Shown piece by piece: positions 1 through 64,000 of a DNA stretch of 64,000 nucleotides (positions are counted from its first letter, which is position 1; the number at the start of each line of letters is the position of its first letter). The notes below the pieces were generated by a model. It ran no database searches. It was not told the DNA's origin and was given only the letters and a program-made list of their open reading frames with translations. Source of the stretch: Staphylococcus phage vB_StaM_PB50; the sequence record OR770614.1. One strand, written 5' to 3'. A program made the position numbers and the translations under genes.

Positions 1-2281
1 ATATGATTTATTATTATCAGGATTAAATACTATTCCTACTTCACAATATGACTTTGAAGAATTTAATAGTGAAACACCTTACTTAGAATACTTTAATGAT
101 AAGTTCTATAGTCGTAATGTTGGTAAAGGTATTAAAAATGCATTAGATTTAGCAATGGATCCTATTACAGAAGATGTATTAAGAGATTTAAAATTACCTG
201 AAACTATGGTAGAATTATTACTCTTAGCTAATACCATGCTAGAAGATGTAACTGCTAGAGAACACAATGACATGGGAATATATCGTGTACGTGGTCCAGA
301 ACAAGTTAATGCTTTAATATATAAAATGATTGCAAATGCATATAAAGAATATTCAGACTCTTACAATAATAAGAATCCTAAGAATATTTCTGTTAAGCAA
401 GACCAATTAATCAAAACTATAATGGAACAACCTACTGTAGATGAAGTATCTGATCTTAATCCATCTTTAGAGATTGATAAGATGACTTCTGTTACATTTA
501 AAGGTCCAGCAGGACGTAATAATGAACAATCATATGAACCTGACATTCGTTCATACAGTGAAAGTATGCAAGGTGTATTAGGAATATCTAGTCCTGATTC
601 TAATAAAATTGGGGTAGTTAGACAGCTTTCATATAATTCACTAATTAAATCTACTAGAGGTTATACAGATGGTGGTAAAAAAGATGCTAATGACACATCT
701 CTATATACTCCATTAGAACTACTTAACCCATATTCTAGTAGACATGCCGATGATCAAACATGGATAGTCGGCTTAAAAACTATTTAATTGCTGAAATTAC
801 TTTAAAGTTAATCAGCATCAATCAAATTGTTCAACGACTAAATAATAGTTACTAATTATATAATTAGTAATGATATAGTCTCAACTATGTATAAAGTATA
901 TAGAAATAAGATAATGTCTCCACGTATTGGAATGACTGGTACTCAAGCCAAGCACGTAATTCCAACAAAAACTAATAGTAAACCATTAGTTGGATCTGGT
1001 GTTGATAAATCTTTAGCTTATCAATTATCAGATACATTTGCTTTTAAAGCTAAGCAAGATGGTAAAGTATTAAAAATTAATGAGAAAACTGGTTTAATGA
1101 CAGTGGAATATATCAATGGTGAAAAAGATATTGTTGATATATCTGAAAAATTAGCCAAAAACTCTAACTCAGGTTTTTATCAATCTAATAAACTTGATCC
1201 ACAATTTAACGTAGACGACACTTTTAATAAAGGTCAAATACTTGCTAAAAATAATAATTTCTTTGCTGGATCTGGTAAAAATAATGATATTCAATTCACT
1301 TCAGGTAAATTATCTAAAGTATCTGTAGCTAGCTCATATGGTATTATAAATGCCTTTCATTATAGTAATGTAATGTCAAAAAATTATTAATTGCTGAGAA
1401 ATATTAAATTAATCAGCATCTCTATATTTATAGAGTTCAACGACTAAATATAATTATTCATTAATGCTAATGAATTTGATATAGTCTAATCTATTATAAA
1501 AATATAATAGCTAATATAAATGACTTATGAAGATAGTTCTATTATTTCTAGTAGTATGTCTGAAGCAATGTCTACTAAAGTTACTATGAAGAAAACAGTA
1601 AATATTCCATCAAACACAAATATTCAATATATAGTTAAAGAAGGTCAGAAAGTACGTACAGGAGATCCTTTAATGATATTTGAAACTTCATTCGATGAAG
1701 AAGGTATTGGTTCTTTATTAGATAAAATTGGTAGTGAATTTGAACAAGATATTCAAGATATAGCTAACCGAGCTGTTAGAAGTAAATATACAGGTAATAT
1801 TAAAAAGATTAATATTTATTATAATGATGATATTGAAAATATGACTGATAGTTTAGCTAAATTAGTTAATAATTACATTAAAAAATCAAATGATAAATAT
1901 AAAGAATATAAATCTGGAATTAAAAATAATAAAGAAACTTTACCTGGTATTGATGTAGATATCGCTGCAGTTGATAAAATTAATACAGAGAAAATTAAAG
2001 GGGAAAAAGTTGACGGAGTTCTTATTGAAATCTTCACTGAGTATGAAGATGATATGAGTGTTGGAGATAAAATTAGTTTCTATGGAGCTTGTAAAACTGT
2101 AGTTGCTGATGTAACTCCTCCAAATGAATCTCCTTATGCAGAATATAGACCTGATGAGGAAATCGAAGCTGTATTCTCTCCATTAAGTATTGTCTCTCGT
2201 ATGACAGTTGATATTTACATGATGCTATTTACAAATAAAGCTTTAATAGAATTAAAACGTAAAGTAAAAGATATGATTTAA
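1..2281 (+). CDS. multisubunit RNA polymerase beta-like subunit, N-terminal/middle fragment (5' partial; three exons approx 1-772, 917-1339..1354, 1523-2281 separated by two group I introns)
   Basis: The reading frame is open from the window start. The translation aligns with bacterial RpoB blocks: ISSPDSNKIGVVRQLS with ETPEGPNIGLINSLS, HADDQT with EHDDANRA, KPLVGSGVDKSLA with KPLVGTGMERAVA, and GDKISFYGACKTVV...SPLSIVSRM with GDKMAGRHGNKGVI...NPLGVPSRMN. The three ORF-track ORFs (155-787, 887-1390, 1520-2281) are joined in frame only when the intron cores are removed. The gene stops before the C-terminal conserved beta regions, so this is a split beta fragment. Confidence 0.7.
773..916 (+). 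mobile_element. group I intron (ORF-less, about 145 nt) in the beta-like gene; boundaries accurate to a few nt
   Basis: In order: P TTAATTGCTGAAATT (788-800), Q TTAATCAGCATC (810-821), R TTGTTCAACGACTAAAT (829-845), a 10-bp P8 hairpin TTACTAATTATATAATTAGTAA, S GATATAGTCTC (872-882), a P9 hairpin, then a G before exon 2 at 917. The P3 candidate is CTATT/AATAG. There is an in-frame TAA at 785 inside the intron. Confidence 0.7.
1340..1522 (+). mobile_element. group I intron (ORF-less) in the beta-like gene; the 5' end is uncertain (1340-1355)
   Basis: P TTAATTGCTGAGAAA (1388-1402), Q TTAATCAGCATC (1409-1420), R AGTTCAACGACTAAAT (1433-1448), P8 hairpin ATTCATTAATGCTAATGAAT, S TGATATAGTCTAAT (1475-1488), P9 hairpin CTATTATAAAAATATAATAG, and a terminal G at 1522. 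Exon 3 starts at 1523 in frame. Confidence 0.7.
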
Positions 2282-2286
2282 TTCAC

Positions 2287-2319
2287 ATATCCCAATGATT
2301 ATATTGATCATTGGGATAT
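2287..2319 (+). terminator. hairpin terminator after the beta-like fragment (ATATCCCAATGATTATATTGATCATTGGGATAT)
   Basis: Perfect 11-bp stem directly after the stop codon at 2281; a variant of the recurring CCCAATACC...GGTATTGGG hairpin. Confidence 0.5.
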
Positions 2320-2370
2320 TATTATTTAACACAATATTATTATAAATATTAAAGAAATGAGGAAAATATA

Positions 2371-3399
2371 ATGGATTTTAAATCTCTAGAAGAATCTTTA
2401 GATAAAGAATTTGGTTTAGTTAATGAAGATCCTGAACAAAACCTTTTTAATGATTTAAAAGGTGTTATTATAAATCAATATCAAAAAGGAATTGATAGAT
2501 TAACTAAACAAGGATATGCTAATTTTCAACCTAGTAAATTTGTTTATGCGGGAACTAATATAAACTTAGAAGTAAAATGTAAACATTTAGTTAGCGGAGA
2601 TAATACGGAAAGAGACTTTGCTGTAGTTAGAGTTAATAGAACTATTGCATCTGGTGGACAGTATGAAAGTTTAATGAATAGAAATAAATCATCCGTATTT
2701 CCTGAACTTAAAAAGATGAAACCTTCAGATGAAGCTAAAAAAGCTGCTGAAAGTAGAATTAAGAAAGATAAAATGAAAACGGAACTTCAAAAAGATATTG
2801 AAGATATTAGAAATACTAAAGACAAACAAGAGAAAAAAAGAAAGATTAAAGAATATAAAGAGAAATTGAAAAATAGTAAGAAAAAATTAAATGAAGAATT
2901 GAATCGTGATATCGATACTGATAAAGAAGAACCTATTTGTGAAGAGTGTGGTTCTAAAATGTCTCCAAATGAATCAGGTCAATTAGTATGTGAAGATTGT
3001 GGTAACACTGCAGATGTTGCTGTTCAAGAAGGAATTGTTGAACCTGATACTCTTGAAGCGGATTTTGCTAAAGCTTGTATGAATTTTAAAATAAAAGCTA
3101 AAAGTAAAGGTATTAGGATTGATTCGGGTAATGCTGTGGTAGTAGCTAAACGTACTGGTGGCAAAAACGCTGCTTTAGAAGTACCTATTATATATAAAGG
3201 TAAAGATAAAATTAGAAGAATACCTATTGGAATAGTTGCAGATCGTTTCAAAGAAGCTCAGAAATGGGCTCAAAGTAATGGTAATAAATTTGTATCTATC
3301 TTTAAAAAAGCTCCTGATAAAAAACCTGAGATTGATGAAGATGATAAAGTGGTAGAAGAATTAGAAAATAAATTGAATGAAGAATTCTTTTTAAACTAA
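2371..3399 (+). CDS. hypothetical protein with a C4 zinc-ribbon (CEECGSKMSPNESGQLVCEDCGN) and a lysine-rich coiled region
   Basis: RBS GAGGAAAA upstream. The N-terminus is MDFKSLEESLDKEFGL. The zinc ribbon is paralogous to motifs in the 6636-8552 product. Confidence 0.6.
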   Translation: MDFKSLEESLDKEFGLVNEDPEQNLFNDLKGVIINQYQKGIDRLTKQGYANFQPSKFVYAGTNINLEVKCKHLVSGDNTERDFAVVRVNRTIASGGQYESLMNRNKSSVFPELKKMKPSDEAKKAAESRIKKDKMKTELQKDIEDIRNTKDKQEKKRKIKEYKEKLKNSKKKLNEELNRDIDTDKEEPICEECGSKMSPNESGQLVCEDCGNTADVAVQEGIVEPDTLEADFAKACMNFKIKAKSKGIRIDSGNAVVVAKRTGGKNAALEVPIIYKGKDKIRRIPIGIVADRFKEAQKWAQSNGNKFVSIFKKAPDKKPEIDEDDKVVEELENKLNEEFFLN

Positions 3400-3436
3400 T
3401 AATTATTAAAAATAAAAAAAAGGTAGGAAAAAACTT

Positions 3437-4027
3437 ATGGAAGATATTTATATTCAAGAAGGTAAAAAATTAGATAAAGCTAAAAAAGCAGCTAGAAAAT
3501 TATTTTTAGGATTAACTCCTGAAGAAATTAAAGAAAAATTTGCTATACGTGTAGCTAAAAAGAAATATAGTCTTGAAGTTAAAAAAGGTTATAAGATAAA
3601 TTATTCTGACGCTAAATTATTTACACATGCAACTACACGTAAAGATTCACATGCTATAGATTACGAATTAAGTTTAGTGTTTTCTTTTACTAAACCTAAT
3701 GGTAAGAAAAGTTTCTTTGATAGAAGCGTTTTTATTTATAATCGTTTCGGATCAATGCAAGAAGCTGTATCATTCCAAAATAAACATGGAAAAGATTTAT
3801 TAAAAATATTTAAAACGACTAAAGCAGATAAAAAACCTAAGAAATCTAAATCAGTTAATGAAAGTATGGAAGAATTAGGTATTAATGAAGATTTTGAAGA
3901 CAAATTATTTGAATATTTAGAAGGCGTTACAGAGCAAATCTTATCTGAAGAAAATAAAGAAGAAAATGATAATAAAAAAGAATTAGATTCTCTAGAAGAA
4001 TCTTTAGATAAAGAATTCAGTTTATAA
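3437..4027 (+). CDS. hypothetical basic protein; its C-terminus repeats the peptide SLEESLDKEFSL
   Basis: RBS AGGTAGGAAAAAA upstream. The last 12 codons are a near-identical 36-nt copy of codons 4-15 of the previous gene. Confidence 0.55.
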   Translation: MEDIYIQEGKKLDKAKKAARKLFLGLTPEEIKEKFAIRVAKKKYSLEVKKGYKINYSDAKLFTHATTRKDSHAIDYELSLVFSFTKPNGKKSFFDRSVFIYNRFGSMQEAVSFQNKHGKDLLKIFKTTKADKKPKKSKSVNESMEELGINEDFEDKLFEYLEGVTEQILSEENKEENDNKKELDSLEESLDKEFSL

Positions 4028-4032
4028 TAATT

Positions 4033-4064
4033 ATCCCAATACCTAAATTAATAGGTATTGGGAT
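4033..4064. terminator. bidirectional hairpin ATCCCAATACCTAAATTAATAGGTATTGGGAT between convergent genes
   Basis: Perfect inverted repeat. The same hairpin occurs at 16143, 37548 and 52409. Confidence 0.6.
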
Positions 4065-4070
4065 ATTTTA

Positions 4071-5240
4071 TTATTTAAGTAAATCTAATTTATATTGTAA
4101 CGTTTCAATTTCTATGCCTAGTTTAACTGCTTTAAGAATATTTTTTCTTTCAGTTATAATTGTAGGAATAACATAAGATATTTCAGTGTTTAAGAAATTA
4201 ATATAATTTAATTTCTTGCTATTTGATGCAATAAATTTATTAAGACTATCTATGTCTTCTCTAGTTATATCTGATTCTGGATCATTAGCTGCTTTAAAAT
4301 ACTCATCTGATCTTTCTAAATCTTCATTAAGTTCTTTTTCAACTTCTTTATAAATTTTATCCATATCCTTAGAGAATAATTTTAAGTTATTTGTAAATTT
4401 ATCAATTTTTTCTATATCTTTATATCTAATATTTGCAGCATTATTTTCATTAATCACTTCATTAGCTGGAAAGATTTTTAAAGAGCTCTTATAATTTCTA
4501 TAATTAGATATTAATTCATCGATTTGTCTTACACTTCTTTTAACTTTAATTACTGAGCTGTTTATATTAACTTCATCTTTTATTCCCATAAATAAATCTT
4601 TAATGTCATTCAATACAGAAAGTTCTTTTAATAATCCTACGCTACCTCTTCCGATTATTCCTTCATAACCATCTTTTATTTTAATTTCACTTAAAGCTTT
4701 TTTCTTAGAGATTATTATATCATTAAATTCTTTTTTCTTCTCTTCTTTATTTTTTCTTAATTCTCTTTCATAGGTATCATTTAAATTATTTAAATATTTT
4801 CTAGATTTTTCTAGATCATTTATTGTTGAATCTTTCTTTTTACTTTCTCTTTCTTTATCTGCTAATTCTTTTTCTTTTTTCTCTATAGTCTTTTTCATAC
4901 GATCTAATTCAGAAGAATAAATATTATAATTATCTGAATTTACTTTTTTCATTTTTTCATTTTCTTTTTTAAGTTTATCTATCTCAGCAATAAATGCTTC
5001 TTCTTTCTTAGAATAACCTGTAATTTTATTAAATAGATTAACTATAAATTTCTTGAATTTCTTATAAATATTTACTAAGAAATTTTTAATTTTTAAAAGC
5101 ATTTTCTTAATCTTTTCTAATACACTCTTTTTATTTTTATTTGAAGATTCTTCTTCATTAATTACTTCATAAAAAGAAATTGATTCTTTAACAAAATCTA
5201 TTTCATATTCTTTCATCTCCAACATAGTATCTTCCCTCAT
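4071..5240 (-). CDS. hypothetical coiled-coil protein
   Basis: 389-aa ORF rich in K/E heptad-like stretches; no recognisable catalytic motif. Confidence 0.5.
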   Translation of the reverse strand: MREDTMLEMKEYEIDFVKESISFYEVINEEESSNKNKKSVLEKIKKMLLKIKNFLVNIYKKFKKFIVNLFNKITGYSKKEEAFIAEIDKLKKENEKMKKVNSDNYNIYSSELDRMKKTIEKKEKELADKERESKKKDSTINDLEKSRKYLNNLNDTYERELRKNKEEKKKEFNDIIISKKKALSEIKIKDGYEGIIGRGSVGLLKELSVLNDIKDLFMGIKDEVNINSSVIKVKRSVRQIDELISNYRNYKSSLKIFPANEVINENNAANIRYKDIEKIDKFTNNLKLFSKDMDKIYKEVEKELNEDLERSDEYFKAANDPESDITREDIDSLNKFIASNSKKLNYINFLNTEISYVIPTIITERKNILKAVKLGIEIETLQYKLDLLK

Positions 5241-5328
5241 TTTATTATTATTTTTTATATAAATTTAATGTTAACATTAACATATCGTATAAATAATAAT
5301 AATAATAATAAGAAAGTGAGGAAAATTA

Positions 5329-6597
5329 ATGGGTTATTTTATTAGTAATGATGATCTTCAACCGAAAGATATTGTAAATAGTTATGTATCTTCATATCTT
5401 TCAGGTACTGAAAAGTATAGTAAATTCCAAGCTGGAGCTCCTAGTTTTGTTACTTATTACAGTAAAGATCATGAGAACTCAACCTCAGATAGATCATTAG
5501 ATAATGTTGAAGAAATTGTTGGAGATAATTCTCCACTTAAATATAATAAATTAAAAGATTTTCCTATATATTCTGTTACTGAAATGAATCCTACTATAGA
5601 ATGGGATGAAGAGTGGGGAACTGAAAAAGATTTAGAAAGTGAAGCTGTAATATTACCTGGAACTATTGAACCTCTTCCAGATGATTTTATTGTATTTCAG
5701 TATCAAACTAAAGATAATTTAAATAGTAGAATATATAGAGTAAATAATGTAGAAATGAGTTCATTAGAAAATTCATCATATTATAAAATAAGTTACCAGA
5801 ATTTTAATGTAAATACAGAAGATATTGAAAGACAAGTTTCTAATACTTATAGAACTGTATTTTCTAATATTGGTACAGATAATAAATCATTGATATTAGA
5901 AGAAGATTTCTATCAAGTTAATAATAGTATTAAATACTCCGATGAAATATCTGCGTTAATTATTGATAATTTCTATAATTCTTCATTAAATACATTCATT
6001 TATTATGAAGATGAAATTAGTGCAATAGCAAATATAAAATATATAGATTTAAATTTATCTAGATTTATATACGATAATAATTTATTAGTAAAGTCTAGTA
6101 CCTATTTATCAAACATAATGCCTTATAAAGATAAAAATCCTAAAAATGAAAGAATAAACCAGAAAAATTATAAATATTCTTTATATGAAAGATTGAAAGA
6201 TAGAAAAGAATTACCTAATATAATAACTTTAGATGAAACTAAAGATAATTTTTTAAAAATGTTTAGAGAGAAATATTTAGAGATTAACTTTATGAATAAA
6301 GCTCTTCATGATACAAAAATATTAAATGATATGAATGATTTCACTGAATTATCTAATATAAGTAAGATTAATAGAATTAATGAAGATTATCAAGGTTTAA
6401 ATAGTTTAACTGATCTTGATGAACGTTATAAATTAATTATACTATACTTACAAAAAGATAATATTGATGAAAAAATTCTTGATAAAATATTTAAGTACTA
6501 TGACAATAAATTTGAATTAGATATGGAAGATTATATATTATTACCATGCATATTATTTATTATAAAGAATAATATTGAATCTAAATTTAAAAAATAA
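5329..6597 (+). CDS. hypothetical protein
   Basis: 422-aa ORF with RBS GTGAGGAAAA upstream. Confidence 0.5.
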   Translation: MGYFISNDDLQPKDIVNSYVSSYLSGTEKYSKFQAGAPSFVTYYSKDHENSTSDRSLDNVEEIVGDNSPLKYNKLKDFPIYSVTEMNPTIEWDEEWGTEKDLESEAVILPGTIEPLPDDFIVFQYQTKDNLNSRIYRVNNVEMSSLENSSYYKISYQNFNVNTEDIERQVSNTYRTVFSNIGTDNKSLILEEDFYQVNNSIKYSDEISALIIDNFYNSSLNTFIYYEDEISAIANIKYIDLNLSRFIYDNNLLVKSSTYLSNIMPYKDKNPKNERINQKNYKYSLYERLKDRKELPNIITLDETKDNFLKMFREKYLEINFMNKALHDTKILNDMNDFTELSNISKINRINEDYQGLNSLTDLDERYKLIILYLQKDNIDEKILDKIFKYYDNKFELDMEDYILLPCILFIIKNNIESKFKK

Positions 6598-6635
6598 TAA
6601 ACTGTGAAATATAGAAAATAAAGGAGAATTTTAAT

Positions 6636-8552
6636 ATGTCTAAAAAAATAAATAAAACAGATTTAAATGAAGAAGATATGTTTTTATATGAAGGAAATGA
6701 TTTAGATAGTAATGATGAAGAATTAAAACGAGATATTCCTGAAGATGAAGAAGAAATTGAAGAAACTTTCAATAAATTAATCAATGAAGAAGAAATTGAT
6801 GATGAAGAATCTGATGATCTTGATGAAGTAGAAGATGCTGAAGAAGAAGATGATGTAAAAGTTATTGATTCTGATGATCCTGAATACGATGATCCTATTA
6901 TCTTAGATAAAGATGATGTAGTTGATGATGATACTGCAAATAATGACATTCAAGAGAATCTTTTATTTAATGAAGATGATAAAGAAGATGAAGAAAAAAC
7001 ACAACCTGGTTATACTGAATTAAGAGCTAAATTCTTAGATTCTCAAATGGTAGTTCCTACTACTTTTGGTCCTCATTCAACTTATGGAGTTAATACATCC
7101 AGTGCAAATACTTCAGCACCTTCCGTTAGTGATGGAGGAATGTCAACAGCTAACGGTACAGCTAGTGTTGGAGGAGCAGTTACTGAAACTTATTTATACA
7201 ATAAAGATCCTAAACCTGAATTTACTTTTGTAGATTTAAAAAATGCTTTGTTAGATACTGATGCCGAAGTAGGATATACAATAGGTACACCTGAATCTAG
7301 TGAAGTAAAAAATCAAAGTAAAAATATTGTTGCGAATGAAGCTTATGTAGATGAGGAAAATAAAGCATTTCCTTTTGTTAAAGTAAATGAAAATTACGAT
7401 ACTGCTATTGTAAAAGCTTTTAATGGTGAAGTTAAGAAAATTAGTGAATCCATTTTAAATACTTTTAAATTAGAATCTAAAAGTAGAAAACAAATTTTTG
7501 TTACTAATGAATCAATTGAAACTATGCGTGGATTATTAAATGAAACTGGAAAAATTAAAAACGGTCAACAAATTTGTGAAGATTGTGGTAGTAAACTTTC
7601 TCTTAATGAATCCAATGAATTAATCTGTGAAAATTGTAATAAAGATATAAATGAAGCAATTAAACAAGAAAAAGAAGTTGGAGAAGTTATCTGCAATGAG
7701 TGTGGGGTACAAGAAGAAGTTGACCCTAACGTTAATGAAGCTGAATTAGTTTGTGAAAATTGTGGTTCTGATGATGTTGAATTTAAAACTAAAGTTATTA
7801 ATGAATTTGAAACTAATGAAGAATTTTCACCTAAAGATTTATTAAGATATGCAACTACAATTTCCGAATCATTAGGTAAACGTGTAGATATAGTTGTATC
7901 TAAAGAATCTTATTCACAAATTCCTTCTGTATATGATCCATCTTCTTTACTTGTAGATAAAGTTGACTTTGGTAAAGGATTTAAAAAGGTAATTGTTGTG
8001 GCTCCTAAAGGAAATAAATTACTTAAAGAACTTTATACTAGTAATGAAATTGATTTTGATTCACTTAAAGAAGAATTCAATAGTCAATTAATACAACGTG
8101 TCACTAATGAATCACTAAATGGAATTTTAGAAAACTTTTTAAATCCTTTAGATGAAGTTGATCATAGTGTAAAAGAAGAACTTAATAATAATGAAGTTGA
8201 TCTAGAACAATTAGAAGAATCAATTAATGCTGAAATGAAAAATAAAGATGAAGTATTATATGAAGGTCATCAAGAGTCTTTAGAAGAATTCTATGAAGAT
8301 ATTGTTTTTGAAGCTTATGAAAATGTACCTAATAAAGATGAAGAAAAATTCAAAAAAGCTTTAAGTGAAAATATCAATGATCTTAATATCAATAAAGAAA
8401 TTAAAGTTAGTGAATCATCATTAATTATCAATGGAAAAACTATTGATTTTGAAGATAAAAGTGAAAAAGAATTAAAAGAAATGCTAATGAATGAAAGTAG
8501 ATTAGAACAAAATCTATTGAACGAAAATATTTTTAAAATTATTAATGGTTAG
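6636..8552 (+). CDS. hypothetical protein with a very acidic N-terminal third and three CxxC...CxxC zinc-ribbon units
   Basis: RBS AAGGAGAA. Zinc-ribbon units: ICEDCGSKLSLNESNELICENCN, ICNECGVQEEVD, VCENCGSDD. The unit resembles the ribbon in the 2371-3399 product. Confidence 0.55.
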   Translation: MSKKINKTDLNEEDMFLYEGNDLDSNDEELKRDIPEDEEEIEETFNKLINEEEIDDEESDDLDEVEDAEEEDDVKVIDSDDPEYDDPIILDKDDVVDDDTANNDIQENLLFNEDDKEDEEKTQPGYTELRAKFLDSQMVVPTTFGPHSTYGVNTSSANTSAPSVSDGGMSTANGTASVGGAVTETYLYNKDPKPEFTFVDLKNALLDTDAEVGYTIGTPESSEVKNQSKNIVANEAYVDEENKAFPFVKVNENYDTAIVKAFNGEVKKISESILNTFKLESKSRKQIFVTNESIETMRGLLNETGKIKNGQQICEDCGSKLSLNESNELICENCNKDINEAIKQEKEVGEVICNECGVQEEVDPNVNEAELVCENCGSDDVEFKTKVINEFETNEEFSPKDLLRYATTISESLGKRVDIVVSKESYSQIPSVYDPSSLLVDKVDFGKGFKKVIVVAPKGNKLLKELYTSNEIDFDSLKEEFNSQLIQRVTNESLNGILENFLNPLDEVDHSVKEELNNNEVDLEQLEESINAEMKNKDEVLYEGHQESLEEFYEDIVFEAYENVPNKDEEKFKKALSENINDLNINKEIKVSESSLIINGKTIDFEDKSEKELKEMLMNESRLEQNLLNENIFKIING

Positions 8553-8594
8553 AATTTTATAACATTATTATATAATATTAATTATTTTTCGCTG

Positions 8595-8694
8595 TTTTGA
8601 ATAAATACCCTAATACATTACTAAACGATGAGCCAATTTAAATATAAGAGACAATCATCGGTTTACAAGTGTATTAGGGGGATTTATTTGAAAA
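8595..8694 (+). other. long imperfect stem-loop in the 5' leader of gene 8721-9875 (candidate structured RNA or regulatory element)
   Basis: CCCTAATACA (8608-8617) pairs with TGTATTAGGG (8670-8679). Inner pairing AAACGATGA/TCATCGGTTT. Flanking TTTGAATAAATA / ATTTATTTGAAA extend the stem. No T-run follows. Confidence 0.35.
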
Positions 8695-8720
8695 ATTTAA
8701 ACAGAAAGTAGGAGAAACTC

Positions 8721-9875
8721 TTGAATAATGAAGATGGTAAAATTCTAATAACGGTCCCACATAGAACATATATACCCAATAAAGGAATGGGACCAATAAA
8801 TAAACCTTTTTATGTTGATAAAGATATTTTAAAATTGTATGACTTAATGAACATACAATATAAAAGAATAACTGAGTATGATTATGTTGATATAAATGAA
8901 GATGGAAAATATGAAGTTGAAGAAATTAAATCAGTAGAAGAATTTATTGAACTAAAGTATCTACAAATTAATGAAATACTTAAACAAATAAAGATTATGT
9001 CTAATGACAGTGAAAAGATTAATAAAGAAATGGAAGATAAATTTAACAAAGTTAAAGAAAATTTAATCAATACTGATAATCTTGATGCATACTTAAGTGA
9101 TCTTGATGAATTTAAAAACAACATAGAAAATAAAAAATCAGATCTTCAATCTGAAAAAGAAGATGTGATTTCAACAATAGAAGATATGAATACTAAGTTG
9201 AATGATATGAAAGCCACTTTATCTGATTTTGAAAAAGTCAAAGAACAGTTCAATAGTAATTATAACAATACAATGAGTCTTAATGATGAAATGCAAAGTT
9301 TAAGTGAAACTGTAAATTATATTAAGGATATGGAAAATAGTGTAATTAAGGTTGAAGAAAAATTAAATCTTATAAAAGATAAATCTGAAGAATTAAAATC
9401 TTCACAAGATTCATTTAATAATAGAATAAACGATTTTGAAAATAATTTATTAGATTATAAAGAGAATCTTAAAAATTATATGATAGAAAATGCTGAAATG
9501 TATAAAGGTGATCCAGGCAAACAAGGACCTAAAGGCGATCCTTTCAAATACTCTGACTTTACTCAAGAGCAGTTAAATGGATTAAAAGGTGAAAAAGGAG
9601 ATAAATTAACTTTTAATGATTTAACTAGCGAAGAAAAAGAAGAATTAAAAGGTGAAAAAGGAGATAAATTAACTTTTAATGATTTAACTACTAAAGATAA
9701 AGAAGAATTAAAAGGTGAAAAAGGCGACCCCTTCAAATATTCTGATTTTACAGAGGAACAATTATCTAACTTAAAAGGTGAAAAAGGCGATTCAGCACCT
9801 CCTAAAGTTTTTACTAGAGAAGAGTATGAAACTTTAGAAGAAAAAGACCCTAATACTCTTTACTTTATTATATAG
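8721..9875 (+). CDS. fibre-like protein: N-terminal shared module, long coiled coil, C-terminal collagen-like G-X-Y and KGEKGD repeats
   Basis: GDPGKQGPKGDP; KGEKGDKLTFNDLT repeated twice; KGEKGDPFKYSDFTEEQL repeated twice. The N-terminal roughly 50 aa are homologous to the N-termini of the 13672-14196 and 14217-16124 products. Confidence 0.6.
   Translation: MNNEDGKILITVPHRTYIPNKGMGPINKPFYVDKDILKLYDLMNIQYKRITEYDYVDINEDGKYEVEEIKSVEEFIELKYLQINEILKQIKIMSNDSEKINKEMEDKFNKVKENLINTDNLDAYLSDLDEFKNNIENKKSDLQSEKEDVISTIEDMNTKLNDMKATLSDFEKVKEQFNSNYNNTMSLNDEMQSLSETVNYIKDMENSVIKVEEKLNLIKDKSEELKSSQDSFNNRINDFENNLLDYKENLKNYMIENAEMYKGDPGKQGPKGDPFKYSDFTQEQLNGLKGEKGDKLTFNDLTSEEKEELKGEKGDKLTFNDLTTKDKEELKGEKGDPFKYSDFTEEQLSNLKGEKGDSAPPKVFTREEYETLEEKDPNTLYFII
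9530..9795 (+). repeat. in-frame tandem coding repeats of about 63 nt (collagen-like/KGEKGD units)
   Basis: Near-identical units, e.g. 9581-9643 and 9644-9706. Confidence 0.6.
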
Positions 9876-9880
9876 AAAGG

Positions 9881-10621
9881 ATGGCTAAAATGATAAATAT
9901 AGGAAGTCTTAAATCATCTTTTCTATATAAAGGTAAAGATTTAATCTATCCGAATCCTATTAAAGATGGTTTAATTCTATGGTATGATTTTGCAAGCATG
10001 AAAAATGATAGTGCTAATAAAAGTATTGCAAAAAATATGATAAATATTGATAATGATGGAAAATTAAATAATTTTGCTTTTAATAGTGAAAGTGGATATA
10101 GTAATAATAATCTTAATTTTGACGGAATAGATGACAAGATAATTGTTGATGGATCTGATGGCAGATTTATGTTAGATAGTTTAACTGTAGAATGGACTGG
10201 AAAAATGAATGCAACTGAAAATAGTGGAACAAATCATATAATATATTGTGGTTATTATATGGGCTGGTCCTTAACTTATCATGATTCAAATCAATTGATG
10301 TTGTGCATGAAAAATTCTTTAAAGGAAGATGGATGGAATAGAAATTACTTATCAAGAACCGTATTTGAAGTTGGTTCAGAAGCTTTTCACTTTACTGCAG
10401 TTTTCAGTCCTAATGGAATTAAATGTTATATTAATGGAGATTATAAAGAAAACGGATCAAACACTACAGAAATAAAACCTCAATATGAAAAAATGTTTGA
10501 TATAGAGATTATGAATGATTTAGAAGGAAGTTTAATGTCAACTAGAATATATAACAGAACTCTTACTGAAGAAGAAATCAAACATAATTATCAGTTAGAA
10601 AAAGAAAGATGGGGGTTATAA
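9881..10621 (+). CDS. LamG-like (concanavalin-type jellyroll) domain protein, probable tail fibre or receptor-binding component
   Basis: KDGLILWYDF ... RIYNRTLTEEEIKHNYQLEKERW is the pattern typical of Laminin_G_3 domains. It is a paralog of the next gene. Confidence 0.55.
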   Translation: MAKMINIGSLKSSFLYKGKDLIYPNPIKDGLILWYDFASMKNDSANKSIAKNMINIDNDGKLNNFAFNSESGYSNNNLNFDGIDDKIIVDGSDGRFMLDSLTVEWTGKMNATENSGTNHIIYCGYYMGWSLTYHDSNQLMLCMKNSLKEDGWNRNYLSRTVFEVGSEAFHFTAVFSPNGIKCYINGDYKENGSNTTEIKPQYEKMFDIEIMNDLEGSLMSTRIYNRTLTEEEIKHNYQLEKERWGL

Positions 10622-10623
10622 TT

Positions 10624-11448
10624 ATGAATACAATTAGATTAGGCAATAATCCCATATCTTTTGTTTATCAAGGTAGTAAATTAATATACCCTAACCCAAT
10701 TAAAGATGGATTAGTTTTATGGTATGATTTTAATGGTATGAAAAATATTGATACTAATAAAGGTGTTACCAAAGATCTAACTGGAAGATCTACTGAAAAT
10801 ACACAACATTTTAATTTCCTATATAACTCTGAAAGTGGTTATAATAAAGGATTAAAATTTGATGGTATTGATGATAGAATTATACCTATGGCAAAACACC
10901 CTGACGGAACGGTAAGTCAGTTAGATATGAAGAAAATTAACAATGGTCAAAAATTTTCAGTTGAAATGACACTAAAAATGTCAGATAAACTTATAGAAAA
11001 AGGATCTGAAATTTTTATGACCAGTAAAACATATGGTAGATTTTGGTTACAGTTTATAAAGGACAATAATATAGTTTCTTCTGAGGAATATAGTATTTCT
11101 GCTTCTACTTACTATGGAGCTGAAGGTGGTAGAAGTACCTATTCATTTAGTAAATCAGAAGGATATAAATATGGCGATGAATTTCATCTAGTATCTACAG
11201 TTGATAAAAACGACAAAATTACATTATATGTAAATGGGGTAAAAAAGGATGAGAAACCTTTAAATGATATTACAATTACAACTTCTCAAGAAACAGATTT
11301 TAAAGTATTTTTAGGTCAAGGAGATGCTACAGCTTATTATAGAAGATTTGAACATGAACTCTATTCAATGAAAATTTACGATAGAGTGCTTACTGAACAA
11401 GAAATTCAGTACAACTATAATTTAGAAAAAGAAAGGTGGAACTTGTAA
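10624..11448 (+). CDS. LamG-like domain protein (paralog of 9881-10621)
   Basis: KDGLVLWYDF ... KIYDRVLTEQEIQYNYNLEKERW. The start at ATG 10624 is preferred over the ORF-track start at 10609. Confidence 0.55.
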   Translation: MNTIRLGNNPISFVYQGSKLIYPNPIKDGLVLWYDFNGMKNIDTNKGVTKDLTGRSTENTQHFNFLYNSESGYNKGLKFDGIDDRIIPMAKHPDGTVSQLDMKKINNGQKFSVEMTLKMSDKLIEKGSEIFMTSKTYGRFWLQFIKDNNIVSSEEYSISASTYYGAEGGRSTYSFSKSEGYKYGDEFHLVSTVDKNDKITLYVNGVKKDEKPLNDITITTSQETDFKVFLGQGDATAYYRRFEHELYSMKIYDRVLTEQEIQYNYNLEKERWNL

Positions 11449-11669
11449 TGAAATTTGTAATTGCAAATGTAGAATTTTTTGAGAAATTAGGATATAGTAC
11501 TAAATATTGGAGAAAATCTGTAGATGGAAATAAAACTATTTGTCATCTAGAATATGCTGAAATTTTAGATAATGGAATTCAAGAGGAAGAAAATGTTTTA
11601 GTTGTTGATGCAGCTGAAGCCCAAGATATTATGAATACTGAAGAATGGTCTAGTAAAGAAGAAGAATAA
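11448..11669 (+). CDS. small acidic hypothetical protein
   Basis: RBS AAAGGTGG is 8 nt upstream of ATG 11448 (in frame with ORF-track 11436). Confidence 0.4.
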   Translation: MKFVIANVEFFEKLGYSTKYWRKSVDGNKTICHLEYAEILDNGIQEEENVLVVDAAEAQDIMNTEEWSSKEEE

Positions 11670-11710
11670 GAACAAGTAAATATAATAAAAATAAATGGAG
11701 GAAATTTTTT

Positions 11711-12673
11711 ATGGCTAAAAAACATATCGGTACATGGAACGGTGTTCCTGTATATACTGATTTTTTACCAATAGGTACTCGTAGAGCTGGAGATAAGCTT
11801 AACGGACCTAAATTTATTGTTGCTCATGACACTGGGAACCCTAACACTACAGCACAAAATAATGTAGATTACTACCGTAATTCATATAATATTGATTGGA
11901 ATTATACAGCATCAGCTCATATCTTTGTTGATGATAAAGAATGTATTATCTGTGTTCCTTTAGATGAAAAAGCATGGCACGTTATGTATGGTACACCTAC
12001 AGATAATGCTTGGTATGGAGTGGATGCAAACGATTCAGCAATTGGAGTAGAAGGATGTTACTTCTCAGACCGTAATCGTTCATTAAAATCATTTGATAAT
12101 TACTGTCGTGTATTAGCTTATTTATGTAAAACATATAAGATTAACGCTAGCACAAATATGCCTGGACATCAAGATATTCAGGCAGATAAACAAGATCCAG
12201 GTAACTTATTAGCTGCGTGCGGTATGTCTCGTAGTGTTTCTAATGTAGATAAAAAAGTATTAGCTTATATGAAATCTGGTGTTACTTCGACTGCAAAAGA
12301 CAGTAAAACAACTAAAGTTGCTACTAAAGAAGAAGTTGCTAAGAAAGCTCCAGCTAAACCGGCTAAAACTTCAACTGTAACTTCTAAAACTTGGAAACGT
12401 AATTCTGCAGGAATTCTATGGAAAACTGAAAAAGCTACATTTAAATGTGGTGTTTCAGTAGGTATTAAAACTCGTAAAGGTGGTCCATGGACTGGATGGC
12501 CGCAAGGTCCATTTATGGCTAAAGGAGATACTATTAAATATGATGAAATTCAAGATTTTGATGGTTATATTTGGGTATCAGGTAACTTTAAAGGTCAATA
12601 TGTTTATGTACCGGTTGGTAAATCAACAGGAAATGGTAAACGTGTAGGGCCAGCATGGGGTACATTTAGTTAA
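11711..12673 (+). CDS. endolysin: N-acetylmuramoyl-L-alanine amidase (Amidase_2/PGRP type) with a C-terminal SH3b (SH3_5) cell-wall binding domain
   Basis: RBS GGAGGAAA. The SH3b block is WKRNSAGILWKTEKATFKCGVSVGIKTRKGGPWTGWPQGPFMAKGDTIKYDEIQDFDGYIWVSGNFKGQYVYVP. The amidase region contains a conserved His. Confidence 0.85.
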   Translation: MAKKHIGTWNGVPVYTDFLPIGTRRAGDKLNGPKFIVAHDTGNPNTTAQNNVDYYRNSYNIDWNYTASAHIFVDDKECIICVPLDEKAWHVMYGTPTDNAWYGVDANDSAIGVEGCYFSDRNRSLKSFDNYCRVLAYLCKTYKINASTNMPGHQDIQADKQDPGNLLAACGMSRSVSNVDKKVLAYMKSGVTSTAKDSKTTKVATKEEVAKKAPAKPAKTSTVTSKTWKRNSAGILWKTEKATFKCGVSVGIKTRKGGPWTGWPQGPFMAKGDTIKYDEIQDFDGYIWVSGNFKGQYVYVPVGKSTGNGKRVGPAWGTFS

Positions 12674-12688
12674 TTTATTAATTTAATT

Positions 12689-12728
12689 GTCCTAACGTTC
12701 ATATAGAGCGTTAGGACTTATTTCTTTA
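12689..12728 (+). terminator. rho-independent terminator (GTCCTAACGTTCATATAGAGCGTTAGGAC followed by a T-rich tract)
   Basis: 10-bp stem plus TTATTTCTTT. Confidence 0.6.
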
Positions 12729-12788
12729 ATAGAAGAACAGGTTATTATAAATATATAAAATGGAATAAAGAAAGGATTTGAATTCTAT

Positions 12789-13586
12789 ATGAAAACAAAA
12801 ACTCAAGCTCTTGATTGGGTTAATAGTCGTATTGGTCGTAGACTAGATTTTGATGGTTGGTATGGAGCTCAGTGTATGGATTTAACTATAGGTTACTGTA
12901 ATTATATCTCAGGTGGTTCTTTCCGTCCTTGGGGTAATGCAATTAATCTTAAAGACAACACAATGCCAGCTGGATGGAAATTAATTAAAAATACTCCATC
13001 ATTCTTACCTCAACCTGGTGATATTGCTATTTGGGCTTATGCACCTTATGATGTTTATGGTCATACAGGTATTATTACTTCAGCTAACTTAAATAACTTC
13101 TATTCAGTTGACCAAAACTGGTTTAATGCAGGAAGTAACGGTTCACCGGCAGCTAAAGTATTTCATGATTATACAGGTTTCTGGGGAGTAATTCGTCCAG
13201 CTTTTGGTAGTACATCTACTAAGAAAGCAACTCCTAAGAAAGCGGCTCCTAAGAAAAAAGTAGTTAAAAAAGCAGCTACTAAGAAAGCAGCTACAACTGC
13301 TACTTGGAAACGTAATTCTGCAGGAATTCTATGGAAAACTGAAAAAGCTAAATTCACATGTAATGTTTCTTCAGGAATTATTACTCGTAAAAATGGTCCA
13401 TGGACTGGATGGGCTCAAGGTCCATTTATGAAGAAAGGTGATACTATTAAATATGATGAAATTCAAGATTTCGATGGACATATTTGGGTATCAGGTAACT
13501 TTAAAGGTCAATATGTTTATGTACCAATTGGTAAATCAAATGGTAAAGGACAACGTATTGGTGCTGCATGGGGTACATTTAGTTAA
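12789..13586 (+). CDS. endolysin: CHAP-domain peptidase with a C-terminal SH3b domain
   Basis: The CHAP Cys/His context is WYGAQCMDL ... DVYGHTGII, followed by a KKAxPKK linker. The SH3b block is almost identical to that of the preceding gene. Confidence 0.85.
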   Translation: MKTKTQALDWVNSRIGRRLDFDGWYGAQCMDLTIGYCNYISGGSFRPWGNAINLKDNTMPAGWKLIKNTPSFLPQPGDIAIWAYAPYDVYGHTGIITSANLNNFYSVDQNWFNAGSNGSPAAKVFHDYTGFWGVIRPAFGSTSTKKATPKKAAPKKKVVKKAATKKAATTATWKRNSAGILWKTEKAKFTCNVSSGIITRKNGPWTGWAQGPFMKKGDTIKYDEIQDFDGHIWVSGNFKGQYVYVPIGKSNGKGQRIGAAWGTFS

Positions 13587-13596
13587 TTAAGTTCTT

Positions 13597-13632
13597 AAAG
13601 GGATTTTTATAAAATCCCTTTTTAACTTTTTT
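13597..13632 (+). terminator. rho-independent terminator (AAGGGATTTTTATAAAATCCCTT followed by T-rich sequence)
   Basis: Hairpin followed by TTTAACTTTTTT. Confidence 0.6.
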
Positions 13633-13671
13633 ATATAATAAAATAATAAAGATGAAAGGAAAGAAAATTAT

Positions 13672-14196
13672 ATGTTAAATTTCAATGAAGATAATAATTT
13701 CATTATTATTAATGAAAAAGCATTTGTTCCTGGTAAAGGTAAAGGTCCTTTTGTTAAACCATTTGTGGCTACAGGATCTCAAATTCGTTTATATAGACGT
13801 TTAGGTTTACAAGTAACAATAGTGGATGAAAATTATGAATATCCTAGTGATAAAGATAATAAAAAAGAAGAAAAAGCTGAAAAGAATGAAGAAGTCAATG
13901 TTGAAGAAAATAATGATACAACAACTGAGACAAAGAAAGATGAGGAAAGCGACTCTTCAGAAAGCAAAGAAGAGAGCGAAGTTTCTGAAGAAAGTAATGA
14001 AGAACATTCAACTGATGAAAAAGTAGATGAACCTCAAGAAGATAATTCTAAAGAAGAATCAGAAATTAGTGAAGAAGATTTAAATGAATTCACTGTTGCT
14101 GAACTTAAAGATGAATTAGATTCAAAAGGCATTGAATATGCAAATAATGCACGTAAAAAAGATTTAATTGAATTATTAAAAGAAAACTCAAAATAA
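13672..14196 (+). CDS. acidic protein with the shared N-terminal module and a C-terminal SAP-like DNA-binding motif
   Basis: The N-terminus FVPGKGKGPFVKPFVATGSQIRLYRRLGL is homologous to the N-termini of the 8721 and 14217 products. The C-terminus is FTVAELKDELDSKGIEYANNARKKDLIELL (SAP motif pattern). Confidence 0.55.
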   Translation: MLNFNEDNNFIIINEKAFVPGKGKGPFVKPFVATGSQIRLYRRLGLQVTIVDENYEYPSDKDNKKEEKAEKNEEVNVEENNDTTTETKKDEESDSSESKEESEVSEESNEEHSTDEKVDEPQEDNSKEESEISEEDLNEFTVAELKDELDSKGIEYANNARKKDLIELLKENSK

Positions 14197-14216
14197 GAAA
14201 GGAAGTTTAACTAATA

Positions 14217-16124
14217 ATGGCAACTACTAACTTTTATAAAGTGAAAGTATTAGATGAAAAAATAATTCCATTTTTAGGTTATAAAGAATACGGTCCTAGA
14301 GAAAATGTTATTCTTTCTGGTAGCGATTTAGCTAGTTTAAAACAAGCTGGCTGGACTATTACTGATGTTACACCTTTACCTGAAACTGGAAAAATTAAAT
14401 ATGATAGACGTACTATCTATTTCAAAACTGAAGGAGAACAAAATAAATTTATTAACGTTCCTTTCTATGTAAATCCTATTGATGCTCGTGATGTATTTGG
14501 TTTACTTAAATTTGATTTAATCAAATTATCTGATAAAACAGTTGTAAGTACACATAATGTTAAAGAAATTAAAAATGAAATATTAAGTATACCTACTTCT
14601 GATCTTGAAATTGGTGAAGAATACAAATTAAGATTATACTTCCCTAAAGATGCAGATGAAAACTATGACATCGCTATTTCTGAAGGTTATAAAGATCTTT
14701 TTGAAAGAGTACATGATGAAGTATTTATTCAAGTAAAAGAATACGGTAAAATTACAGGTCGTCTTGTTCAATTACAACAAGATATTAATGTATATAAAGA
14801 ATCTGTATTACCTTTAGAGAAAATTGTAGGATATAAAGACTTTGATTCTAAAGAAGTAACTCCTATAAGTAAAGAGAATTTATTACAATTATTATCAGTT
14901 GAAGTTAGTGATACTAGCTTTGCTAAATTTGAACGTAATAAAAATCGCTTATTCTTCTATAGTAAAGAAGGAAAAATAGTTGTTAAAGTTATTGAAAGAA
15001 ACATTCAAGACAATATCATTAACTTTAATGTACGTATTTTAAGTGAAGAAACTGCACAAAAAGAAATTGATAAAAAACTTGAATATTCTGTTTATAATCC
15101 TAAAGATGGAAAATTTGAAAGCATTAATCAAACTAAAAGTATAACTGTTACTCCAGAAACAGTTAATATTGAAGCAGAAGGAACTCAAAAATTAGAAGTT
15201 ACTACTGAACCAGAAGGAAGAAAAGTAAGCTTTGAATTAAAAGACGGTTCTGAATTTGCTTCATTAGATAATAACGGAAATATTACTGGTATTTCTGAAG
15301 GAACTGCAACTGTTACAGTTAAATCAGATAATGTTTCTAAAGATGTAAAGGTTAATGTAAGCCGTTTAAAGACTAAGAGTCTAACTGTTACTCCAGAAGA
15401 AATTAACATAGACGCAGAATCATCTCAACAGTTAGACGTTAAACTACAACCATCTACAAATGTTGTAAATTATTCTATTACTGAAGGATCTGAATTTGCT
15501 TCAGTTAATAGTAGCGGTCTTATAACTGCTAAAGCTGTAGGAACTGCTAAAGTTAAAGTAAGTTCTGATTCTATTAGTAAGACAGTTAATGTTAATGTAA
15601 CTAGAGTAAAAACTAAAAATCTAACTGTTACTCCACAGACAGTTAGTATAGATGCAGAATCAACTAAACAGTTAACTGCAACTACAGATCCTAAAGGAAA
15701 CCCTGTAAGTTATTCTATTACTGAAGGATCTGAATTTGCTTCAGTTGACAATAACGGTCTTGTAACCGCTAAAGATGTAGGAACTGCTAAAGTTAAAGTT
15801 GTTTCTGATAGCGTAAGTAAGACAGTTAGTGTTAATGTAACTAGAGTAAAAACTAAAAATCTAACAGTTACTCCTAATAGTGTTGATATGAAAGATAATG
15901 AAACTCAACAATTAACAATAACTACAGATCCTAAAGGAAACCCTGTAAGTTATTCTATTACTGAAGGATCTGAATTTGCTTCAGTTAACAACAGTGGTCT
16001 TGTAACTGCTAAAGCTGCAGGAACTGCTAAAGTTAAAGTTACTTCTGATAGTGTAAGTAAAGATGTTAGTATTAATATTTCTACTTCACAAGTAGAAGAA
16101 ACTCCAGAAGGAACTTCAGAATAA
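14217..16124 (+). CDS. structural-like protein with five tandem Big_2 (bacterial Ig-like) domains
   Basis: Five repeats of the type TVTPxxVxIxAExTxQL...GSEFASVxNxGLVTAKxxGTAKVKVxSDSVSK. The N-terminus shares the IIPFLGYKEYGPRENVILSGSDL module. Confidence 0.7.
   Translation: MATTNFYKVKVLDEKIIPFLGYKEYGPRENVILSGSDLASLKQAGWTITDVTPLPETGKIKYDRRTIYFKTEGEQNKFINVPFYVNPIDARDVFGLLKFDLIKLSDKTVVSTHNVKEIKNEILSIPTSDLEIGEEYKLRLYFPKDADENYDIAISEGYKDLFERVHDEVFIQVKEYGKITGRLVQLQQDINVYKESVLPLEKIVGYKDFDSKEVTPISKENLLQLLSVEVSDTSFAKFERNKNRLFFYSKEGKIVVKVIERNIQDNIINFNVRILSEETAQKEIDKKLEYSVYNPKDGKFESINQTKSITVTPETVNIEAEGTQKLEVTTEPEGRKVSFELKDGSEFASLDNNGNITGISEGTATVTVKSDNVSKDVKVNVSRLKTKSLTVTPEEINIDAESSQQLDVKLQPSTNVVNYSITEGSEFASVNSSGLITAKAVGTAKVKVSSDSISKTVNVNVTRVKTKNLTVTPQTVSIDAESTKQLTATTDPKGNPVSYSITEGSEFASVDNNGLVTAKDVGTAKVKVVSDSVSKTVSVNVTRVKTKNLTVTPNSVDMKDNETQQLTITTDPKGNPVSYSITEGSEFASVNNSGLVTAKAAGTAKVKVTSDSVSKDVSINISTSQVEETPEGTSE
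15130..16080 (+). repeat. about 240-nt in-frame tandem repeats encoding Big_2 domains
   Basis: Near-identical DNA blocks, e.g. 15460-15600, 15700-15840 and 15940-16080. Confidence 0.6.
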
Positions 16125-16142
16125 AAAAAATAATAAAATTTC

Positions 16143-16172
16143 CCCAATACCTAAATTAATAGGTATTGGGGA
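16143..16172. terminator. bidirectional hairpin CCCCAATACCTAAATTAATAGGTATTGGGG between convergent genes
   Basis: Perfect inverted repeat, same family as 4033. Confidence 0.6.
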
Positions 16173-16180
16173 TTATATTT

Positions 16181-17029
16181 TTAACCTCTAATAATATCAT
16201 CATCAGAAAGTTCTATTTTATTACCTGCATCCATTTTATTTATCTCATCTGTATCTATTGTTTCTTTAATGAATTCTATTTTTAAATTCATTCCTAAAGA
16301 ATTGATGACTGTTTCCATAGTCTTCCAAGTTAATTTTCCTTGTTTGATCATTTTATCTAAAGATGATTTTAGTTTACTTACTACATTAACTTCATCTGAA
16401 TTCTTTTCTAGCTCACCAAATAACATTTCAAATGTATAACCTTCATTACCTAATATTTCTAAGAAATCCACAAATTCTAATATATATTCTTCATATAAAA
16501 CATCCGGCATTAATTTAAATCCTAGTTTACCTGAAAATTTAGATGTCTTAGTTTTTCTTTTAGGATTATATAAAGTTAATTCATCTTTATCTTTAAATTC
16601 TTCTGAAACTAATGAAACTTTATACCCGATTACTTCACAAATACTAATTAATGAATGTATAGTAAATACTTTACTACTCTTTAATCTATACATAGTGTTT
16701 TTAAATGAATCGATTTCACCTTCACCATATACTTTAGCATATCTTTCAAAATATTCTTCGAAAGTCATTCCTTCTTTATCGCCTACAATATTTTCCATAA
16801 ATTGTATTACCTTTTTACCTAAATAAGGTAATTTATCATATTCTTCTTTAGTAACAATTCCTTGTATACTACCATGATATTTTGAAGAATTTGATTGTTC
16901 TTCTTGATCTTCCATTTCATCATTTAATTCAGTATATCTGACATCTTTAAATACTGATTTAACATCAACTTCGTCTACATTAGATATAATTCTTTCTAAT
17001 TCGTCTGAAACATCTCTATTGTTTTTCAT
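16181..17029 (-). CDS. hypothetical protein
   Basis: 282-aa ORF. Confidence 0.5.
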   Translation of the reverse strand: MKNNRDVSDELERIISNVDEVDVKSVFKDVRYTELNDEMEDQEEQSNSSKYHGSIQGIVTKEEYDKLPYLGKKVIQFMENIVGDKEGMTFEEYFERYAKVYGEGEIDSFKNTMYRLKSSKVFTIHSLISICEVIGYKVSLVSEEFKDKDELTLYNPKRKTKTSKFSGKLGFKLMPDVLYEEYILEFVDFLEILGNEGYTFEMLFGELEKNSDEVNVVSKLKSSLDKMIKQGKLTWKTMETVINSLGMNLKIEFIKETIDTDEINKMDAGNKIELSDDDIIRG

Positions 17030-17109
17030 TTACATAATCTCCTTACAGTATATAAAAAATAAATATAATATTGGTATAATGTGAGGTTAATCACATTATA
17101 CCGTATTTA

Positions 17110-18315
17110 TTAAATTCCTAAATCATCATCTTTATCTAATTCTTTACTTTTACTTGTAAATTTATCTAATAATGATTTTGATCTACCTTGATCTTCACCA
17201 TTTTCTTCATTTACATTATTTGATAAGTCTTCCATAGATCCAGATTCTTTATTAACATCTGCATCTTTAAACATTGTAGATTTATCAATTTGTCTATCAT
17301 CTTGTTGATTGTTAGTTTCTGTTTTATCAGCAAAAGGTAAATCGTCATCAGAAATATTATCCACTGCACCAAAAGGATTTTCCGGAGTACTTTGTTGTTG
17401 ATTTTGTGGTGTATTATTTACATTACCGAAAGGATTTGGATTTGATTGTTGCTGCTGTTGAGGTTGATTAAAATTACCAAATTGATTATTTGATTGTTGA
17501 GGAGCATTATTCTGTTGTTGATTAAATCCTCCATTATTATTACCAAAATTTCCAAAACCATTATTTTGTTGGTTAAATCCACCTGAGTTATTTTGTTGTC
17601 TTGGAGCACTATTGTATGAAGCTTTCTCATCCATATGATGATTAGACATATCAGTTGGTAAACCTTGAGCTCTTAATAATCCTTTAAGTAGTTGATTATT
17701 TTCAATTTCTTTAGCTTGCATTTCAGCTTGTACACATTGATTTCTAAATGTTAAAGGATCATTAGTAATTCTAACTAATAAATTAACTAAACTAATAAAA
17801 GCATTTGCTGAAATGAAATCATATTTATTATTATCATTTACAATAATAGCAAAACCAATTTCAGTTGAATTAGTACGTTTATTAACAATTGTAGTTGGAG
17901 CGAAAGCAATACCTTTACCTGAAACTAAACTAGGTGATTGCCAAATATGATTTTGATACTCAGCAGTTACTTGATTATTTTGGAAAATACTATTAAAGTT
18001 TTCACCAATACTTTTGTAAGTAGCTTTTAAGAAATTATTAAATTCTTGTAAGTGTGGATAACTAATTAATACATCCTCTGAAATAGGTGCTTGACCTTGT
18101 TGAAATTTACTGTAAGAGAATGAAATATAATGATTACCGTTATTTTCAATTTCACTTAAAAATGGAATATTGTTATATTGACTTGATTTATAAGTATTGA
18201 TATATTCACCATTAATAGCATTACCAGTGTTTTTATTCTTTCTAGCAAATAGTGTGTAAATTGAAACTGAAACATTTTGTCCTCGGTATAGATGGTCTTT
18301 GAAATTTGTTAACAT
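17110..18315 (-). CDS. hypothetical protein: about 200-aa globular N-domain, a Q/N/G-rich low-complexity linker with FGN repeats, and an acidic C-terminal tip (DKDDDLGI). The architecture is reminiscent of single-stranded DNA-binding proteins
   Basis: Linker: GGFNQQNNGFGNFGNNNGGFNQQQNNAPQQSNNQFGNFNQPQQQQQSNPNPFGNVNN, then an acidic tail ending DDDLGI (compare the bacterial SSB DDDIPF tip). The candidate promoter motif lies upstream. Confidence 0.4.
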   Translation of the reverse strand: MLTNFKDHLYRGQNVSVSIYTLFARKNKNTGNAINGEYINTYKSSQYNNIPFLSEIENNGNHYISFSYSKFQQGQAPISEDVLISYPHLQEFNNFLKATYKSIGENFNSIFQNNQVTAEYQNHIWQSPSLVSGKGIAFAPTTIVNKRTNSTEIGFAIIVNDNNKYDFISANAFISLVNLLVRITNDPLTFRNQCVQAEMQAKEIENNQLLKGLLRAQGLPTDMSNHHMDEKASYNSAPRQQNNSGGFNQQNNGFGNFGNNNGGFNQQQNNAPQQSNNQFGNFNQPQQQQQSNPNPFGNVNNTPQNQQQSTPENPFGAVDNISDDDLPFADKTETNNQQDDRQIDKSTMFKDADVNKESGSMEDLSNNVNEENGEDQGRSKSLLDKFTSKSKELDKDDDLGI

Positions 18316-18355
18316 AATAAAATCTCTCCTAATAAAATAATTTTTGTATTACTAC

Positions 18356-18380
18356 TTTTATATAATATATATTTAAATTT
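18356..18380 (-). promoter_or_regulatory. conserved AT-rich motif (plus-strand reading TTTTATATAATATATATTTAAA); candidate promoter for 17110-18315
   Basis: Member of a motif that recurs upstream of at least 8 minus-strand genes. Confidence 0.35.
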
Positions 18381-18986
18381 TTAATCTAAAATTTTTGCTT
18401 TCTTAATGAATGACAATAATAATGATGCAATTGATAGTGAGGAATCAGTCATAGATTCATTTGTTCCCATTAATTCTTCTGCATAAGAATAATCACCATC
18501 TTTAATACTAGACATTCTTACTACTGATTTCACATCAATAGGTTGGAAATCAATATATGAAGGAAATTCATAAGTGTTATCTGAAGATCCACCGTATACC
18601 AATTCAATTAATTGACTCCATAAAGTTATTTCATCTATCCAGAAAACTAATTTATCTGCATATTCAGAAAGTCCTTCAAAATAATCTCTAATACGTTGAA
18701 CTTGAATAACTGTATCATCTTTAATTAATCTCAAGTTATAATCATCTAACGTTTTATCAATCTTAGTATAGTTAGACAATTGACCTTTTTCATATGCATC
18801 CTTAAGCATTTCATTTTTAAATACTTCATTTAGATCTATATCTGAGAACTCTAAATACAAGTCTTTAAATTTAGGACTATCTACCATAAATGTCATATTG
18901 ATAAATTCAGTATTAGTTTTAGGTGAAGTAGTTACTGCAGAAACTATTATATTTAACGCTGGCAATTTTTCTTCAAATTCTATCAA
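18381..18986 (-). CDS. hypothetical protein
   Basis: 201-aa ORF. Confidence 0.5.
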   Translation of the reverse strand: MIEFEEKLPALNIIVSAVTTSPKTNTEFINMTFMVDSPKFKDLYLEFSDIDLNEVFKNEMLKDAYEKGQLSNYTKIDKTLDDYNLRLIKDDTVIQVQRIRDYFEGLSEYADKLVFWIDEITLWSQLIELVYGGSSDNTYEFPSYIDFQPIDVKSVVRMSSIKDGDYSYAEELMGTNESMTDSSLSIASLLLSFIKKAKILD

Positions 18987-18988
18987 TC

Positions 18989-19702
18989 TTATAACCTACC
19001 TTCATATTTAATGTAAAATTCAAAACCATATTCATTTCTAAAATACTGTAAGAAACCATTTATCTTATTGATAATGAAATCTTTATTAGCAAATCTGAAG
19101 TCATATTTACTAATTGTATCTTTTTCTTTTTGAAGTGAGTTTAATTCTTTATTATTCTTATCTAATAACTCTTCATTACTATAGATTCTCTCTTTTAATT
19201 CATTTATTTCTTTTTTAATTTTAAATGAATTATCCATACCTACTAGATTTAATAATGCATTAGATAAAGAACCTAGTTTAATTTTTTCAATTAGTTCATT
19301 ATTTTTATCTTCTAATTCTCTATTATATTTTTTATTATTTCTATTCATAATTTCGATAGTATTTTTTCTAGTGTCTATTTTATTTTCTAATATATTTATT
19401 TGATTATTAATTGATTCTTTTAAAAATTCAATATTCTCTTCTAAGTCATATAAGAATATAATACCTTCGTAAATATCAAATTCAATAAATTTGTTTAAGA
19501 TTAAAAGGGATATATTATTCTTATTTTCAACTATATCAAAATTAGATTTAATATTTTTAATAATAGATGATTTAAAACTAGTATGATTAATTTTAAATAT
19601 CTCATCTGATAAAAAATTATTAATATCTCTTCTTACATTTATAAATAATTCGTTGAGGTATTGATAATTATCAATTGCCTCTTTACGAGATATACGTGTC
19701 AC
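18989..19702 (-). CDS. hypothetical coiled-coil protein
   Basis: 237-aa ORF, tightly packed with its neighbours. Confidence 0.5.
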   Translation of the reverse strand: MTRISRKEAIDNYQYLNELFINVRRDINNFLSDEIFKINHTSFKSSIIKNIKSNFDIVENKNNISLLILNKFIEFDIYEGIIFLYDLEENIEFLKESINNQINILENKIDTRKNTIEIMNRNNKKYNRELEDKNNELIEKIKLGSLSNALLNLVGMDNSFKIKKEINELKERIYSNEELLDKNNKELNSLQKEKDTISKYDFRFANKDFIINKINGFLQYFRNEYGFEFYIKYEGRL

Positions 19703-19722
19703 AATACCTCAACTACCTTTCT

Positions 19723-21279
19723 TTATTTTAACTTAAAATCAGTAACGTTTAAAGCTTTTTTCTTAAATACATTTTTTAATCTATTATTAGCTTGCGTTAC
19801 TAGTTTTTTAAAACCATGATCGACAAAATCAAAATACATCAATTTTTCATTTTCAATATAGCGTAATCTTCCCATTATCTGTATAACTTTACTTTCAGAA
19901 GATAATGGAACTGTATTAATGACAGCTTTGAGATCAGGTATGTCTATACCTGTTCCTAAAGATAAATCTGTAGTAATTATTAGATTAGATTCTAATACTT
20001 TAGATTTTTCTTCTTTATCAATTCCATCATAGTAGCGAATACAGTTTAGAAATTCTAATCCTTCTTTACCTAATTTTTCTTCTAAATAGTAATAAAACTC
20101 ATCTATCATATTTTTCAATTTAAACATAACGACAGTTTTTCTTATTTCTTTTTTCATAATAACTTCATTAATGATATTAAATATCATATCAAAATATTTA
20201 TCTTTTCTCTCATCTTTATCTATAAGATATTTACTGTAATGATTTACATTAAGACCATTTCTTCTTGATGCTGAAACAAAATCTGCTAGCTCTGTTTCAC
20301 TAGGTTCACTATTGTAGCGTATAATGAACACATCATGATATTTAGATGGTATCTTTCTATTAGAAGCTATTTGTTTATCATAATTGTCAGATCTAAATAT
20401 AGGAACATTTAAGAATATATTATTAAATACAAAGTTCTCTGATTTATCAGATCTTTCAGGAGTTGCAGAGAGATATATAGACGGTAAATCTGTTTGTATA
20501 TCTATATTTGTTAAACTTCTAAAGTCTAAATGTGCTTCATCAAATATCTTAATAGATACTTTAGTTTTAAATATTAGTTCTTGTAGTTTTTCAATGTCGT
20601 CTTCTATAAATGAATTTAATGTCTTATACATAACTATATAGAAATCTATTTTATTACGTTCATCAGACTTCATTTTAAATAATTTATTAATACTTGATTT
20701 ACCTTGAATAATATATATTCTTTCATCATCAATATTGGTATATTCTTTAATCTTATCAAACCATTGTTCTTTAAGTTTATTATTATTGACAAATATCATA
20801 GGAACTAACTGACGATCAATAACACTTTTTAAAGCACAAAAAGTTTTACCTTCACCAGTTTTAAGTGATAAAAATTTCTGAGTTGAAGCTTCATATATAC
20901 TAAAAGCATTTAAGAATTCAATAGATTTCTTTTGTAATAAATCTCTTGGTTTAAAATTCATTTCTACATCATAATTCTTTTTAGGTTTAAAATATAAATT
21001 GTCTACTTTTCTAAAATCTTGAAAATCTACTTCTCCATGATTTTGTAATGACTGAATTAGTATCTTCATATTTATTCCAGCAGGAAATGATATAGTTTTC
21101 TCTTCTTCATTATATACGAAAGCTTTATACGTATGTTTAAAGTATATTTTATCCCATACAGATAGATACTTCTCTATTGCTGAACAATATCCTAGTTCAT
21201 AATTTTCAACAAGAATTCGTGTCGGATAAACCGACACTTTTATTTTTCTTGTTTTATTTAAAACTACCATAAATTTCAA
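19723..21279 (-). CDS. SF2 DEAH-box helicase
   Basis: Walker A LKTGEGKTF, motif II IFDEAHL, motif III LSATP, motif VI QIMGRLRY. Confidence 0.7.
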   Translation of the reverse strand: MKFMVVLNKTRKIKVSVYPTRILVENYELGYCSAIEKYLSVWDKIYFKHTYKAFVYNEEEKTISFPAGINMKILIQSLQNHGEVDFQDFRKVDNLYFKPKKNYDVEMNFKPRDLLQKKSIEFLNAFSIYEASTQKFLSLKTGEGKTFCALKSVIDRQLVPMIFVNNNKLKEQWFDKIKEYTNIDDERIYIIQGKSSINKLFKMKSDERNKIDFYIVMYKTLNSFIEDDIEKLQELIFKTKVSIKIFDEAHLDFRSLTNIDIQTDLPSIYLSATPERSDKSENFVFNNIFLNVPIFRSDNYDKQIASNRKIPSKYHDVFIIRYNSEPSETELADFVSASRRNGLNVNHYSKYLIDKDERKDKYFDMIFNIINEVIMKKEIRKTVVMFKLKNMIDEFYYYLEEKLGKEGLEFLNCIRYYDGIDKEEKSKVLESNLIITTDLSLGTGIDIPDLKAVINTVPLSSESKVIQIMGRLRYIENEKLMYFDFVDHGFKKLVTQANNRLKNVFKKKALNVTDFKLK

Positions 21280-21287
21280 CTACTTTC

Positions 21288-21746
21288 TTATTTATTAATT
21301 TCAATTGTAGAAGAAAATACGTTATTAATTATTTGAAAGATATCAGGTCCATCAGCTTTAAACATTCCTGAAAGATCAAATGTAGCATTTTCATCTTCTA
21401 AATTAACATATACAGGCATAGGACCGAATAAAATATCAGAAACAACATAGAATAAACCTTCTTTGAATTGATTATTTTCTTCAGCTTTAATTAGAGTAAT
21501 CTGTTGATCTTCTTCTTTATCTACAATAATATTTAATTTATAAATATCTTTAGAAGTAATACCATCTTTTGAGTATTTTAAATAATCTTCAACATTTTCA
21601 TTAATTAATTTAGTAATAGAAAAAGTACCTTTTTCTGAATTGAAAAAAGCATCTTTAATCTCTTTTAAGTATTTATCTTCTGTATTTAACTCAATTGTAA
21701 CTTCTTTAGGGTATTCTAATTCTTTTAATTTAGTAACTTTCAGCAT
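21288..21746 (-). CDS. hypothetical protein
   Basis: 152-aa ORF. Confidence 0.45.
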   Translation of the reverse strand: MLKVTKLKELEYPKEVTIELNTEDKYLKEIKDAFFNSEKGTFSITKLINENVEDYLKYSKDGITSKDIYKLNIIVDKEEDQQITLIKAEENNQFKEGLFYVVSDILFGPMPVYVNLEDENATFDLSGMFKADGPDIFQIINNVFSSTIEINK

Positions 21747-21815
21747 ATTGAAAATTCTCCATTCTATATAATTTTAAAATTTTATATCTATCAGTTATTA
21801 TAAATTTTTAATTTT

Positions 21816-22109
21816 TTACGAATTAATTTCTCTAATTATCTTTTTATTTAAATCTTCAAACTCATAAATATCTTCAATAGAAAAACTATGTGAAGACACA
21901 GGTATATCATCTTTAGTTAATAAGAATGAAAGTACATATTTATCATTAATATCAGCATCAGAAATTAAATATATATTTCGTTCACCATCGTCATTAATAT
22001 TGTCAAATACCGCATCACAATTTTTAAATATCGCCTTTAGTAATTCATCTTTATCATAATGAAACTTCTCTAATAAATTATCATTAAAAATATTTTCTTC
22101 ATTAATCAT
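21816..22109 (-). CDS. hypothetical acidic protein
   Basis: 97-aa ORF. Confidence 0.4.
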   Translation of the reverse strand: MINEENIFNDNLLEKFHYDKDELLKAIFKNCDAVFDNINDDGERNIYLISDADINDKYVLSFLLTKDDIPVSSHSFSIEDIYEFEDLNKKIIREINS

Positions 22110-22185
22110 ACTTAAATTCCTCCTTAGTAATTTTTATATAATATACCAAACTCTAAAGTTAATTAGAGTTTGGTTAAATCAATTA

Positions 22186-24102
22186 TTAAATATCAAAATC
22201 AAATAATGGATCGAACATAGATTCATCATCTTTACTGAAGAATCCATTAGTTTCATCTGTAGTAAGCTGAGCACGAACATTTTCAAATATCAATGAATGT
22301 ACTGGTGAAGGTGAATTTAATATAGAGTTACCTACATTACGTAAAGTAATTTTAGGATTAAAGTCAGGATCTTTATATTTCACTCTATCTTTATATATAG
22401 TATCATTTAAGAATACCATATTACGAATAATAGTCTCAACATGAACTGACATAACATCTGTACCTGATTTTAATAATAGATCCATTACATCATTAAACAT
22501 TCTTTGATAATCTTTTTCTTCATAATCATTCTTAATAAAATTACTTCTTTCTAATATAGAACGAATTTTTAGAAGTGGATCTGCGACACCTTCATTTTTA
22601 ATTTTAATATTAAATAAGAAATTCTCTCCTAAATCTTTCATATTAAATACATAAGCATTTTCATCTTCATTGTAGAATTTTTCAATTGAATCAAATTTCT
22701 GATCTGGTATTCTAAGAATAACAGGTGATTTAACTTCATGTACTTTAGTACCTATTTTAAATTTAAATGATTTAGCTTTATATTTTCCATAATCAATATC
22801 TTCATTAATAATCATATCATCTATAATAACTTTAGTTTTCTCATCACGAGGAATAATATTATCACCAGAGAATTCAAAGTGTTCGTTAAATATATCTGGC
22901 CATGAGAATTCAGAAAGTTGAACAGCTTGAAGATGCTTTGTTGAAAGTAATTTCTGTGTCATAGGTTCTGTTAACTGTAATGTAGCTATGATACCTACTG
23001 CTAAATTTCTATTAATATCATATAGTCTTCTTCCATAACACATTTGACATATTTTACCATTTGGTTCAGCACATGTTATAGGAGATCTTAATGGTACAAT
23101 TTGCCCTATTAAATGAACATCATTTCTACTATCAATTAATTTAAATTCTTGATCGTTATCATCATAATAATATCTATCATTAATACGATCTAGTTTTTCT
23201 TGACTATCTACATTAAAGTAAAGTAAGTGCTTACTACCACAATCATGATTATCTGATAGTTTTAAATCTGAAGTTAATAATGTAATCTTACGGTTTAAGT
23301 ATCCTGATTCTCTAACTTTATTCTTAGAGTTCATTAATGCATTTAAAGAAGATTCTGCATCAATAGCAAATTGAGTTGTATTCTTTAATCCACGCATAAA
23401 TGAAGTATCAATAATATCAGTAACAACATCTCCACGAATATCAGGTTTAAATCCTACAAAACTTAATACCTCATTCAATTGTATTTTATTTATACCTGTT
23501 CCTGACTCTAAGAAAGTTTTATAATCATTTTCTTTATCCATCTTAATATGTTTAATAAGATTATCCATATTAGGTTTTTGAACTTCATTAATAATTTGTT
23601 GATACGTTAAATTAGGATCGATATCGTCATTATCAAAGTTAATTAATCTTTCAATTTCTTTATCTTCATTAGCTAATCTCATAATATCATATAAAGATAT
23701 AGAAGGTCCATCTACAGGAAGAATATATTCATTTGAGAATATAGTAAGTTCATCAATGATATAAGCTATTGATTGACTGATTTTAATAGGATCATGTCCT
23801 TCTTTAATAAAGTTCACTACAATTTTATCAAAATAATCATAGTATTCATTAATATTAGTTGGATTAACTAAATACTCTTCTGTAAATTTCTTATTCATTT
23901 CTCTAAAAGGTTTTCCTAAAATTAATAATGTTAAATAATTACTTTTAGAAATATTATCTTCAAAATAGTCATTCATTCTATCTTTAGGGTTATTAATAAT
24001 ATCCTGCTTTAATTCTTCTATTATTTCATAATAATTATCTGAATGTAAATAATTATTATATTTACCCAATTTTAAATCCAAAACTAACTTTTCTTCACTC
24101 AT
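22186..24102 (-). CDS. multisubunit RNA polymerase beta-prime-like subunit, C-terminal fragment (regions F to G/H)
   Basis: ESGYLNRKITLLTSDLKL aligns with ANSGYLTRRLVDVAQDLVV (region F). CQMCYGRRLYDINRNLAVGIIATLQLTEPMTQKLLSTKH aligns with [37 protein letters not shown] (region G / trigger loop). It has its own start, and the candidate promoter motif lies upstream. Confidence 0.75.
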   Translation of the reverse strand: MSEEKLVLDLKLGKYNNYLHSDNYYEIIEELKQDIINNPKDRMNDYFEDNISKSNYLTLLILGKPFREMNKKFTEEYLVNPTNINEYYDYFDKIVVNFIKEGHDPIKISQSIAYIIDELTIFSNEYILPVDGPSISLYDIMRLANEDKEIERLINFDNDDIDPNLTYQQIINEVQKPNMDNLIKHIKMDKENDYKTFLESGTGINKIQLNEVLSFVGFKPDIRGDVVTDIIDTSFMRGLKNTTQFAIDAESSLNALMNSKNKVRESGYLNRKITLLTSDLKLSDNHDCGSKHLLYFNVDSQEKLDRINDRYYYDDNDQEFKLIDSRNDVHLIGQIVPLRSPITCAEPNGKICQMCYGRRLYDINRNLAVGIIATLQLTEPMTQKLLSTKHLQAVQLSEFSWPDIFNEHFEFSGDNIIPRDEKTKVIIDDMIINEDIDYGKYKAKSFKFKIGTKVHEVKSPVILRIPDQKFDSIEKFYNEDENAYVFNMKDLGENFLFNIKIKNEGVADPLLKIRSILERSNFIKNDYEEKDYQRMFNDVMDLLLKSGTDVMSVHVETIIRNMVFLNDTIYKDRVKYKDPDFNPKITLRNVGNSILNSPSPVHSLIFENVRAQLTTDETNGFFSKDDESMFDPLFDFDI

Positions 24103-24145
24103 ATCCTAATCTCTCCTTAAGTATAAATAAATCAAATATTGTTAC

Positions 24146-24166
24146 ATGTTTATAATATATAATTGA
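24146..24166 (-). promoter_or_regulatory. variant of the conserved AT-rich motif (GTTTATAATATATAATTG) upstream of the beta-prime C gene
   Basis: Lies 45-65 nt upstream of the start at 24102. Confidence 0.3.
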
Positions 24167-24208
24167 ATAATGATTTGTAATAAACCATTATTCAATTATT
24201 TTTATATC

Positions 24209-26695
24209 TTAAAAATCACTATCATCATCTGCATTGTTATCATCAGAACCAAATGAATCATCATCTGTATTACCATCAGAACCAAATGAATCATCATCAG
24301 ATTTTTTTGATAACTCATCTTCTTTTTTATCTTTTTCTATATCTTTTTTAACATTCTCAATAATGTTTTCAAATCTATCATAAGATAAATTAGACATAAA
24401 TTCTTGTGTTACTAATTCTTTCCTAAATAATCTCTTAAGTTTATCATTTTCAGTCTCGTCTTCAGTTTCTGGAGTATATAAAGGAACTAAGAAATCTAAC
24501 ATTTGTGTTACTGCACCAACTTCTTCATTTAAATTACCTAAATTTAAAAATACTGGTGGTGGGAAATATGCTTCTATTTCTGATACAGTTCCTAATAGTT
24601 CTTCATAATCTTTTTCATTATTAGTTTCTTTATTTTCTAAATAATATAAACGTCTTAATACTTTAGTAAAGAAATCTCCAAATGAATTTTGATAGTTAAC
24701 TACTTTTCTTACAAATCCATTATTTTGCATTGCTAATGATCTTGCATAATCAGTTTCAGCTTCAGAATCAATATAATTTAAAGGTACTCCTGTACCTGAA
24801 ATAACGGATTTCTTAAGCCATTCTAAGAATTCATCATTAATATCAATTTGAATACCTGAAATGGTATCTATTTCTAAAGGTGTATTACCATCTTTATTCT
24901 CAGGAATGTACATGTTCTCTAAATTACCTACTTGGTTAAACATTGTTTGAACTGATGTTCCATCTCCAAACATACCAGAAGACATTTCACTAGATCTTAC
25001 ATTACGGATAACTTCTTCTACAGTACCTTCATAATCATCATCTAATCCAGATTTAACTCTAAATACACGTCTATCTCTTGACTGATTTATTTTAACCATC
25101 ATTGTAGTAATTAATGTACTTAAATATAATTTAGCAAAGAATAATGATTTGTATAATCTTGAAACTCCATATGTCTTCTGACTATCAAGTTTATGATGTA
25201 CAACTTCTTCAGGTTCTAAGTACGTTAATTTAATACCATTTTCAATAATATAATTTTTACGTATTAAACGATATATAACATCTTTAAAAGAATCATTTTT
25301 ATTTACAAAATCCATATCAATCTTTTTAGCTATACCTTTAACCATTACATCTACAAGACCTTGATAAGCCATTAATGTATTACCATTTTCAAAGTAAGAA
25401 CCTGAAGTAGCATTCATTCCAGCATTTGGATTTTTAGAATTAGTAGTTGTTCCTCCCGTAGCTGAATTACCTGTAACAGGATCTAAATTAGTTATTCCCA
25501 TTCCATTTGGCATAGAACCCATTTGGGATTGTTTTTGATATCCATCTCCCATAATACCGTTCATAGCACTTAATAAAGGATTTGCTCCTCCTCTAATATC
25601 AGTACCAGAATCAGGTTCAATATAAAGATAACCAATACATAAACCATCAATTTCTAATTTAATCATATCTTCTGGATTAACATTTCGGAAATATGTAGTT
25701 CCACTTTTAATCTTTTTATCTCTGTTACTTCCTTGAGCTTTATCTAAGAAAGATTGAAGGTCATTTGAACCTTTATATTTACCAACATCAGAAAGCAATT
25801 CAGAAGAATTTTTAAAGAACTCTACATTTTCATTAATACTCTTAAGAATCTCATTTTTAAAATTTTCTTTTTGTAATTTAACATTCTTTTCATCTTTATA
25901 TATTGATCCTTCATCAATATGATTATTTAATTCCTTAAGTAAGATATCTAAATCTTCATTATTAATTTCTTCATCTAAAAATGATTCATTAATAACTTTA
26001 GCATCATCAACAGAAGAACTTTCTCTACCTAAAACATCATCGTTCTCAGTAAGTATTTCTTCAAAATCTTTTCTAGTATCTTTAATAATATAGAAGAGAT
26101 CACCTAACATTAATCCTTCTCTCACTGAAGGATATATTAATTTATTTAAATCATATTTATCTACAATACGATCTAATTCTCTTTTAACTTTTCTATTCTC
26201 TTCATTATTTTCATTAATGTCAGATTTATATCTATACATTAATGATAATTTACTAGTATCATCAGGAGCTATAATTGAAGTTGAGAATACATCTATACTA
26301 GAAGAAATTTCTGGTATAAATTTATCTATAATACGATAATCATCATATCTAGATATTCTAGCTACTTCAGTACTAAAATCTTGATCATCGATATTCTCTT
26401 TAATAAAATCATTAACAAAGTTTTGTCTCTCATCTTTAGATACAGTTTTATTCCTTCTACTGTTACTCATTTCTTTAGCAGTAACCTTAGCACCTAAAGA
26501 TAATAAATCTCCACCATTTTCATCTCTATGACTAGTTTTTCTTCTTATATTAGGCAATCTTTTATTAAAATCGTTAATACTATTTCCTAGTATTTTAGGA
26601 TTTTCTTCAGGATCTAAACTTTTAATAATATCTTTATCTAAATTATTAAAAGAATTATTTATTTTATTATTTTCATCAGCCAAATTCCATTTCAT
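24209..26695 (-). CDS. large hypothetical protein (828 aa) with a Gly/Asn/Thr-rich internal segment and an acidic C-terminus with DDDSFGSD repeats
   Basis: Long ORF with no recognisable catalytic motif. The repeats DDDSFGSDGNTDDDSFGSDDNNADDDSDF are at the C-terminus. Confidence 0.5.
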   Translation of the reverse strand: MKWNLADENNKINNSFNNLDKDIIKSLDPEENPKILGNSINDFNKRLPNIRRKTSHRDENGGDLLSLGAKVTAKEMSNSRRNKTVSKDERQNFVNDFIKENIDDQDFSTEVARISRYDDYRIIDKFIPEISSSIDVFSTSIIAPDDTSKLSLMYRYKSDINENNEENRKVKRELDRIVDKYDLNKLIYPSVREGLMLGDLFYIIKDTRKDFEEILTENDDVLGRESSSVDDAKVINESFLDEEINNEDLDILLKELNNHIDEGSIYKDEKNVKLQKENFKNEILKSINENVEFFKNSSELLSDVGKYKGSNDLQSFLDKAQGSNRDKKIKSGTTYFRNVNPEDMIKLEIDGLCIGYLYIEPDSGTDIRGGANPLLSAMNGIMGDGYQKQSQMGSMPNGMGITNLDPVTGNSATGGTTTNSKNPNAGMNATSGSYFENGNTLMAYQGLVDVMVKGIAKKIDMDFVNKNDSFKDVIYRLIRKNYIIENGIKLTYLEPEEVVHHKLDSQKTYGVSRLYKSLFFAKLYLSTLITTMMVKINQSRDRRVFRVKSGLDDDYEGTVEEVIRNVRSSEMSSGMFGDGTSVQTMFNQVGNLENMYIPENKDGNTPLEIDTISGIQIDINDEFLEWLKKSVISGTGVPLNYIDSEAETDYARSLAMQNNGFVRKVVNYQNSFGDFFTKVLRRLYYLENKETNNEKDYEELLGTVSEIEAYFPPPVFLNLGNLNEEVGAVTQMLDFLVPLYTPETEDETENDKLKRLFRKELVTQEFMSNLSYDRFENIIENVKKDIEKDKKEDELSKKSDDDSFGSDGNTDDDSFGSDDNNADDDSDF

Positions 26696-26720
26696 CTCCT
26701 TTTTAGAATTTTTCCTTACA

Positions 26721-27506
26721 TTATATATTATAAATCAAAAAATCTAAATTTGCTATAAATTTATCTTGAGAAATTGAAAATTTTAGTAAGATAAATTCAC
26801 TATATACATCTGTTTCCGGAGCAAAGATATCTACATGAACTTCAGGACAAACAATATTTCCTTTTGTCGTTTTATATTTTAATCCTAATAGATATTTCTT
26901 TGAAGTTCTGAAATCAATTAAATAATCATCTTCATCATAAATATAATACGGTTCTCTTACAAACATTTCATTTTCAGTAAATATACATTTAAAGAATTCA
27001 GAAGGTTTACATTCTTTAATATATAATAAAGATTTTTCATCTAAATTAAAAGAATAGAAAGGATCTGATTCTTTAAGAAATTTAATAGCATCCTCTGTAT
27101 AATTATATTCTTCATTGATATTCTCTTCAATATGATAATCTTTATCATCAATAATTGTTTCTAAATCAGATTCTCTAGTAAACTTAATACCTTTATTATC
27201 TTCATCATTAAAGAATTCTACTTTAATAATTTTATCAGCTTTATTAGTTCTAACTTGTATAAAATCTTCTACATTAAAGCTACAATATTCAATTGGAAGA
27301 AGATAATCATAAATTGGATTATCTTCTTTAATTTGTACATTAACATTATTAGGTATAGTCTCTAAATTAGAACCATTAGTAAATACATTATTTTTGAAAT
27401 CTATCAATTTATTTCCATTTTCAATATTATTAAATAATTTAGAAATTTCTTCAAAAGTCATGACTAATTTATTTACTATTTTACTTTCTTCAATTAAAAT
27501 ACTCAA
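26721..27506 (-). CDS. hypothetical protein
   Basis: 261-aa ORF. Confidence 0.5.
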   Translation of the reverse strand: MSILIEESKIVNKLVMTFEEISKLFNNIENGNKLIDFKNNVFTNGSNLETIPNNVNVQIKEDNPIYDYLLPIEYCSFNVEDFIQVRTNKADKIIKVEFFNDEDNKGIKFTRESDLETIIDDKDYHIEENINEEYNYTEDAIKFLKESDPFYSFNLDEKSLLYIKECKPSEFFKCIFTENEMFVREPYYIYDEDDYLIDFRTSKKYLLGLKYKTTKGNIVCPEVHVDIFAPETDVYSEFILLKFSISQDKFIANLDFLIYNI

Positions 27507-27509
27507 AGG

Positions 27510-30143
27510 TTAAGCTCCTTTACTTTTTATTTTATCAGATACTTTCTTAGCTGCAACATTCAATGGAGGTAAACCATGAAATTCTTGAGCAAATGCTACA
27601 CTATCTTGACTGTTAAATTTACTAATAAATTCAGTATTAAAGTCGTAATTTAATTTGTCTTCTTCATACTTAGGAACTGTCATTGTAGATTTATCTTGTA
27701 TTTGAATTTTACCTATATGTCCTTCAGGTGTTATATTATATGCTCTAATAATAGATGGATATAGAGCAGTCAAGTCAAAGTCACAAACATTACTAAATAA
27801 TCTATTAGATCTAATATCTCTACCTTTAACTAAAATATCACCCATACGTTCTATTAATGTCATATTAGCTACAAATCCACCACGTATTTTATCTGCGTTT
27901 GGATCAGATAGTATTTTAGAGTGATTATTACTTAATACATATCCTTGATTTTCAAAGAAGACAGAACTACGATTTCTTAAACAAATAGTTTTCTTAAGTG
28001 CTTTACTTGGTCTCGTTCTAGTCATATCTACAATAGAGAATAATAAATCAAACATATTAGTGTTCTTTTCTATTAAAGCAGTTAATACTGTATCTTTAAT
28101 ATTGTATAGAATAAATGTATAATAATCTCTAAAATGTAAATCAGAGATAGATCCTTCATATACATCCTTTTTAATACCAGTTTCTTTTTCACCAACATCA
28201 TTTAACTTAACTGATTCCATAACACCATTTGGTTTATTTACATTTGCATATAAAGCTAATTGGTCAATCCAGTTAGTGTATGAGTTAGTTTCGAATGTAG
28301 ATGATCTATTAGCTGCATCTGTAGCATTTTTATCTAATCTATAATAAGCTTTTTTATCTTGTAAATCTTTAGAACAGAAATAATCAGCTGGATCTTCTCC
28401 ATTAGCTCTGATTCTTTCAAATATAGCAGGAAAATCGTAATCAAGATTCCACTTTTATTTAAATAGACTGTATCTTATTTGTTATTTAAACAAATTTCCT
28501 TATTCAGTCGTTGAACGTATATTAATACGATGCTGATTAGTTTAAACACTTCCAGCAATTAAAGGAATTTTACACGACCTAGAATTTTGATTAAGCCGTA
28601 CATACATCAGGTTTACTAATTTCATTAATATAATATAAAAATGCTTTTATAATTTCCATTTCAGATTCTAATTCATATATTTCAAATTCTAATCCTAGAT
28701 TACCAATTTTACTATTTTCATTATTATAAATATTATTTAAATCTTCTAACAGTTTACTTTTATTTTCCATAGTTTCTTTATAAGTATCTGTATCATATTT
28801 TAAAGCAAATGTTAAACATTTACGTTTACTCCAGTCAACAGCAGTTATAATATTAACTTCAGCCTCTGCTTTTTCTGGTTCAGGGACATTTATATTAACT
28901 TTATACAATTGTATAAAGATTAGACTATATCTTTTAAATTCAAATATATTTCCATTTAAAATTTTTGTAAGTTTTACTATTTCTATAACCATTTGCAACT
29001 GCTTGTATTCCTTTTCTATCTATATTTAATTCTTCCGCTGCAAATTTAGCACTTTCATATTCTTTTATAATTTTATCTGTTTCTTTATCTATTTGTGCCA
29101 CTGGTTTTCTTCTCTTTTTTAATGATTCTTCCATTTTATCAGTTTTATGAAGATTATTTTCTATAGCATGTAAATTATTTTCTAATACTGACATCCATTC
29201 TAAATTAGATAAATTATTATTTAATTTATTACCGTCAATATGATTAACTACATTTTTATCAATATCTTTATTTTCGATAAAATTCTCTGCAACTAAACGG
29301 TGTATTCTTCTTGTATGCTTCTTATTATTTTTATATAATTGAACATCTTCATAACCATTTTTATTTATTCTTGTCTTTAATACTCTTTCTTTAATAAGCA
29401 TTCTTTTATCTTTACCTTTTAAAGAATCATTATATACATATCTTGAAACCGATTTAACTTTACCAGTATTGGATATTTTATAGTAATTTTCAAAATCTTT
29501 AATGTCTTTCCATATTTCTTTCATTATTTTCCTCCTTTTATAAAGGAAGTATATTTGAATTATATTATTATATTTAGTCGTTGAACACTAAATTAGTGAT
29601 GCTGATTATTTTTAAACTTTTCAGCAATTAATAATTTTTTAATTGAGCTACCTAAATTAACCCAACTGTTTGCGAAGAATCAACTTCTATATCAAAGAAA
29701 ACTATATCAATTCCAACTTTACTATCTAAGTTTTGTTTGATATACTCATTAATATTATAATCTTCAATATTAATATCAGATCCATGAACATTATTCATTA
29801 AATGAAAATCTTTTAATTTTCTAAACTCTTCATAATTACCTGAAGATAATATTCTATCGTATTCTGATTTATCTTGAGCATTACCTGCTTCTCTAACTAT
29901 AGATTTAATAACATCTTTATGTTTACAGTGTACAGTTCTAACTTTTTCTTTAGCCATAGAACCTACAACTATATTAGGTGGTAACCAATGTTCATCTTTA
30001 GTTACATAATAATGCATCATAGGATCTACTATTTCCATATGTTTCTTAGTTCCATCTTCTTCTTTGACTACCATTACTACTTTTTCTTTTTTATTAGATG
30101 TTTCTTTTTTATTCAAATATGTTGATTTTATAAAACGACCCAT
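27510..30143 (-). CDS. family-B DNA polymerase, N-terminal half (exonuclease motif I through polymerase motif A); three exons approx 30143-29660, 28898-28595, 28451-27510 separated by two group I introns
   Basis: Exo I: IVFFDIEVDSS. ESEMEIIKAFLYYINEISKPDV|WNLDYDFPAIFERI matches the E..LL..F...I....PDII.GYN..FD.PYL block. Motif A: CDFDLTALYPSIIRAYNITPE. The gene stops about 70 aa after motif A. Motifs B and C are in a separate gene at 49872-51988. Confidence 0.85.
28452..28594 (-). mobile_element. group I intron (ORF-less, about 143 nt) in polB-N
   Basis: On the minus strand: P TTAATTGCTGGAAGTG, Q AATCAGCATC, P6 GTATTAATATAC, R GTTCAACGACTGAAT, P8 AAATTTGTT..ACAAAT, S ATACAGTCTAT, then a G before the exon TGGAATCTT (WNLDY). 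R and S carry a compensatory pair (GACUG/CAGUC versus GACUA/UAGUC in the other copies). Confidence 0.7.
28899..29659 (-). mobile_element. group I intron carrying an HNH homing endonuclease ORF (inserted between R and S), in polB-N
   Basis: On the minus strand: exon ...GTTGGGT then intron TAATTTAGG..., P TAATTGCTGAAAAG, Q TAATCAGCATC, R GTTCAACGACTAAAT, then RBS AAAGGAGG and the HNH ORF; S AAGATATAGTCTAAT sits after the ORF (plus-strand 28909-28925), then P9 TATACAATTGTATA and a terminal G at 28899. Confidence 0.7.
28940..29524 (-). CDS. HNH homing endonuclease (intron-encoded; NUMOD4-like N-terminus, HNH core, IENR/NUMOD1-like C-terminal DNA-binding motif)
   Basis: NTGKVKSVSRYVY ... HTRRIHRLVAENFIENKD ... 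VVNHIDGNKLNNNLSNLEW and the C-terminal AAEELNIDRKGIQAVANG. Strong RBS AAAGGAGG is 8 nt upstream. Confidence 0.85.
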   Translation of the reverse strand: MKEIWKDIKDFENYYKISNTGKVKSVSRYVYNDSLKGKDKRMLIKERVLKTRINKNGYEDVQLYKNNKKHTRRIHRLVAENFIENKDIDKNVVNHIDGNKLNNNLSNLEWMSVLENNLHAIENNLHKTDKMEESLKKRRKPVAQIDKETDKIIKEYESAKFAAEELNIDRKGIQAVANGYRNSKTYKNFKWKYI

Positions 30144-30220
30144 AACTAAAAATTCCTCCTAATTCAAGTTATTTCATAATTGCTAGTTATTACAATTTTG
30201 TAAAAAATTAAAAATATAAT

Positions 30221-30262
30221 GCCAAACAACCTTATTAAAGTTGTTTGGCTTGTTTTATATTT
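30221..30262. terminator. hairpin GCCAAACAACCTTATTAAAGTTGTTTGGC with T/A-rich flanks on both strands
   Basis: 11-bp stem between polB-N start region and HTH gene end. Confidence 0.45.
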
Positions 30263-30308
30263 ATTTAGTCCAAATAAAAACTGTTTCTTTAGTAGTTTTT
30301 GATTCTTT

Positions 30309-30509
30309 TTAAATTTTCTCCTTTGATTTTAATTCTAAGTAATAATCATTTAACTTTTCACAAATATTTAAAGATAATCCACCTATTTCTCTTTTACCAT
30401 TCTTAAGTTTAGATATTTGTGATTGATCTACTTTTGTTTCTTTTGCAATTCTACTTCCATTTATATTACTTTTAAGTAATTTTTCTATATTATTTCTCAT
30501 CTCACTCAT
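30309..30509 (-). CDS. small XRE/Cro-like helix-turn-helix DNA-binding protein
   Basis: IAKETKVDQSQISKLKNGKR is the HTH_3 pattern. Confidence 0.6.
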   Translation of the reverse strand: MSEMRNNIEKLLKSNINGSRIAKETKVDQSQISKLKNGKREIGGLSLNICEKLNDYYLELKSKEKI

Positions 30510-30531
30510 ATATAAACTCCCATTCTATATT

Positions 30532-30693
30532 TTATAATAATTTATCTTCTTCATTATATACATATTTTTCTGTATCAACTGTGTCGATATCATCTTGCTG
30601 ATATCTAGTTCTTAAATGTTCAAAGAATAAGTTAAGTGGTAAAGCAATTGCAATAGTCATTAAAGTAGATATTAGTAGTCTTTTTTTATTCAT
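30532..30693 (-). CDS. small (53 aa) membrane-anchored hypothetical protein, not in the ORF track
   Basis: MNKKRLLISTLMTIAIALPLNLFFEHLRTRYQQDDIDTVDTEKYVYNEEDKLL has an N-terminal hydrophobic helix. Confidence 0.3.
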   Translation of the reverse strand: MNKKRLLISTLMTIAIALPLNLFFEHLRTRYQQDDIDTVDTEKYVYNEEDKLL

Positions 30694-30733
30694 TTTAAAA
30701 CATCCTTTTCAAATTTATTTAAATAAGTCTTGT

Positions 30734-33469
30734 TTAATTTAATTTAAATAACACATTCTTACCTTGCATTATTTCTTCATCATTAATATCAATCTTACTT
30801 TCATATCCTTTAAGTAAAATTAAATCAATATCAGAACTATAAAATTCATCATTATGACTAATTAAGAATACTTGTTCTAATCCCATTAATTCAATTTGTT
30901 TATCTATAACATCAACAAATCTTCTACGATTATTAGAGTCTAATGTTGCGTCCATCTCATCTAGGTAAAGAATATTATAATCTTGTGATACTTTATTTAA
31001 TAATGATAATGATAAACTAATATTAGTTAAAGCTGTTTCACCTTGAGAAGCTTCTTTAATGTCTTGTAATTCAGTTCCATTACCTTTATAAACATTAATA
31101 AAGAAATCCTTGTCAGTTAAATCAAAATCAATCTTGAATGAATTATTATAAGCTACTGAAAGAAGTTCATTAGTACTTACTGCAATATCTTTAAGGTAAT
31201 TAGTAATGAATATTAATGGTATAGAATCTTTTTTAGGGTTTAATGAATCGACTACTAATGAATATTTCCATAAAACTTTCTCAATATCATCAATCTTATT
31301 AATAATCGTATTTACTGTAAAGTATTTTTCTTTAGTAGATTCTAATTCATTTTTCTTCATAGTTAAATTATCTTTAATAGAATTAATCTTATTATCTGAT
31401 TGTTGATTAAGTTCATATAATCTACTTAATTTATTTAAATCTTTATCAACTTCATCAATCTTATATTGTTTATCTTTAATGTTAGATTTAATTTCATCAG
31501 ACTTCTCTGTTAAATTAATAAATTCATTAATAATGTCTAAAGTATTTTGTCCTTTATCTTTCTTTGCATTAAGTTCATTAAGATTCTCTAAGATATTATC
31601 TTTATTACTTTTAACTTCTTCAATCTGCTTTTCTAATTCAGCTTTATCTTCATTATATTGATTCATTAATTTTTGATTAGAATGATCTTCTTTAAACGCA
31701 TATCTTTTTCTTTCTAATTCTTTAGATAATTCATCTCTATTGCGTTCAGATGTTCTAATTTCATTAACATTATCTGATAATGATTTCAAGCTATTTTCTT
31801 CATTAGTAAATGAGCTATTATTAATAAATATTTCTTTAATATTATCCATAGTAATAATATCAAAACCTAAATATTCGTTTAATGAATCGACATCTTCTTT
31901 AATATAATTAAATTGATTTAATATATCGATATGATTAGAAAGAAGTTCATTATCATTTTCTAACTGATTATTTTCTTCATAAAGTTCATTAACTCTAGTT
32001 TCCAATTTATCAATTGAATCATATTCATTATCTTTAAAATCAACTACTAAAGGTACAAACACACATTCTTTATAATGTTCATGATCTTTTTGTTCTAATA
32101 TTTTAAGTAAATCTGATTTACCTTTAATTTGATTAAGACTTGTATTAAGTTCATTAGCTTCATTTAGGTTCATAGAAATTTTTTCTTTATTAGATTTAAT
32201 TTCAGTTTCAAAATCTCCATGAATATCATTATATTTAAATTTATTATCATTAACTAGACTCTTGAATTTATTAACTTTATTTAATAGATTATCTATATAT
32301 AAATTAAGCGTATTAACTTCAATGTCGTCTTTAATTTTAATATTAAAGTTATTGAAATAAGATCCTCTAGCAGCATCTATATCATTATCCAAATCAGTTA
32401 GATCATCTTTATATGATTGAAGAATTTCATCAATTTCCTGTGAAGCGTCATAATCTTCATTGAACTTAATAGCATTCATTCTAGATTCAATTTTAGATTT
32501 TCTACTAATTAAATCATCTAATTTATCTTGATTAGATTCTTTATCTTTTTTAGTTGATGTTAAATTTGTATGAACTTCATTAAGTATAGAAGATACTTTT
32601 TCTTTCTTTTCATTAGCAGATTCTAATGTATAATTATTTAAATTTTCATTAGATTCTTTTAACTTTCTTTCTTTTTCTAATTCAATTTCAAGTTCATGAA
32701 GTTCATTACTTAAATTTTCTTTTAATTGAGTTGGATGAATTTCATTATACTTTTCTTCCATAATAGAATTTAATTTAGTTTCATTAGAAGTCTTTTCTTT
32801 ATTAGCATTATCTAATTCATCCTGAATTTCATTAATTAGATTTTCTAGTACTTCTTTTTCTTTCTTAATTTCATCAAATTCTTTATATTTATCTAAATCA
32901 AATCTTAATGATTTAAGATCTTTATCAATAAGTCTTTTCTTTTCATTAGCTACTTTATAAGCTTCTAAATATTTATCAATATTAGGTACAAATTTATTAA
33001 TATATGTCTTACGATCACCAGTAGTATAATCAATAAAGTTAGAAACATTATCTCCTAATCTACCTACAGTGAAATATTCTTGAGATACGTCTAATTCTTT
33101 ATCAACTATTTCATTAAATAACTTAATACCACCATTCTCATTTAGCTCTTCACCATTCTTTTTAATAAATGATTTATTTTGAGAACTGTTTTTTCCATAA
33201 TGATGTTTAATCTCATATATGTCACTATTTTTAATATAATCGATTTCTTTAATTCCTTTTTCATCTTCAATAATATGATTTTTTCTTACATCATTAGAAC
33301 CTCTGTATGGACTTAATTGAGATATAATCGCTGATTTTCCAGATCCATTATCTCCAAGAAGCATTATCATATTATTTTTACTTTTACTGAAGTCTATTTC
33401 AATTTCTTTTAATCCTGTTCCAGCATATATACCTATAAAATTCTTTAACTTTAATCTTTTAATTTTCAT
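30734..33469 (-). CDS. SbcC/Rad50-like ATPase (recombination/repair; ABC-type head plus long coiled coil)
   Basis: Walker A MLLGDNGSGKSA at the N-terminus; about 600 aa of coiled coil; C-terminal signature EASQGETAL, Walker B ILYLDEMDATLD, and LISHNDEF. Confidence 0.75.
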   Translation of the reverse strand: MKIKRLKLKNFIGIYAGTGLKEIEIDFSKSKNNMIMLLGDNGSGKSAIISQLSPYRGSNDVRKNHIIEDEKGIKEIDYIKNSDIYEIKHHYGKNSSQNKSFIKKNGEELNENGGIKLFNEIVDKELDVSQEYFTVGRLGDNVSNFIDYTTGDRKTYINKFVPNIDKYLEAYKVANEKKRLIDKDLKSLRFDLDKYKEFDEIKKEKEVLENLINEIQDELDNANKEKTSNETKLNSIMEEKYNEIHPTQLKENLSNELHELEIELEKERKLKESNENLNNYTLESANEKKEKVSSILNEVHTNLTSTKKDKESNQDKLDDLISRKSKIESRMNAIKFNEDYDASQEIDEILQSYKDDLTDLDNDIDAARGSYFNNFNIKIKDDIEVNTLNLYIDNLLNKVNKFKSLVNDNKFKYNDIHGDFETEIKSNKEKISMNLNEANELNTSLNQIKGKSDLLKILEQKDHEHYKECVFVPLVVDFKDNEYDSIDKLETRVNELYEENNQLENDNELLSNHIDILNQFNYIKEDVDSLNEYLGFDIITMDNIKEIFINNSSFTNEENSLKSLSDNVNEIRTSERNRDELSKELERKRYAFKEDHSNQKLMNQYNEDKAELEKQIEEVKSNKDNILENLNELNAKKDKGQNTLDIINEFINLTEKSDEIKSNIKDKQYKIDEVDKDLNKLSRLYELNQQSDNKINSIKDNLTMKKNELESTKEKYFTVNTIINKIDDIEKVLWKYSLVVDSLNPKKDSIPLIFITNYLKDIAVSTNELLSVAYNNSFKIDFDLTDKDFFINVYKGNGTELQDIKEASQGETALTNISLSLSLLNKVSQDYNILYLDEMDATLDSNNRRRFVDVIDKQIELMGLEQVFLISHNDEFYSSDIDLILLKGYESKIDINDEEIMQGKNVLFKLN

Positions 33470-33526
33470 TATCCAAAGTCATCTCCTAGCCGAATTATAA
33501 TTTTCCGTTACTATAGATTTTTAATT

Positions 33527-34387
33527 TTATTTAAAATTATCCCTTACTTTATATTTAGCTATAATCTTTTCATCATTAATTTTCTCAAATGTATCTGTTT
33601 CATCTATATAACTGAATAATTCTATATATTCATCTTTAATATCTTCTTCTTTTATTTTTAAATCTTCTTTGCTAAATTCTAAAAAATATTTTTCATTTAA
33701 ATAAAAATTTATATTAAGATGGTTAGTTATTTTATTCAATAATATTAGTATTTCACTATTTATATTTAGAAGAACTTTATACATCATATGATGACCTAGA
33801 TTTTTTTTCTTTAAAGCATTATATAATTGAATTGGATCTTCTTCAGGTATAAATTTATTTATTTCAAATACCAATGTATTATTTTCTCCTTTAAACTCAA
33901 ATACATTTCCACATATTTTATTAAATAATTTTTTGTCTAATTCAGTTCCAAGATTTGAAATATTCAATTCTAAACTAAGATCAATACCATTTTTAAGTAC
34001 ATAAATATCATTATCGTCTTTATCTTTATATTTACCTTTTTCATGAAATTTAACATCTGAATTTAAATTTATACTAAAATTATTTAATATTTTTGAATTG
34101 TCTATACTATAAGATAAAAAAGGTAGAAATGACATCATATCTAGATTAACTCCTTTAATATGTCTTGGTTCCTCTTTAAAAATATTAAAAAGCATAAAAG
34201 GGGATTTATCAGGGTTTCTATTTTCTTTATTTGAGAATTGTAAATTTGATAATATATGACTTAAAGTATTAATTTCTGGAGTTATAAAATTCTTTATACC
34301 TATATCCGATAAATCTTCAATTTCATTTTCAACTGTGTACATTTTGTCTTCTAATTTATATAGATAATAATCTTTATTTTTATCCAA
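33527..34387 (-). CDS. member of the paralogous KYLVKxNFK-tail family (unknown function)
   Basis: N-terminus MDKNKDYYLYKLEDKMYTVENEIEDL; C-terminus FEKINDEKIIAKYKVRDNFK. Confidence 0.6.
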   Translation of the reverse strand: MDKNKDYYLYKLEDKMYTVENEIEDLSDIGIKNFITPEINTLSHILSNLQFSNKENRNPDKSPFMLFNIFKEEPRHIKGVNLDMMSFLPFLSYSIDNSKILNNFSINLNSDVKFHEKGKYKDKDDNDIYVLKNGIDLSLELNISNLGTELDKKLFNKICGNVFEFKGENNTLVFEINKFIPEEDPIQLYNALKKKNLGHHMMYKVLLNINSEILILLNKITNHLNINFYLNEKYFLEFSKEDLKIKEEDIKDEYIELFSYIDETDTFEKINDEKIIAKYKVRDNFK

Positions 34388-34401
34388 CGAAAAATCCTCC
34401 T

Positions 34402-35133
34402 TTATTTAAAATTTTCTCTTACTAAATACTTCTCAATAGTTTCTTTATCAGTTATTTCCTTAAATATTCTACCAGAATCAAAATTTTTAAGAAATTCAAT
34501 TTCTTTATTATCGAATTTACTATAGTCTTCTAAATTTTTAGTTCCAATTATAGATGCAAAAGAAACTTCTTTTATTAAGAATTCTAAATCAAAATGTTTA
34601 GACATTGCATGTAAAACATTGATAATTGCACCATTCATATCAGATAAAGTAAACACCATATCATTATTATTTTTAAGATTTTCATTTTCAAGATCTGAAA
34701 TGAAAATATCATAATCACTTATTACCGGTAAATACTCCATTTTTATTGAATTATTTTTGTCTAAGATATCTCCAGATACAGATCTAAAGAATGGATTATA
34801 AACAGTAGGATAAACTCCAGTATTAAATACTAAAGTTAAGTAGCTGGTATCATTTTTATTTATTTCAAATCTTCCAGCAATATCGATATAATCAATTGAT
34901 TCTTCATTTTTACTTTTTATTGAATAATATAATCTAGGAAATATATTATGAAAATCTATAGTACAAGATTTTTTATCTTTTTCATAGCTGGACCATTCAT
35001 AGGAATCAGTTTTAACTTGTAAACTAGCAAGCAAATAATTGAAAAATATTTCATTATTTGTTTGCTCTGAATTTATATTATCTATTTCAATTAATCTTTC
35101 ACTTAGTTTTGTTACAAAATATTTTTTACCCAT
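34402..35133 (-). CDS. member of the KYLVKxNFK-tail family
   Basis: N-terminus MGKKYFVTKLSERLIEIDNI; C-terminus IFKEITDKETIEKYLVRENFK. Confidence 0.6.
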   Translation of the reverse strand: MGKKYFVTKLSERLIEIDNINSEQTNNEIFFNYLLASLQVKTDSYEWSSYEKDKKSCTIDFHNIFPRLYYSIKSKNEESIDYIDIAGRFEINKNDTSYLTLVFNTGVYPTVYNPFFRSVSGDILDKNNSIKMEYLPVISDYDIFISDLENENLKNNNDMVFTLSDMNGAIINVLHAMSKHFDLEFLIKEVSFASIIGTKNLEDYSKFDNKEIEFLKNFDSGRIFKEITDKETIEKYLVRENFK

Positions 35134-35149
35134 ATTAAATTTCTCCTTT

Positions 35150-35932
35150 TTATTTAAAATTATTTTTCACTAAATATTTTTTAATAATCTTTTCATCTTT
35201 AATCTCTTCAAATACTCCAGATATTTTATACTCGTCAAATAAATTATAGTATTCATCATCTATATCAACATTATCTCTTTTATCATTCTCTGGTATGTGC
35301 GAGAAACAACCATCTGATACAAAAAATTCTATATCAAAATGATCTCTAATTTGTGATAAAATTTCCAATATAGAACTATTTACTTCAACTAATATTTGGT
35401 ATAAATCTTTATTATTTCTAAAATTATTCTCTGTACCACTATTAAAATCTGATATTAAATCTTCCATGCTATTTATATGAAATCTAAAAGGCACTTTTAA
35501 AGAATTGGATTCATCTAATATATTGCCAATAACGCTATTAAAAATTATTGAATTTATACCTGAAGAGTATGGATTTTCAATTCTAACTTTTAAATAGTTC
35601 TTATTTTCTATTGATTCGTTGAAAATAATATCAAAATCAATAATAAGTATATTCGTTGTCTTTTTATTATTAACATTATATTTGATAACTGGAAAAATAT
35701 ATCCAGCCGATATAATCCCTGACCATAAATTCTCTCCATTATCATCTTTATCAACAATCTCTTCAGAAGATATAGTTATTTCTTCATTACTTTTTACTTG
35801 TAAATTAGAAAGTAATTGAGGTAGATATAAATAATCTTCACTTATATTATATTTGTATAAATTAGTAACTTCAAATAAATCATCTGTCATTTTACTTAAA
35901 AAATATTTTTTATGACTTTTATTTATACTCAT
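35150..35932 (-). CDS. member of the KYLVKxNFK-tail family
   Basis: N-terminus ...HKKYFLSKMTDDLFEVTN; C-terminus VFEEIKDEKIIKKYLVKNNFK. Confidence 0.6.
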   Translation of the reverse strand: MSINKSHKKYFLSKMTDDLFEVTNLYKYNISEDYLYLPQLLSNLQVKSNEEITISSEEIVDKDDNGENLWSGIISAGYIFPVIKYNVNNKKTTNILIIDFDIIFNESIENKNYLKVRIENPYSSGINSIIFNSVIGNILDESNSLKVPFRFHINSMEDLISDFNSGTENNFRNNKDLYQILVEVNSSILEILSQIRDHFDIEFFVSDGCFSHIPENDKRDNVDIDDEYYNLFDEYKISGVFEEIKDEKIIKKYLVKNNFK

Positions 35933-36741
35933 TATGAAAATCCTTTCTTGACTTTAAAATTTTTAATATCTTTTTCATCTGTTAATTCTTTAAATAAATC
36001 ATTTTCATCACTTTCTATTAGATGTAATAAATTAATTAAACTGCCACCCTTACTGGAGAAACTAATATAAAATTCTATATCATCTTTATACATATATTTA
36101 ATCTCATAAAGAGACATTAATACACTAAGATTATTCTGATATAATATTATAAAGAATAAATCCTTAAAATCTTCTATAAATTTAATAATAGGATTTTTCT
36201 CAAATGCCGATATTGAAAAACTTAAATCCATAAATGATTCATTATTATATTTGATCTCGTATAAACTCTTTTCAAATAATTCAATATTTACAAGAGATCT
36301 CATTTTTTCATTTATTCCTTCATTAACTAAATTATTTTCATTTACTAAACCATTAGTAATTGTATTGAAATATTCTTTATATAATGAATTATCAAAATGA
36401 AAATCTAATTTAAATTCTCCAGTTTCAATTTTATCCATTCTACCAGTATTGAAATTAATATGAAAATTAGTATTAAATCTTTTAAAAGCATCATTTTTAT
36501 TATGTTTGTCTATAAAATAAATATCATTATCAATTTCTTTATAATGAAAATTCATATAATCTTCTTCTTTAGAAATATTATTTATGAAAGATTTAGCGTA
36601 TCCTTTACTACTTAAAATATTATTAATATCCATAGTGGTTAATACATATGCAATATATTCATATCGGTTAAGATAATTTCTATCAATTTCAATTAATTCA
36701 TCTCTTTCTTTATCTATAAAATATTTTGTATTATTTTTCAT
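35932..36741 (-). CDS. member of the KYLVKxNFK-tail family (start moved to the internal ATG at 36741)
   Basis: N-terminus MKNNTKYFIDKERDELIEIDRNY; C-terminus LFKELTDEKDIKNFKVKKGFS. The ORF-track start at 36789 would overlap the upstream gene by 47 nt. Confidence 0.55.
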   Translation of the reverse strand: MKNNTKYFIDKERDELIEIDRNYLNRYEYIAYVLTTMDINNILSSKGYAKSFINNISKEEDYMNFHYKEIDNDIYFIDKHNKNDAFKRFNTNFHINFNTGRMDKIETGEFKLDFHFDNSLYKEYFNTITNGLVNENNLVNEGINEKMRSLVNIELFEKSLYEIKYNNESFMDLSFSISAFEKNPIIKFIEDFKDLFFIILYQNNLSVLMSLYEIKYMYKDDIEFYISFSSKGGSLINLLHLIESDENDLFKELTDEKDIKNFKVKKGFS

Positions 36742-36742
36742 A

Positions 36743-37522
36743 TTAGGAAAATCCTTTCTTGACTTTAAATTTTTTAATCTCTTTCTCATCAGTTATTTCT
36801 CTAAAATATGCATCAGCGTCAAAATCATTTAAACTGATATACTTATCATATTCTTTTTCAAAACTAAAACCTTTTTCTTTTACCTTTTCCTTAACGCTAA
36901 AATCCCAATCCGGTGCAATAAGAAATTCAATATCTGAATGGTCTTGTATCTGATCTAGTAATTCAAAGATTAATTTATTTGTATCATTAAATATTTTATA
37001 TAAATCATCTTTGAGTTCTACAGCTCTTTTTCCTTTTTGTATATGACTTTTATAATATTTTAAAAATCGAGATATAATTTCTTCATTAAAGCTATGATGT
37101 AAATATAGTTCGCCATCATCATCAAATATACCAGATCTTTTACTAAATAATCTTTTACCTATCTTACTATTATTATATACAGGGAAAGCTCTAATCTTAA
37201 TATAGTTATCGTCTTCTTCTTTTAAACTAAAACGTATTGTAGCGTAAAAGAGAAGTTCCATTTTATTTTTTTTACCCTTATATTTATATTTTACGGTAGG
37301 GAAAGCATCAAAAAATAATCTAACACCAAATAAGCCATCATTATCATCATATTCTTCATGAGTTATGAAAAATCTTTCATTATACTTTAACTGCATTTCA
37401 GCGAATAATTTGCTTAAAACTTTCCATTTAAAGTCAAAATAGTTTGTTTCATTTTCATTGAAACTTAATTCCATAAATTCTTCTCTCAATTTACTAATAT
37501 AATATTTATTAATTTTCTCCAT
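36743..37522 (-). CDS. member of the KYLVKxNFK-tail family
   Basis: N-terminus MEKINKYYISKLREEFMELSFN; C-terminus YFREITDEKEIKKFKVKKGFS. Confidence 0.6.
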   Translation of the reverse strand: MEKINKYYISKLREEFMELSFNENETNYFDFKWKVLSKLFAEMQLKYNERFFITHEEYDDNDGLFGVRLFFDAFPTVKYKYKGKKNKMELLFYATIRFSLKEEDDNYIKIRAFPVYNNSKIGKRLFSKRSGIFDDDGELYLHHSFNEEIISRFLKYYKSHIQKGKRAVELKDDLYKIFNDTNKLIFELLDQIQDHSDIEFLIAPDWDFSVKEKVKEKGFSFEKEYDKYISLNDFDADAYFREITDEKEIKKFKVKKGFS

Positions 37523-37547
37523 TTATTTAACTCCTTTTATTATAATA

Positions 37548-37579
37548 ATCCCAATACCTAAATTAATGGGTATTGGGAT
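37548..37579. terminator. hairpin ATCCCAATACCTAAATTAATGGGTATTGGGAT (same family as 4033)
   Basis: Inverted repeat with one G.U pair. It lies between two minus-strand genes and is immediately followed by the conserved AT motif. Confidence 0.5.
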
Positions 37580-37583
37580 AACA

Positions 37584-37605
37584 TTTTTATAATATATATT
37601 TATTC
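37584..37605 (-). promoter_or_regulatory. conserved AT-rich motif (ACATTTTTATAATATATATTTATT), candidate promoter for 36743-37522
   Basis: Lies 62-81 nt upstream of the start at 37522. Confidence 0.35.
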
Positions 37606-38006
37606 TAATCTTCAGAATTGAGTGACACTTGAACATTTTCCATTTCTTCACGTTGTTCTTTAAGTCTATCAAGAACTTCTTTTTCTTCTTTATTTTGAGT
37701 TAATTCTGGTTCAATTAATAATTCTTTTTCTTTCATGTCTTCTAATATACTTAAACCTTTTTGAACCTCTGGCGATTCATTAGAAGGATTAAATCTATTA
37801 TGTTTATTATCATAATAATTTAATTTAACTAGATCTGAATTAGTTTCAATAACCACTTCAGCTTCTATGAATAAAATATCATTCGGATCAGTTACACGTT
37901 TTCTATATATTAAAGCTTTAGTATAAGAATCCTTTTTAAAACCATAATCTCTTAATAGCTGTTTAATATTTTCTTTATTACTATTTAATCTATATTCTGA
38001 TAACAT
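37605..38006 (-). CDS. hypothetical protein
   Basis: 133-aa ORF; not a family member. Confidence 0.45.
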   Translation of the reverse strand: MLSEYRLNSNKENIKQLLRDYGFKKDSYTKALIYRKRVTDPNDILFIEAEVVIETNSDLVKLNYYDNKHNRFNPSNESPEVQKGLSILEDMKEKELLIEPELTQNKEEKEVLDRLKEQREEMENVQVSLNSED

Positions 38007-38168
38007 TATAAATCACTCCTTAATTATTTTTACTAAATTCATGAACTTCATTAAGATGCTCATGATCTTGGTAGCTAAATTTAAACTCGTATAGTTTCTT
38101 TTCAAATCTTTTTCTAGTTAATAATTCGTATAATCTTTTTAACATATCTAATACATCTCCTTATTAAT

Positions 38169-38579
38169 TTAAAATGAAGCATCTATTACTAAATAAAAAT
38201 TATGCTTATTGCTTTCTAAATAGTATCTATTTTGAAATATTTCTAACATTAATTTGTAGTATTTTGTTAGATCATTATCAAAATTATCTTCTTTTAATTC
38301 TTTTTTCATTAATTCTTTTAAATTTGATTCTGAAATTACTTGAACATCATAACCTTCATCATCTTTAAAAATAGTTGAATTTTCACTTAAAACTTTAAAT
38401 AATTCATGTGGTTTATATAATTCTAATTCAAATAAGTGATTTTTCTTATTTATATATCTTTTATTTTTAATATACCAATCTAAATTTCTTTGATGACTTT
38501 TATTTATTCCATATATACTAAGTTCCATACCCATAAATAATACATCTCCTATATAATAAATACCCATAATATATTGCAT
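38169..38579 (-). CDS. hypothetical protein
   Basis: 136-aa ORF. Confidence 0.45.
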   Translation of the reverse strand: MQYIMGIYYIGDVLFMGMELSIYGINKSHQRNLDWYIKNKRYINKKNHLFELELYKPHELFKVLSENSTIFKDDEGYDVQVISESNLKELMKKELKEDNFDNDLTKYYKLMLEIFQNRYYLESNKHNFYLVIDASF

Positions 38580-38602
38580 TAATATATTATGGGCAAAATA
38601 AT

Positions 38603-39388
38603 CTAAAATTCTGCTTTTTGATAAATATTTCCAAATTCATCTTTAACTATTTCATCATTACCTTCAATATCTTCAAAGATAAGATCTCTAGTCATAGTAA
38701 ATAATTCTGGATATTCATCTTCAAGCTCATCTTCTTCAATGATATTCATTTCATTATCAGCAATTACTAGTTCATATTCATTTGGAGTATCACCTAATAC
38801 AAAGAATTGCAATGTGCCTTTATATACTTTTAAAATAGAAGCTAAGTCTTGATATTTAAGTTCATTGACCTCTTTTTGTAATTCCTCTCTTTTTTCAATT
38901 TCTTTTTCATCTTCATCTATATCTTTATTTAGATTTTCTAAAGTTTGATCTAATTTATCTTTCAAATCTTCTTCATCTTCAGCAGTATCTTCTTCATTTT
39001 CTGTCATGCTGTTTAATATATCTTTATTAGACATATTATTAAGCTGACTAAGTACATTTTTAGCAAGCACTTTATAGTTATCTTCAGATTCATCATCTTC
39101 AGCCATTTTCTGAGCTTTCATAGTTAAGTCAATAATATCTTTTTTAACATTTTTCATTTGCATAATAGTGTCTTTAATTTCTTTTTCTACACTAATAATA
39201 TTAGCTTCCATATTAGATACAAATGTATGTTTAGGATATTTCAGATTCTTAGTTAAATCTCTAATTCTTTCTTCTAATTGAATTTCTTTACGTTCCATTT
39301 TAGATTTAAAACCAACTAGCATTTTATATTCTTCCATCATATCATTAATTTGTGAAATTAAATCAATTCCGTTATTTTCATTAGACAT
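38603..39388 (-). CDS. hypothetical acidic coiled-coil protein
   Basis: 261-aa ORF with Glu/Asp-rich segments. Confidence 0.5.
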   Translation of the reverse strand: MSNENNGIDLISQINDMMEEYKMLVGFKSKMERKEIQLEERIRDLTKNLKYPKHTFVSNMEANIISVEKEIKDTIMQMKNVKKDIIDLTMKAQKMAEDDESEDNYKVLAKNVLSQLNNMSNKDILNSMTENEEDTAEDEEDLKDKLDQTLENLNKDIDEDEKEIEKREELQKEVNELKYQDLASILKVYKGTLQFFVLGDTPNEYELVIADNEMNIIEEDELEDEYPELFTMTRDLIFEDIEGNDEIVKDEFGNIYQKAEF

Positions 39389-39434
39389 TTAGTTAATCAC
39401 TTCTTTCATATATTATAAAAGTAAGTTAATTAAA

Positions 39435-40121
39435 TTACCTAAAGTTTTTATTTACTAAATAGTTTTTAATTTCTTTCTCATCTTTAATTTCAATAAATTT
39501 CTTACTGAAATTTAATATATTATAATCTTCTAATGTACCATCTTTATACTTCGAGAAATTTTCTAGTTTTATTTTATTCTTATTTTCTTCAAATTCTTCT
39601 ATAATTTCTTCATTAATTACATAAAAATCAATATCATCATTTTCAATTTCTTTTAATACCGCTTCAAACATTTCACTAAAGAAAATCTGATCTTCTTCTT
39701 TATAATCATATTCAAATTTAGGATAATTTTCATATTTAAATAATTTCCGGTTATAAAATAAGTTTCTTACTTTTGTGAAATTTCCAACACTTTCAAATTT
39801 ATTAAGAGTTGCAGCTGTAGGTGTAAGTTTAATATTAATTATAGCTTCATGATTAAGCTTCAACCGAATAGTCAATTCTATGTGTTTTATTCTATACATA
39901 ATGTTATTGTGATTAATTACAATGAAACTTCCAGTCATTCCTTGATGTCTCAATATATAGTCGTCTTTTGTATATTTTTCATGCTTCACTAAGTATAGAT
40001 TATCATCCACATAGTTAATAAATGAAAAAGATCTAATATATTTTTCTATACCATCTTTTGCTTCTATATATTTTCCATTATCTATATTTTTGTATAATTT
40101 AAAATCAATCATATTATTCAA
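39435..40121 (-). CDS. member of the KYLVKxNFK-tail family
   Basis: N-terminus MNNMIDFKLYKNIDNGKYIEAKDG; C-terminus FIEIKDEKEIKNYLVNKNFR. Confidence 0.6.
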   Translation of the reverse strand: MNNMIDFKLYKNIDNGKYIEAKDGIEKYIRSFSFINYVDDNLYLVKHEKYTKDDYILRHQGMTGSFIVINHNNIMYRIKHIELTIRLKLNHEAIINIKLTPTAATLNKFESVGNFTKVRNLFYNRKLFKYENYPKFEYDYKEEDQIFFSEMFEAVLKEIENDDIDFYVINEEIIEEFEENKNKIKLENFSKYKDGTLEDYNILNFSKKFIEIKDEKEIKNYLVNKNFR

Positions 40122-40749
40122 AACCTTTCTTGACTAAGTAATTTTTAATTTCCTTTTCATCCGTTACTTCTTTAAATAGTTCATCTATAATATTTAAATT
40201 ATAGATTTCTTTTATATCCTCTTTACTTATTTTGTAATCATGAATATTGTCTTCGTTATTTAATGAAAAGACATTAAATGCAGAACCATTTTTATTAAAT
40301 ATATCTCTAGTCAAGTATTCTTTAGCTCTGTCTAGTAAAGTTTTTCCTTCAGTATATATTTCTGTATCATTAAAATAAAATTCAATTTCACCTTCTCTAG
40401 ATACAAAAGGTCCTATTTCACAGTGAACTTCTTTTTTTGAAAACGCTGGAATATCTAATACAAAACTAAATTCATATTGACCATCATTTTTATCTACGAA
40501 AAGATCAAATTCATTTACATAAAAAAGATTATTCATATCATAACCGAATCTTAGAATTAGACCATCCATAGAATTTATCCAAAGACGAACATTTTTAACA
40601 TCATAACCAGTACAGCCTGGATGTTTGAAAAATTGATCAAAAGATATATCAAATAATTCTTTTCTAGAAAGACTCTTTTTATCAATGAAACTATATTCTA
40701 AAATATCAGATACATATAATGATTCATTCATTTTAATTACCTCTTTCAT
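40114..40749 (-). CDS. member of the KYLVKxNFK-tail family
   Basis: C-terminus LFKEVTDEKEIKNYLVKKGFE; its start overlaps the stop of the upstream gene. Confidence 0.6.
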   Translation of the reverse strand: MKEVIKMNESLYVSDILEYSFIDKKSLSRKELFDISFDQFFKHPGCTGYDVKNVRLWINSMDGLILRFGYDMNNLFYVNEFDLFVDKNDGQYEFSFVLDIPAFSKKEVHCEIGPFVSREGEIEFYFNDTEIYTEGKTLLDRAKEYLTRDIFNKNGSAFNVFSLNNEDNIHDYKISKEDIKEIYNLNIIDELFKEVTDEKEIKNYLVKKGFE

Positions 40750-41363
40750 TATTTAAAATTTTTTTCTACTAAATATTTTTTAATTTCTTTTTCATCTTCT
40801 AGTTTTCTAAAATATACATGAGGTTCAAATATATCAATACCATTTATAAAGATTTTAGTATTTCCATCAACATTTTCTTCTTTAAGCATTTTGTCCAACA
40901 AATTAGACAATGTATCTAAATTATTTTCGTATTGATTATAACCCATAAGATCTTTTTCATAAAAATCTTTTACCATTGTTATAGCAAGACTATTTGAAAT
41001 AGTATCATCTTCTAAAAATTGTATCTGAGTATCTCTATTAATATAGGTTTCTAATTGTAATGTTACTTCATTATCTTTAATTTTTACATATGAAAATTCT
41101 AAGGCTTCTACTGGAAGATTCTTTCTAATCCCATTATATATATTACTGTAATATATATTTTCACTATCAATTAAATCAAAACGTAAATTTCTATTATAAT
41201 AAAGATCATCATTTAAACTAGGGTAATAATCTAAATTTCTTTCCATTAACTTTTTATAATAGAATTTATTTATTTTATCATTAATATCATTTTCATCTTT
41301 ACCAATTATAAAAAGCTCATTAATATCCTTATTGTAATAAAATTCATTCTCTTTTAAAATCAT
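40749..41363 (-). CDS. member of the KYLVKxNFK-tail family
   Basis: N-terminus MILKENEFYYNKDINELFIIGKDE; C-terminus YFRKLEDEKEIKKYLVEKNFK. Confidence 0.6.
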   Translation of the reverse strand: MILKENEFYYNKDINELFIIGKDENDINDKINKFYYKKLMERNLDYYPSLNDDLYYNRNLRFDLIDSENIYYSNIYNGIRKNLPVEALEFSYVKIKDNEVTLQLETYINRDTQIQFLEDDTISNSLAITMVKDFYEKDLMGYNQYENNLDTLSNLLDKMLKEENVDGNTKIFINGIDIFEPHVYFRKLEDEKEIKKYLVEKNFK

Positions 41364-41427
41364 ATCTTTTCCACTCTCCTAATTAAATTAATATAGAGAT
41401 AATGAATCATATTAATTCATTATCTCA

Positions 41428-41450
41428 TTTTTATAATATATATTTAACAC
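41428..41450 (-). promoter_or_regulatory. conserved AT-rich motif (TTTTTATAATATATATTTAACAC), candidate promoter for 40749-41363
   Basis: Lies 65-87 nt upstream of the start. Confidence 0.35.
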
Positions 41451-41455
41451 ATATT

Positions 41456-42133
41456 TCATCTAAATCCTTCTTTAACTAAATAATTCTTGAATTCTTTATC
41501 AGTAGCAACTCTAAATAAGTTTTCATTGTGTAAATTGATATCTTTTAAACTATAATATTTTCCATCAATTAAAAACTGTATATCTTCATATTTATTTAAT
41601 TCAGTTATTATTTTTAAAAATTCTTTTTTAAACTTTTCAATTGATAAGTGAAATTTAGGACACCTTTTACCATCAAAATCTGATAAGCTTACTAATTCTT
41701 TTGTTTTAACCTTAAGTGTATTCTTTTTGTTATTCATACCTAAATTTTTTCTTTTCATCATATTAAATTCATATAGTATTTCATCTTCTAAATAACTATT
41801 ATCTTTCTCTTTAGATATAATTTTTAATTCAGTAGAAGTAAATGATAAACCGGCAAAATTAGTTGTATGGTCATTCATATTCTGATAATAACTTATTTTA
41901 ATATCTTTATAATCATTAAAACCTCTTAGTTTTAATTTACAATCAATTTTAAATGATATTATATTTTCAAAATCAGGATTAGCATTATTCGTTAATAATC
42001 TCATCATGTTAACAACATTTACTTTCTCAATATATTCTCTATCATTATTATATTTATCTTTATCTATTCTCGTAAAATAATTATTTTCTATATCTTTGGT
42101 CGCTTTATATAGATCAAAATCATAATTTTCCAT
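41456..42133 (-). CDS. member of the KYLVKxNFK-tail family
   Basis: N-terminus MENYDFDLYKATKDIENNYFTRIDKD; C-terminus LFRVATDKEFKNYLVKEGFR. Confidence 0.6.
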   Translation of the reverse strand: MENYDFDLYKATKDIENNYFTRIDKDKYNNDREYIEKVNVVNMMRLLTNNANPDFENIISFKIDCKLKLRGFNDYKDIKISYYQNMNDHTTNFAGLSFTSTELKIISKEKDNSYLEDEILYEFNMMKRKNLGMNNKKNTLKVKTKELVSLSDFDGKRCPKFHLSIEKFKKEFLKIITELNKYEDIQFLIDGKYYSLKDINLHNENLFRVATDKEFKNYLVKEGFR

Positions 42134-42135
42134 TA

Positions 42136-42321
42136 TTATTCTTCTCCTTTTAAGATTCTTTCCATTTCTTCTTTAGAAACTTTCTCTCCTATAATTGGAC
42201 CTTTTATTTTTTTCTTGTCTTTATTTTTCTCTCTGTATAATTCTGCATCAATTTCCCATTTTTCTTGTAAAGTCAATTGTTTACTTTCATTTTTTCTAAT
42301 TTCTTTTCTCATATTTATCAA
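42136..42321 (-). CDS. small charged hypothetical protein (61 aa)
   Basis: K/E-rich ORF that fills the gap between family members. Confidence 0.35.
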   Translation of the reverse strand: MINMRKEIRKNESKQLTLQEKWEIDAELYREKNKDKKKIKGPIIGEKVSKEEMERILKGEE

Positions 42322-42326
42322 TCCCC

Positions 42327-42818
42327 TTATCTAAAATGATTTCTAATTTTAAAATCTTTTACTTCTTTACAATCTTCTGAGATTATTTCAAATATATCTT
42401 CATTATCAAAATTGAATTTTTCTAATGGAATATTATAATGTGCCATATTTATATCTATCGCATAACATAATCTTTTATAAAATAAATAATAAAGATCAAT
42501 TGAAGAGTCTGATATGACAAGATTTTGGTTTGTTAAATCTATATTTTTAGGTATAAAAGGAATACTATTAAGATCCCAAGAAATGTTTGTAGTTAAATGA
42601 AGATTAATAAAACCGTAAAGTAAGAAAAACTCCAATTTTATAATTCCTACGTCTTCATCATATAAATCAATCTTTTTACCATAAGATCTATAAAAAGACG
42701 AATTCTCTTTTTTAAATTTATTTCCAAATACATAATAAAATGCATCATCTTTTCTATGAATATCATTAACTTCATATATTTCGCCATTTACTTTATTTTC
42801 GTAATATATCATATCCAC
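42327..42818 (-). CDS. member of the KYLVKxNFK-tail family (short subtype; C-terminus KDFKIRNHFR)
   Basis: N-terminus MDMIYYENKVNGEIYEVNDIHRKDDAFYYVFGNKFKKE; recent duplicate of 43546-44028. Confidence 0.6.
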   Translation of the reverse strand: MDMIYYENKVNGEIYEVNDIHRKDDAFYYVFGNKFKKENSSFYRSYGKKIDLYDEDVGIIKLEFFLLYGFINLHLTTNISWDLNSIPFIPKNIDLTNQNLVISDSSIDLYYLFYKRLCYAIDINMAHYNIPLEKFNFDNEDIFEIISEDCKEVKDFKIRNHFR

Positions 42819-42828
42819 TTACACTTCC

Positions 42829-43530
42829 TTATTTAAATTCTTCTTTAATTAAGTAATTTTTAATTTCTTCCTCATCAGTAATTTCTTCAGCAATAAATTC
42901 CAAATTCCATCTTAGATAATCCATAAAATACATATACGAATTGTCGATCTTAATTCTAAGGTCCTTTAATATATAATATATCAATTCATCTAGAGAATCA
43001 TAAACGTCATTATTCTTATCAGACAAATAATCTTGTTTGAAACTAACTTTAAAATGTACTTCATTTTTATCCATTGTACAAGAAGATATTTTATATTTAT
43101 CACTTTTATATTTATCTAGCATACGAATTATTTTCTTAGCCTTTTTTGTATTTAAAACAATTTGAAATATATTTTCATAAATTCCATCATTATCTGTATT
43201 AGAATCAGAGAAACAAACAATTGAAGATGAAATATTTCTTTCTTTATTTTCATTACTCTTAATTATTATATCTTCGTCTACTCCAATTAAATTTTTAAAA
43301 TTTATAATAATATCTGAATGTGTATAAAAATGAAAATTCAGTTGTTTATTAATTAAATAAGAGTTTCCATTGGTTGTAACGGGTTGGTCTTCATAATTAT
43401 AATATGGGTAAAAATTACTTTTTATCTGTTTCATGACTTTATAAAGAAATCTACCATTATTAATTTCATCTTTAGATAAAATAAATTTATTACCATTTTC
43501 TAGATTTTTATACAATTTAATATTTTCCAT
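42829..43530 (-). CDS. member of the KYLVKxNFK-tail family
   Basis: N-terminus MENIKLYKNLENGNKFILSKDE; C-terminus IAEEITDEEEIKNYLIKEEFK. Confidence 0.6.
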   Translation of the reverse strand: MENIKLYKNLENGNKFILSKDEINNGRFLYKVMKQIKSNFYPYYNYEDQPVTTNGNSYLINKQLNFHFYTHSDIIINFKNLIGVDEDIIIKSNENKERNISSSIVCFSDSNTDNDGIYENIFQIVLNTKKAKKIIRMLDKYKSDKYKISSCTMDKNEVHFKVSFKQDYLSDKNNDVYDSLDELIYYILKDLRIKIDNSYMYFMDYLRWNLEFIAEEITDEEEIKNYLIKEEFK

Positions 43531-43545
43531 TTAAAATTTCTCCTT

Positions 43546-44028
43546 TTATTTAAAAAGATTTCTAATTTTAAAATCTTTTACTTCTTTACAATCTTCTGAT
43601 AATATTTTAAATATGTCTTCATTATCAAAATTAAATTCTTTTAATAATATATTATAATTTAATAAAGGTATATCTATTGCATTACACATTCTTTTATATA
43701 ATATATAGTAAAGATCTTCTGAAGAATCAGATGAGACAAGATTTTGATTCTTTAAATCTACTAATTTAGGTGCAAAAGGATTATTATTATCATATTTCAT
43801 ATGTGTAACTAAAAATAATCTAGATGAGTCATAATTTAATTGGAAGTTTAATTCTTTATGTCCTTTATCTTTATCAAATAAATCAATTTTTTTACCCACT
43901 GATTCATATAATTCCATTCTTTCTTTTTTAAATTCATTACCAAACACATAACAAAAAGCATCATCTTTTCTATGAATATCATTAACTTCGTATATTTCAC
44001 CATTTACTTTATTTTTGTAATATATCAT
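43546..44028 (-). CDS. member of the KYLVKxNFK-tail family (short subtype; C-terminus KDFKIRNLFK)
   Basis: N-terminal 35 aa near-identical to 42327-42818 at both DNA and protein level. Confidence 0.6.
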   Translation of the reverse strand: MIYYKNKVNGEIYEVNDIHRKDDAFCYVFGNEFKKERMELYESVGKKIDLFDKDKGHKELNFQLNYDSSRLFLVTHMKYDNNNPFAPKLVDLKNQNLVSSDSSEDLYYILYKRMCNAIDIPLLNYNILLKEFNFDNEDIFKILSEDCKEVKDFKIRNLFK

Positions 44029-44045
44029 TATCTATTTCAACTCCA

Positions 44046-44666
44046 TTATTTAAAATTTTCTTTAATTAAATATTTCTTAATCTTATCAATATCTTTTTCT
44101 TCATTATTTTCTAATTCATTTATATTCCTACCATTTAATAACAAATCATAACCTTTATCATTAAATTTTCTTTCTAAATCGTATAAGTATCTAATTACAA
44201 TATCAGAATATTTTAAATGAAAATCATTTTTATCATAATTAAAAATAGAAATTGTTACATTATTGATTTCTTTATCATCTACTATTAAATTTATATAATC
44301 AACATCTGATATAAGTTTTTTATATCTATCACTTTCTATTTGTTTTTCTTCATTATCATAAAACAATCTTATGCCACTTGTATATTCATTTAACTCATTT
44401 TCTTGTTTTTCAGAAAAAATATCTATTGACAAACTAAATTGAAATTTTATATTTTCACATATCAATTCAAGATTATCAAGAGAAATATTTATATCTAATC
44501 TCTCTAGACCTAAATTTAGAAAATTATCTTCCTTGATACGATCTACATCAATATGCAACATTCCTATCAAGTCTGTAATATTTCCTTTAATTTTATCTTT
44601 ATAGATTTGCATTAATCTATCATCCATTTTAAAATACCTATAATCATTAATATTCAAAATAATCAC
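44046..44666 (-). CDS. member of the KYLVKxNFK-tail family
   Basis: N-terminus MIILNINDYRYFKMDDRLMQIYKD; C-terminus DKIKKYLIKENFK. RBS AAAGGAGAAG. Confidence 0.6.
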   Translation of the reverse strand: MIILNINDYRYFKMDDRLMQIYKDKIKGNITDLIGMLHIDVDRIKEDNFLNLGLERLDINISLDNLELICENIKFQFSLSIDIFSEKQENELNEYTSGIRLFYDNEEKQIESDRYKKLISDVDYINLIVDDKEINNVTISIFNYDKNDFHLKYSDIVIRYLYDLERKFNDKGYDLLLNGRNINELENNEEKDIDKIKKYLIKENFK

Positions 44667-44693
44667 TTCTCCTTTTATATTTTAATACACTTC

Positions 44694-44716
44694 TATTTTA
44701 TAATATATATTTAAAT
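44694..44716 (-). promoter_or_regulatory. conserved AT-rich motif (TTTTATAATATATATTTAAATAAG), candidate promoter for 44046-44666
   Basis: Directly downstream of the beta-prime N gene terminator hairpin. Confidence 0.35.
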
Positions 44717-44727
44717 AAGTATTTTGT

Positions 44728-44775
44728 ATAAGAGCAATATAATAAGAGTAACGATCTATATTAGACCGTTACTCT
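44728..44775 (-). terminator. rho-independent terminator of the beta-prime N gene (AGAGTAACGGTC..GATCGTTACTCT plus U-rich tract on the minus strand)
   Basis: 12-bp stem followed by TTATTATATT on the minus strand. Confidence 0.55.
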
Positions 44776-44786
44776 GAATTTTTAAA

Positions 44787-46772
44787 TTATTCTTTAGTTA
44801 AAGAATATAAAGCTTGTACCATATATTTATGATAATTAGACTATATCTTATGATATTTAAATCATTTTCATATTTAGTCGTTGAACAACTTTTATTAAGT
44901 TGATGCTGATTAATTTTGTTTTTCCAGCAATTAATGAAATTTATTGAGAGCATACAAACTTACTCTCATTACCAACTCCACGTATACTATTTCCTGTGTA
45001 GTTTAAGTAATTAGTTTTCTTATTAATAAGTTTATCAGCTTCTTTATTTGCTTCTACAGACCATAAAGAGCGTATTGAAATCATATCCATTTTATATACA
45101 TGTATTTACATATAATTAGACTATATCTTCTTTAGTAATATATTTAGTCGTTGAACAACTTTTATTAAGTTGATGCTGATTATCTTATAGATTTTCCAGC
45201 AATTAATATTATTTAATGATGGTAATATAAAATTTTGCCATCAAAATCTGCACCAAGTGCTTGAGCATATGAATTGTGTATGATTGCAGTATCTAAGAAA
45301 ATATCTTCATCAACAGGATACTCTCTTACTACTTTAGGGTAATCTTTTAATACTATATCATCTAAAATTATTTCTGGAATAGTATCAACAGTAGTTAATA
45401 TTTTAATTTTAGCAGGTGCTACGTTCAAGAAATTTTCGCATTTATTATATTTATATAAGTATTATATAAATTAGACTATATTATATACTATTAAATAGTA
45501 TCATTGCATTTAGTCGTTGAACAATTATATTTAATTGATGCTGATTAACTTTATTAATAGTATTTCAGCAATTAACAATATTTATCAACTTAAATCACTT
45601 TAAGCAGCGACCATTTTATTAATCGGATATCTTGAATACATAACATGCTTATCTTCTACTATTTCGGTTGCAGCAATATAAAGTAAATCAATTACAGTAA
45701 AATCTCTACCCAAAGTTTTTTCAAATAATTTAACTTTATGGCGTTTACCTTCTCTATCATTTACATATATAGGACTAAATCTTTCATTAGGATCTTTAAT
45801 AAAGAATTCTAGCATATTCTTAATAGATTTATCATCGAATTGTTCATATACTTCTTCTAATGATAATTCTTTCTCATCATTTCCAGTAGCTGTTTGGAAA
45901 GCATCTTTATGAAGTTCAATAAAATCAATTATATACTTATTAAAGAATGGTAAGAATAATGTAACTAACTGAGTTAATGGTACACCTAACTCACCAAACT
46001 CAATTTGCATTTCATCCCATTTATTCGAATTAATTTTAGGTGAAGAAATAACAGCACGAGTACTATTATCTACCGTTTTACCCAATATACGTTTTTGCAT
46101 AAAACCAGTTTTACCTGATAATTCTCCTGAAGTAAATTTCTGATATATTTCAAATAATGTATTTTGTATATTATATTTAGTACTGTTAGCAATAAAACCA
46201 AAAGAATTAAAACTAATGGCATCTACAGAACGTATAATAGAAGAATACATATTATTAACTTCTTCAGTATCTTGAATTTCTCCTGAAGTTTCATTAGGAT
46301 TAAAGTCTCTATAAAAAGCAGGTATTACTAGCCATTTATCTACAAATATTTTTTGCTTATCTGTATTTTTAATCATATCAATTTTTTCAGATCTAATACG
46401 AGAATCATTCTTTTTAAATTTTAAATCATCAAATACTTCATATAAGAAATTCAGTCCAGTATCTCCATCTTCTGAAGGAACTAATTGACCTTTTTCTACT
46501 TTAAAATATTCTGAACCCTGAATACATAGTTCAATATTTTTATCTAAATCTTTTAATGCTTTATAAGCTACCGGATTAAGGTATTTATCCTTTAAATTAA
46601 TCCAACCTAAATTAGTTTTTCTTTCAGGAGTACCTATTAAACCAAATATATCATATGAAAATAAACCATCTTCTTTTGGTAATATACCTGAATCAAAGAA
46701 TACAGGATTGGTTACTTCTTTAGCATTTGTATCAGTTATGACTTGTTCAATATCTATCATATCTACTTTCAT
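44787..46772 (-). CDS. multisubunit RNA polymerase beta-prime-like subunit, N-terminal fragment (regions A to D/E including the catalytic DFDGD); four exons approx 46772-45604, 45438-45237, 45087-44956, 44819-44787 separated by three group I introns
   Basis: EDGLFSYDIFG matches ERDGLFCARIFG. ILGKTVDNSTRAVISSPK matches LLGKRVDYSGRSVITVGP. YAQALGADFDG|DMISIRSLWSVEANKEADKLI matches [30 protein letters not shown]. The final 11-codon exon VQALYSLTKE matches VLGLYYMTRD. The frames connect only when the intron cores are removed. Confidence 0.8.
44820..44955 (-). mobile_element. group I intron (ORF-less, about 136 nt), third intron of beta-prime N
   Basis: On the minus strand: P TTAATTGCTGGAAAAAC, Q TTAATCAGCATC, P6 AACTTAATAAAAGTT, R GTTCAACGACTAAAT, P8 AAATGATTTAAATATCAT, S AAGATATAGTCTAATT, and a G before exon GTACAAGCT. 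Confidence 0.65.
45088..45236 (-). mobile_element. group I intron (ORF-less, about 149 nt) inserted between DFDG and D of the beta-prime catalytic motif
   Basis: On the minus strand: exon ...GCAGATTTTGATGGC then intron AAAATTTTATATTACCATCATTAAATAATA, P TTAATTGCTGGAAAATC, P5 ATCTATAAGAT, Q AATCAGCATC, P6 AACTTAATAAAAGTT, R GTTCAACGACTAAAT, S AAGATATAGTCTAATT, ...AAAATG then exon GATATGATTTCA. An in-frame TAA lies 8 codons into the intron. Confidence 0.75.
45439..45603 (-). mobile_element. group I intron (ORF-less, about 165 nt), first intron of beta-prime N (in the NRAPTLH-equivalent region)
   Basis: On the minus strand: ...ATGGTCGCTGC then TTAAAGTGATTTAAG (hairpin CUUAAA/UUUAAG), P TTAATTGCTGAAATAC, Q TTAATCAGCATC, R GTTCAACGACTAAAT, P8 GATACTATTTAATAGTAT, S AATATAGTCTAATT, P9 TATATAATACTTATATA, ...AAATG then exon CGAAAATTTC. 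Confidence 0.7.
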
Positions 46773-46775
46773 TTA

Positions 46776-47066
46776 CTATTTCACATCACTTTCTTTTAAT
46801 AATGGATTAATATCTTTTTCGATATAATAATCTATCATATTTTCTTTATTATAATATTTTAGTGATTCTTTATTATCTTCTTTATTAAATAAATTATACA
46901 GTAATACAGTAATACATATAAATAAAACGATTATTATATTAAAGAATAGTATAATAATTTTATTACTTTTTTTGTAATTAATTTTACTTAAAAATATTAC
47001 AGACGGTATAGCGACTAAAATAAGATAGAATAAAGAAAAAACTATTATGAAATCTTTAATGTCCAT
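46776..47066 (-). CDS. small membrane protein (two predicted TM helices)
   Basis: FIIVFSLFYLILVAIPSVIFL and IIILFFNIIIVLFICITVLLYNLF. Its stop is 4 nt upstream of the beta-prime N start, so they are probably co-transcribed. Confidence 0.5.
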   Translation of the reverse strand: MDIKDFIIVFSLFYLILVAIPSVIFLSKINYKKSNKIIILFFNIIIVLFICITVLLYNLFNKEDNKESLKYYNKENMIDYYIEKDINPLLKESDVK

Positions 47067-47104
47067 TTTTCATTTTAATTTCCTTTCTCAATGTCAATTT
47101 TTAT

Positions 47105-47153
47105 AAAAAAAAATTATAATAAACCCATGTTTGACTTGAATTTGTCAAACATG
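47105..47153 (-). terminator. rho-independent terminator (CCCATGTTTGAC..GTCAAACATGG followed by a 9-U run on the minus strand)
   Basis: 11-bp stem; A9 tract at 47105-47113 on the plus strand. Confidence 0.65.
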
Positions 47154-47163
47154 GATTATTTGT

Positions 47164-47898
47164 TTATTTAATACTTTGTCCCATATAACTGAAATAGTTT
47201 AAATCAATTTTCTTTTCTTTAGCTTTTAATATCGTTCCTTCATCAATATTTTGATTATATCCCAATGAAGGAATATCAATTCCTGTTTGTGTTACATTTT
47301 GACAGTTCTTTATAATATCACTAATATTACTTACTTCATCTTCATATATTCTAGTAACATATCCTAAAGAATTAATCACATCAGATTTTTTCTCATCTGG
47401 TTCTAAGTAGAATATATCAACTTTATCCATACTTCCTCTAAATAAAGTTTTTAAAAACTTCTCTTTAGATTTTAGATTATTATCTGAAGTTTTAGTAACG
47501 ATAGTTAATTTATTCATTAACGGTGTATTAATGGTATATGATAAACTTCTACCTAAATTAGTTGGTTGAAGTTCATCATATAAATCTTTTTTAAATATAA
47601 TTTCATTTTGTAGTCTTTCTCTTGCTTCATTAACTTCTTTTTCTGAAAAGTTATTATAAACATCTTTTCTAACTAACCATTGATCTATATAGTATTCAGG
47701 TCTACTTAATATTACATCATAATGTTTATTATAATCAAAATCTTCAGATAATCTAAAGAATTGATTATAATATTCATAATCTTCATGCATTAATTGAACT
47801 ATCTTTGGTGAAATATTAACTAAGACTTCATCACAATCCGCAACTATATGACCTGTATTCATTTCATCTTCTGTATACATATATTTGTTATCCTCCAT
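47164..47898 (-). CDS. hypothetical protein
   Basis: 244-aa ORF. Confidence 0.5.
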   Translation of the reverse strand: MEDNKYMYTEDEMNTGHIVADCDEVLVNISPKIVQLMHEDYEYYNQFFRLSEDFDYNKHYDVILSRPEYYIDQWLVRKDVYNNFSEKEVNEARERLQNEIIFKKDLYDELQPTNLGRSLSYTINTPLMNKLTIVTKTSDNNLKSKEKFLKTLFRGSMDKVDIFYLEPDEKKSDVINSLGYVTRIYEDEVSNISDIIKNCQNVTQTGIDIPSLGYNQNIDEGTILKAKEKKIDLNYFSYMGQSIK

Positions 47899-47901
47899 AT
47901 A

Positions 47902-49212
47902 CTATTCAAAATCCTTTATAAATTTATCTTTTAAATTTGTTATTTTATCTTCTCTAAATTTAGTTTGTCTAATTTTAAATGGTCTTTCAGGTATTAAGAA
48001 ATCAGTTGTATGAATATTTTCTTCATCTGAAATTGTCATATATTTAGGGTTAGACGTATCAAAAGCTGTATAAATATCAAATTTACCTTTTTTCATTAAA
48101 TTATATTTAGCTTGTGAAATTAATACACTATAATAAATATCTTTTAATTTAACCGATTTTCTATAATTAGATGGATCTTGAAGTTCTGGAGATTCTTTAC
48201 CGTTAACTATTATACCTTTACCATGATAATTCTTACCAATATAGTATATTAAATAAATAAACCCTTGATCATCTTTAACACTGAATAATTTATACCCATC
48301 TTTATCTTCATCAAATATTTCATAAATATTCCAGTCTTTAATTATTCTACGTTTAGCATAATAAGGTCTATTTTCAGGTCTTAAATGATAAGGTTGTCCT
48401 CCAATAGGCATTTTCTTATCGTATTCTTCTTTTTCAAGTTGTTTAATATATGTTTTACTGAAATTATCAAATAAGAAAGACACTTGATCATCAAAACCTT
48501 CATAATTATAAGTAACTGGTAAAATAACTTTAAATATTTTGCTATTAGTTTTATTAAATACTTTTCTTAAATTAAAGTCATTTAATTTAATTCTTATTTC
48601 ATTAGAGCTAATATCTTCATAATAATCATCAATTTCAATTGATTCTAAAGAACTAATTAAAGTACTATATGATTTTGGATTCTCTTCTTCAATATCTGTA
48701 TGAATAACAATTTCTTCATTTTCATGATCAATATGAGCAATCATTCTATAATCTTTCATATCAAGATAATCAACGTCATATACTTCTTCTTTATCAGGTT
48801 CTCTTGACCATATTTCTAAATCATCAAATTCTTTTATTTCTAATTTAGAATTATCTTTCAAAGTAATATTTTTTAAGAAATCTTTTCCAATATGTTTTCT
48901 AGATAAATGAGTGAAGAATATCTTTAATTGAGATTTATTTAATTTAGGTATATCTTTATCTAGTTCAAAGAAGTAACAATCATTATTAAATTTTTCTTTA
49001 TTACCATAATTATTTCTATAATCATTTAATAAGTTTTTTAATTCTTTATCTTCCATAAATCTAGTTAAATTATCAATAATAAATCTATTATGATCAAATC
49101 TATAAAACCAAGTACCGTCTACATCCATCTTTCTAAATTTAGAAGGAATTTTTCTACCATTTTTTCTATATAATGATTTCTTTTTACTAAATACATCTGA
49201 TTGTTTTGCCAT
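47902..49212 (-). CDS. hypothetical protein
   Basis: 436-aa ORF; candidate promoter motif at 49272-49296. Confidence 0.5.
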   Translation of the reverse strand: MAKQSDVFSKKKSLYRKNGRKIPSKFRKMDVDGTWFYRFDHNRFIIDNLTRFMEDKELKNLLNDYRNNYGNKEKFNNDCYFFELDKDIPKLNKSQLKIFFTHLSRKHIGKDFLKNITLKDNSKLEIKEFDDLEIWSREPDKEEVYDVDYLDMKDYRMIAHIDHENEEIVIHTDIEEENPKSYSTLISSLESIEIDDYYEDISSNEIRIKLNDFNLRKVFNKTNSKIFKVILPVTYNYEGFDDQVSFLFDNFSKTYIKQLEKEEYDKKMPIGGQPYHLRPENRPYYAKRRIIKDWNIYEIFDEDKDGYKLFSVKDDQGFIYLIYYIGKNYHGKGIIVNGKESPELQDPSNYRKSVKLKDIYYSVLISQAKYNLMKKGKFDIYTAFDTSNPKYMTISDEENIHTTDFLIPERPFKIRQTKFREDKITNLKDKFIKDFE

Positions 49213-49271
49213 TTCTTTCCACTCTCCAAATTTATTAAGAATAAGTTTAATTTTAATAGTGACATATTCTC

Positions 49272-49296
49272 GTTTTTATAATATATATTTTAACAT
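49272..49296 (-). promoter_or_regulatory. conserved AT-rich motif (CGTTTTTATAATATATATTTTAACA), candidate promoter for 47902-49212
   Basis: Lies 61-83 nt upstream of the start. Confidence 0.35.
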
Positions 49297-49350
49297 AAAA
49301 TTAAAAATTAAGCAAGAATTTTTATATGAAAAATAATAAATTTTTTCAAT

Positions 49351-49854
49351 CTACATAAAATTCTTTTTAGTTTCTATTTTCATAAATTCTGTTTTATCTA
49401 TCTCTTCAAAAATAGTATAAATATCATTTAAGTAAATATAAAAATAATCATCTTTGTCATTATATTGAAAATTTAAACGAAGATAATTATTAGAATTATC
49501 TTCGTCAATAGATGGACATTCAATTAAACCATGTTTATAAGGCATGTTAGAATCATACTCTATACTATTTTTATTTATATTTATTTCTTTATGAATATCC
49601 AAACTAATAGGAACATATAATTCTGACGCTTTTAGTATTTCTCCATCTTTTTTATTGTATGCTTTACATCTTATAAAAGGTAATATTTCATCACTTAAAA
49701 TATTATATAACATCATAAAAATATCATCATTTTCATCAACTTTAAATACAATATCTTTTTTCATATCTCTATAATATTCAAAGACAGATGATAATTTCTT
49801 TTCAGTTTCAAATAGTTCTTGAAACTTTTTAGGCTTAAATAAAAAATATCTCAT
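49351..49854 (-). CDS. hypothetical protein (C-terminus loosely resembles the family tail: KIETKKNFM)
   Basis: 167-aa ORF. Confidence 0.4.
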   Translation of the reverse strand: MRYFLFKPKKFQELFETEKKLSSVFEYYRDMKKDIVFKVDENDDIFMMLYNILSDEILPFIRCKAYNKKDGEILKASELYVPISLDIHKEININKNSIEYDSNMPYKHGLIECPSIDEDNSNNYLRLNFQYNDKDDYFYIYLNDIYTIFEEIDKTEFMKIETKKNFM

Positions 49855-49871
49855 TAAATATACCTCTTTTT

Positions 49872-51988
49872 CTAAAATTTAACCATATTTGATACGAAAG
49901 AACTATTAGAAGATTCTAACACTTTAACTCCAATAGATTCAATAATATCTTTACCCGGTTTAATGTGATCTTCTATCATTGAATCATAATCAATAAAAGG
50001 TCTAAATTCTTCAGGAATTGTATTACCTTCAACTGCAATTACATTCATTCCATTTTTAACTAATCTTTCGTTTCTAAACACTTCTCTAAATTTATCTAAT
50101 AATTCTTCATCATCAACTTTATCCTTAATATCTCCAAATGATTTAATATTTAATTTGACCATTAAGATATTTGCTGGGAGAGATATTTCTTTATCTGGAT
50201 ACATTAAATTCCATGATAAAGCTGCTCTATAATTCATTTGTGTATAAGGATCTTTATATACTTCTGCATTATTAGCTTTACCAGGTTTTAAGAATTCAAT
50301 ATCACCATTCTCTAATGATTTTTTAATCATCTCTTCAATTTCTTTATATTTACGTATAATTCCAATTCTATCAATACCAGTTTTATTTTCTAAAATATCT
50401 TTTTGTAATATTTCAGTAAATAATTCTCTGATACGTTTATTAGTATTAACTTTTCTAATAGCCATACCTTTAACATCTAAATCTGGAGGTTTAATTAAAT
50501 TACCTTCTTGTTGAATTACTGATGATGCATAAGTTTTCTTTTTATCTGTCGTTAATTGTTTGTCTAATAAAAATTCATTTTTCATTGATATTAACCCTAA
50601 ATGTTCATCTTCTAATCCTAAATCTTTACAGAATCTATGATAAGATAATTCTAGTAATTTAGTAATTTGATAGTTAATAATAGATATATTACCTACACGT
50701 TGTTCTAGTTTATCTTCTAAACCATTTTCTGCAATAGGGAAATCTTCAGGTTTCTTTTCTTTCATTTTTTGATATAATGGATCTAAATGTACGAAGTTAC
50801 TATCTGTCTTTAATATTATATTTTTAAATATAAAATAGACTATATCATATACTCTTTATAAGTATCATTATATTTAGTCGTTGAACAATCATTCTAATTG
50901 ATGCTGATTAATTTAATAAATATTTTCTCAGCAATTAATAATGTGAAACAACTTAAATTACTTTAAGCAGCGACCATGTTATCATAATCGATTGTAAGTA
51001 CACTTCTACGTTTTTTATAATTCATTCTATACATTCTATTGTAATCTTGATAATTATAAATAACCCAATCTTCTAATATATCAAATAATTCATCTAATAA
51101 TGGAATCATATCTTCAGGTGGTTCGTTCGGATCTAAGAAATCTTCTCGTCCAGTCATTTTACTAATTTTATTATCAAATATATCTGTATGATCTAATAAA
51201 CCATAAAGATTATTTTTAAAATAAACTTTGTTTTTCTCATCTTGAGTTAAATTACTAAAGAATTCTTTTAAATCATTTTCCTCATCTTCAGAGAAATTAT
51301 ATTCTACGTTATCCAATAAACCTTTTAATATTTCATTATCAGTAGGAACTGAATTTATCTTAATATCATGATCTTTATATTCTTCTTGACAAATTCTTGC
51401 AATATAATTATAAATTTCACTAATATTCATAAAGAATATTTTACTACCTATAAATCTTTCTAAAGCTATTGCTGAAGTCGTAACAATATCGACACCACTA
51501 TATGTGATAGCTGGACCTGAATAAGGATCATAGAAAATACTATTCCCTTGTATCATAGCACCGTAGTAACTATTAGCCAAAATCTTAATTGTTTTTTGCT
51601 CATTCATGTATTTATGATATTTGACATCATCTACACCTTTACTTATAAACATATTATGTTTAGCTACTTTACGTGAGTCAATGAAGTCTTTTAACATCTC
51701 TGCATTTAAATTTTTTCTTTGTGATTGTGGTTGATAAATCGAACCTGACCCAGTTACTATTAAATTTGAATTAATAACTGTACGTAATAAAGAATCAACA
51801 TTCATTTCTTGACCTGATACTTCTGTCATGACAGGTTTAACATTTTCTTTTACAAACTCTCTACATTCTTTTAATATTTCTTCTTTATCAAAATCCGGAT
51901 TATTCTTTTGAACCATCCATACCAATTGTTCTAAATAACCAGTTAAAGCTCTTTTTCTTTCTTCTTTATTCTTTAATTCTGTTGTCAT
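49872..51988 (-). CDS. family-B DNA polymerase, C-terminal half (motif B, motif C region, thumb); two exons approx 51988-50966 and 50807-49872 separated by one group I intron; separately translated from the N-terminal half
   Basis: Own RBS TAGGAGGTTAG 10 nt before ATG 51988. Motif B KILANSYYGAM with downstream AITYSGVDIVTTSAIALERFI. Across the intron, ...VLTIDYD...|TDSNFVHLDPLY is a motif C-like junction (YGDTDS context). The exact splice junction is not resolved. Confidence 0.8.
50808..50965 (-). mobile_element. group I intron (ORF-less, about 158 nt) in polB-C at the motif C region
   Basis: On the minus strand: ...ATGGTCGCTGCT then TAAAGTAATTTAAG (hairpin), P TTAATTGCTGAGAAAAT, Q TTAATCAGCATC, R GTTCAACGACTAAAT, P8 ATACTTATAAAGAGTAT, S GATATAGTCTATT, P9 TTATATTTAAAAATATAA, ...TATTAAAG then exon ACAGATAGT. 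Confidence 0.7.
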
Positions 51989-52120
51989 TTGGTTTACTAA
52001 CCTCCTACATAATTATAAAAATCTAGTTATTCTTTAGTATTAAAATTTTTAAATTATCATTAACAAAACATACTATTTATTAATAAACTAATTAAATCTA
52101 AGAAAGAGATGTGAAACATT

Positions 52121-52399
52121 TTGTCTAATAATTTATCTTCAATCGAAAAACAAATATTAGAAGCTACTGATGAAGCTCTTATTCAAGAGCAAAACATCAT
52201 GCGTTTAGATGAACGTACTAAACGTAAACGTAGATTAAATCAAGCAGCATTAATTGCAGCTAAAGAAGCTCAAGATCCTATTTACTTTAAATACCAAAAA
52301 GCTTCTAGAGCACGTAGAAAATGGCGTGACTTAATTCGTCAAAAATACGCTACTAAAGCTAAATTAAAATTAGCTGAGTATGATCACAACAAAAAATAA
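52121..52399 (+). CDS. small basic hypothetical protein (92 aa)
   Basis: K/R-rich (KRKRRLNQAALIAAKEAQ...RARRKWRDLIRQKY); followed by the conserved hairpin. Confidence 0.45.
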   Translation: MSNNLSSIEKQILEATDEALIQEQNIMRLDERTKRKRRLNQAALIAAKEAQDPIYFKYQKASRARRKWRDLIRQKYATKAKLKLAEYDHNKK

Positions 52400-52408
52400 T
52401 TTATATTT

Positions 52409-52443
52409 ATCCCAATACCTATTGTATTAATAGGTATTGGGAT
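52409..52443. terminator. bidirectional hairpin ATCCCAATACCTATTGTATTAATAGGTATTGGGAT
   Basis: Same stem as 4033, 16143 and 37548, between convergent genes. Confidence 0.6.
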
Positions 52444-52448
52444 TATTT

Positions 52449-53105
52449 TTATTTAAAATTTTTATTTATTTTATATTTTTTAACTTCACTTTCAGAAAGC
52501 TCTTCAATTATATTATTCTTTCTGCTGTTAAATACATTTTCAATCTCTTGTAAATAAAATATATTACTGTCTTCTACTTTTCCATTTTTAAATAAAGATA
52601 GATTGAATGAATATATATCTCCTAAAATGAATTTAATTTTGTTTAAAATAGAATAAACTAATTTTTCAAAATCATCTTTATCTATATGAATTTTGACATT
52701 ATTATCCGAATATTCTATATGAAACTCTTCATTTAAATCTATTAAAGCTACTTTAGTTGCATATAGATCATAATATACACCTAAATCTAATTTCAATCCA
52801 ATATCAGAAAAATTCTCAACAAATAATATAGAAATAAAATTATTATTATCAATATCACTTGAAAATACTAATGACATGGGGTTTTTATCTAAACTATTTG
52901 AAATAAAATCTTTGATTAAAATTTTAAAATATAAGAAAAAGCTGATTTTATCATTTAATTTAAACACATTATTTTTTCTTAAATTTACATCTTTAGAAAA
53001 ATTGAAATTCAAATAATTAATTTTTAATCTATAATAAAAAGAATCATCATTGAATCTCAATAAATTTGTATAGTGGTTTATTAATTCATCTTTAAATTTC
53101 TTCAT
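52449..53105 (-). CDS. outlying member of the KYLVKxNFK-tail family
   Basis: C-terminus LSESEVKKYKINKNFK; N-terminus MKKFKDELINHYTNLLRFNDD. Confidence 0.5.
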   Translation of the reverse strand: MKKFKDELINHYTNLLRFNDDSFYYRLKINYLNFNFSKDVNLRKNNVFKLNDKISFFLYFKILIKDFISNSLDKNPMSLVFSSDIDNNNFISILFVENFSDIGLKLDLGVYYDLYATKVALIDLNEEFHIEYSDNNVKIHIDKDDFEKLVYSILNKIKFILGDIYSFNLSLFKNGKVEDSNIFYLQEIENVFNSRKNNIIEELSESEVKKYKINKNFK

Positions 53106-53131
53106 TCAAAATTTCCCTTCAATATATTTTA

Positions 53132-53410
53132 TTAATTTCTAATATATGAAATTATAAATGAAATTACAAATAAAATACTCAATACAAGAATTACTGTCAA
53201 TCCAAATGTTACTATAAAGTCTAAGACAGGACTACCCAAATGGATATCTGGAAAGTTAAATATTGATTCGTTAGGAATATTATCGTCTGGTGTATGTTGT
53301 GGCATATTTGCAGGGTTAGTTGGACTGGTGGGATTAGCTGGATGTAAAGGATTGTTTGGATTAGCTGGATTAGCTGGATTTAAGGGACTAGTGGGATTAG
53401 ATGGGTTCAT
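53132..53410 (-). CDS. tail-anchored membrane protein with N-terminal NPxNP proline/asparagine repeats
   Basis: MNPSNPTSPLNPANPANPNNPLHPANPTSPTNPAN ... C-terminal TM helix VLDFIVTFGLTVILVLSILFVISFII. Confidence 0.5.
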   Translation of the reverse strand: MNPSNPTSPLNPANPANPNNPLHPANPTSPTNPANMPQHTPDDNIPNESIFNFPDIHLGSPVLDFIVTFGLTVILVLSILFVISFIISYIRN

Positions 53411-53454
53411 TATTCATTCTCTCCTTATCTATAATATTATTTAAAAACATTGAA

Positions 53455-54177
53455 TCATTCTAATTCTAATCTTTCATATCCTAAATAACCTTTAGCTTCT
53501 TGTATATTATTATACTTATTAATTAAATTAACTAAACTATGTCTTAATCTATAATATACAGTACCTTTACATTTACTAATATTCTCATCTAAGAACATAA
53601 TCCATTCATATAATATTTTTTCATCAATTTCTTTAATTAGATTCCTATGAATCAAATATTCTATTACAGATTGTAAATTAGGATTAAATATAATTCTATT
53701 TAATTTATTCTGATTAAATTCATCTTTAAAATTGATGTATATTACATCCGAAATATACTTGGAATCATCTTCTTTAATTTTAGTTCCTATATCAATTAAT
53801 CGATTAATAAATAGATATTTATCATTAATAATCATAGTATCAGGATCTACCATTTTAACTAATCTCTTAATTGATGCTTTTCTTAATAGACCTGTTAAAA
53901 ATTTATCCTCTTTTCCATTAATTCTTATACCTTCAGATTCAAAATTGTCTATGATATAATTTATAAATTCTTCATATTTGTTTAACTCATTTTTAGTAAA
54001 TAAAGTTTTATCTAGATTATCTTTAATATAACAACTTAAAATATTACTTTCCAGCAATAACTGAAAAGTAATAATATTTTTTGAAGATGGATCATTTAAA
54101 TTAATTGTCATTAATTGATCTATACGTATACTATCTCTATTCTTTAACTTCACTTCTTTATTCTCCTTTACTAACAT
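53455..54177 (-). CDS. hypothetical protein
   Basis: 240-aa ORF. Confidence 0.5.
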   Translation of the reverse strand: MLVKENKEVKLKNRDSIRIDQLMTINLNDPSSKNIITFQLLLESNILSCYIKDNLDKTLFTKNELNKYEEFINYIIDNFESEGIRINGKEDKFLTGLLRKASIKRLVKMVDPDTMIINDKYLFINRLIDIGTKIKEDDSKYISDVIYINFKDEFNQNKLNRIIFNPNLQSVIEYLIHRNLIKEIDEKILYEWIMFLDENISKCKGTVYYRLRHSLVNLINKYNNIQEAKGYLGYERLELE

Positions 54178-54196
54178 ATCGCATAACCTCTTTCTT

Positions 54197-55441
54197 TTAA
54201 ATAAATGTTTTCTTAACTGTATCGTGCATAATTATTCTCTTAAGTTCTCCTTTAGATTTACTAACTAAAAATCTTGGATCGTTATATTTAAATTTATCAA
54301 TATTATTAAAACTAGGATTTAAAATATCTTTTATAAGTTTTTTCTTCTCTGTTGTAGTTGTATTTTTATTAATTAAATCTAATAATTTAATAAAGAATGC
54401 TTCAACATTCTCATTTTCAGGTAATTTATTTTTAAATATTACACATAAACGAAAAATACTATCATATTGATAATTATTGAAAAAGAATGCTTTAACTATA
54501 TCATCATTATCACCTAAGTAAGTTTCTTTATTGTATTTTAAATAATCATCTATTCTATTATAAATACCTGTATCTTGTATATTTTTATTGTAAATTCTTA
54601 TTCTTTCAATTAAATACTTTTTATCAAATTCTTTATATTTAATATCTTTAACTTTATTATTAATAATATTGTCCACTGTATTTTCAATATAATTTAATAT
54701 ATCGTTATCAGATTTTTTATATTTTCTTCCAAATACACGATACAACTCATTCATAATTAATATTTTATTACTATACGTTTTATTTTTAGTTCCAGTATAA
54801 ATATAATCAATTACAGTTTTAATAAATTTTTCTTCTTTATCTTTATTAAAAGATCTAGTGTAGAATATTTTATTAAATAATTGAGTTATACCTATTTCAT
54901 TAATATACTTTAAACTCATTATATGTGTGTTCTCTTTAAAGAAGTCCATATCTTCATCTTTTATTAATTTAACCATATATGCAATATCTGTTTCGTTAGA
55001 GAAATATTCATCTATATCAATATTAATTTCATTTAAATCATTATCATAAATAAATTTACTGATATACATAAATTTAATTAATACATTTATATCTTTATTC
55101 ATATAATAATTATCTTCCATATTTATTTCTTTAATTAAATTATCCTTTAATATTTCTTTTAAATCTAAATTTTCAGTATGGTAATAATTTAATATTAATG
55201 AAGCTAATATGTCACCATTTTTTAAATTATTAAAATCTCTTATTTTGATAATCTTAATATTATCATTTATTTTTACTTCTTTCGAATTTAAAATATTCAA
55301 ATTATCTATACCTTCTGAAAGTGAATATCTATAGAACAAATTTGTAATAAATTTATTAATCATGTATTTATCATCTTCATTTAAATCATTATTTTTTAAA
55401 TCAAAGATAAATATATCATTTTCATATAAATCTTCTACCAT
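54197..55441 (-). CDS. hypothetical protein
   Basis: 414-aa ORF; candidate promoter motif upstream. Confidence 0.5.
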   Translation of the reverse strand: MVEDLYENDIFIFDLKNNDLNEDDKYMINKFITNLFYRYSLSEGIDNLNILNSKEVKINDNIKIIKIRDFNNLKNGDILASLILNYYHTENLDLKEILKDNLIKEINMEDNYYMNKDINVLIKFMYISKFIYDNDLNEINIDIDEYFSNETDIAYMVKLIKDEDMDFFKENTHIMSLKYINEIGITQLFNKIFYTRSFNKDKEEKFIKTVIDYIYTGTKNKTYSNKILIMNELYRVFGRKYKKSDNDILNYIENTVDNIINNKVKDIKYKEFDKKYLIERIRIYNKNIQDTGIYNRIDDYLKYNKETYLGDNDDIVKAFFFNNYQYDSIFRLCVIFKNKLPENENVEAFFIKLLDLINKNTTTTEKKKLIKDILNPSFNNIDKFKYNDPRFLVSKSKGELKRIIMHDTVKKTFI

Positions 55442-55511
55442 ATCTATTTCATCTCCTTATAAATTAAAATAGTGTAATATCAAATTAATGATATTACACT
55501 CTAATTATTAC

Positions 55512-55536
55512 ATTTTTATAATATATATTTAAATCA
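55512..55536 (-). promoter_or_regulatory. conserved AT-rich motif (CATTTTTATAATATATATTTAAATCA), candidate promoter for 54197-55441
   Basis: Lies 72-95 nt upstream of the start at 55441. Confidence 0.35.
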
Positions 55537-55539
55537 CAT

Positions 55540-57759
55540 TTATAAAAATATATTTCTTGCTAGATATTTAGTTCTGTATTTTCTAAATTTATTCAATACT
55601 TCATACTTCAAATTATCTCCATTATCTTTAATGAAATTACTGAAACTTCCACTTTTAATTTTACCTTCATTATCTTTGTAAACAAACTCTGAATTTAAGA
55701 AATATTTTGAGCTTGTATTAAGCTTTTCTAAATAAAAATTATTATGTGGTTGGTTGAAATTAATATTTCCAAATAATAGTAAAAGTATATTTGAAATAGA
55801 TTCATAATTACCATCTATAAATATACTTTTAATTACATTTAATGAGGTTGTTTGTCCTTTATAATCTACTTCCTCTCTAAATGAAGAAATCATATTATCT
55901 ACACCTGTAATTTCTAATTCTTCATTTTCTTGTTTAAATCCATTAATTGAAATTAAGAATATTAATGATACATCTTCAATACTTAGACCGTTATTAATAA
56001 TTCTAACACTTTCAGTTAATATATTACTTGATCCAAAACCATCAAATTTATTAAAGTTAATTATAAAATTGTCTAGACTAACACTTATTATATTTTTATG
56101 ATCATTTTTCTTACTATCTAATTCTTCAAAAATCTTTTTGTAATTTTTAATTAAATAATCTTTATCAAATTCATTTATATCTTTAATACACATTTTAGTG
56201 AAATAATCTATATTATCTAAAGAAGGAGACATCGTTATTTTCATAAAATTATCATTTTCAAGAGAATTAATTAAATCATATGTTGAATCTTTTAATTTAC
56301 TGAAATCAATATTAGTTGCATCAATATTTATTTTTTTATTATATTTTTTAATAACTTCAATTAAATTTCTTATAAGATTTTCATCATGTAAATCTTTAAT
56401 ATAGAATTTATCCTCATCTCTTAGATTTAAAGAATTATAAGTGTTAAAAATTCTAATTTCAAAATCATCTAATTGTTCTACTTTTTCATTAGCTTTTTCA
56501 TCAAGGAAATAATTAATTATATTTTCTTGATTTATATAACCTATAGAGTTTTTAATTTCACTAATAATATTAGATAATCTATTATTGTATTTTTCTTTAA
56601 CTTTATCAATTGTATAACTAGAAATACCTGAATTATTATCTTTAATGACTTCTTCAATTGATTTATCTAAGACACCATTAAAACCAATTTTTATATTCTC
56701 ATTAACATCTAAATTTTTATTTAATTTATTAAGAACATCATTAAAATCACTTAAAATTCTTTTATTTAAATCATTTCTTTGTCTCATGTATCCTTCTAAT
56801 TCTATATTTTTATCTTTTTTAATTTCAATTACATTTCTATCTAATCTTGTTTTCAAATTAGGATATTTTAATTTTTGATCATCAATAATATTATTTATTT
56901 CATTAACTCTAATTAAATTGTTTAATAGCATCATTGTATTTGCAAGAGAATAATAACTGTTTCTATTATATCCTCTATATGCACCCACAAATAATAAATA
57001 TTCTAATCCAATAAATTTGTATAGATCTGCTCTAAAGTCAGTAGTTTTATATACACATGTAGCTATAAATTTCATTACCTCTGGTGCATACTTATATATG
57101 ATATTCATATCTGGGATGGATTCTTTTTCTATTGATTTATACCATTTTCTTTTTTCTCTAATAGATACTGTCTCGTCAATACACAATATATTTTCAAAAG
57201 ATAATTCAGATATTTTATTATTTTCATCAACAAAACAATCAGATTGGAAGAATTTTATATCAGTTTCTAATCTATCTGTAATTACATTATTATAATTTAT
57301 AGACATATTTCTAAGTACAAAAGTATCTTTTAATTTAGTACCATTATCTAGTCGTTCACCTTTATTTGTAAAAATATCCTCACGTCTATTTACATTATTT
57401 ATAATATCTGAATCTCTTATTGTACTAGTATCGCCATACGGATCGTTAAAAATAGAAATACCTTCTTCATTTTCATCCAATAACCCGTCTGTATTAATAT
57501 CAGGATGACTCATTAAAAAATCTTTATAATTTTTTCTATATTCATTATCTCTAACCATTACTTTTTGTTTGACATCTCCATATGAGTATCTAACGAGGTT
57601 AATTAAATTTTCTTCTATTCTACTTTTCAAATTATCAGTTAAAAAAGTTCTAGTATTCGTATCTTTTCTATTGTACATAACATCTAAATCACAAAATTCC
57701 TTATTATATATAGTTACATTAAATAATTTTTCTATCTCATCTTTTACAAAATTTTCCAT
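55540..57759 (-). CDS. large hypothetical protein (739 aa)
   Basis: Long N/K/I-rich ORF with no recognisable motif. Confidence 0.5.
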   Translation of the reverse strand: MENFVKDEIEKLFNVTIYNKEFCDLDVMYNRKDTNTRTFLTDNLKSRIEENLINLVRYSYGDVKQKVMVRDNEYRKNYKDFLMSHPDINTDGLLDENEEGISIFNDPYGDTSTIRDSDIINNVNRREDIFTNKGERLDNGTKLKDTFVLRNMSINYNNVITDRLETDIKFFQSDCFVDENNKISELSFENILCIDETVSIREKRKWYKSIEKESIPDMNIIYKYAPEVMKFIATCVYKTTDFRADLYKFIGLEYLLFVGAYRGYNRNSYYSLANTMMLLNNLIRVNEINNIIDDQKLKYPNLKTRLDRNVIEIKKDKNIELEGYMRQRNDLNKRILSDFNDVLNKLNKNLDVNENIKIGFNGVLDKSIEEVIKDNNSGISSYTIDKVKEKYNNRLSNIISEIKNSIGYINQENIINYFLDEKANEKVEQLDDFEIRIFNTYNSLNLRDEDKFYIKDLHDENLIRNLIEVIKKYNKKINIDATNIDFSKLKDSTYDLINSLENDNFMKITMSPSLDNIDYFTKMCIKDINEFDKDYLIKNYKKIFEELDSKKNDHKNIISVSLDNFIINFNKFDGFGSSNILTESVRIINNGLSIEDVSLIFLISINGFKQENEELEITGVDNMISSFREEVDYKGQTTSLNVIKSIFIDGNYESISNILLLLFGNINFNQPHNNFYLEKLNTSSKYFLNSEFVYKDNEGKIKSGSFSNFIKDNGDNLKYEVLNKFRKYRTKYLARNIFL

Positions 57760-57789
57760 ATCTTAAATATTCATTCCTTTCAATATATA

Positions 57790-57839
57790 AAAAATAAAAT
57801 ATAATATGTGGTAATAGAGAAATTAATCTCCATTACCAC
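57790..57839 (-). terminator. rho-independent terminator after the VWA gene (GTGGTAATGGAGATTAATTTCTCTATTACCAC plus U-rich tract on the minus strand)
   Basis: Hairpin at 57808-57839 followed on the minus strand by ATATTATATTTTATTTTTT. Confidence 0.5.
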
Positions 57840-57849
57840 ATAATTAGTA

Positions 57850-59793
57850 TTAGAAACTATTACGATCATTATCTATTTCTAATTTTAGTACTTTACCTTT
57901 TGGATCATTAACTGATAAGTTTTTCTCATCTTCAGTGATAACCCAAATAATATCTTTTAATACACCATAATCAACTTCCGGCTCTCCAAAACCATCTGAG
58001 AAGAATAATAAAATGTCATCTTTTGTTACATTGTATTTATTTTTATTATTATCATCATTTAAATAATCAAATACAGAACTAAAGTAAGTTCCTCCTCGAC
58101 CCATTACATAATTATTAAATTGGTTAGGTCTAGTTACTTCTACAACTTCTTCTACATCTGTAGAGAAGAATAATAAAACTAAATCAATCTTCATATCTTT
58201 ACTGATATAATATAATTCAGCAATAATTTCTTCAATTTCAGTTTTACTCATTGAACCTGAAGTATCAATTGCTGCAAACACTTTTCCTAATTTCTTACCA
58301 GGTAAAGTTCCTCTAACATCATTACGATAAGGTTGTCTTCTATTACGTCTTAAAATAGTTTTTCTAGTGTCTGCACGTTTCTTACCAACTTTAGATTTTA
58401 AGAAATCTTGCCATCTAATTTTTGGTTTACGTTTCAGTATTTCAATTTGTTCTTTAATATGAGCTGGAGTATCACCTCTACTATTGCTAACAGCGTTAGT
58501 TAATAATTCATGAAGTTGATCTTTCATTCTTTCTTCAGTAGCATCATTTTGTAATGGATTAACATCAAATCTATCTTCATATTTTTTATTACCTTCTAAT
58601 GAAGAAGACATAGTCATATTACTTCCCATTTCACTAATATTTTGACCATTGCTCATTCCACTATCTTCACCTTGCATACCTTCAGAACCTTGCTGCATAC
58701 TATTTTGAATCATCTGATTTAATAAGTTTGATTTCATTTCTTGAATTTTGTCAGATAAATCAGAATTATTAGATTGATCAAAATCATTATTATTACTATT
58801 ATCTTTCATAGAATCTAATAAATCATTCATCTTTTCTTCAATTTCTTTTTGACTTTTAGTATCATTACTTTCTTTTTCATTATTACCATTCAAATCATCT
58901 AACTGATTCATATAATCTTGAGCTTGTTTTTCAAAGTCATCAATATCTGAATCATCAATTTTATTATTGGAAAGTTGTTTTGATAAATCATTCTTTTCTT
59001 CTATATCTTTTAATTTATCCAACATATCTTTCAACTGTTCATTTTCTTGTTCTAATGATTCTTCGCTTCTTTCATTTTGTTTCTCAGAAGCTTCTTGAAT
59101 CATATTTTGAATAGATTCTCCCATAGATTCAAACAAATCTTCTTCTTCATTTTCTTTATATACATCCACTAATTCTTTAATATAATAATGAGAGCCATCT
59201 TTATGATTTAATTTAAAATCTGGTTTATTAAATTTATCTTGAATATACTTTTCAATCTTATCTACATTAGGTGCAATTTCAGGTAATACTTTTTTACTAG
59301 TATTAGCTTCACGTTTACCTAATTGGAAGTCTTCATCAATTTCAAATATAGATAAATCCATACCTAAATGACTTATCATTTTTAATTGTTGATCTTCTTT
59401 ATTCTTTAACATTCTAAATTCAATCAAATGTCCATGAGCAACATGCATAGCTTCATGTAGGAACATAGAAATAATTTCTTCATCTTTATCAACTGTAGTA
59501 GCTAATAGTATTGGATTAATACCAATTCTATATCCTTTATCTTCATCATATACAGAGAATGTAGCTTCAGGTACTTCTAAATCAATAATCTTTTCTACAG
59601 TCATTAACATAACTCCATAGATATCTACATCTGAAGTATATAATACAAATATACTATTCTCCATTAATTCTTTACCAAGTTTAACTAATTTTTCTTTATC
59701 ATAACTTCTATCTTCTCTAATAGAATCTTGAACTTCATCAAGTATATCTCTTCTAATAACTTTAATAGTACGTTTTTCCATTATCCAATTCAT
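57850..59793 (-). CDS. protein with an N-terminal HEXXH metallopeptidase-like domain, a long acidic coiled linker and a C-terminal von Willebrand A (MIDAS) domain (DUF2201-like architecture)
   Basis: FLHEAMHVAHGHL (HEXXH). C-terminal KVFAAIDTSGSMSKTEIEEIIAELYYIS ... LLFFSTDVEEV (DxSxS MIDAS and VWA beta strands). Confidence 0.65.
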   Translation of the reverse strand: MNWIMEKRTIKVIRRDILDEVQDSIREDRSYDKEKLVKLGKELMENSIFVLYTSDVDIYGVMLMTVEKIIDLEVPEATFSVYDEDKGYRIGINPILLATTVDKDEEIISMFLHEAMHVAHGHLIEFRMLKNKEDQQLKMISHLGMDLSIFEIDEDFQLGKREANTSKKVLPEIAPNVDKIEKYIQDKFNKPDFKLNHKDGSHYYIKELVDVYKENEEEDLFESMGESIQNMIQEASEKQNERSEESLEQENEQLKDMLDKLKDIEEKNDLSKQLSNNKIDDSDIDDFEKQAQDYMNQLDDLNGNNEKESNDTKSQKEIEEKMNDLLDSMKDNSNNNDFDQSNNSDLSDKIQEMKSNLLNQMIQNSMQQGSEGMQGEDSGMSNGQNISEMGSNMTMSSSLEGNKKYEDRFDVNPLQNDATEERMKDQLHELLTNAVSNSRGDTPAHIKEQIEILKRKPKIRWQDFLKSKVGKKRADTRKTILRRNRRQPYRNDVRGTLPGKKLGKVFAAIDTSGSMSKTEIEEIIAELYYISKDMKIDLVLLFFSTDVEEVVEVTRPNQFNNYVMGRGGTYFSSVFDYLNDDNNKNKYNVTKDDILLFFSDGFGEPEVDYGVLKDIIWVITEDEKNLSVNDPKGKVLKLEIDNDRNSF

Positions 59794-59799
59794 CTCCTA

Positions 59800-59854
59800 G
59801 TATTTATAAATAAAAAAATAAATAAAGATAATGGAGAACTTAATCTCCATTATC
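59800..59854 (-). terminator. hairpin ATAATGGAGAACTTAATCTCCATTAT with U-rich tract on the minus strand, after the AAA+ gene
   Basis: Inverted repeat at 59829-59854. Confidence 0.45.
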
Positions 59855-59863
59855 TAAATTATA

Positions 59864-61410
59864 TTATCCTAAAGAACCTGTCATTTTTTCATATAGTTTA
59901 AATGCTTCATCACTATATAAATCATTATCAGTAAATTTATCATATAGAATTTGGTCTGTATCTTCTGTTGATTCTGATAATCTACTAATTAATCTTACTG
60001 ATGTAGCATTAGTTTCAGTTTTACCTAATAATAAAGCTTCTACTGCAACTTGAATAACTTTCTCATCAATTAAGTCTGGATTATTTTTAAGATAGTTAAT
60101 AATTGCAGTTTTAAGTGTCAATTGACGGATTGTAGATTGACCTTCAATAACTTCAATGTGCTGTTTCAATAATTCTTTTCTTGGAGTCATTACACCTCTA
60201 TCATATTCAAATAGAATATCAGAAGGTCTTGGAAGCTTAGCTTGATTATCAATATAGAATTTAGTAAATTTATTAGCTAAAGACATATTAATTTTACCCT
60301 CTGCAGAAATCTGTAATGCTTTTTGTTTATTACGTCTATTTTCTTCTGGACTTCCTGTTTTTAATAAATCACTATCTTCAATAGTATATACAAGATTACT
60401 TAACATTTCCCAAGAACGAGGGTTAGTATCGTTAAAGTCAACATTCGCTTCTTTATTAGGATTGAATAAATATTCATAACTTTCTTTTTCAGTAATAAAT
60501 TCTAATACAGAAGGATGAATATTTTGTTTTTCAGAATCTGGTTTATATTGAGTTGCATATTGTACGAAACTAGTCATATCTGGTTCCATATGAATGTGAA
60601 GTAAACGAGAAGATACTGCATTATCCATAGATGTTGAAGAATAGTCTGTATCTTCAAAACCAGGCATATCAGAACTTGGATTTTGTGCTAGAGCAATTTT
60701 AACATTGTCTGGTAAATAATATCCATTAACTTGACGTTCTAATAAGAAGTTCATAAGTTCAGATTGTACTTGTTGATCTGTACGAGCAATTTCATCAACA
60801 AATAGAAGTGTATAAGGTCTAGGAATTAATTCTAATACTTTACTAATATAATAACCTTTACCTAATTTATCTTTTAGTTCTTTACCAGTAAGTTCTTTAA
60901 AGATTTCTTCTAATTCTGGTACAGATTTATTTCTTAATTCTGCATGAGTATATTTAACATTTTTAACTTTAGCTTTGTTAAATACTTTATTCACATAGTT
61001 TTCTTGAGTATCTTCATAATATTCAACTAGATTATCTTCTTTAGATAAATCTTTATAAATTTCTTTAAGTTCATCTAGTTTCATATTAGCTAAATCTCTT
61101 TGAGAATATTGAACTCCACCATTAGCTTGATACTCTTTATAAGCTTCATAAAGTCTATTTGCTTCTTTAATTTTATCCATTGGAGCGTATACAACTTCAT
61201 TATCTTTAGGTGAAAGCATTGGCATTGAAAGCTCACCTTCTTTTAAGTTGTTAGCTGCAATAGTAATGAAGTTCATATTTTCTTCTCTAGCAATTTCTTT
61301 GAATAATTGAGTCTTACCGATTCCTCCGTGTCCGATGATATTCACCAAGTTATCCGCCTCAAAGTTTAATTTTGCTACTAATTTTACATCACTGTATTTT
61401 GTTACTGACA
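59864..61410 (-). CDS. MoxR-like AAA+ ATPase with a long C-terminal extension (start moved to ATG 61410)
   Basis: Walker A IIGHGGIGKTQL. Walker B and sensor LLFVDEIARTDQQVQSELMNFLLERQV (MoxR pattern hhhDEInRa...LL..m.E.qV). RBS AAGAGGAGAG is 8 nt before ATG 61410; the ORF-track start at 61561 lacks an RBS. Confidence 0.7.
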
Positions 61411-61487
61411 TATCCAAATCTCTCCTCTTAATTAAAATTTTTATTTTATATTTGAGAATTAAGTCTAATAATAACTCATTCTCAATA

Positions 61488-61510
61488 AAATAATATATAT
61501 TTAAAATATT
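61488..61510 (-). promoter_or_regulatory. conserved AT-rich motif variant (AATAATATATATTTAAAATATTA), candidate promoter for the AAA+/VWA operon
   Basis: Lies about 80-100 nt upstream of ATG 61410. Confidence 0.3.
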
Positions 61511-61597
61511 ATTTGAAAATTCTAATTTTTTATCTATATTGATAAATGCTTTAACAACCATTTATTATACCAATAAAATGAACGGAAGTGAAATTAA

Positions 61598-63826
61598 ATG
61601 CTTATACGTAACGTAGGGAACTCGAATATGGGAAAGAATGATGTTCCTGAAATGGCTGAAGAAATACAATATTCCAAATCAAATAAACTATTATTAAATA
61701 ATATATCTGAATGGTATATATTTGAAAAGCAATCAGTATTCGGTTTTCCATTATTAAAGAAATATGAAAATGTATTAAAGGCAGATTTGATAGATTATGA
61801 ATTAGATAAAGCATATCATTATAAACCTGAATATCTTTCCAATGAATTATATGGAACAACAGATCTATGGTATTTATTATTATTCGTAAATGATATGCAG
61901 ACAGTGGATCAATTTAATACAGATACTGTTAAAGTATTCACAGAAACTGTAATTAACGATTTAAATAAGATTATCAATAGTGAAAACGATGTATTAGGAT
62001 CTGAAACTAATCCTAAACCAATATATAAACATATGATTAAAAGTACTGAAGAAGATTCAGACAGAGTAACACCTAAATACAGAAATCCTAAAATTATACC
62101 TTTTGTACCTGAATTAGACTTTGATGATAAATTAGAGGATATTACTTCAGATCGCTATTTAAGAGAAAGATATGAAGTTCATGAACACAAATTCTATAGA
62201 CCTGATACAGATAAAAAAGAATTGGTTGAACCTTTTACACTTAATAATGATGGTTTAAAAACTTTACCTCATTTATTCTATAAGAAAGGTTTCTCTCGTA
62301 AATTTAAAGGTAAAATGTATTTCAAACCTGGTGAAAAATACTTATTTGCTCCATTACAAAATGGAACTTCTAAATTAAATATAACAGATAGTAAAGGGTT
62401 TAATATAATTAATGCTACAGAAAATTACCAATTTAAAGCTCCAACTGCTATATTTGATTTAAGAAAAGCTAATGATGAAGATGTACAGCATTCTAATTTA
62501 GAATCAACTAGATTATCTTCGGTAAGTTTTAATAAAGAAACTGGTCTTTATGAAGTTAAAGGAGATATGTTCAGTAAATCAGATAAAGAAGAAGGTGATT
62601 CAGCTTCTTTTGTCAAAATAACTCTAGATGATGAAAATGAAAATCCTAGAATGAATATCAAGCGTTTACTTAAATATGATTTCTTTGCATTTAATTTAGG
62701 TTATTCAACTAATTTTAAAGATAATAATCATCCAACAGCTAAATTAGTTTATGATATTACATTAACTTCTAATACTGGTAAAGTTAAGAAAGTTGAAAAC
62801 ATATTCCCTTCAACTAATAAAAATTATAATACTCAAGGTCAAAAATCTTATCTTAAGCATATGATGTATAATATGAAGAATATTAAGAAAATGGAGATAG
62901 AGGTTAAATTAACTAATTTTAATAATGAAGTTGATCCAAATGAAATTATACAAGTTAGCCTTGATGAACTTGAAATAGCTGGAATTAGTCATGAAGAATT
63001 TAATAACACATTTATAGTGACTAAAGAAGATTGGTATGATGTGGAATTGGAATACAACTATTCATTAAAAAATCCAGATGGATCACAGTATTTCTTTGAC
63101 GAAAGTCGTTCAGGAATCTTCTTTAATCCTATGATAGTTGCTTTACGTTCTTATGGAACTTATCCAGTTGATACACAGACATATACAGGATTTTACAATA
63201 AATCAATTACTAAACAATCATTAGGAAACTATGGTTACATTAGCTTTAAAGATGGAACAACTAAATTTGATGATGATTCTTTAAACTATGTATATAGTCA
63301 AAATTTCAAATTCCCTAAAAATTATATTATGACATTTAAAGTTATTAATAAAAATAATACTGGTGGAGCAGGAATTGTATTCGATTATAATTCTAATCTT
63401 AACTCAGGTTATATGTTGTGGATAGCTTCTCAACAAGAAAATTGGGATGTACCTTATTTTGATTTAGATGATAAAGATGTGATGGATGATCCTGATCGTG
63501 TAATGAAAACTGGTTTCTATGAAATTGATAAAGTATTTGGAAAACCTAAAGAAATATTCCAAGATGAAAAAGAAAAACAACTATATGTAACTAATCATGT
63601 ACCTTTAGATATTAATAATAAATATATTAAGATTATAAAGAATGAAAATAGAATTAGAATTTTTATAGACAAAAATAAGGATTTTAATTATAAAAAACCT
63701 GATGTTGATATTAAAGATATTGAAAATATCAATATGGAAGGTCATATGGGATTCATATCAGCCTTTTCAGGTTTAGAAGTTCAATTCGATAGCTACTATG
63801 AATATAAAGATAAATATGATGACTAA
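61598..63826 (+). CDS. large hypothetical protein (742 aa), possibly structural
   Basis: Long ORF; the C-terminal region GGAGIVFDYNSNLNSGYMLWIAS is jellyroll/LamG-like. Followed by a strong terminator. Confidence 0.5.
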   Translation: MLIRNVGNSNMGKNDVPEMAEEIQYSKSNKLLLNNISEWYIFEKQSVFGFPLLKKYENVLKADLIDYELDKAYHYKPEYLSNELYGTTDLWYLLLFVNDMQTVDQFNTDTVKVFTETVINDLNKIINSENDVLGSETNPKPIYKHMIKSTEEDSDRVTPKYRNPKIIPFVPELDFDDKLEDITSDRYLRERYEVHEHKFYRPDTDKKELVEPFTLNNDGLKTLPHLFYKKGFSRKFKGKMYFKPGEKYLFAPLQNGTSKLNITDSKGFNIINATENYQFKAPTAIFDLRKANDEDVQHSNLESTRLSSVSFNKETGLYEVKGDMFSKSDKEEGDSASFVKITLDDENENPRMNIKRLLKYDFFAFNLGYSTNFKDNNHPTAKLVYDITLTSNTGKVKKVENIFPSTNKNYNTQGQKSYLKHMMYNMKNIKKMEIEVKLTNFNNEVDPNEIIQVSLDELEIAGISHEEFNNTFIVTKEDWYDVELEYNYSLKNPDGSQYFFDESRSGIFFNPMIVALRSYGTYPVDTQTYTGFYNKSITKQSLGNYGYISFKDGTTKFDDDSLNYVYSQNFKFPKNYIMTFKVINKNNTGGAGIVFDYNSNLNSGYMLWIASQQENWDVPYFDLDDKDVMDDPDRVMKTGFYEIDKVFGKPKEIFQDEKEKQLYVTNHVPLDINNKYIKIIKNENRIRIFIDKNKDFNYKKPDVDIKDIENINMEGHMGFISAFSGLEVQFDSYYEYKDKYDD

Positions 63827-63840
63827 AAAGCAGTATAATT

Positions 63841-63887
63841 GAGGTAATGACATTAATTTGTCATTACCTCTTATTTTTTTTTTTTGC
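63841..63887 (+). terminator. rho-independent terminator (GAGGTAATGACATTAATTTGTCATTACCTC plus T14)
   Basis: 12-bp stem followed by CTTATTTTTTTTTTTTT. Confidence 0.75.
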
Positions 63888-64000
63888 TGGGTCAACTTTT
63901 AACTCATATTTTTTCTAACTAAATAATCCTTAATTTCTTTAACATCATATTTTTTAGCTACTTCGAAAATAAGCTCTCTAAGTTCTTTTACTTCTTTTTC

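Follow-up and report, generated by a model that had tools for sequence, protein, structure and literature searches.

A putative miniaturised group I intron lacking P2 and P8 interrupts the DFDGD motif of a Staphylococcus jumbo-phage RNA polymerase gene

To our knowledge, the smallest natural group I intron cited as self-splicing is the Azoarcus tRNA-Ile intron (~205 nt). It retains both P2 and P8, which are docked on each other. The intron considered here, the second of three in an RNA polymerase (RNAP) gene of Staphylococcus phage vB_StaM_PB50 (PB50), has a similarly compact core without large peripheral domains, but it carries neither P2 nor P8 and is ~55 nt shorter. Its P/Q/R/S core is of the same type as those of the introns in Twort orf142/nrdE, T4 td/nrdB/sunY and the SPO1 DNA polymerase gene. 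The RNAP genes of phage AR9 are reportedly spliced as well. Together with the PhiPA3 vRNAP beta-subunit intron, which carries the HNH protein gp210 (PMC11620839), they likewise represent introns at the active sites of essential genes. Shared by these phage introns and PB50 are insertion at highly conserved catalytic residues, several introns per gene, presence/absence variation, and sister alleles with endonucleases. Unlike them, PB50 intron 2 is only 149 nt long, has no ORF, P2, P7.1/7.2 or P8, and features C.A instead of U.G at its 5′ splice site.

The huge gut ('Jug') phages carry on average 18.5 group I introns per genome, with a length of ~206 nt, and splicing was seen in metatranscriptomes for 37 of 76 (Sci Adv 2026, PMC12880540). 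As in PB50, many short ORF-less group I introns interrupt essential genes in these phages, which differ from PB50 in host and lineage; the Staphylococcus copies are shorter (142-183 nt in the RNAP gene), and their splicing is deduced from sequence. The orthologous gene and intron are found in the Staphylococcus jumbo phage Machias as CPT_Machias_117, annotated 'viral RNA polymerase beta-prime subunit, N-terminal' (QQO92504.1; bioRxiv 10.1101/2020.12.14.422802). Machias DNA is 97.5% identical, its intron 2 differs by one loop base, and the deposited protein reads ...GADFDGDMISIR..., with the same join point as in PB50. The preprint version of Korn et al. predicts that introns divide RNAP genes of these phages and draws exon boundaries from protein alignment only; a word search of that text returned no passage on intron class or structure (bioRxiv 10.1101/2020.12.14.422802). 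The junction itself is not new, as the GenBank Machias protein already joins ...ADFDG|DMISIR..., and the novelty is therefore below what the original prediction for this locus had implied. Only the unusually stripped-down intron is uncommon in an otherwise largely ordinary finding.

The window analysed, a 64,000-nucleotide stretch of PB50 DNA (OR770614.1), is ~97.5% identical to Machias. Its minus-strand gene at 46772-44787 encodes the N-terminal half of the RNAP beta-prime subunit and features three predicted ORF-less group I introns of 183, 149 and 142 nt, arranged as follows.

45622..46772, minus strand: exon 1, aa 1-384, ending ...HVMYSRYPI (tblastn with aa 1-384 of the intronless S6 protein; splice reconstruction)
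45439..45621, minus strand: intron 1, 183 nt, putative ORF-less group I, with a P2 hairpin (GUGA loop) and P8
45237..45438, minus strand: exon 2, ENFLNVAPAK...YAQALGADFDG (direct reading, tblastn, splice reconstruction)
45088..45236, minus strand: intron 2, 149 nt, putative ORF-less group I, between DFDG and D
44962..45087, minus strand: exon 3, DMISIRSLWSVEANKEADKLINKKTNYLNYTGNSIRGVGNES (tblastn, splice reconstruction)
44820..44961, minus strand: intron 3, 142 nt, putative ORF-less group I (Rfam, 27.8 bits)
44787..44819, minus strand: exon 4, VQALYSLTKE and stop, absent from the GenBank Machias and MarsHill protein models
44745..44774, minus strand: GC-containing hairpin (agagtaacg...cgttactct), then a T-rich stretch (direct reading)

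Intron 1 is a partial Rfam match (21.9 bits) with a 1-nt boundary ambiguity, for which ccgat|t...aaatg|c is preferred because a terminal G results. Intron 3 has a P1 with the canonical U.G (GAGAGU/GCUCUC), a 10-bp P10 and a P8, while P5 is not detectable in it. The deposited Machias model has neither intron 3 nor exon 4 and ends ...NESKFVCSQ; because both features were missed, the public Machias and MarsHill models are mis-terminated. The hairpin at 44745..44774 is probably the transcription terminator of the gene.

The original prediction of an intron at 45088-45236, between DFDG and D, had its coordinates exactly right on minus-strand reading and splice reconstruction. Exon 2 ends ...GCA GAT TTT GAT GGC with its final C at 45237, an in-frame stop follows 8 codons into the intron, and exon 3 restarts at 45087 with GAT ATG ATT TCA (DMISIRSLWSVEANKEADKLI), which places the interruption precisely at the boundary of the Gly codon (GGC) and the last Asp codon (GAT) of DFDGD. 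The natural intronless allele of phage S6 is continuous at this site (...GALGADFDGDMISIRSLW...) and has the same join as proposed here. When the four exons are joined they give 503 aa, gapless and colinear with the intronless 503-aa S6 gene at 85% identity, and many metagenomic homologues are, as in S6, single continuous proteins of ~503 aa. The spliced protein matches Pfam PF00623 at 25.5 bits (cutoff 25.3, residues 437-473), aligns with bacterial beta-prime (PDB) over residues 437-502, and matches AR9 beta-prime (PDB 7s00) with E = 1e-12; the three separate exon ORFs gave no Pfam match. The GADFDGD Mg-binding motif (double-psi beta-barrel region) is likewise present only in the spliced product. 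It was also proposed that the join would recreate the universal RNAP motif, and this is borne out: only the spliced reading matches beta-prime, and S6 reads through the site. Codon comparison of exons 2-4 with S6 (dN/dS 0.11; pS 0.51) shows that purifying selection acts on the exons downstream of the interruptions. Peptides of the joined protein would include FDGDMISIR and GVGNESVQALYSLTK, and an unspliced chain would end ...ADFDGKILYYHH. The alternative register GG|G GAT yields an identical protein, so it is from the terminal-G rule and the P1/P10 register that the exact phosphodiester is assigned. This alternative was rejected, as it leaves a 3′-terminal U and breaks the contiguous P1/P10 register; the G at 45088 comes from the sole in-frame join that leaves a 3′-terminal G.

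The P, Q, R and S elements of intron 2 are AATTGCTGG, AATCAGCA, GTTCAACGACTA and AGATATAGTC. All four had been noted within the 149 nt, and they are read in the correct order. The anatomy of the intron, with P1 beginning in exon 2, is as follows.

45243-45237, minus strand: P1 5′ strand UGAUGGC, the last 7 nt of exon 2
45224..45231, minus strand: guide segment UUUAUAUU, paired to GAUAUGA at the start of exon 3 (7 nt) to form P10
45217..45223, minus strand: internal guide sequence ACCAUCA (P1), pairing with exon UGAUGGC
45206..45211, minus strand: P3 5′ strand UAAUAU, pairing with 45141-45136 (AUAUUA)
45174..45201, minus strand: P4 (UGCUGG/UCAGCA) around an A-rich J4/5 and a 4-bp P5 (AUCU/AGAU, loop AUA)
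45156..45172, minus strand: P6 hairpin CAACUU-AAUAA-AAGUUG
45145..45152, minus strand: P7 5′ strand A(C)GACUA (R element) with bulged C, pairing with 45123-45118 (UAGUCU, S element)
45124..45135, minus strand: CUAAAGAAGAUA, single-stranded P3-to-P7 link in the usual place of P8
45097..45114, minus strand: P9 hairpin UAUAUGU-AAAU-ACAUGUA (MFE fold)
45088, minus strand: terminal G (omega G)

P1 and P10 lie contiguously on the guide, at 7 + 7 bp. The P10 pairing also occurs in MarsHill, and in AH12 a U-to-C change in the guide converts G.U to G-C. P7 features the conserved G-C pair adjoining the bulged nucleotide, J8/7 is intact (AAGAUA), and P6 lies inside a 43-nt stretch identical to intron 3 (family D13).

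The Rfam group I model (RF00028) aligns with intron 2 from end to end at 32.6 bits (E = 3.6e-6 in a 1.4-kb search), short of the curated gathering score (50). At the gathering threshold, Rfam has no match in the whole window, and the sole match at the Madawaska, MarsHill and AH12 loci is a group II domain in MarsHill. Of the helices, P1, P4, P5, P6, P7 and P9 are reproduced in the MFE fold, and the folding energy of the whole intron is unexceptional for AT-rich sequence (z = -1.35). The window contains 8 copies of the R-element 17-mer where 0.45 would be expected, a count reached by none of 100 shuffles. Across 30 distinct family copies, P3, P4, P6 and P7 are 99.1% paired compared with 86.2% after shuffling and 21-51% in slid-register controls; 10 pairs have changed on both sides, and none of 500 shuffles reaches any of these measures. 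Five of the six P3 pairs have changed on both sides, and P7 is invariant save for one compensatory A-U to G-C change. P1 also differs from that of MarsHill by two compensatory changes, from exon GAC GGU/guide GCCGU to exon GAU GGC/guide ACCAUC, and three orthologous copies of intron 2 are the same apart from an indel in a loop and one G.U pair replaced by G-C. The core motifs, covarying core helices, guide pairings and terminal G thus support the assignment of intron 2 to group I.

The element is very likely a miniaturised group I intron, devoid of any ORF, within the transcript that encodes the N-terminal half of beta-prime of a multisubunit jumbo-phage RNAP. In the mechanism proposed, the guide 5′-UUUAUAUU|ACCAUCA-3′ would pair with the last seven bases of exon 2 (P1) and the first seven of exon 3 (P10), and the P3-P4-P6-P7 core would bind guanosine and cut after GGC. 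The terminal G (45088) would next take the guanosine site, and ligation of the exons to GAT TTT GAT GGC|GAT ATG would bring back the three-aspartate Mg-binding motif DFDGD. Both sister introns of the gene would also need to be removed.

Intron 2 lacks P2, and the P8 helix, ordinarily a component of the conserved core, is absent: only CUAAAG lies between the 3′ strand of P3 and AAGAUA, with no foldable hairpin, and the Rfam alignment places 2 nt at 59 model positions. The P8 deletion is common to 9 of the 30 family copies, and some P8-less copies stand alone in other essential genes, e.g., gyrB. At the 5′ splice site the exon-final C stands opposite a guide A (C.A) in place of the canonical, near-universal U.G. 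The alleles that MarsHill, LY01 and Madawaska have at this position do show U.G. A second swap from U.G to C.A occurs in a paralogous intron pair, and the two swaps are independent. Neither the final C of the 5′ exon nor the missing P8 had been recognised in the original prediction. Among ~120 IMG/VR contigs that share the P/Q/R motifs, most have 54-86 nt from P7 to P7′ compared with 21 nt here. When IMG/VR was scanned for the exact pattern of the P8-less segment of Staphylococcus type, there were 0 matches. A looser R...S scan found P8-less introns in other huge phages, on IMG/VR contigs of 230-400 kb whose R-to-S spacing is too short for P8, and P8 loss is therefore not regarded as exclusive to the Staphylococcus clade. 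A literature search on the smallest group I introns and on absence of P8 found nothing useful.

Full autonomy of the 142-149-nt introns as ribozymes is a tentative proposal, which we would rate as possible rather than probable. We give similarly guarded weight to an intron of group I descent that is still spliced out in vivo but has lost its autonomy, and would need a phage or host protein, or neighbouring introns on the transcript, in order to fold and splice. The loss of P2 and P8 and the C.A at the cleavage site, with 9 of 30 copies also P8-less, would fit such dependence, as would the sub-threshold Rfam score, the weak thermodynamic stability, and an intron 3 only 126 nt downstream that has the P8 but not the P5. 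Furthermore, with ~10-33 intron matches per genome, the load could favour a shared cofactor. However, the catalytic core is intact and either covarying or invariant (J4/5, the P7 bulge and G-C pair, J8/7 AAGAUA, and the terminal G), P8-less copies occur singly in essential genes such as gyrB, and no candidate maturase was identified.

Readings that dispense with splicing fare far worse, and all were rejected. The beta and beta-prime subunits of jumbo phages are already divided among several genes, and mechanical ORFs are available from a TTG at 45428 and an ATG at 45090, and the N-terminal half of beta-prime might be made as separate small polypeptides (390 + 71 + 49 aa) that assemble, in an extension of this known gene splitting. 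This is very unlikely: separate chains would divide the catalytic triad between two of them and bear junk tails (KILYYHH, KFVCSQ), no ribosome-binding site is recognisable upstream of either fragment, the protein is a single uninterrupted chain of ~503 aa in S6 and in many metagenomic homologues, and the interruptions have complete group I cores whose guides pair with the exon on either side. An in-frame stop 8 codons into a short insert could also be expected of a decaying pseudogene, or of a gap crossed by translational bypassing in the style of T4 gene 60. At 149 nt, the insert is about three times as long as the gene 60 gap. Decay and bypassing are extremely improbable given the dN/dS of 0.11 downstream of the interruptions, the retention of the arrangement in several plaque-forming isolates, and the absence of matching take-off and landing codons (GGC versus ...AUG GAU); both would also leave the group I anatomy unexplained.

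At the same DFDG|D site S6 has no intron, Machias, AH12, MarsHill and LY01 have small ones, and Madawaska has a ~1.47-kb intron with a 378-aa ORF that is annotated as a homing endonuclease and has a treble-clef zinc-finger match. The earlier suggestion of homing into conserved sites gains support from this presence/absence polymorphism at the exact site and from the Madawaska endonuclease intron. Shared ancestry of the two introns is not claimed, as their similarity is limited to the guide region, where it is forced by the shared exon sequence. Intron 2 has no endonuclease ORF and at 149 nt is too short for one; its persistence would therefore probably reflect vertical descent, recombination with paralogous introns, and co-conversion in mixed infections with endonuclease-carrying relatives. 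Genomes of related Staphylococcus jumbo phages contain ~10-33 matches to intron 2 each, the split-gene arrangement is retained in several plaque-forming isolates, and in LY01 the corresponding 3′ region of the gene carries as many as five introns, with micro-exons of 9 nt and 14 nt.

For annotation, this means that a catalytic RNAP subunit is readable only after three small introns are removed. The DNA encoding DFDGD is a clean case of an intron hot spot, with empty, mini-intron and endonuclease-intron states. If self-splicing, these introns would be attractive minimal scaffolds, e.g., for circular-RNA engineering, and if they are autonomous, we know of no smaller group I intron that self-splices in nature. 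In that case P8 and the U.G wobble would be dispensable in nature, with P2 and P8 lost together. The intron family itself amounts to a series of naturally occurring deletions in the group I core, in which P2, P8 or P5 is missing.

Read on the minus strand, the beta-prime gene (N-terminal half of the RNAP subunit, 46772-44787) runs through ...TCA TAT GCT CAA GCA CTT GGT GCA GAT TTT GAT GGC, with the final C at 45237, and then enters intron 2 as AAA ATT TTA TAT TAC CAT CAT TAA. Past a 149-nt insert (45236-45088), within which the four classical group I core elements are present in the correct order, the frame resumes as GAT ATG ATT TCA ATA CGC..., giving DMISIRSLWSVEANKEADKLI. This re-reading and a reconstruction of the splice show that the original prediction was exact in coordinates and translation, and its placement of a group I intron between DFDG and D is borne out by the intronless phage S6, the core motifs, and covarying helices. 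The S6 beta-prime gene is a single unbroken 503 codons, ...YSRYPIENFLNVAPAK...GALGADFDGDMISIRSLW...NLGNESVQALYSLTKE and a stop, and tblastn of its protein finds three breaks in the beta-prime gene of the window. The predicted DFDG|D junction is proven by this natural intronless allele. Joining the four exons yields 1512 nt with the frame kept and 503 aa, gaplessly colinear with S6 at 85% identity.

Exons and introns of the beta-prime gene in the window
46772-45622, minus strand, exon 1, 1151 nt
45621-45439, minus strand, intron 1, 183 nt
45438-45237, minus strand, exon 2, 202 nt
45236-45088, minus strand, intron 2, 149 nt
45087-44962, minus strand, exon 3, 126 nt
44961-44820, minus strand, intron 3, 142 nt
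44819-44787, minus strand, exon 4 with stop, 33 nt

The last exon (44787-44819, minus) comprises 10 codons, VQALYSLTKE, and a stop. The GenBank proteins of Machias and MarsHill lack intron 3 and this exon, and their tails (...NESKFVCSQ and ...NESNMLVCSQ, respectively) come from reading on into intron 3. Homologues that have no intron finish with ...VQALYSLTKE, ...SLYSLTKE or ...IYSLTR, and S6 and metagenomic homologues confirm the predicted true C-terminus. Over a 4-kb stretch around the intron site, the window is 97.5% identical to the Staphylococcus jumbo phage Machias, 94.9% to AH12, and ~84% to MarsHill, Madawaska, S6, LY01, and others. The Machias gene is annotated as 'viral RNA polymerase beta-prime subunit, N-terminal' in a three-piece join, with exon boundaries predicted by alignment to YP_009283049. 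The spliced protein of the window matches Pfam RNA_pol_Rpb1_2 (residues 437-473, 25.5 bits, cutoff 25.3) and AR9 beta-prime (PDB 7s00, E = 1e-12), and aligns with bacterial beta-prime over residues 437-502; a Pfam search with the three beta-prime exon ORFs taken separately gave no match. Between the window and S6, dN/dS is 0.15 across the gene as a whole and 0.11 across exons 2-4 (pS 0.51), and therefore the parts 3′ of the interruptions are translated in the joined frame. Also on the minus strand, 41456-44666 holds tandem paralogous ORFs of 160-233 aa, certain pairs ~80% identical, which all terminate in ...YL(I/V)KE(E/G/N)F(K/R).

The intron family has a bona fide group I core. Intron 2 aligns end to end with the Rfam group I model (45273-45099, 32.6 bits, E = 3.6e-6 in that search), with 27.8 bits for intron 3 and 21.9 bits for intron 1; all three scores are lower than the curated threshold of 50, and the whole window gives no Rfam match at the gathering threshold. 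A single-sequence fold of intron 2 yields P1, P4, P5, P6, P7, and P9. The R-element 17-mer occurs eight times in the window (0.45 expected), and blastn locates 112 related sites across five Staphylococcus jumbo-phage genomes, with 10-33 in each. Alignment of 30 distinct intron copies, gathered in the window, MarsHill, AH12, and 150 kb of sequence from LY01, shows 99.1% pairing in the P3/P4/P6/P7 core, the P3/P7 pseudoknot included, against 86.2% when shuffled; 10 core pairs are changed on both sides (5.8 expected). None of 500 shuffles reached the observed value of any measure, and core pairing falls to 21-51% when the partner is slid by 1-3 columns.

The Azoarcus group I intron is ~205 nt long. 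Intron 2 has no P2, a 4-bp P5, a 6-bp P6, and no P8, since only CUAAAG lies between P3′ and the J8/7 AAGAUA; in the Rfam alignment its P8 region has 2 nt versus 59 model positions. Of the 30 copies of the family, 9 have the P8 deletion, and they occupy at least seven sites, among them the gyrB Toprim motif DAD^DDG. Intron 3 keeps P8, and no P5 was detectable in it. In ~120 IMG/VR contigs with the same P/Q/R motifs, P7-to-P7′ spacing is mostly 54-86 nt, compared with 21-22 nt here. A looser IMG/VR scan returned 44 stretches, 21 of them unique, in which the spacing is just as short; most lie on contigs of 230-400 kb. The loss of P8 is therefore rare, yet also found outside the Staphylococcus jumbo-phage clade. 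Huge phages are reported to contain many small group I introns, ~206 nt long on average and 18.5 to a genome, and metatranscriptomes confirmed 37 of 76 (PMC12880540).

Both splice sites of intron 2 are defined by its 5′ segment, AAAAU UUUAUAUU ACCAUCA UU. ACCAUCA pairs with exon UGAUGGC to form P1, and the neighbouring UUUAUAUU pairs with GAUAUGA, the first seven bases of exon 3, to form P10. Since P1 and P10 adjoin, both exons are lined up on a single guide; the 3′-terminal base of the intron is G (45088). The cleavage-site pair is C·A instead of the canonical U·G. In MarsHill and LY01, the same site has exon GAC GGU and guide GCCGU; compared with these alleles, the window carries two compensatory changes, one from C-G to U-A and the other from U·G to C·A. 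The latter swap recurs between two paralogous introns, one in the beta gene of the window (exon tatGGT|, guide aaatGCCttt) and the other an extra intron of AH12 (exon cttGGC|, guide aatgACCttt). C·A is said to be able to replace U·G in vitro, reportedly from work by Doudna et al. in 1989 and Knitt et al. in 1994. The three orthologous copies of intron 2 differ only by a 1-nt indel in the P5 loop of Machias and a U-to-C change in AH12 by which a G·U pair of P10 becomes G-C.

Judged from the alleles compared, the position between Gly and the last Asp of DFDGD (G^D) is an intron hot spot, with its state varying between phages.

What occupies the G^D position in each phage
S6, empty
Window, Machias, and AH12, P8-less intron of 149/150 nt
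MarsHill and LY01, intron of ~150 nt with P8
Madawaska, 1.47-kb intron whose P1 loop carries a 378-aa 'homing endonuclease' ORF

AH12 has an additional group I intron 15 nt upstream, leaving a 15-nt micro-exon, GCTGACTTTGATGGC (ADFDG), between two group I introns (~2061-1722, minus, of its locus L004). In LY01, five introns interrupt the 3′ part of the gene (27620-26150, minus, of its locus L130), leaving micro-exons of 14 nt and of 9 nt (TTTGACGGT, FDG); for the larger LY01 intron after ...YAG, no in-frame join satisfies U at -1. Over 43 nt, from the Q element across P6 and on to the R element, introns 2 and 3 of the window are 100% identical (repeat family D13; 44872-44912 in intron 3, 45142-45182 in intron 2), consistent with gene conversion between neighbouring introns. 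The MarsHill intron 3 core is essentially that of window intron 2, and together these likenesses suggest that paralogous introns have recombined. MarsHill instead has a group II intron at the first intron site (~4453-2985, minus, of its locus L003), with GUGCG at the 5′ end and a domain V/VI match to Rfam RF00029 (57 bits, 2978-3049). The annotation calls its ORF a homing endonuclease; the only Pfam match is a sub-threshold DUF2726 (19.1 bits, cutoff 24.7), with no reverse-transcriptase domain.

Related introns split other genes. A P8-less mini intron lies in the gyrB Toprim metal-binding motif, SDAD^DDGLH (1474-1649 of MarsHill locus L126, and the same region of LY01 locus L127); its P1 (CGAU/GUCG) and 5′ end are similar to beta-prime intron 1, which suggests spread to sites with like exon sequence. 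The window gene 155-2281, RNA polymerase beta-like with Pfam Rpb2 domain 6 in its last exon, contains two ORF-less introns of the same family at approximately 755-916 and 1343-1522 (plus), the first of which appears to come after codons ...HADD. A gene whose exons have polymerase-exonuclease-like motifs (FFDIEVD...) is split, with approximate boundaries, by a group I intron at ~29659-28887 (minus) with an I-HmuI-like HNH/NUMOD4 endonuclease ORF (28940-29524) and by an ORF-less mini intron at ~28593-28450 (minus). Another mini group I intron (~50975-50808, minus) divides a family-B DNA polymerase gene into ORFs 50963-51988 and 49872-50765, both matching Pfam divDNApol, and it shares 85% identity with beta-prime intron 1 in the 5′ part, P1/P2 (repeat families D5/D9).

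Phage introns in conserved catalytic codons of essential genes are a textbook pattern. Beside conserved aspartates, the PhiPA3 vRNAP beta gene is interrupted by a putative, HNH endonuclease-containing group I intron (PMC11620839), and Korn et al. describe intron-disrupted RNAP subunit genes carried by MarsHill, Madawaska, and Machias, with mature proteins predicted through AR9 alignment. The existence of intron 2 is already annotated in the 97.5%-identical Machias genome, and the 499-aa NCBI Machias protein contains ...GADFDGDMISIR...; the predicted junction was therefore already in the public record. In the literature and public annotation compared here, no description was found of the class or structure of intron 2, its lack of P8 and P2, the C·A pair, or the third intron, through which the deposited Machias and MarsHill models read. 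Intron 2 is very probably removed by splicing in vivo; that it self-splices unaided is a possibility we hold only tentatively. Splicing has reportedly been demonstrated in AR9, and Twort orf142 is a precedent. Ultimately, the interest of intron 2 lies in its extreme reduction and its non-canonical cleavage-site pair.
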